NCBI RefSeq assembly: GCF_003334305.1
Contig: NZ_QOWS01000029.1
Source: Escherichia coli
GTDB lineage: Bacteria; Pseudomonadota; Gammaproteobacteria; Enterobacterales; Enterobacteriaceae
Length of the DNA: 43,616 nt
Reading direction: 5' to 3' (one strand)
Shown: one piece after another, positions 1 to 43,616 of the stretch
Position numbering within the stretch: position 1 is the first letter of the stretch
How the letters are laid out: the number at the start of each line of letters is the position of its first letter
Position numbers and translations under genes: made by a program
The notes under the pieces: generated by a model
What the model was told of the DNA's origin: nothing
Seen by the model: only the letters and a program-made list of their open reading frames with translations
Databases searched by the model: none

Positions 1-11200: not shown

Positions 11201-12574
11201 TTACTCTAACCGCGCCTGCGCAAAAGCAATTGCCTGCGCCACCTGCTGCGGTGAGACGCCGCCTTTTGCCGCACGCTTGTCGAGGCACGATTGCAGCGAC
11301 AGAATCGGATAGACATCTTCGTCAATCACCGGGCTGAATTTCTGCAACTCGTCGAGCGGCAGATCTTCCAGCGGTTTGCCCTGACGAATGGCTTCCACCA
11401 CCGCTTCACCAACAATATGGTGCGCCTCGCGGAACGGTACGCCTTTCGCCACCAGATAATCCGCCAGTTCGGTGGCGTTGGCGTAACCCTGCTGAGCCGC
11501 TTCCTGGCAACGTGGACGTTTCACCTGAATGCCGTCCAGCACCAGCGCCGCCATATGCAGGCAGTCCAGCCAGGTATCGAGCGCGTCGAACAGACCTTCT
11601 TTGTCTTCCTGCATATCTTTGTTGTAAGCCAGCGGCAAACCTTTCAGCGTCATCATCATGCCGGTTAACGCCCCCTGCACCCGACCGCATTTACCGCGAA
11701 TCAGCTCCAGCGCATCCGGGTTTTTCTTCTGCGGCATTAATGATGAACCGGAAGTCACGCGGTCAGAAAGCTCCACAAACCCCGCTTCGCCGGTGTTAAA
11801 GAAAATCAGATCTTCAGCAAAACGCGACAGATGCACCATGCCGATAGCGGCAGCAGAAAGCAGTTCCAACACATGGTCACGGTCAGAAACGCTGTCGAGA
11901 CTGTTACGGGTCGCCGAAGCAAAGCCCAGCCAGCCTGCTAACTGTTCACGGTCGATTTCATAGGCCGTTCCCGCCAGCGCGCCACAGCCTAGCGGGCTGA
12001 CATCCAGACGCTTAAGCGCATCCTGCAAACGGCTTTCATCACGCGCCAGCATCTCAACATAGGCCAGGCACCAGTGCGCGAACGTCACCGGCTGGGCGCG
12101 TTGCAGGTGAGTGTAACCTGGCATTACCGCGTCCTGATTGTTTTGTGCGGTTTCCACCAGCGCCGATTGCAGCTGTCGGTTAGCCGTCAGTAACTCGCTA
12201 ACGGTATCTTTGCACCACAGTTTCAGGTCAGTCGCTACCTGATCGTTACGACTACGCCCGGTATGCAGCTTTTTGCCTAACTGGCCCACTTTGTCGATCA
12301 GTTTGCCTTCCACCCAGCTATGGATATCTTCGGCGTCGCTTTCAAGGATTTGTTGTGGCCTGGCGCGAACATCTTCCAGCAGCACGTTCAGCGCCTCTTC
12401 CAGTTGCGCCTGCTCTTCTGCGGTTAACACGCCTACCGTGACCAGGGCTTTGGACCAGGCCACAGAGCCAACAATATCCTGCTCCGCCAGACGGTAATCA
12501 AAGCGCAGTGAGTCGTTGAATTGTTTGAACCGTTGATCTGCTGCCTGGGTAAAACGCCCGCCCCAAAGTGCCAT
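11201..12574 (-). CDS. argH: Argininosuccinate lyase
   Basis: 457-aa [29 protein letters not shown]..., fumarate-lyase signature [12 protein letters not shown]. Confidence 0.95.
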
Positions 12575-12634
12575 AACTCTGTTTCCTTATTTTGAAATTC
12601 AATGCCGGAAAGCTGCGCCTCCGGCCAACAAAAC

Positions 12635-13411
12635 TTAAGCTAAAATCCGCGTACCCATCGGCATACCGTTAAACAGTGCCGGAAGCTGCTCCGCATGACG
12701 CCAGGAGGCGATATCTACCGGACGGCCCAGCGTGCGGGCCGCATCCAGCGCCGCGTTCACTTTCACTATCATGCCGTCAGTAATAATGCCCTGCTCAATC
12801 AGTTGTTCTGCTTTCGCGGCGGTCATTTCGGCAATGCGTTGCCCTTTGCCGTCGAGAATGCCGCTGACGTCGGAGAGCAAAATCAGATCCGCGCCCAGCG
12901 TTGCCGCCAGCGCCGTTGCCGCCTGGTCGGCATTGACGTTCATCAGTTGCCCTTCGTCTGTTACGCCAATGGAGCTGACCACCGGCAGATAACCGTTCTC
13001 CAGCAAGGAGTTGATAAGCTTAGGCGAACCTGGCTGCGCCAGTCCAACATGACCTAACTCTTCATCAAGCTGGGTCACTTTGACGCTGTCGCCGTCACCG
13101 AGAAACAAACCTACGGCCGCAATCTGATGTTTCTTCGCCCATGCCAACAGGGTTTTATTTGCCGTTCCCGCCAGTGCTCCGGTGATAATGTCTATCTGAT
13201 CAGCAGGCGTCACCCGCAGGCCGTTTTTCTTTTTCACCGGCAGATTCAGCCCTTTCATCAGCTCATCCACCACGCAACCGCCGCCGTGCACAATCACCAG
13301 CGGACGCTGATGTGACTCACGATAATTCACCAGTGCGCTAAACAGACGTTCCAGCGCCTCTTCACTATCCAGCAGTACGCCGCCCAGTTTGATAATTAAT
13401 GGATTCATCAT
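12635..13411 (-). CDS. argB: Acetylglutamate kinase; start trimmed to [11 protein letters not shown] (258 aa)
   Basis: Recognised ArgB sequence in ORF 12635..13444; spacing to argC and argH matches the K-12 operon as I recall it. Confidence 0.93.
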
Positions 13412-13418
13412 TGCACCC

Positions 13419-14423
13419 TTAAATAAGAGACTGCGTTTCCGCATAGCCGAAACGAATATTGGCGCACTGTACCGCTTGTGCCGCCGCGCCTTTCAGTAAG
13501 TTGTCTTCGGTCGCCACAATAATCAGATGCTCGCCCTGAACGGCAAACCCGATATCGCAAAATGGCAGCCCAACGACATTTTTCAGCGCCGGAACGCCTT
13601 TGTCATACAGCCGCACCAGCGGTTTATGGGCATACGCCTGCTGTAACACTTGCGCGACTTGCGCCTGGGTCACACCCGATTTCAGGCGGCAGGTAATGGT
13701 TTCGAGAATGCCGCGCGGGAAATTGCCCAGATGTGGGGTGAAGATAACGTCAGCACCGAGGTGTGTGGCGATCTCTGGTTGATGGCGATGAGTAAAGACG
13801 CCATACGGTTGCAGGCTAACTTCACAAAAGCTGTTTGAAATGGCCGCTTTACGCCCTGCACCGCTCACGCCGCTGGTGGCGTTGATCACCGGCCACTGAT
13901 TGAGGTCAAGAAGATCGGCATCAATCAACGGTTTCAGCGCCAGCTGTGCCGCCGTCGGATAACAGCCCGGCACCGCAATCAAATTCGCTTCTTTTAATTT
14001 ATTACCGCACCACTCCGCCAGACCGTAGGCTGCCTGTTCCAACAGTTCCGGGTATTGATGGGTAAAGCCGTAATATTTTTCATAGAAGGTGGCGTCGTTA
14101 ACACGAAACGCACCGGAAAGGTCGAACACCACGCAGCCCGCTTCAAGAAACTGCGGCGCTAAATCGTGGCTAACTTCATGGGCGGTGGCGAGAAACACTA
14201 CGTCCACCCCTGGGCTAAACTCGCTGATATCCGACATCGGCTGCAACGGCAGATCAACGATGCCTTTTAGCTGCGGATGCAAATCGGAGATTAACTTTCC
14301 CGCATCATTGCTTTGCGCTGAAACAGTCAAAGCGGTTATGTTCATATGCGGATGGCGATTTACATAGGTCACTAGCTCTGCGCCAGCGTAGCCGCTGGCA
14401 CCCACAATCAGCGTATTCAACAT
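13419..14423 (-). CDS. argC: N-acetyl-gamma-glutamyl-phosphate reductase
   Basis: 334-aa [21 protein letters not shown]..., with the active-site Cys region GCYPTA. Confidence 0.93.
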
Positions 14424-14576
14424 CGGGGCTATTCACCTTCTTATGTCTGGTTGCCAGGTTAAACGTAAAACATTCACCTTACGGCTGGTGGGTTTTATTA
14501 CGCTCAACGTTAGTGTATTTTTATTCATAAATACTGCATGAATATTGATACTATCATGACCAGAGGTGTGTCAACA
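14424..14576. promoter_or_regulatory. Divergent argE/argCBH control region with ARG boxes
   Basis: AT-rich near-palindromes attcataaatactgcatgaatatt at about 14523..14546 resemble ArgR operator half-sites (TnTGAAT...ATTCAnA); sits between divergent arg genes. Confidence 0.55.
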
Positions 14577-15728
14577 ATGAAAAACAAATTACCGCCATTT
14601 ATCGAGATTTACCGTGCTCTGATTGCCACACCTTCAATAAGCGCCACGGAAGAGGCACTCGATCAAAGCAATGCAGATTTAATCACTCTGCTGGCGGACT
14701 GGTTTAAAGATTTAGGCTTCAATGTGGAAGTGCAGCCTGTGCCAGGAACTCGCAACAAATTTAATATGCTGGCAAGTATCGGACAGGGGGCTGGCGGCTT
14801 GTTGCTGGCGGGGCATACCGATACGGTACCATTTGATGACGGTCGCTGGACGCGTGATCCGTTTACACTGACGGAGCATGACGGCAAGCTTTACGGCTTA
14901 GGCACCGCCGACATGAAAGGCTTTTTTGCGTTTATCCTTGATGCGCTACGCGATGTCGACGTCACGAAACTGAAAAAACCGCTCTACATTCTGGCGACTG
15001 CTGATGAAGAAACCAGTATGGCCGGAGCGCGTTATTTTGCCGAAACTACCGCCCTGCGCCCGGATTGCGCCATCATTGGCGAACCGACGTCACTACAACC
15101 GGTACGCGCACATAAAGGTCATATCTCTAACGCCATCCGTATTCAGGGCCAGTCGGGGCACTCCAGCGATCCAGCACGCGGAGTTAACGCTATCGAACTA
15201 ATGCACGACGCCATCGGGCATATTTTGCAATTGCGCGATAACCTGAAAGAACGTTATCACTACGAAGCGTTTACCGTGCCATACCCTACGCTCAACCTCG
15301 GGCATATTCACGGTGGCGACGCTTCTAACCGTATTTGCGCTTGCTGTGAGTTGCATATGGATATTCGTCCGCTGCCTGGCATGACACTCAATGAACTTAA
15401 TGGTTTGCTCAACGATGCATTGGCTCCGGTGAGCGAACGCTGGCCGGGTCGTCTGACGGTCGACGAGCTGCATCCGCCGATCCCTGGCTATGAATGCCCA
15501 CCGAATCATCAACTGGTTGAAGTAGTTGAGAAATTGCTCGGAGCAAAGACCGAAGTGGTGAACTACTGTACCGAAGCGCCGTTTATTCAAACGTTATGCC
15601 CGACGCTGGTGTTGGGGCCTGGCTCAATTAATCAGGCTCATCAACCTGATGAATATCTGGAAACACGGTTTATCAAGCCCACCCGCGAACTGATAACCCA
15701 GGTAATTCACCATTTTTGCTGGCATTAA
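14577..15728 (+). CDS. argE: Acetylornithine deacetylase; start trimmed to MKNKLPPF (383 aa)
   Basis: M20-peptidase metal-binding motifs (GHTDTV, ...DMKG...) in ORF 14538..15728; recognised as ArgE. Confidence 0.93.
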
Positions 15729-15731
15729 AAC

Positions 15732-15831
15732 GTAGGCCGGATAAGGCGCTCGCGCCGCATCCGGCACTGTTGTCAAACTCCAGTGCCGCAATAATGTCGG
15801 ATGCGATACTTGCGCATCTTATCCGACCTAC
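15732..15831. repeat. Pair of REP elements
   Basis: gtaggccggataaggcgctcgcgccgcatccggc and gtcggatgcgatacttgcgcatcttatccgacctac, in inverted orientation. Confidence 0.6.
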
Positions 15832-16079
15832 ACCTTTGGTGTTACTTGGGGCGATTTTTTAACATTTCCATAAGTTACGCTTATTTAAAGCGTCGTGAAT
15901 TTAATGACGTAAATTCCTGCTATTTATTCGTTTGCTGAAGCGATTTCGCAGCATTTGACGTCACCGCTTTTACGTGGCTTTATAAAAGACGACGAAAAGC
16001 AAAGCCCGAGCATATTCGCGCCAATGCGACGTGAAGGATACAGGGCTATCAAACGATAAGATGGGGTGTCTGGGGTAAT

Positions 16080-18731
16080 ATGAACGAACAATATTCCGCA
16101 TTGCGTAGTAATGTCAGTATGCTCGGCAAAGTGCTGGGAGAAACCATCAAGGATGCGTTGGGAGAACACATTCTTGAACGCGTAGAAACTATCCGTAAGT
16201 TGTCCAAATCTTCACGCGCTGGCAATGATGCTAACCGCCAGGAGTTACTCACCACCTTACAAAATTTGTCGAACGACGAGCTGCTGCCCGTTGCGCGTGC
16301 GTTTAGTCAGTTCCTGAACCTGGCCAACACCGCCGAGCAATACCACAGCATTTCGCCGAAAGGCGAAGCTGCCAGCAACCCGGAAGTGATCGCCCGCACC
16401 CTGCGTAAACTGAAAAACCAGCCGGAACTGAGCGAAGACACCATCAAAAAAGCAGTGGAATCGCTGTCGCTGGAACTGGTCCTCACGGCTCACCCTACCG
16501 AAATTACCCGTCGTACACTGATCCACAAAATGGTGGAAGTGAACGCCTGCTTAAAACAGCTCGATAACAAAGATATCGCTGACTACGAACACAACCAGCT
16601 GATGCGTCGCCTGCGCCAGTTAATCGCCCAGTCATGGCATACCGATGAAATCCGTAAGCTGCGTCCAAGCCCGGTAGATGAAGCCAAATGGGGCTTTGCC
16701 GTAGTGGAAAACAGCCTGTGGCAAGGCGTACCAAATTACCTGCGCGAACTGAACGAACAACTGGAAGAGAACCTCGGCTACAAACTGCCCGTCGAATTTG
16801 TTCCGGTCCGTTTTACTTCGTGGATGGGCGGCGACCGCGACGGCAACCCGAACGTCACTGCCGATATCACCCGCCACGTCCTGCTACTCAGCCGCTGGAA
16901 AGCCACCGATTTGTTCCTGAAAGATATTCAGGTGCTGGTTTCTGAACTGTCGATGGTTGAAGCGACCCCTGAACTGCTGGCGCTGGTTGGCGAAGAAGGT
17001 GCCGCAGAACCGTATCGCTATCTGATGAAAAACCTGCGTTCTCGCCTGATGGCGACACAGGCATGGCTGGAAGCGCGCCTGAAAGGCGAAGAACTGCCAA
17101 AACCAGAAGGCCTGCTGACACAAAACGAAGAACTGTGGGAACCGCTCTACGCTTGCTACCAGTCACTTCAGGCGTGTGGCATGGGTATTATCGCCAACGG
17201 CGATCTGCTCGACACCCTGCGCCGCGTGAAATGTTTCGGCGTACCGCTGGTCCGTATTGATATCCGTCAGGAGAGCACGCGTCATACCGAAGCGCTGGGC
17301 GAGCTGACCCGCTACCTCGGTATCGGCGACTACGAAAGCTGGTCAGAGGCCGACAAACAGGCGTTCCTGATCCGCGAACTGAACTCCAAACGTCCGCTTC
17401 TGCCGCGCAACTGGCAACCAAGCGCCGAAACGCGCGAAGTGCTCGATACCTGCCAGGTGATTGCCGAAGCACCGCAAGGCTCCATTGCCGCCTACGTGAT
17501 CTCGATGGCGAAAACGCCGTCCGACGTACTGGCTGTCCACCTGCTGCTGAAAGAAGCGGGTATCGGGTTTGCGATGCCGGTTGCTCCGCTGTTTGAAACC
17601 CTCGATGATCTGAACAACGCCAACGATGTCATGACCCAGCTGCTCAATATTGACTGGTATCGTGGCCTGATTCAGGGCAAACAGATGGTGATGATTGGCT
17701 ATTCCGACTCAGCAAAAGATGCGGGAGTGATGGCAGCTTCCTGGGCGCAATATCAGGCACAGGATGCATTAATCAAAACCTGCGAAAAAGCGGGTATTGA
17801 GCTGACGTTGTTCCACGGTCGCGGCGGTTCCATTGGTCGCGGCGGCGCACCTGCTCATGCGGCGCTGCTGTCACAACCGCCAGGAAGCCTGAAAGGTGGC
17901 CTGCGCGTGACTGAACAGGGCGAGATGATCCGCTTTAAATATGGTCTGCCAGAAATCACCGTCAGCAGCCTGTCGCTGTACACCGGGGCTATTCTGGAAG
18001 CCAACCTGCTGCCACCACCTGAGCCGAAAGAGAGCTGGCGTCGCATTATGGATGAACTGTCAGTCATCTCCTGCGATCTCTACCGTGGCTACGTACGTGA
18101 AAACAAAGATTTTGTGCCTTACTTCCGCTCCGCTACGCCGGAACAAGAATTGGGCAAACTGCCGTTGGGTTCACGTCCGGCGAAACGTCGCCCAACCGGC
18201 GGCGTCGAGTCGCTGCGCGCCATACCGTGGATTTTTGCCTGGACGCAAAACCGCCTGATGCTCCCCGCCTGGCTGGGTGCAGGTACGGCGCTGCAAAAAG
18301 TGGTCGAAGATGGCAAACAGAGCGAGCTGGAAGCCATGTGCCGCGATTGGCCATTCTTCTCGACGCGTCTCGGCATGCTGGAGATGGTCTTCGCCAAAGC
18401 AGACCTGTGGCTGGCGGAATACTATGATCAACGTCTGGTAGACAAAGCACTGTGGCCGTTAGGTAAAGAGTTACGCAACCTGCAAGAAGAAGACATCAAA
18501 GTGGTGCTGGCGATTGCCAACGATTCCCATCTGATGGCCGATCTGCCGTGGATTGCAGAGTCTATTCAGCTACGGAATATTTACACCGACCCGCTGAACG
18601 TATTGCAGGCCGAGTTGCTGCACCGCTCCCGCCAGGCAGAAAAAGAAGGCCAGGAACCGGATCCTCGCGTCGAACAAGCGTTAATGGTCACTATTGCCGG
18701 GATTGCGGCAGGTATGCGTAATACCGGCTAA
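16080..18731 (+). CDS. ppc: Phosphoenolpyruvate carboxylase
   Basis: 883-aa ORF with conserved PEPC motifs ([30 protein letters not shown]) and C-terminal ...NTG. Confidence 0.95.
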
Positions 18732-18748
18732 TCTTCCTCTTCTGCAAA

Positions 18749-18775
18749 CCCTCGTGCTTTTGCGCGAGGGTTTTC
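18749..18775 (+). terminator. Rho-independent terminator downstream of ppc
   Basis: ccctcgtgcttttgcgcgaggg followed by tttt, directly after the ppc stop. Confidence 0.6.
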
Positions 18776-18913
18776 TGAAATACTTCTGTTCTAACACCCT
18801 CGTTTTCAATATATTTCTGTCTGCATTTTATTCAAATTCTGAATATACCTTCAGATATCCTTAAGGAATTGTCGTTACATTCGGCGATATTTTTTTCAAG
18901 ACAGGTTCTTACT

Positions 18914-20647
18914 ATGCATTCCACAGAAGTCCAGGCTAAACCCCTTTTTAGCTGGAAAGCCCTGGGTTGGGCACTGCTCTACTTTTGGTTTTTCTCTACT
19001 CTGCTACAGGCCATTATTTACATCAGTGGTTATAGTGGCACCAACGGCATTCGCGACTCGCTGTTATTCAGCTCGCTGTGGTTGATCCCGGTATTCCTCT
19101 TTCCGAAGCGGATTAAAATTATTGCCGCAGTAATCGGCGTGGTGCTATGGGCGGCCTCTCTGGCGGCGCTATGCTACTACGTCATCTACGGGCAGGAGTT
19201 CTCGCAGAGCGTTCTGTTTGTGATGTTCGAAACCAACACCAACGAAGCCAGCGAGTATTTAAGCCAGTATTTCAGCCTGAAAATTGTGCTTATCGCGCTG
19301 GCCTATACGGCAATGGCAGTTCTGCTGTGGACACGTCTGCGCCCGGTCTATATTCCAAAGCCGTGGCGTTATATTGTCTCTTTTGCCCTGCTTTATGGCT
19401 TGATTCTGCATCCGATCGCCATGAATACGTTTATCAAAAACAAGCCGTTTGAGAAAACGTTGGATAACCTGGCCTCGCGTATGGAGCCTGCCGCACCGTG
19501 GCAATTCCTGACCGGCTATTATCAGTATCGTCAGCAACTAAACTCGCTAACAAAGCTACTGAATGAAAATAATGCCTTGCCGCCGCTGGCTAATTTCAAA
19601 GATGAATCGGGTAACGAACCGCGCACTTTAGTGCTGGTGATTGGCGAGTCGACCCAGCGCGGACGCATGAGTCTGTACGGTTATCCGCGTGAAACCACGC
19701 CGGAGCTGGATGCGCTGCATAAAACCGATCCGAATCTGACCGTGTTTAATAACGTAGTTACGTCTCGTCCGTACACCATTGAAATCCTGCAACAGGCGCT
19801 GACCTTTGCCAATGAAAAGAACCCGGATCTGTATCTGACGCAGCCGTCGCTGATGAACATGATGAAACAGGCGGGTTATAAAACCTTCTGGATCACCAAC
19901 CAGCAGACGATGACCGCCCGCAATACCATGCTGACGGTATTTTCGCGCCAGACCGACAAGCAGTACTACATGAACCAGCAACGTACGCAGAGTGCGCGTG
20001 AATACGACACCAACGTGCTGAAGCCGTTCCAGGATGTGCTGAATGACCCTGCGCCGAAGAAACTGATCATCGTTCATCTGCTGGGTACGCATATCAAATA
20101 CAAATACCGCTACCCGGAAAATCAGGGCAAGTTTGATGGCAATACCGATCATGTTCCGCCAGGATTAAGCGCAGAAGAGCTGGAATCATATAACGATTAT
20201 GACAACGCTAACCTGTATAACGATCATGTGGTTGCCAGCCTGATTAAAGACTTTAAAGCGGCAGACCCGAACGGATTCCTGGTTTACTTCTCTGACCACG
20301 GTGAAGAGGTTTACGACACGCCGCCGCACAAAACTCAGGGGCGTAACGAAGACAACCCGACGCGCCACATGTACACCATTCCGTTCCTGCTGTGGACGTC
20401 GGAAAAATGGCAAGCGACTCATCCCCGTGATTTCTCACAGGATGTCGATCGTAAATACAGCCTGGCGGAACTGATCCACACCTGGTCAGATTTGGCGGGC
20501 TTATCTTACGACGGTTACGATCCAACCCGTTCAGTGGTGAATCCGCAGTTCAAAGAAACTACCCGCTGGATTGGTAACCCGTACAAGAAAAACGCGCTGA
20601 TCGATTACGACACTCTGCCGTATGGCGACCAGGTAGGTAATCAGTAA
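18914..20647 (+). CDS. eptC: Phosphoethanolamine transferase (LPS core modification); start trimmed to MHSTEVQ
   Basis: N-terminal multi-span membrane region followed by a sulfatase-like domain (GESTQRGRMSLYGY); recognised as EptC/YijP. Confidence 0.85.
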   Translation: MHSTEVQAKPLFSWKALGWALLYFWFFSTLLQAIIYISGYSGTNGIRDSLLFSSLWLIPVFLFPKRIKIIAAVIGVVLWAASLAALCYYVIYGQEFSQSVLFVMFETNTNEASEYLSQYFSLKIVLIALAYTAMAVLLWTRLRPVYIPKPWRYIVSFALLYGLILHPIAMNTFIKNKPFEKTLDNLASRMEPAAPWQFLTGYYQYRQQLNSLTKLLNENNALPPLANFKDESGNEPRTLVLVIGESTQRGRMSLYGYPRETTPELDALHKTDPNLTVFNNVVTSRPYTIEILQQALTFANEKNPDLYLTQPSLMNMMKQAGYKTFWITNQQTMTARNTMLTVFSRQTDKQYYMNQQRTQSAREYDTNVLKPFQDVLNDPAPKKLIIVHLLGTHIKYKYRYPENQGKFDGNTDHVPPGLSAEELESYNDYDNANLYNDHVVASLIKDFKAADPNGFLVYFSDHGEEVYDTPPHKTQGRNEDNPTRHMYTIPFLLWTSEKWQATHPRDFSQDVDRKYSLAELIHTWSDLAGLSYDGYDPTRSVVNPQFKETTRWIGNPYKKNALIDYDTLPYGDQVGNQ

Positions 20648-20667
20648 TTATCAGCCAGGCGCTATTT

Positions 20668-20750
20668 GCCGGATGCGACGCTTGACGCGTCTTATCCGGC
20701 CTACAGATCGCGGCGGTAGACTGAATAAGGCGTTTACGCCACATCCGGCA
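20668..20750. repeat. Pair of REP elements
   Basis: gccggatgcgacgcttgacgcgtcttatccggcctac and gtagactgaataaggcgtttacgccacatccggc. Confidence 0.6.
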
Positions 20751-20861
20751 ATACAACTGCCGCAATGTTTACATCGAACTCCCCTCAGGCCACACTTTTC
20801 AGGTGGCCTTTTTTAATAATGCCAGTTACTGTTTTCCCGTCTACATACCTAAGGGAATAAC

Positions 20862-21713
20862 ATGTATCACGACGTCAGCTATCTGCTCTCCCGCCTGATC
20901 AACGGCCCGCTGTCCCTGCGCCAGATTTACTTTGCCAGCAGTAACGGTCCGGCGCCCGATCTTGCGTATCAGGTCGATTTTCCACGGCTGGAAATAGTGC
21001 TGGAAGGTGAGTTTGTTGATACCGGCGCTGGAGCAACGTTAGTTCCCGGCGATGTGCTGTACGTTCCCGCTGGTGGCTGGAATTTTCCACAATGGCAAGC
21101 CCCCGCTACTACCTTTAGCGTGCTGTTTGGCAAACAGCAACTCGGCTTCAGCGTCGTGCAATGGGATGGCAAACAATATCAAAATCTGGCGAAGCAACAC
21201 GTCGCCCGGCGCGGCCCACGCATAGGTTCTTTTCTGCTACAAACGCTCAATGAAATGCAAATGCAGCCGCAGGAGCAGCAAACGGCAAGGCTTATCGTCG
21301 CCAGCCTGCTTAGCCACTGCCGCGATTTGCTCGGCAGCCAAATCCAGACCGCCTCACGCAGCCAGGCACTATTTGAAGCTATTCGCGATTATATCGACGA
21401 ACGCTATGCCTCCGCGCTTACCCGCGAATCTGTCGCACAGGCATTCTATATTTCACCAAACTATCTCTCGCACCTGTTTCAAAAAACGGGGGCCATTGGT
21501 TTTAACGAATACCTGAATCACACGCGACTGGAGCACGCTAAGACGTTATTGAAAGGCTATGACCTGAAGGTAAAAGAAGTGGCGCACGCCTGCGGCTTTG
21601 TCGACAGCAACTACTTCTGCCGTCTGTTTCGTAAAAACACCGAACGCTCGCCGTCGGAATATCGCCGGCAGTACCACAGCCAACTGACAGAAAAACCGAC
21701 TACTCCAGAATAA
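20862..21713 (+). CDS. yijO: AraC/XylS-family transcriptional regulator
   Basis: 283-aa ORF with C-terminal AraC-type HTH (…YLSHLFQKTGAIGFNEYLNHTRLEHAKTLL…VAHACGFVDSNYFCRLFRK). Confidence 0.8.
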   Translation: MYHDVSYLLSRLINGPLSLRQIYFASSNGPAPDLAYQVDFPRLEIVLEGEFVDTGAGATLVPGDVLYVPAGGWNFPQWQAPATTFSVLFGKQQLGFSVVQWDGKQYQNLAKQHVARRGPRIGSFLLQTLNEMQMQPQEQQTARLIVASLLSHCRDLLGSQIQTASRSQALFEAIRDYIDERYASALTRESVAQAFYISPNYLSHLFQKTGAIGFNEYLNHTRLEHAKTLLKGYDLKVKEVAHACGFVDSNYFCRLFRKNTERSPSEYRRQYHSQLTEKPTTPE

Positions 21714-22041
21714 GATGGGTTTGCTGCGGCGCAGAAAGCACTTTGCGCACCGCGCTCATTACCCGCTGCGGCTCACGCAGGAATGCGTAGATGCTGCATT
21801 GCACATAGCGGCAATGTTCAAATCGCTCGGCACCGGCAAGCTCGATATCCGTAATCAACAGAGCAACATCCGCCCGACGGATATCCTCGTCCGCTAAACG
21901 ATTCTCCGTTCCCAGCGCGCCCTGAGTTTCAATGCTGACGCCCCACTTCTCTAACTGGCACAACTTTTCCAGCCGTTCCGCCGCCATATAAGTATGCGCC
22001 ACGCCGCTTACGCAGGCGGTTACTGCCACCAGGTATGCCAT
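21700..22041 (-). CDS. frwD: PTS fructose-like IIB component
   Basis: 113-aa ORF MAYLVAVTACVSGVAHTYMAAERLE..., the IIB-Fru phospho-Cys motif (TAC..GVAHTYMAAE). Confidence 0.8.
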   Translation of the reverse strand: MAYLVAVTACVSGVAHTYMAAERLEKLCQLEKWGVSIETQGALGTENRLADEDIRRADVALLITDIELAGAERFEHCRYVQCSIYAFLREPQRVMSAVRKVLSAPQQTHLILE

Positions 22042-22042
22042 T

Positions 22043-22921
22043 TTAACCTCCCACGGTAACCTGAAATCCGGCCCGTTCTGCCATTTCGCGCATCGTTGTC
22101 ACATCGGCTGACGACGGCGCAGGCACCTCTTTCATCGACCATGTTTTCCCCAGCAGGCGGTATTTCGGTTCGCCGTACTGATGAAACGGTAACAGATGGA
22201 TCTGCCTGATTTTCAGCGGGATCAGTACATCCAGCGCCTGCTGCATATTCTCCCGGCTGAGCGTGAAACCAGGGATCAACGGTAAACGCGGGATCACGTT
22301 GACACCCTCACTCACCAGCAAACGCAGATTCTCCAGCACGCGTGGCAGGTTCATCTTCACCACATCCCGCGCCTGAGTCGCGTCCATAATTTTTAAATCG
22401 AACAGCACTTCATCGCACAATTTCGCCAGTGGTAATAGCTTGCTGGCTGGCGCGTCTCCGGCAGTTTCAATGGCGCATGACACGCCCCACAACCGCAGCC
22501 GCTGTAAAAAACGGGTAGCAAACTCCGCCTGCATTAACACTTCGCCGCCAGAAAGCGTGACGCCGCCGCCGGACGTGCGAAAGAAAATGTCATCTTTCAT
22601 CACTTCCCGTTCCAGCGCGTCAAGGCTGATATCGCGACCAATCCGTTCAAACGCACCGGAGGGGCATTCATCCGCATCACGCAAACATTTCGCACAGTGC
22701 AGACATTTCGCCTCTCTGCGTACTGTCTGGATTTTGCCGGAGATCGACTCCGGATTAGCACACCACGGGCAAAGATGCGGACAGCCTTTAAAAAAGACCA
22801 CCGTACGAATGCCCTCGCCGTCATTCAGTGAATAACGCTGAATGTTGAAAATGCGCGCCACATCATCGCGGCGCGTTTCCACAACGTTACAGCTGATGCG
22901 CTGTCCGGCGGATGATGTCAT
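22043..22921 (-). CDS. pflC: Glycyl-radical enzyme activating protein (radical SAM); start trimmed to MTSSAGQR
   Basis: CxxxCxxC-type radical-SAM cluster (CPHLCPWCANPE) plus additional Cys cluster; recognised as PflC. Confidence 0.85.
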   Translation of the reverse strand: MTSSAGQRISCNVVETRRDDVARIFNIQRYSLNDGEGIRTVVFFKGCPHLCPWCANPESISGKIQTVRREAKCLHCAKCLRDADECPSGAFERIGRDISLDALEREVMKDDIFFRTSGGGVTLSGGEVLMQAEFATRFLQRLRLWGVSCAIETAGDAPASKLLPLAKLCDEVLFDLKIMDATQARDVVKMNLPRVLENLRLLVSEGVNVIPRLPLIPGFTLSRENMQQALDVLIPLKIRQIHLLPFHQYGEPKYRLLGKTWSMKEVPAPSSADVTTMREMAERAGFQVTVGG

Positions 22922-25184
22922 CCTGGATCTCCTTCGACAGTTCGACAAAGAAGGCGCTGTATCCGGCAACGCGCACCACCAGCCCGGCATAATCTTGTGG
23001 GCGCTGTTGCGCTTCCCGCAACGTGTCGGCGTTCACCACGTTAAACTGAATATGTTGTAACTTAAGCTGGGTAAATGCCCGTAAGAAGTCGGCCAGTTTG
23101 CGTAATCCTGCTTCACCTTCCAGGGTCGCTGGAGTGAATTTCACGTTCAGCAACGTACCGTTAGACAGCAGCGTGTTATCGAGCTTACTGACTGACTTCA
23201 GTACCGCTGTTGGCCCTTGTGCGTCCTGGCCCAGCATGGGTGACAAGCCGCCGTCTGCCAGCTGTTCTCCGGCAAAACGACCGTCTGGCGTCGCTCCAAC
23301 CACCGATCCCAACGGGACGTGAGCAGAAACGGTATACGATCCCGGCGTGAAGTAGCCGCCGCGCGGGTTCTGGTATTTTTCCACTTCTTTGCAGTAGTGG
23401 CGTAACAGTTCGGCGCTGATGTTATCCACCTCGTCGATATCGTTACCGTATTTCTCGAAGCGGTTAATTAAGCGAGCACGGACTTTTTCGCCTTCTGGCG
23501 TTGCAAAGTTGGCTTTTAATACCGACAGCAATTCGTCAAAACTTAAACGCTGTTGCTCAAAAACCATCCCTTTCAACGCATGGAGAGAATCGCTCAGGTT
23601 GGCGATACCGATCCCCTGTACGCCGGAGAAGTTATAACGCGCGCCGCCATCGGTAATATCGCGGCCTTTTTCCAGACAATCGCTGATAAAAGACGAGAGC
23701 AGCGGTACAGGTGCCCAGTCGCGATGGCCGATATCACAAATATTGCTGCCCTCAACCATCAGGGTGATGTAGTGGCTGATCTTGGCGCGGATCTGCTCCA
23801 GTAAACCTTCATAAGTCAGCGCAGCATTGCCTTCATTTTCATACAGGCAGATTTCCATCACTTTCAGCAGATTAAACATCGCGATGTCATGCAAGCCGTA
23901 GGTTCTGCCGGGAATAGATAATTCCACACAGCCCACTACGGAATAGTCGCGCGCATCTTCCAGCGAAACGCCACGGTTGAGGAACGCTGGCACCACCACG
24001 TCATCGTTAAAGATTTGCGGAATACCGGTGCCGAGGCGAATGGTTTCGGCGGTTTTCATCAGGAACGGCGTGTCGATCAAGGCGTTAGTGCGCACGCCGA
24101 GGTTCGGTTGCGGTAATTGCACGCTTTGATAGGCGTCAAGGCAAAGGAACGAAAGCACGTTCACCGCGCTACGTCCGTTCTCGGTTAACCCGCCGAGCAG
24201 TGCGGTATAGCCGGTCGGGAAACCGGCGAAATAACGCGCGCTACTGGTGGAGCGCAACAGCACGATGTCGTTGCATTTCACCCATAAAGATTCGAGCAGT
24301 TCTTTCAGGAACGCCGCATCTTCGCCCTGGGTTAATGATGTCTGATAGAACGGCAACATATACTGGTCGAAGCGCCCCAACGATAGCGAACTGGCGTTGG
24401 ATTCGTATTGCAGAATGATGTTCATGTACCAGAATAACTGGCACGCCTGCCAGAACGTCTGCGGCTTATGTTGCGCGTTATGGCGGGAGATCTCCGCAAT
24501 AGTCAGCAGCTCTTCGCGACGCTGGGCATCTGTGCAGTTTGCCGCCATCGTTTCCGCCAGTTCGGCGTAACGCAAAATGTGTTTCTGCGAGGCTTCCAGC
24601 AGTAACAGCGCTGCCTGATAAAAGTGATTCTCCGGCTGTTGCTGACAATGTTGCTGCATCTGTGCCACCAGCTCCCCCAGCCCGTGATTCAACAGGCGTG
24701 GGTAATCAATAATAATGTGCCCCTGGCCTTTATCTGTCTGGTTGATGCTGAAAATCTGCGTGCTGGTCGCGGCTTTTACTTCATCTGTCATCTGCCCGTT
24801 GATGAAATCTTTCATCGAACGTTTTTCCCAGTACGGGAACAACTCTTCGCGGTAGATACGTTTATCTTCTTCGCTGATAGCAAAGCGGTCCTGCGGACGC
24901 GTCGGGAATTGATCCAGCTCTTTCAGCAGCCAGTAAGGGTCCATTTCCGGCGACATAATCCCGGCGCGCGGTTTTACGGTGCGGTTACCGGCAATCAGTT
25001 CTTCATCACGAATCGAAATTTCAACATGTTCAAGGATATACGCTGTTGCCTTCGCCCGGCGCAATATCACCGGTTCGCCTTCGGTTTGCCGATGGCTGGC
25101 GGTATAAAGCAGCGCCCGCTCCAGCGAGATTTCACGGGTATTGGAAAACAGTGCAGTTTTGAGGCGAGAGATACGATTCGTCAT
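22887..25184 (-). CDS. pflD: Formate acetyltransferase 2-like glycyl radical enzyme
   Basis: 765-aa ORF with C-terminal glycyl-radical motif (VVRVAGYSAFF) and active-site Cys region (GCVE). Confidence 0.9.
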   Translation of the reverse strand: MTNRISRLKTALFSNTREISLERALLYTASHRQTEGEPVILRRAKATAYILEHVEISIRDEELIAGNRTVKPRAGIMSPEMDPYWLLKELDQFPTRPQDRFAISEEDKRIYREELFPYWEKRSMKDFINGQMTDEVKAATSTQIFSINQTDKGQGHIIIDYPRLLNHGLGELVAQMQQHCQQQPENHFYQAALLLLEASQKHILRYAELAETMAANCTDAQRREELLTIAEISRHNAQHKPQTFWQACQLFWYMNIILQYESNASSLSLGRFDQYMLPFYQTSLTQGEDAAFLKELLESLWVKCNDIVLLRSTSSARYFAGFPTGYTALLGGLTENGRSAVNVLSFLCLDAYQSVQLPQPNLGVRTNALIDTPFLMKTAETIRLGTGIPQIFNDDVVVPAFLNRGVSLEDARDYSVVGCVELSIPGRTYGLHDIAMFNLLKVMEICLYENEGNAALTYEGLLEQIRAKISHYITLMVEGSNICDIGHRDWAPVPLLSSFISDCLEKGRDITDGGARYNFSGVQGIGIANLSDSLHALKGMVFEQQRLSFDELLSVLKANFATPEGEKVRARLINRFEKYGNDIDEVDNISAELLRHYCKEVEKYQNPRGGYFTPGSYTVSAHVPLGSVVGATPDGRFAGEQLADGGLSPMLGQDAQGPTAVLKSVSKLDNTLLSNGTLLNVKFTPATLEGEAGLRKLADFLRAFTQLKLQHIQFNVVNADTLREAQQRPQDYAGLVVRVAGYSAFFVELSKEIQDDIIRRTAHQL

Positions 25185-25234
25185 GAGGAACTCCTGTGGG
25201 AAAGCGAACCCGCCCTTGCGAGCGGGAGAAGAAC

Positions 25235-25555
25235 TTAAGCGGTTTGCGCCAGGTGAGCTTCAATTTTGCTCATAATGGCGTCAGCACGTTTTACCGCATC
25301 GCTGATGTTGACGCGCACGATGGTCTTGCCAGCAAAACGCTCTTCAAACTTGATGCCGATATCTTTGGTCAGAATCACCATATCGGCGCTCGCCACGTCT
25401 TCCGCAGTCAGTTCGTTTTCCAGACCAATTGACCCCTGAGTTTCTACTTTCACTTCCCAGCCTTTCGCTTTCGCGGCGCTTTCCAGCGCCTCTGCCGCCA
25501 TATAGGTATGGGCAACACCAGATGGACACGCGGTTACTGCAATAATTTTCGTCAT
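25235..25555 (-). CDS. frwB: PTS fructose-like IIB component
   Basis: 106-aa ORF MTKIIAVTACPSGVAHTYMAAEALE..., a paralogue of frwD. Confidence 0.85.
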   Translation of the reverse strand: MTKIIAVTACPSGVAHTYMAAEALESAAKAKGWEVKVETQGSIGLENELTAEDVASADMVILTKDIGIKFEERFAGKTIVRVNISDAVKRADAIMSKIEAHLAQTA

Positions 25556-25569
25556 GGCTCGTTCCTCAA

Positions 25570-26649
25570 TTAATTAATTTCAAAATCCAAATCCAGGTCG
25601 TCTTCCTTCTCATCAGTCGAAGACCCATTTTTACGCGCCAGACTTTTCAGCACGTTCACGCAAACAGCCGTCACCACTGCTCCGACAGCCACTGCTGCGA
25701 TATAACCCAGCTTGCCTTCAACCACCGGCAGCACAATCAGACCACCCCAGCCTGCATAGCACTGCGCACCGACCAGCGCCGCAGTTACCGCACCACAAAC
25801 AGAACCGACCATGATGGAAGGAATGACACGCAGCGGATCGGCAGCGGCGAAAGGAATCGCCCCTTCAGTAACCCCAACGCACCCCATCACCAGCGCCGCT
25901 TTGCCGGTTTCGCGCTCTTCTGCGGAGAAATTTTTACGACCAATCAGCGTCGCCAGCCCCATCCCCAGCGGCGGGATACAAATACCCACGGCAGCAATGG
26001 CCACCACGGTATAAACACCCTGAGCAACGCAAATCAGCATGAAGGCATAGGCCACTTTGTTAACCGGACCGCCCATATCGAACGCCAGCATCAGACCCAT
26101 GATCACCGCCAGCATAACAATGCTGCCCTGCTGCATCCCCTGAAGCCACTGAGTCAGGCTGTTGGTCAACGCCCCTACAGGCTCGCCCAAGCCCCACATC
26201 ATGATGCCTGCGGTAATCAGTGTGCCGACGATAGGAATAATGAAGATAGGCATCACCGAGCGCAGAACTTTATGCACCGGAATTTTCTTCAGGTAATGCA
26301 CCACGATGCCGCCGATAATCCCGGCGATCAGCGCACCAAAGAAGCCCGCACCAAAGCTGTTACCAACCCAGGCACCGATAGCGCACGGGGCCAGCGCAGA
26401 ACGCTCTGCAATGGAGTAACCGATGTAAGCGGCGAGGAAAGGCACCATCAGCGTCAAACCTGCAACGCCGATATCAAACAGTTTTTTCAGATTCGGATCG
26501 GCTACGGCATCCGGCACTGCGCCTTTGCCATACAACATGACGGAAACCGCCAGCAAAATACCGCCCGATACCACGAAGGGAATCATGTGTGAAACGCCCG
26601 TCATTAAATGCTGACGGGTATTTTTCAGGATCTGCACCAACTCATTCAT
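25570..26649 (-). CDS. frwC: PTS fructose-like IIC permease component
   Basis: 359-aa polytopic membrane protein with IIC-Fru-type motifs. Confidence 0.85.
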   Translation of the reverse strand: MNELVQILKNTRQHLMTGVSHMIPFVVSGGILLAVSVMLYGKGAVPDAVADPNLKKLFDIGVAGLTLMVPFLAAYIGYSIAERSALAPCAIGAWVGNSFGAGFFGALIAGIIGGIVVHYLKKIPVHKVLRSVMPIFIIPIVGTLITAGIMMWGLGEPVGALTNSLTQWLQGMQQGSIVMLAVIMGLMLAFDMGGPVNKVAYAFMLICVAQGVYTVVAIAAVGICIPPLGMGLATLIGRKNFSAEERETGKAALVMGCVGVTEGAIPFAAADPLRVIPSIMVGSVCGAVTAALVGAQCYAGWGGLIVLPVVEGKLGYIAAVAVGAVVTAVCVNVLKSLARKNGSSTDEKEDDLDLDFEIN

Positions 26650-26957
26650 AAGCTGCTCCCGGGCTTGCGAAAGCCCATGTCCATATTTTTGATGGAGGAA
26701 ACAATAGGCAATCGCAGGCGGAGCAAACAGTGGATAAAAAGGCCATTTACTGGACTTTTGTAATATCAGTACAAAAATGCGATCCGCCTCATAACTTGCG
26801 ATAATCCGGAAGCATGCCGCAAAACGGCGTCTTGTGAGACGCGTCGCAAATTGACGGTTACATTACATTTGTCCAGCTTTTGGCAGATTTGTCACATGGC
26901 AGGCCGTTGCCGTGCGCTCTTATCCTGTAAACAGAAAACCGTACCGGGAGAGAGGCA

Positions 26958-29459
26958 ATGGCCCTGATTGTGGAATTTATTTGTGAGCTACCTAACGGCG
27001 TACATGCACGTCCGGCAAGCCACGTTGAAACGCTGTGTAATACTTTTTCATCACAAATTGAGTGGCATAACCTGCGCACTGACCGCAAGGGCAACGCCAA
27101 AAGCGCCCTTGCGCTGATTGGCACCGATACGCTGGCGGGCGATAACTGCCAGTTACTGATTTCCGGGGCCGACGAACAGGAAGCGCACCAGCGTTTAAGC
27201 CAATGGCTGCGCGATGAATTCCCCCACTGCGATGCGCCGCTGGCGGAAGTTAAATCTGACGAACTGGAACCACTGCCGGTTTCACTGACCAATCTGAATC
27301 CGCAAATTATCCGCGCCCGCACCGTGTGCAGCGGTAGTGCAGGCGGCATTCTGACGCCGATCTCTTCTTTAGATCTCAATGCGCTGGGTAATCTTCCCGC
27401 AGCCAAAAGCGTTGACGCCGAGCAATCCGCACTGGAAAACGGCCTGACGCTGGTACTGAAAAACATTGAGTTTCGTCTGCTGGATAGCGACGGTGCCACC
27501 AGCGCGATTCTGGAAGCGCACCGATCCCTGGCTGGCGATACTTCCCTGCGCGAACATTTACTGGCAGGCGTCAGCGCCGGATTAAGCTGCGCCGAAGCGA
27601 TTGTCACCAGTGCGAATCACTTTTGCGAAGAGTTCGCCCGTTCCAGCAGCAGCTACCTGCAAGAACGTGCCCTGGACGTACGCGACGTCTGCTTCCAGTT
27701 ACTCCAGCAAATCTACGGTGAGCAACGCTTCCCGGCACCGGGCAAACTGACGCAGCCCGCCATTTGTATGGCTGATGAACTGACTCCCAGCCAGTTCCTC
27801 GAACTGGATAAAAATCACCTCAAAGGTCTGTTACTGAAAAGTGGCGGCACCACCTCACATACCGTAATTCTTGCCCGTTCGTTCAACATTCCGACACTGG
27901 TTGGTGTAGATATTGATGCCCTTACTCCGTGGCAGCATCAAACGATTTATATCGACGGCAACGCTGGGGCGATTGTGGTTGAGCCAGGAGAAGCCGTAGC
28001 TCGTTATTATCAGCAAGAAGCCCGCGTACAGGACGCCCTGCGTGAGCAACAGCGTGTCTGGCTGACCCAACAAGCCCGTACCGCTGACGGTATCCGCATT
28101 GAAATTGCCGCTAACATCGCTCACTCCGTGGAAGCGCAGGCCGCATTCGGCAATGGTGCGGAAGGCGTTGGTTTGTTCCGCACTGAAATGCTCTATATGG
28201 ATCGCACCAGTGCACCGGGCGAAAGCGAGCTGTACAACATTTTTTGTCAGGCGCTGGAGTCTGCCAACGGACGCAGCATTATTGTGCGCACTATGGACAT
28301 TGGCGGCGACAAACCCGTTGATTATCTGAACATTCCGGCAGAAGCTAACCCGTTCCTCGGTTATCGCGCTGTGCGTATTTATGAAGAATACGCCTCGCTG
28401 TTCACCACACAACTACGGTCGATCCTGCGCGCCTCCGCTCACGGCAGCCTGAAAATCATGATCCCGATGATCTCCTCAATGGAAGAGATCTTATGGGTGA
28501 AAGAAAAACTGGCGGAAGCCAAACAGCAACTGCGTAACGAACACATTCCGTTTGATGAGAAGATCCAGCTTGGCATTATGCTGGAAGTACCGTCGGTGAT
28601 GTTCATCATCGATCAATGCTGCGAAGAGATTGATTTCTTTAGTATTGGTAGTAATGACCTGACGCAATATCTGCTGGCAGTGGATCGCGATAACGCTAAG
28701 GTTACTCGTCACTACAACAGCCTGAATCCGGCATTCTTGCGGGCGCTCGATTACGCCGTGCAGGCGGTGCATCGCCAGGGCAAATGGATTGGTCTGTGCG
28801 GTGAGCTGGGAGCGAAAGGTTCCGTGCTGCCGTTGCTGGTCGGCTTAGGGCTGGATGAACTCAGCATGAGCGCACCATCAATTCCGGCGGCGAAAGCGCG
28901 GATGGCGCAACTTGATAGCCGTGAGTGCCGCAAGTTGCTCAACCAAGCAATGGCCTGCCGTACTTCGCTGGAAGTGGAACACCTGCTGGCGCAATTCCGC
29001 ATGACCCAACAGGACGCACCGCTGGTCACCGCCGAGTGCATCACGCTGGAAAGTGACTGGCGCAGCAAAGAAGAAGTGCTCAAAGGCATGACCGATAACC
29101 TGCTGCTGGCGGGCCGCTGCCGCTATCCGCGTAAACTGGAAGCCGACTTATGGGCGCGCGAGGCCGTTTTCTCTACCGGTCTGGGCTTTAGTTTTGCCAT
29201 TCCACACAGCAAATCAGAACACATTGAGCAATCCACCATCAGCGTGGCGCGTCTGCAAGCGCCGGTGCGCTGGGGCGATGATGAAGCGCAATTCATCATT
29301 ATGTTAACCCTGAACAAACACGCTGCGGGCGATCAGCACATGCGCATTTTCTCGCGCCTCGCTCGCCGCATCATGCACGAAGAATTCCGTAACGCGCTGG
29401 TTAACGCCGCCTCTGCCGACGCTATCGCCAGCCTGCTGCAACATGAACTGGAACTGTAA
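26958..29459 (+). CDS. ptsA: Multidomain PTS protein (HPr-like + Enzyme I-like + IIA-like)
   Basis: 833-aa ORF: N-terminal HPr-like His motif (GVHARPASH), central Enzyme I/PEP-utilising domains ([13 protein letters not shown], ...IGSNDLTQY...), C-terminal IIA-like region (FAIPHSK). Confidence 0.9.
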
Positions 29460-29470
29460 AAGGAAACATC

Positions 29471-30133
29471 ATGGAACTGTATCTGGACACCGCTAACGTC
29501 GCAGAAGTCGAACGTCTGGCACGCATATTCCCGATTGCCGGGGTGACAACTAACCCGAGCATTATCGCTGCCAGCAAGGAGTCCATCTGGGAAGTGCTGC
29601 CGCGTCTGCAAAAAGCGATTGGTGATGAGGGCATTCTGTTTGCTCAGACCATGAGCCGCGACGCGCAGGGGATGGTGGAAGAAGCGAAGCGTCTGCGCGA
29701 CGCCATTCCGGGCATTGTGGTGAAAATCCCGGTGACTTCCGAAGGTCTGGCAGCAATTAAAATACTGAAAAAAGAGGGTATTACTACGCTTGGCACCGCA
29801 GTGTACAGTGCTGCACAAGGGTTACTGGCCGCGCTGGCAGGGGCAAAATACGTTGCTCCGTATGTTAACCGCGTAGATGCCCAGGGCGGGGACGGCATTC
29901 GTACGGTTCAGGAGCTGCAAGCGCTGTTAGAAATGCACGCACCAGAAAGCATGGTGCTGGCGGCCAGCTTTAAAACGCCGCGTCAGGCGCTGGACTGTTT
30001 ACTGGCAGGATGTGAATCCATCACCCTGCCCTTAGATGTAGCGCAACAAATGCTCAACACCCCTGCGGTAGAGTCAGCTATAGAGAAGTTCGAACACGAC
30101 TGGAATGCCGCATTTGGCACTACTCATCTCTAA
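29471..30133 (+). CDS. fsaB: Fructose-6-phosphate aldolase 2
   Basis: 220-aa transaldolase-like [19 protein letters not shown]...GVTTNPSII with Schiff-base Lys context (VVKIPVT). Confidence 0.9.
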
Positions 30134-30143
30134 AGGAGCAATT

Positions 30144-31247
30144 ATGGACCGCATTATTCAATCACCGGGTAAATACATCCAGGGCGCTGATGTGATTAAT
30201 CGTCTGGGCGAATACCTGAAGCCGCTGGCAGAACGCTGGTTAGTGGTGGGTGACAAATTTGTTTTAGGTTTTGCTCAATCCACTGTCGAGAAAAGCTTTA
30301 AAGATGCTGGACTGGTAGTAGAAATTGCGCCGTTTGGCGGTGAATGTTCGCAAAATGAGATCGACCGTCTGCGTGGCATCGCGGAGACTGCGCAGTGTGG
30401 CGCAATTCTCGGTATCGGTGGCGGAAAAACCCTCGATACTGCCAAAGCACTGGCACATTTCATGGGTGTTCCGGTAGCGATCGCACCGACTATCGCCTCT
30501 ACCGATGCACCGTGCAGCGCATTGTCTGTTATCTACACCGATGAGGGTGAGTTTGACCGCTATCTGCTGTTGCCAAATAACCCGAATATGGTCATTGTCG
30601 ACACCAAAATCGTCGCGGGCGCACCTGCACGTCTGTTAGCAGCGGGTATCGGCGATGCGCTGGCAACCTGGTTTGAAGCGCGTGCTTGCTCTCGTAGCGG
30701 CGCGACCACCATGGCGGGCGGCAAGTGCACCCAGGCGGCGCTGGCACTGGCTGAACTGTGCTACAACACCCTGCTGGAAGAAGGCGAAAAAGCGATGCTT
30801 GCCGCCGAACAGCATGTAGTAACCCCGGCGCTGGAGCGCGTGATTGAAGCGAACACCTATTTGAGCGGCGTTGGTTTTGAAAGCGGCGGGCTGGCGGCGG
30901 CTCACGCGGTGCATAACGGCCTGACCGCTATCCCGGACGCGCATCACTATTATCACGGTGAAAAAGTGGCATTTGGTACGCTGACGCAGCTGGTTCTGGA
31001 AAACGCACCGGTTGAGGAAATCGAAACCGTAGCTGCACTTAGCCATGCGGTAGGTTTGCCAATAACTCTCGCTCAACTGGATATTAAAGAAGATGTCCCG
31101 GCGAAAATGCGAATTGTGGCAGAAGCGGCATGTGCAGAAGGTGAAACCATTCACAACATGCCTGGCGGCGCGACGCCAGATCAGGTTTACGCCGCTCTGC
31201 TGGTAGCCGACCAGTACGGTCAGCGTTTCCTGCAAGAGTGGGAATAA
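30144..31247 (+). CDS. gldA: Glycerol dehydrogenase; start trimmed to [11 protein letters not shown] (367 aa)
   Basis: Iron-containing alcohol dehydrogenase family motifs ([13 protein letters not shown]); recognised as GldA. Confidence 0.9.
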
Positions 31248-31256
31248 CCTACTCCA

Positions 31257-31283
31257 AACTCCCGGCTTGTCCGGGAGTTTGAA
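31257..31283 (+). terminator. Rho-independent terminator downstream of gldA
   Basis: Perfect hairpin aaactcccggcttgtccgggagttt 10 nt after the gldA stop. Confidence 0.6.
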
Positions 31284-31292
31284 CGCAAAATT

Positions 31293-31390
31293 GCCTGATG
31301 CGCTACGTTTATCAAGCCTACGAAATCTCTGCAATATATTGAATATGCGTGCTTTTGTAGGCCGGATAAGGCGTTCACTCCGCATCCGGC
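31293..31390. repeat. REP elements
   Basis: gcctgatgcgctacgtttatcaagcctac and gtaggccggataaggcgttcactccgcatccggc. Confidence 0.55.
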
Positions 31391-31521
31391 ACTCTGTGCC
31401 AGTAATCTGAAACTCCCACGTTGTTCAGGAGTTTTTTATCCGCTTCTGGACATTTTCTCCACAGAACAATCGTTAGCCCGGAAGGTCGAATCTGTGACTC
31501 TTATTTTCACGGACGAACCAG

Positions 31522-32139
31522 ATGAAAGCTTCACTGGCGCTGCTCAGCCTGCTAACGGCATTTACCAGCCACTCCTTAAAATCTCCCGCCGTTCCACCAA
31601 CCGTGGTACAAATCCAGGCCAATACCAACCTTGCCATCGCAGACGGTGCCAGACAGCAAATCGGCAGCACGCTATTTTACGATCCGGCGTATATGCAGCT
31701 TACCTATCCTGGCGGTGATGTCCCGCAAGAACGCGGGGTATGTTCCGATGTGGTGATCCGTGCATTGCGCAGCCAGAAGGTCGATTTGCAGAAACTGGTG
31801 CACGAAGATATGGCGAAGAATTTTGCCGAGTACCCGCAAAAATGGCAGTTAAAGCGCCCGGACAGCAACATCGATCACCGTCGGGTGCCTAATCTGGAAA
31901 CCTGGTTTACCCGCCACGATAAAACACGCCCCATCAGCAAGAACCCCAGTGACTATCAAGCGGGCGATATTGTCTCCTGGCGACTGGATAACGGACTGGC
32001 ACATATTGGGGTGGTGTCAGATGGCTTCGCCCGCGACGGTACGCCGCTGGTGATACATAACATTGGCGCAGGCGCGCAGGAAGAAGATGTGCTGTTTAGC
32101 TGGCGGATGGTGGGGCATTATCGTTATTTTGTTAAATAA
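31522..32139 (+). CDS. yijF: Secreted/periplasmic protein of unknown function (DUF1287-like)
   Basis: 205-aa ORF with N-terminal signal peptide MKASLALLSLLTAFTSHS; position matches yijF by synteny. Confidence 0.75.
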   Translation: MKASLALLSLLTAFTSHSLKSPAVPPTVVQIQANTNLAIADGARQQIGSTLFYDPAYMQLTYPGGDVPQERGVCSDVVIRALRSQKVDLQKLVHEDMAKNFAEYPQKWQLKRPDSNIDHRRVPNLETWFTRHDKTRPISKNPSDYQAGDIVSWRLDNGLAHIGVVSDGFARDGTPLVIHNIGAGAQEEDVLFSWRMVGHYRYFVK

Positions 32140-32165
32140 GCGATCGCCCCACATGAAGAAAAAAT

Positions 32166-33071
32166 TCAGATGCTTTTTACACTGACAGCTTCTTTTTTCT
32201 TACGGCTCACCAGCGCCAGTGCCAGCACAATCAGCACAATACCGCTACCTTCAACGGCCCCCGGATTCTCACCGAGCAGCCACCAGGAAAAGAGTACGCC
32301 GCAAACGGGAACGGCCAGCGTGCTTAAGCTGGCAATACTGGCAGGCAAGTTTTTCAATACAAACAACCATAAGCTCCACGCCAGCGCCGTCGCCAGAATC
32401 GCACTGTAGGCCAGCGCCCAGAACACGGTGGGCTGCCAGTCAATTTCACGTTGCGGCACCAGTAAAGCGACCACACTCATCACCAGCGCCGCATAGAGCA
32501 TCTGCCAGGATGTTAACGATAATAAATCCACGCGCGGATGACGGGTGTATAGGCGTTTAGCAACAATCGCGCTCGCCCCCCAACTGACGCCGGAGAGGAT
32601 TGCCAGCATGGCACTTTTCATTGAAGAGAAATCGAGTTGCCACGGCTGCAACACCAAAAATAAGCCGAAAGCGGCAATCAGTATCGCGAAATATTGCCCA
32701 CGTCGCAGGCGTTCACCGAGAAACAACGCGGCGAAAATCACCACCCAGAACGGCATGGTATAGCTTAGGATCGCCACCTTCCCCGCTCCGCCGCTGACCA
32801 GCGCCCACTGCGCCAGGCCAACCATCCCGCAGGTTTGTAACAGGGCAATGGCTAAGGTGTATTTAAACGGTGTCGGGCGCATTCCGCGACCACGTAATAA
32901 AAGGACGATGAATAAAACGAGAGCGCCGAAAATGCAGCGTAAGGCGGTAAAGTCGAAGGCACCGATGTAGCTGGTGACTTGCTTCATGAAAATCCAGCTA
33001 TAACTCCAGATAAGTGTGAGCACAACCAGGCCACTGATTGCCAGTGGGTTGCTCTTTCCTGCGGCAGACAT
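32166..33071 (-). CDS. yijE: EamA/DMT-family inner-membrane transporter; start uncertain (ORF extends to 33104)
   Basis: About 10 hydrophobic segments in two repeated halves, typical of DMT/EamA; position matches yijE by synteny. Confidence 0.8.
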
Positions 33072-33164
33072 GAGAGATCCAGTGTGTAGTTTTCCTGTGG
33101 ACACTATACGCCGGTAAAGAAACTTCAGCGACTGCCTGAAAGGCAGTCGCTGAAGAAGGTCAGA

Positions 33165-35460
<2,296 letters not shown>

Positions 35461-35673
35461 ATGTAGATCAAATTGATCGTAATTAAGCTTTTTTGATTAT
35501 GTCCGAATTCGGACAACTGCTTTATAAAAAAGGGTTTTAGATTCCTATTCTTCAAGGAAGGAGGGCGAAAACAAAGCTGACAACCTTATTTTTACGCCCT
35601 CATTTCGAGGCAGCATTTTGTGCTCTGTTTAAAATTTGTGATCACAGTGTGATTTTCACAAAAGCCACACTAT

Positions 35674-36567
<894 letters not shown>

Positions 36568-36615
36568 TTACCTCATCAATCGCTTGTAGTTATATGTTGT
36601 GTTGTGCACATCTAT

Positions 36616-36655
36616 CCATTTAGACGTCCAGATGTAAAGATGAAGGAAAAGCCGA
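36616..36655. promoter_or_regulatory. MetJ operator (tandem met boxes) upstream of metF
   Basis: Tandem 8-bp repeats gcacatct / atccattt / agacgtcc / agatgtaa related to the met-box consensus AGACGTCT. Confidence 0.5.
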
Positions 36656-36799
36656 AGGGCGTCAACCGAAAAATGACCAATGATGGTGAGGAAAAATCAG
36701 GGAAGATGAAAAAACTTCAGGATGGTAAGAAAAAGAAAATCCGGTATGCAAAGCAAACCGGACTGCAAATATAAACTAACCATGTACTTATTGCTTCTT

Positions 36800-36830
36800 G
36801 CCGGATTCGTCGTAAACGCTTCATCCGGCC
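36800..36830. repeat. REP-like palindrome downstream of metL
   Basis: gccggattcgtcgtaaacgcttcatccggcc. Confidence 0.45.
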
Positions 36831-36912
36831 TAATCCTATGATAATTCAATATATTTCATTAGAAACCATAGACCCGAAAACATGAGTACCGGGCATTATT
36901 AAATTTCTGAAA

Positions 36913-43616: not shown

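Follow-up and report, generated by a model that had tools for sequence, protein, structure and literature searches.

A very probable 1,5-anhydromannitol catabolic cluster in the Escherichia coli core genome and a candidate activator layout in its divergent control region

The DNA analyzed here (the window) is a stretch of 43,616 nucleotides from Escherichia coli, which carries two divergent units, frwCB-pflDC-frwD and ptsA-fsaB-gldA, together with the neighboring gene yijO (Table 1). The ORF list and the RefSeq annotation of an identical stretch showed that all eight ORFs of the two units are full length and free of internal stops, as a first-pass annotation had described, and the 308-bp length that it gave for the control region between them is exact. 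The mechanical ORF of pflC extends to 22990, and that of gldA begins at 30105. The genes pflC and pflD overlap by 35 bp, and yijO and frwD overlap by 14 bp at their stop ends. No RNA family was detected in the cluster with Rfam at the gathering threshold, the only hits in the window being OxyS and the btuB cobalamin riboswitch, both located elsewhere. Scans for intrinsic terminators in the spacer, after gldA, and upstream of yijO found nothing over the shuffle background.

Table 1. Genes and predicted regulatory features of the cluster, in positions of the window
Feature	Position	Strand	Description	Basis
yijO	20862..21713	+	AraC-family transcription factor, 283 aa	annotation; absent from the first-pass gene list
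frwD	21700..22041	-	second PTS fructose-family IIB, 113 aa, Cys10	NCBIfam NF007747
pflC	22043..22921	-	GRE radical-SAM activase, 292 aa	NF007483; CX3CX2C
pflD	22887..25184	-	glycyl radical enzyme, 765 aa	8yjo alignment; NF007437; active-site motifs
frwB	25235..25555	-	PTS IIB, 106 aa, Cys10	NF007783
frwC	25570..26649	-	PTS fructose-family IIC permease, 359 aa	NF007787
divergent control region	26650..26957		308 bp	length and blocks conserved across genera
predicted frwC -10 hexamer	26701..26706	-	TATTGT, within conserved block AACAATAGGCAAT	24-sequence alignment
frwC-side putative activator box pair	26730..26764	-	ATTACAAAAGTCCAG-N14-ATCCAC (read on -)	cross-genus alignment, pattern search
CRP-like site D	26778..26793		TGCGATCCGCCTCATA, 2 mismatches, ~-91.5 from predicted frwC start	site scan
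CRP-like site E	26833..26848		TGTGAGACGCGTCGCA, 1 mismatch, ~-92.5 from predicted ptsA start	site scan
ptsA-side putative activator box pair	26862..26896	+	ATTACATTTGTCCAG-N14-GTCACA	cross-genus alignment, pattern search
predicted ptsA -10 hexamer	26921..26926	+	TATCCT	partly conserved as TAT(C/G/T)CT
ptsA (frwA)	26958..29459	+	multiphosphoryl-transfer protein, 833 aa; His16, His301, His750	Pfam; TIGR01417
fsaB	29471..30133	+	fructose-6-phosphate aldolase 2, 220 aa, Lys85	NF009296; TIGR00875
gldA	30144..31247	+	glycerol / L-1,2-propanediol dehydrogenase, 367 aa	NF047954

The locus is the same as gldA-fsaB-ptsA / frwC-frwB-pflD-pflC-frwD-yijO (b3945-b3954) of K-12 MG1655, with which it shares the gene order, all the gene lengths, and the spacer length, and there is no functional difference between the two clusters. 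Zero to five amino acids differ per protein (FrwB, FrwC, and GldA are identical, and FrwD differs at one residue), and the spacer carries two substitutions. E. coli chromosomes carrying the annotation frwD-pflC-pflD-frwB-frwC / ptsA-fsa-gldA were matched at 100% in a megablast search. All of the 5426 complete E. coli genomes matched the 9.5-kb stretch, and in 5394 of them a single place accounted for 80% or more of the query; a sample spread across the ranking, which included O157:H7 and Nissle 1917, was uniformly colinear with 96.6–100% identity. The cluster is an ordinary, universally conserved E. coli locus and is not special to this strain. The earlier description of the cluster as fully intact in this strain is thus true but not distinctive, and intactness as an unusual property of the strain was rejected. 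Since intactness is the norm of the species, the word "cryptic" is no longer applicable. Outside E. coli, gene linkage was surveyed in 80 loci ranging from Escherichia to Vibrio. The genes ptsA-frwC-frwB-pflD-pflC were adjacent in about 70 of them and fsaB was linked in 63, and the linkage of gldA was found mainly in Enterobacteriaceae. With few exceptions, the 80 loci have an ortholog of yijO beside pflD-pflC, and this extends to rearranged and PTS-less ones; in Kluyvera-type loci and Edwardsiella piscicida, pflDC and the regulator are kept without a linked PTS.

All catalytic and phospho-acceptor residues are present in the encoded proteins, and every cluster protein except YijO exceeded the cut-off of its NCBIfam equivalog model. 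The three-domain structure ascribed to PtsA was borne out by Pfam, which placed HPr at residues 7–84 (PTS-HPr), Enzyme I at 123–653 (PEP-utilisers_N, mobile, and PEP-binding domains), and EIIA at 690–829 (PTS_EIIA_2). Its three phospho-acceptor histidines lie in canonical motifs, and its TIGR01417 score was 480 bits (cut-off, 341.7). FrwC, FrwB, and FrwD scored 720, 210, and 225 bits against their models (cut-offs, 426, 135, and 153, respectively); the phospho-accepting Cys10 of FrwD lies in the motif TAC10VSG. FsaB scored 353 bits with TIGR00875 (cut-off, 246) and 383 bits with NF009296 (cut-off, 306), its Schiff-base lysine being located in VVK85IP, and GldA scored 752.6 bits (cut-off, 700). 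PflC possesses the radical-SAM motif C47-x3-C51-x2-C54 and scored 629 bits with NF007483 (cut-off, 326) and 262 bits with TIGR02494 (cut-off, 174).

PflD aligned over residues 1–765 with PDB entry 8yjo ("Probable dehydratase PflD", a full-length E. coli structure) with 1730 bits and five substitutions, and scored 1723 bits with NF007437 (cut-off, 1109). Two of its variant residues, L384 and Y448, agree with the more distant homolog 8id0 and are therefore probably ancestral. The glycyl radical loop RVAGY (738–742) identifies Gly741 as the radical site, and the motif GCVE (418–421) contains a single catalytic cysteine, Cys419, followed by Glu421. Pyruvate formate-lyase possesses a Cys-Cys pair where PflD has Cys-Val-Glu. 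PflD is far closer to the glycyl radical dehydratases than to pyruvate formate-lyase (1h16), which it matched only at residues 247–763 with an E value of 1e-33. The B12-independent glycerol dehydratase 1r8w (E = 5e-194), propanediol dehydratase 5i2a, and hydroxyproline dehydratase 6vxc displayed full-length homology, with E values from 5e-194 to 1e-123. PflD has the G-C-x-E catalytic loop and the RVxG glycyl loop in common with these glycyl radical dehydratases and eliminases, and like them it has a radical-SAM activase dedicated to it. What sets PflD apart from the dehydratases is that a PTS supplies its substrate, a sugar phosphate, and that an ether oxygen within the molecule leaves, so that a ring is opened and no water is released.

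The reaction of PflD has been assigned in the literature. Ma et al. (JACS 2024, 146:26187, doi 10.1021/jacs.4c07718), as presented in section 5.1 of PMC12441222, demonstrated that ring opening of 1,5-anhydromannitol-6-phosphate (1,5-AM6P) by PflD yields 1-deoxyfructose-6-phosphate. According to the same section, a PTS phosphorylates the polyols before cleavage, YbiW cleaves 1,5-anhydroglucitol-6-phosphate (1,5-AG6P) to the same product as PflD through a likewise oxygen-sensitive glycyl radical mechanism, and these pathways enable growth on 1,5-anhydroglucitol in E. coli and in many bacteria of the gut. Judged by its homology, PflD of the window is the 1,5-AM6P ring-opening lyase, an ortholog of the characterized E. 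coli PflD. The region is very probably the cluster of the E. coli core genome that serves to catabolize 1,5-anhydro-D-mannitol anaerobically, by the pathway termed "anhydroglycolysis" (Ma et al. 2024). The anaerobic sugar or sugar-alcohol pathway proposed in the first-pass annotation was right in kind, a phosphorylated anhydro-polyol being the substrate of PflD in the cited section of PMC12441222.

In the pathway that we propose, the polyol would be taken up and phosphorylated by a PTS to 1,5-anhydromannitol-6-phosphate. The relay is most probably that of the cluster itself, running from PtsA (EI to HPr to IIA) through FrwB and/or FrwD (IIB) to FrwC (IIC); this assignment of the Frw PTS as the anhydromannitol importer draws on gene context and conserved linkage, and both it and the role of FrwD remain inferential. 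PflC would place the glycyl radical on Gly741 of PflD, and the thiyl radical of Cys419 would then initiate a dehydratase-type elimination in which the ring oxygen is the leaving group. Because the leaving group would be an intramolecular ether oxygen, the pyranose ring would open without release of water, yielding 1-deoxyfructose-6-phosphate, which is the published step. Cleavage of this product by FsaB would give glyceraldehyde-3-phosphate and hydroxyacetone, the latter of which GldA would reduce to 1,2-propanediol. These last two steps agree with the established activities of both enzymes. The abstract of the 2024 study reportedly includes the FsaB cleavage and the GldA reduction, and is said to describe growth on 1,5-anhydromannitol too.

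The closest relative within E. coli is the paralogous glycyl radical enzyme YbiW (8yjn/8id7; E of about 1e-143 against PflD) of the 1,5-anhydroglucitol-6-phosphate branch (YbiW-YbiY-FsaA). The two branches converge on 1-deoxyfructose-6-phosphate (the part of PMC12441222 cited above); unlike PflD, YbiW acts on the C2 epimer and is encoded at another chromosomal locus, outside the window. The two enzymes have separate PDB deposits, and no other functional description of PflD, YbiW, frwC, fsaB, or YijO was found in the literature searched. The YbiW-YbiY-FsaA branch presumably also comprises an activase and a paralogous fructose-6-phosphate aldolase. The YbiW cluster of K-12 is not known to include a PTS or an EI-HPr-IIA protein of its own.

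It is unlikely that the published chemistry holds with anhydromannitol as a mere proxy, such that the inducer or cargo of Frw is 1,5-anhydrofructose or another anhydro- or deoxy-hexitol and anhydromannitol enters via another PTS. The context-based assignment of the permease, the PTS-less loci of the Kluyvera type and E. piscicida, and a second IIB (FrwD) with no assigned role would fit such a division. Against it, co-transcription joins the PTS genes to pflDC, their adjacency extends from Escherichia to Vibrio, and the PTS/glycyl radical enzyme operon and the ptsA-fsaB operon share the same box pair (described below); this adjacency and the common box pair argue for a single substrate-specific module. 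The first-pass view of a cryptic PTS and glycyl radical enzyme with a still unresolved substrate is outdated and has very little probability. Every component is labeled "putative" in K-12 RefSeq, NCBIfam keeps the legacy name, and the function goes unmentioned in most of the searchable literature; nevertheless, the substrate was assigned by Ma et al. in 2024 (via PMC12441222, in the section cited above), and the PDB contains a PflD crystal structure of similar date. That annotation had named two kinds of finding that would count against it, an assigned substrate and dispensability under all tested conditions; the literature supplies the former, and instead of the latter the cited part of PMC12441222 states growth on 1,5-anhydroglucitol. 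Hardly credible is the legacy annotation of PflD as a second pyruvate (or 2-ketoacid) formate-lyase and of Frw as a fructose PTS, since, although the products are named "formate C-acetyltransferase" and "PTS fructose transporter subunit EIIC" and FrwC, FrwB, and the EIIA module do fall in the fructose PTS family by sequence, the weak and partial match to true pyruvate formate-lyase, the eliminase-like G-C-V-E active site, the depositors' name "dehydratase" for PflD in the PDB, and the conserved partners (an aldolase and a hydroxyacetone reductase, with no acetyl-CoA or formate enzymes) oppose it; the formate-lyase assignment was rejected on both homology and active-site grounds.

The chemistry of PflD has been known since 2024, and the description of the locus is correct and not new. 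As stated, the first-pass finding adds little, since no E. coli genome examined lacks the cluster and its chemistry is solved. NCBIfam (June 2026) still names PflD "formate C-acetyltransferase", and RefSeq likewise retains formate acetyltransferase and a "fructose-like" PTS. This annotation lag leads those who read the sequence alone to rediscover the cluster repeatedly as one without an assigned function.

The divergent spacer offers a concrete regulatory model in the form of a comparative footprint of putative YijO boxes and CRP-like sites. Of the 68 loci in which the units diverge, 48, among them nearly all Enterobacteriaceae, have a spacer of 301–316 bp, and several blocks of the spacer are conserved across genera in an alignment of 24 sequences. 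Within the spacer, conserved direct-repeat boxes of the form ATTACA-n3-GTCCAG-N14-RTCMAC occur as two mirror images, each beside a weak predicted promoter; the repeats are 20 bp apart and abut the weak predicted -35. It was the cross-genus alignment alone that revealed these box pairs; a generic search of the spacer for repeats returned nothing but short two-copy matches and missed them. The 33-bp box pattern, which was derived from this very sequence, had 94 matches in 1.65 Mb, all within the ptsA-frwC spacer. The box layout also occurs in Vibrio, Gilliamella, and Necropsobacter, in which the rest of the spacer has diverged. Site D is conserved from Escherichia to Gilliamella as AAATG(C/A)GATC-n4-TCAAA, and site E has a counterpart at the corresponding position in Gilliamella and Zophobihabitans, where it matches TGTGA-N6-TCACA perfectly. 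In total, the spacer contains one CRP-like site with one mismatch and two with two mismatches, compared with a total of 11 over the full 43.6 kb of the window, and the starts from which their distances are counted are predicted ones. Scans for consensus sigma-70 promoters after gldA, upstream of yijO, and in the spacer gave nothing over the shuffle background, which for the spacer is as expected of activator-dependent promoters. No FNR-type site (TTGAT-N4-ATCAA, up to two mismatches) was found within 26650–26957 although the pathway is strictly anaerobic, and the sequence thus gives no support to direct control by FNR.

The adjacent yijO is a candidate for the dedicated regulator of the cluster. 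Its product possesses HTH_18 at residues 192–270 (E = 4.5e-21) and HTH_AraC at 233–269, the Pfam matches covering the C-terminal part only, and it reached no NCBIfam equivalog model. No function of YijO was found in the searchable literature, and the primary paper (Ma et al.) may already treat regulation or transport. The spacer would contain two mirror-image activator-dependent promoters, each with a box pair and a CRP-like site near -92, and the boxes are probably bound by YijO. As far as can be told from sequence alone, the layout resembles that of araBAD: a pair of direct-repeat boxes, separated by roughly two turns of the helix, ends at a weak predicted -35, as in AraC I1-I2, a CRP-like site precedes the predicted start by about 92 bp (near -93 in araBAD), and an AraC-family gene is next door. 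This likeness predicts control of both promoters by YijO and CRP. The module differs from araBAD in being doubled in mirror image for two divergent operons. Unlike araC, which is divergently transcribed, yijO is located at the far end of one operon, on which it converges.

We give an even chance to the full model, in which YijO would be an activator responsive to anhydromannitol or its 6-phosphate that binds at 26730–26764 and 26862–26896 and, with CRP about 92 bp upstream, fires both operons, Frw and PtsA constituting a private anhydromannitol PTS. If true, the model would provide a function for the orphan regulator YijO and could be used for anhydromannitol-responsive reporters, and it could help to tune the pathway for 1,2-propanediol production. 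A putative promoter of the frwC type is also kept directly upstream of pflD in the PTS-less Kluyvera-type loci and in E. piscicida, the predicted -10 block being included in the latter.

Within the window, the genes are arranged in the order murI, btuB, trmA, fabR, sthA, oxyR, argHBC/E, ppc, eptC, yijO, the frw/pfl/ptsA cluster, yijF, yijE, katG, metF, metLB, metJ, yiiX, IS1, and rhs, and the window as a whole shares 99.8% identity with strain RM7190. The coordinates that the first-pass annotation had given for the cluster ORFs and for the spacer between frwC and ptsA agreed with the mechanical ORF list and the RefSeq annotation. Genes within each unit are separated by 1–50 bp, with a 35-bp overlap between pflD and pflC; the cluster can therefore reasonably be read as two divergent operons. 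Compared with K-12 MG1655, each cluster protein has the same length with 0–5 residue differences, and the spacer differs at 2 bases.

Features of the cluster and its divergent spacer (genes from the mechanical ORF list and RefSeq annotation; hexamers are predictions)
Feature	Position	Strand	Detail
frwD	21700-22041	-	
pflC	22043-22921	-	
pflD	22887-25184	-	
frwB	25235-25555	-	
frwC	25570-26649	-	
Spacer	26650-26957		308 bp
frwC -10-like hexamer	26706-26701		TATTGT
frwC-side box pair	26764-26730	-	ATTACAAAAGTCCAG-N14-ATCCAC
CRP-like site	26778-26793		TGCGATCCGCCTCATA; 2 mismatches; between boxes
CRP-like site	26833-26848		TGTGAGACGCGTCGCA; 1 mismatch; between boxes
ptsA-side box pair	26862-26896	+	ATTACATTTGTCCAG-N14-GTCACA
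ptsA -10-like hexamer	26921-26926		TATCCT
ptsA	26958-29459	+	
fsaB	29471-30133	+	
gldA	30144-31247	+	

At least 14 complete genomes carry the 9.5-kb stretch (21700-31247) with 100% identity. Every one of the 5426 complete E. coli genomes gave a match to it, and in 5394 a single place covered at least 80% of the stretch. Genomes picked at even steps down the match ranking, O157:H7 and Nissle 1917 among them, were colinear with 100% coverage and 96.6–100% identity. The emphasis that the first-pass annotation had placed on a cluster fully intact in this strain is thus true but not noteworthy. In contrast, an accessory two-gene insert at 8138-10702 (-), in which manD (D-mannonate dehydratase) accompanies an MFS transporter gene between oxyR/OxyS and argH, occurs in only 1872 of the 5426 genomes, and K-12 presumably lacks it.

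All eight cluster proteins passed the cut-offs of NCBIfam equivalog or subfamily models, and the complete set of catalytic and phospho-acceptor residues was found: Cys419 and Glu421 (G-C-V-E) and Gly741 (R-V-A-G-Y) in PflD, Cys47, Cys51, and Cys54 (CX3CX2C) in PflC, His16, His301, and His750 in PtsA, Cys10 in both FrwB and FrwD, and Lys85 in FsaB. PtsA possesses the three expected modules, HPr (7–84), Enzyme I (123–653), and EIIA (690–829). A PDB search found an entry essentially identical to PflD (8yjo, "Probable dehydratase PflD"; 1730 bits, residues 1–765). The match of PflD to glycyl radical dehydratases (1r8w, E=5e-194) was far stronger than its partial match to pyruvate formate-lyase (1h16, E=1e-33), and its E. 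coli paralog YbiW (8yjn, 8id7) matched at about E=1e-143. Annotation lags behind: in NCBIfam release 20 (June 2026) and RefSeq, PflD is still entered as "formate C-acetyltransferase", PflC as its activating enzyme, and PtsA as "ptsP", unlike in the PDB and the 2024 literature, where PflD is regarded as a lyase of the dehydratase type with 1,5-anhydromannitol-6-phosphate (AM6P) as its substrate.

The substrate assignment comes from Ma et al. (JACS 146:26187-26197, 2024, doi 10.1021/jacs.4c07718), as summarised in section 5.1 of a 2025 review (PMC12441222). According to that section, gut bacteria possess anaerobic pathways for 1,5-anhydroglucitol and 1,5-anhydromannitol, both of which begin with PTS phosphorylation to the 6-phosphate. 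YbiW then converts 1,5-anhydroglucitol-6-phosphate, and PflD AM6P, to 1-deoxyfructose-6-phosphate; the cleavage requires the glycyl radical and is strictly anaerobic, and the pathways allow E. coli and many gut bacteria to grow on 1,5-anhydroglucitol. On this summary, the earlier view that the substrates were unresolved is superseded, since a specific substrate is named for PflD, and an anaerobic sugar-alcohol pathway had been guessed correctly in kind. The observation was real and its interpretation partly right, but the cluster is already known and its claim to interest has lapsed.

The domains and the gene linkage suggest that PtsA would autophosphorylate from PEP and that the phosphate would pass from HPr to IIA, FrwB/FrwD, and FrwC, and finally to 1,5-anhydromannitol. 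PflD, probably activated by PflC as family knowledge and the motifs in both sequences indicate, opens the AM6P ring to 1-deoxyfructose-6-phosphate, as published. Retro-aldol cleavage by FsaB and reduction by GldA would follow: Ma et al. reportedly found that FsaA or FsaB splits 1-deoxyfructose-6-phosphate into glyceraldehyde-3-phosphate and hydroxyacetone, that GldA converts the latter to 1,2-propanediol, and that both anhydro-polyols support anaerobic growth of E. coli. These steps agree with the long-established use of hydroxyacetone as a donor by fructose-6-phosphate aldolase and its reduction by GldA.

In order to examine linkage across species, one genome per species was scanned with PflD, giving 80 loci from Escherichia, Citrobacter, Enterobacter, Klebsiella, Yersinia, Hafnia, Rahnella, Serratia, Edwardsiella, Gilliamella, Zophobihabitans, Necropsobacter, and Vibrio, which were compared with the window's proteins by tblastn. 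The genes ptsA, frwC, frwB, pflD, and pflC were neighbours in about 70 of the loci and fsaB was linked in 63; linkage of gldA was seen mainly within Enterobacteriaceae. The AraC-family gene yijO, left out of the first-pass gene list, adjoins pflDC in nearly all loci, including the rearranged ones of Gilliamella, Necropsobacter, and Vibrio and the PTS-less ones of the Kluyvera type and Edwardsiella piscicida. Such conservation of gene neighbourhood makes the Frw/PtsA relay the probable dedicated transporter of the pathway and YijO its candidate regulator. The PTS-less loci (L034, L035, L042, and L050 from Kluyvera and relatives; L079 from E. piscicida) carry pflD-pflC and the AraC-family gene with no linked frw PTS, ptsA, fsaB, or gldA detected by tblastn; the substrate must enter there by another route. 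In Pluralibacter, Phytobacter, and one Citrobacter, another, distant glycyl radical enzyme gene with about 35% identity to PflD is found a few kb past gldA (L020 478-2835, L024 400-2757, L076 422-2779).

The proposed regulation of the cluster is the only modestly new element, and it is directly testable. The spacer measures 301–316 bp in 48 of the 68 divergently arranged loci, among them nearly all Enterobacteriaceae, and alignment of 24 genera and species revealed discrete conserved blocks amid otherwise diverged DNA. The largest two blocks form a pair of copies in inverted orientation, with GTCCAG at 26871-26876 on the ptsA side and at 26750-26755 on the frwC side. Each contains half-sites spaced by 20 bp, and the promoter-proximal half-site ends 23–24 bp from a conserved -10-like hexamer, leaving room for only a poor -35. 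The 33-bp box-pair pattern (up to 2 mismatches) had 94 matches in 1.65 Mb of loci, all within the ptsA-frwC spacer and usually one per strand. The window's 2 matches against 0.06 expected are circular, because the pattern was derived from its sequence; it is the distant taxa that are informative. In Vibrio, Gilliamella, Necropsobacter, and Zophobihabitans, whose spacers are otherwise unalignable (up to 516 bp in Vibrio), outward-facing wwwRTCCAGT boxes occur in the same arrangement. The five PTS-less loci keep a predicted frwC-type box and promoter directly upstream of pflD, the box lying about 100–116 bp from the gene (locus position 10001).

Of the two CRP-like sites, 26833-26848 matches TGTGA-N6-TCACA without mismatch in Gilliamella and Zophobihabitans, and 26778-26793 is conserved as ATG(C/A)GATC-n4-TCAAA. 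When transcription starts were taken as about 7 nt past each -10, which predicts them near 26933 (+) and 26694 (-), the boxes fell at about -71 to -37 and the CRP-like centres near -92. The araBAD promoter has the same layout, which is here duplicated in mirror image. Neither an FNR-type site nor a consensus sigma-70 promoter was detectable in the spacer, the latter as expected for activator-dependent promoters. From this comparative footprinting, we infer that YijO and CRP may activate both operons. An AraC-type C-terminal HTH is the only recognisable domain of YijO, which reached no curated NCBIfam equivalog and is grouped among transcription factors of unknown function in the literature searched. 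Extra, weaker GTCCAG copies (4 mismatches; chance matches occur too) adjoin yijO-like genes in Klebsiella spallanzanii (L045 14465-14497), an Enterobacterales MAG (L058 15495-15527), and Vibrio variabilis (L080 16171-16203), hinting at autoregulation or a further target.

The convergent genes yijO (20862-21713, +) and frwD share 14 bp at their coding ends, and PMC12288877 lists them as a candidate convergent "excludon". Read-through of the frw operon would run antisense to this putative regulator gene. Elsewhere in the window, yiiX (41162-41770, +) has a 1-bp deletion near 41556 relative to RM7190, which shifts the reading frame and gives a 149-aa ORF instead of a 202-aa protein; either an assembly error or a true pseudogene could account for it. 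In 41915-43616, an IS1-family element, which a near-identical record marks as frameshifted, precedes RHS-element fragments (dsORF-f3, rhsC end) at the window edge. The OxyS sRNA adjoining oxyR (7982-8091, +; 139.5 bits) and the cobalamin riboswitch upstream of btuB (2803-2992, -; 86.8 bits) are ordinary.

Follow-up and report, generated by a model that had tools for sequence, protein, structure and literature searches.

The 44-codon open reading frame (ORF) located between metF and metL of Escherichia coli is very probably a non-functional shadow frame, i.e. the reverse-strand reading of DNA which functions on the minus strand. The ORF was analyzed within a stretch of 43,616 nucleotides of E. 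coli DNA, here referred to as the window, in which the metF-metL intergenic region has a size of 348 bp. The conserved blocks underlying the ORF would all be cis elements of the minus strand, namely the met boxes, the -10 and -35 hexamers, two MetR-type dyads and the metL terminator including its U-tract. The working role of the region would be the regulation of metF by MetJ and MetR, and the same stretch would also terminate the metBL transcript.

The ORF itself was described in an earlier note on this DNA, and its existence could be confirmed. Our translation was identical to the peptide given there, comprising 44 amino acids, and with 13 lysines among its 44 residues it is indeed lysine-rich. 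The position 36637-36771 reported for it is 3 nt too low, the correct coordinates being 36640-36774. The orientation was described correctly as well, since the ORF is encoded on the plus strand, opposite to metF on the minus strand, and is heading to the 3' end of metL. However, the ATG (36640-42) is not situated next to the met boxes, as had been assumed, but within the first, outermost of the five boxes (36638-45). The coding strand of the ORF consists of 47% A and 13% T. Furthermore, the ORF represents the in-frame tail of a longer open frame of 182 codons (36226-36774), itself in all likelihood an ordinary shadow frame antisense to metF. The coordinates of all features are listed in Table 1.

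Table 1. Position of the ORF and of the surrounding features in the window
Feature	Position	Strand	Remarks
182-codon open frame	36226..36774	+	opposite to the first ~113 codons (5' part) of metF
44-codon ORF (MKEKPKGVNRKMTNDGEEKSGKMKKLQDGKKKKIRYAKQTGLQI)	36640..36774	+	ATG 36640-36642, stop TAA 36772-36774
metF CDS (methylenetetrahydrofolate reductase)	35674..36564	-	
metF Shine-Dalgarno region (GAGGTAAGG)	36566..36576	-	
metF operator, five tandem 8-bp met boxes	36606..36645	-	CTTCATCT TTACATCT GGACGTCT AAATGGAT AGATGTGC
Putative metF -10 hexamer (CATCTT)	36637..36642	-	17-nt spacing to the -35 hexamer and conservation
Putative metF -35 hexamer (TTGACG)	36660..36665	-	near-invariant
Second, degenerate MetR-like dyad (TGAGGAAAAATCA; Salmonella TGAGGAATATTCA)	36687..36699		ORF codons 16-20 (EEKS)
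Candidate MetR site, exact TGAANNNNNTTCA match (TGAAAAAACTTCA)	36707..36719		ORF codons 23-27 (MKKLQ)
Strain-variable segment	36720..36912		holds the last third of the ORF
Predicted intrinsic terminator 3' of metL	36727..36764	-	hairpin 36738-36764, then U-tract UUUUCUUUUUCUU 36727-36739
REP-type palindromic unit	36800..36832	+	flanked by metL stop and terminator; outside the ORF
metL CDS (aspartate kinase/homoserine dehydrogenase II)	36913..39345	-	

An ORF of this length is not exceptional. The six frames of the window contained 161 ATG-ORFs of at least 44 amino acids, and just 35 of them reached at least 150 amino acids. When the 348 nt of the intergenic region were shuffled as mononucleotides, an ORF of at least 44 amino acids arose in 26% of the shuffles. 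The ORF therefore does not exceed chance expectation, and the cautious reading of the earlier note, a chance ORF in purine-rich DNA, is the one favoured by the evidence.

MetJ together with S-adenosylmethionine binds tandem met boxes over the -10 region and the transcription start, and MetR binds dyads upstream of the MetJ-bound met boxes at metF. In the window, five tandem repeats of 8 bp were found 5' of metF, all in register and matching the consensus AGACGTCT at 4, 5, 7, 4 and 5 of the 8 positions, respectively, where two such AGACGTCT-related repeats in front of a met gene characterize a MetJ operator at minimum. The operator palindrome spans 36609-36642, and the five boxes were near-invariant across the 80 loci used for comparison (see below). 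For the metF promoter region 'five met boxes' have been described (PMC3274233), and MetJ binding as well as SAM-dependent repression at met boxes are documented in the literature (PMC3274233, PMC3228920).

The putative promoter hexamers coincide with prominent parts of the supposed peptide. The CAT of the -10 hexamer CATCTT would be the complement of the ATG of the ORF, and the codons 7-9 (GVN), which form the most conserved 'peptide' motif, would be the complement of the -35 hexamer TTGACG.

Further upstream of metF two MetR-type dyads were located 20 bp apart from each other. Their arms are kept, and the centre varies between genera. Cowan et al. reportedly footprinted MetR on the Salmonella metF promoter in 1993. 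We infer from the sequence which of the two dyads corresponds to the characterized MetR site; the exact match to the 13-bp dyad TGAANNNNNTTCA is listed as the candidate. On its own such a match is weak since 0.92 exact matches are expected per window and 2 were found. The other one (TGAAAGATATTCA; 16918-16930, plus strand) lies within an 883-aa ORF at 16080-18731 and is probably due to chance, given the same expectation. The consensus was taken from the literature (PMC13393422). MetR has been reported to control metF (PMC3228920), and the 13-bp dyad was found in the promoter region of this gene.

The 3' part of the ORF is antisense to the gene end of metL. Approximately 150 nt downstream of the metL stop an intrinsic terminator was predicted, with a stable G+C-containing hairpin (-14.3 kcal/mol, z -2.8; also detected as inverted repeat I3) and a U-tract directly after it, on the downstream side of the operon. 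The complement of the U-tract accounts for the ORF codons 30-33 (KKKK), and the complement of the hairpin for the codons 34-41 (IRYAKQTG). In addition, the REP-type unit showed 0 mismatches to the degenerate REP pattern (GCCGGATG...CATCCGGC, an imperfect palindrome of ~35 bp). This kind of element is present in many extragenic copies, and further units were found in the window at 15733-15765 and 31358-31390, with zero expected by chance. The RefSeq record of K-12 contained no repeat feature at the metL-metF copy, and Rfam yielded no family at the locus beyond a weak, sub-threshold match to naRNA4/REP.

Superimposing the ORF on these elements places codon 1 in the outermost met box, reads the dyads as EEKS and MKKLQ and the terminator as KKKK-IRYAKQTG. 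These elements are rich in T on the minus strand and therefore the plus strand is rich in A/G and poor in T, a composition that disfavours stop codons and favours lysine codons. More than half of the ORF is taken up by the cis elements, which account for the conservation of its ATG, the peptide-like conservation, the purine richness and the lysine run.

As the main alternative, the ORF would encode a small protein of recent origin that is confined to Escherichia and Shigella, i.e. a basic and probably disordered protein of 44 aa whose mRNA would be a weakly translated antisense or read-through transcript crossing the metF promoter. We regard this as improbable. It is in line with the alternative that gene finders call the ORF, that ~3570 of the 5426 complete E. 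coli genomes carry an intact copy and that antisense-encoded small proteins exist in E. coli according to the main text of the preprint of Weaver et al. The signals for expression, however, argue against it. Pairing of the 20 nt 5' of the ATG with the anti-Shine-Dalgarno sequence yielded just -0.5 kcal/mol, so a Shine-Dalgarno sequence is absent, whereas the metF start, included as positive control, reached -6.9 kcal/mol. Sigma-70-like sites were found on neither strand between 36300 and 37100 in a scan with a simple consensus. The ORF strand consequently offered neither a ribosome binding site nor a promoter of its own.

The reading frame was compared among related species at 80 loci obtained by a MetF scan of species-representative genomes, ranging from Escherichia to Pantoea, Mixta and Erwinia. 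The alignment covered 215 nt upstream of metF and included 79 loci and the window; locus L035, where the contig ends near metF, was left out. The spacer between metL and metF typically measured 205-230 bp; in many other taxa it extended over 1.4-1.6 kb or exceeded 3 kb. Of the 80 aligned sequences, 79 had an ATG in the homologous column. Nevertheless, the frame was open for at least 27 codons in just 36 of 79 loci. In 23 loci it was interrupted at codon 10 by a stop, mostly through a CGA to TGA change, and in 16 by a +1 frameshift; further loci carried stops at codons 3, 6, 14 or 18. Among the genera with an interrupted frame were Salmonella, Enterobacter, Leclercia, Lelliottia and, for the most part, Buttiauxella. 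A frame conserved together with its start codon, as expected of a small-protein gene, was hence not found in the relatives. This is one of the two outcomes which the earlier note had named as evidence against a gene.

Two observations from the same alignment agree better with a protein. The frame is open for 34 codons in E. albertii and is open as well in several species of Citrobacter, Klebsiella and Kosakonia. Moreover, across the conserved block the frame of the ORF was the only one on the plus strand that was ever stop-free (37/80 loci vs. 0/80 for the other two frames). Many species yield a peptide-like string of the form MTEK..GVNRKI..EE.S.KMKKIHD. The conservation is block-like, however: over the 80 loci it matches the arms of the two dyads, the -35 hexamer and the five boxes of the operator, and turns into noise past 36720. 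The conservation of operator and dyads extends from Escherichia as far as Pantoea and Mixta.

The substitution pattern points in the same direction as the interrupted frame. The codon-position entropy of the ORF amounted to 0.71/0.78/0.83, without an excess at the third position, compared to 0.19/0.15/1.01 for metF in the same genomes. Substitutions within Escherichia were counted in a set consisting of strain 1190, one island-type strain, the GTDB representative and E. albertii. Here, 5 synonymous and 16 nonsynonymous substitutions were found in the ORF, close to the neutral ratio of ~1:3, and 144 synonymous and 6 nonsynonymous ones in metF. E. albertii alone contributed 0 synonymous and 8 nonsynonymous substitutions in the ORF. 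The pattern of a coding sequence, with third-position excess and dN << dS, was not observed, and this second comparison suggested by the earlier note likewise speaks against a gene.

Within the species the region falls into two parts. The segment from 36500 to ~36714 was present in all 5426 complete E. coli genomes, the remainder of the region past ~36714 in 3576 of them. In the other 1850 genomes (34%; e.g. ATCC 25922, F11 and SCU-301) the sequence diverges at ~36715-36720, and an unrelated insert of ~3.2 kb is located between metF and metL. The insert carries two genes, a bifunctional metallophosphatase/5'-nucleotidase and a 'cytoplasmic protein', the latter overlapping metL with its 3' end. 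The ~200 bp of K-12 type which it replaces comprise the terminator plus the REP. We considered the K-12-type segment 36720-36912 as a deletion scar of the insert and rejected this, as it shares no homology with the insert. The statement of the earlier note that the region is conserved backbone thus holds for 36565 to ~36720 but not for 36720-36912, which varies between strains.

The C-terminal third of the ORF lies in this strain-variable DNA, since 36720-36912 is replaced in 34% of the genomes. In the insert-type genomes the ORF departs after approximately codon 25 and ends at 29 aa (MKEKPRGVNRKMTNDGEEKSGKLKKTHLN), and PGAP annotates no ORF at this 29-codon version. A C-terminus exchanged for unrelated sequence in a third of the strains is hard to combine with a small protein, and together with the lack of a Shine-Dalgarno sequence, of a promoter and of a coding substitution pattern it leaves this suggestion of the earlier note unsupported. 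The first 96 nt of the ORF were 100% identical in 3508 genomes, a result that constraint on the promoter combined with low diversity within the species would predict just as well. The GTDB representative of E. coli (L006, strain SCPM-O-B-8794) carries an AAG to TAG change at ORF codon 6, homologous to 36655-36657 of the window. A 57-nt query with this variant had no exact match in the 5426 complete E. coli genomes, and the premature stop is therefore rare or private.

The metL-metF spacer was also found to be a hotspot of variable content (window 36715-36912; locus L005, 12215-15230; loci L006-L085), and the junction of the insert directly follows the upstream MetR-type dyad. A separate variation was present in strain E2865 (L086; NZ_AP018808.1, 13241-15640), which matches the window with 100% identity from 36500 to 36960. 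Its yijF-yijE-katG-metF block adjoins an IS621 transposase and the dpp operon, where SCU-301 has gldA/fsa/ptsP, and this suggests an IS-associated rearrangement.

The annotation of the ORF is inconsistent. It was called unannotated in the earlier note, and this is true of the curated record of K-12 MG1655 (NC_000913.3), which contains no feature between metL and metF. PGAP, on the other hand, calls the ORF in many E. coli RefSeq genomes, namely in all full-region RefSeq genomes among the matches listed, including a PGAP-annotated K-12 MG1655, as 'hypothetical protein' WP_000660586.1 or its variant WP_000660165.1. In a collection of 15 billion proteins at least 1000 contigs carried the exact peptide, labelled 'MULTISPECIES: hypothetical protein'. 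Homologues of the ORF were confined to Escherichia and Shigella and occurred in many lengths from 29 to 74 aa. No Pfam domain was found in them, and an NCBIfam search with the ORF peptide matched no family. The PGAP call is an ab initio prediction that spread via sequence identity.

The published lists that were consulted provided no evidence for the protein either. The peptide was not found in the novel-gene lists of EHEC translatomics and not matched in the PIRT-seq supplements; the sole 'metF' match in the EHEC translatomics paper and the PIRT-seq supplements was the gene name within a gene list. Neither the ORF nor metF or metL is mentioned in the main text of the preprint of Weaver et al. 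A literature search for WP_000660586 or for an intergenic or antisense product of metL/metF revealed nothing relevant. A text match to 'metF' in VanOrsdel et al. (PMC6001520) turned out to be a peptide beginning with METFCYMK. The same study found the annotation of a small ORF as 'hypothetical' to be uncorrelated with detection of the protein (PMC6001520), and thus the label by itself does not argue for a small protein.

Very doubtful is also a non-coding antisense or divergent transcript of the plus strand that modulates metF or metL, e.g. by transcriptional interference, with the ORF being incidental. Antisense transcription is widespread in E. coli, and the long open frame 36226-36774 spans the 5' end of metF, although an open frame is not evidence of transcription. 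The plus strand lacks a promoter-like site, and Rfam offered no family but the weak REP-related match. Furthermore, the elements of the minus strand fully account for the conserved blocks. Highly unlikely is a recently born, small basic protein confined to Escherichia and Shigella, whose coding sequence arose de novo on the strand opposite to the metF promoter/operator, the MetR sites and the metL terminator. If this were true, the transcription or translation of such a protein across the metF -10 region and the met boxes would provide the coupling to methionine regulation.

A leader peptide or regulatory upstream ORF for metF or metL, considered conceivable in the earlier note, has only its closeness to a regulated promoter in its favour and a next to negligible probability: it is refuted by the orientation of the ORF, which is opposite to both metF and metL instead of upstream on the same strand and inside the regulated transcript, the plus strand contains no gene for more than 3.5 kb downstream but only the antisense of metL and metB, and the ATG is positioned upstream of the putative transcription start of metF, for which reason the metF mRNA would lack even its complement.

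With the shadow frame as the preferred reading, the practical consequence concerns annotation. The best explanation for WP_000660586.1, which was propagated through RefSeq genomes of E. coli and Shigella by the thousands, is a spurious call. It provides an example of how promoter, operator and activator motifs of one strand can mimic a conserved peptide, even with a near-universal 'start codon', on the other strand. The biological importance is small, as the DNA in question comprises the terminator of metL and a control region, that of metF, which has already been studied well.

In comparison with known systems, the ORF resembles the small proteins YoaM, YqgG and YqhJ (Weaver et al. 2019) in being not longer than 50 aa and antisense or divergent to annotated genes. 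For those proteins, however, ribosome peaks of initiation complexes and the detection of tagged proteins are given in the main text of the preprint, whereas the sources consulted offered no such evidence for the ORF, and its substitution pattern is neutral. The likeness to spurious 'hypothetical' small ORFs (shadow ORFs), whose inflation of annotations was described by VanOrsdel et al. (PMC6001520), is closer. The ORF is short, located on the strand opposite to functional elements, free of a Shine-Dalgarno sequence, a domain and frame conservation, and its automatic call was propagated as an identical WP_ protein. It differs from them in that its ATG and the first ~27 'codons' seem to be conserved across genera, but this conservation belongs to the promoter/operator motifs. 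The DNA underneath corresponds to the metF promoter/operator of the met regulon of E. coli and Salmonella, with five AGACGTCT-related boxes directly upstream of metF and an exact TGAANNNNNTTCA dyad plus a second, degenerate dyad further upstream. It differs from that system in nothing unusual, with the -10 hexamer and the MetR site as putative assignments, and the region as a whole is the known metF control region followed by an ordinary gene end of REP plus terminator, with nothing novel.
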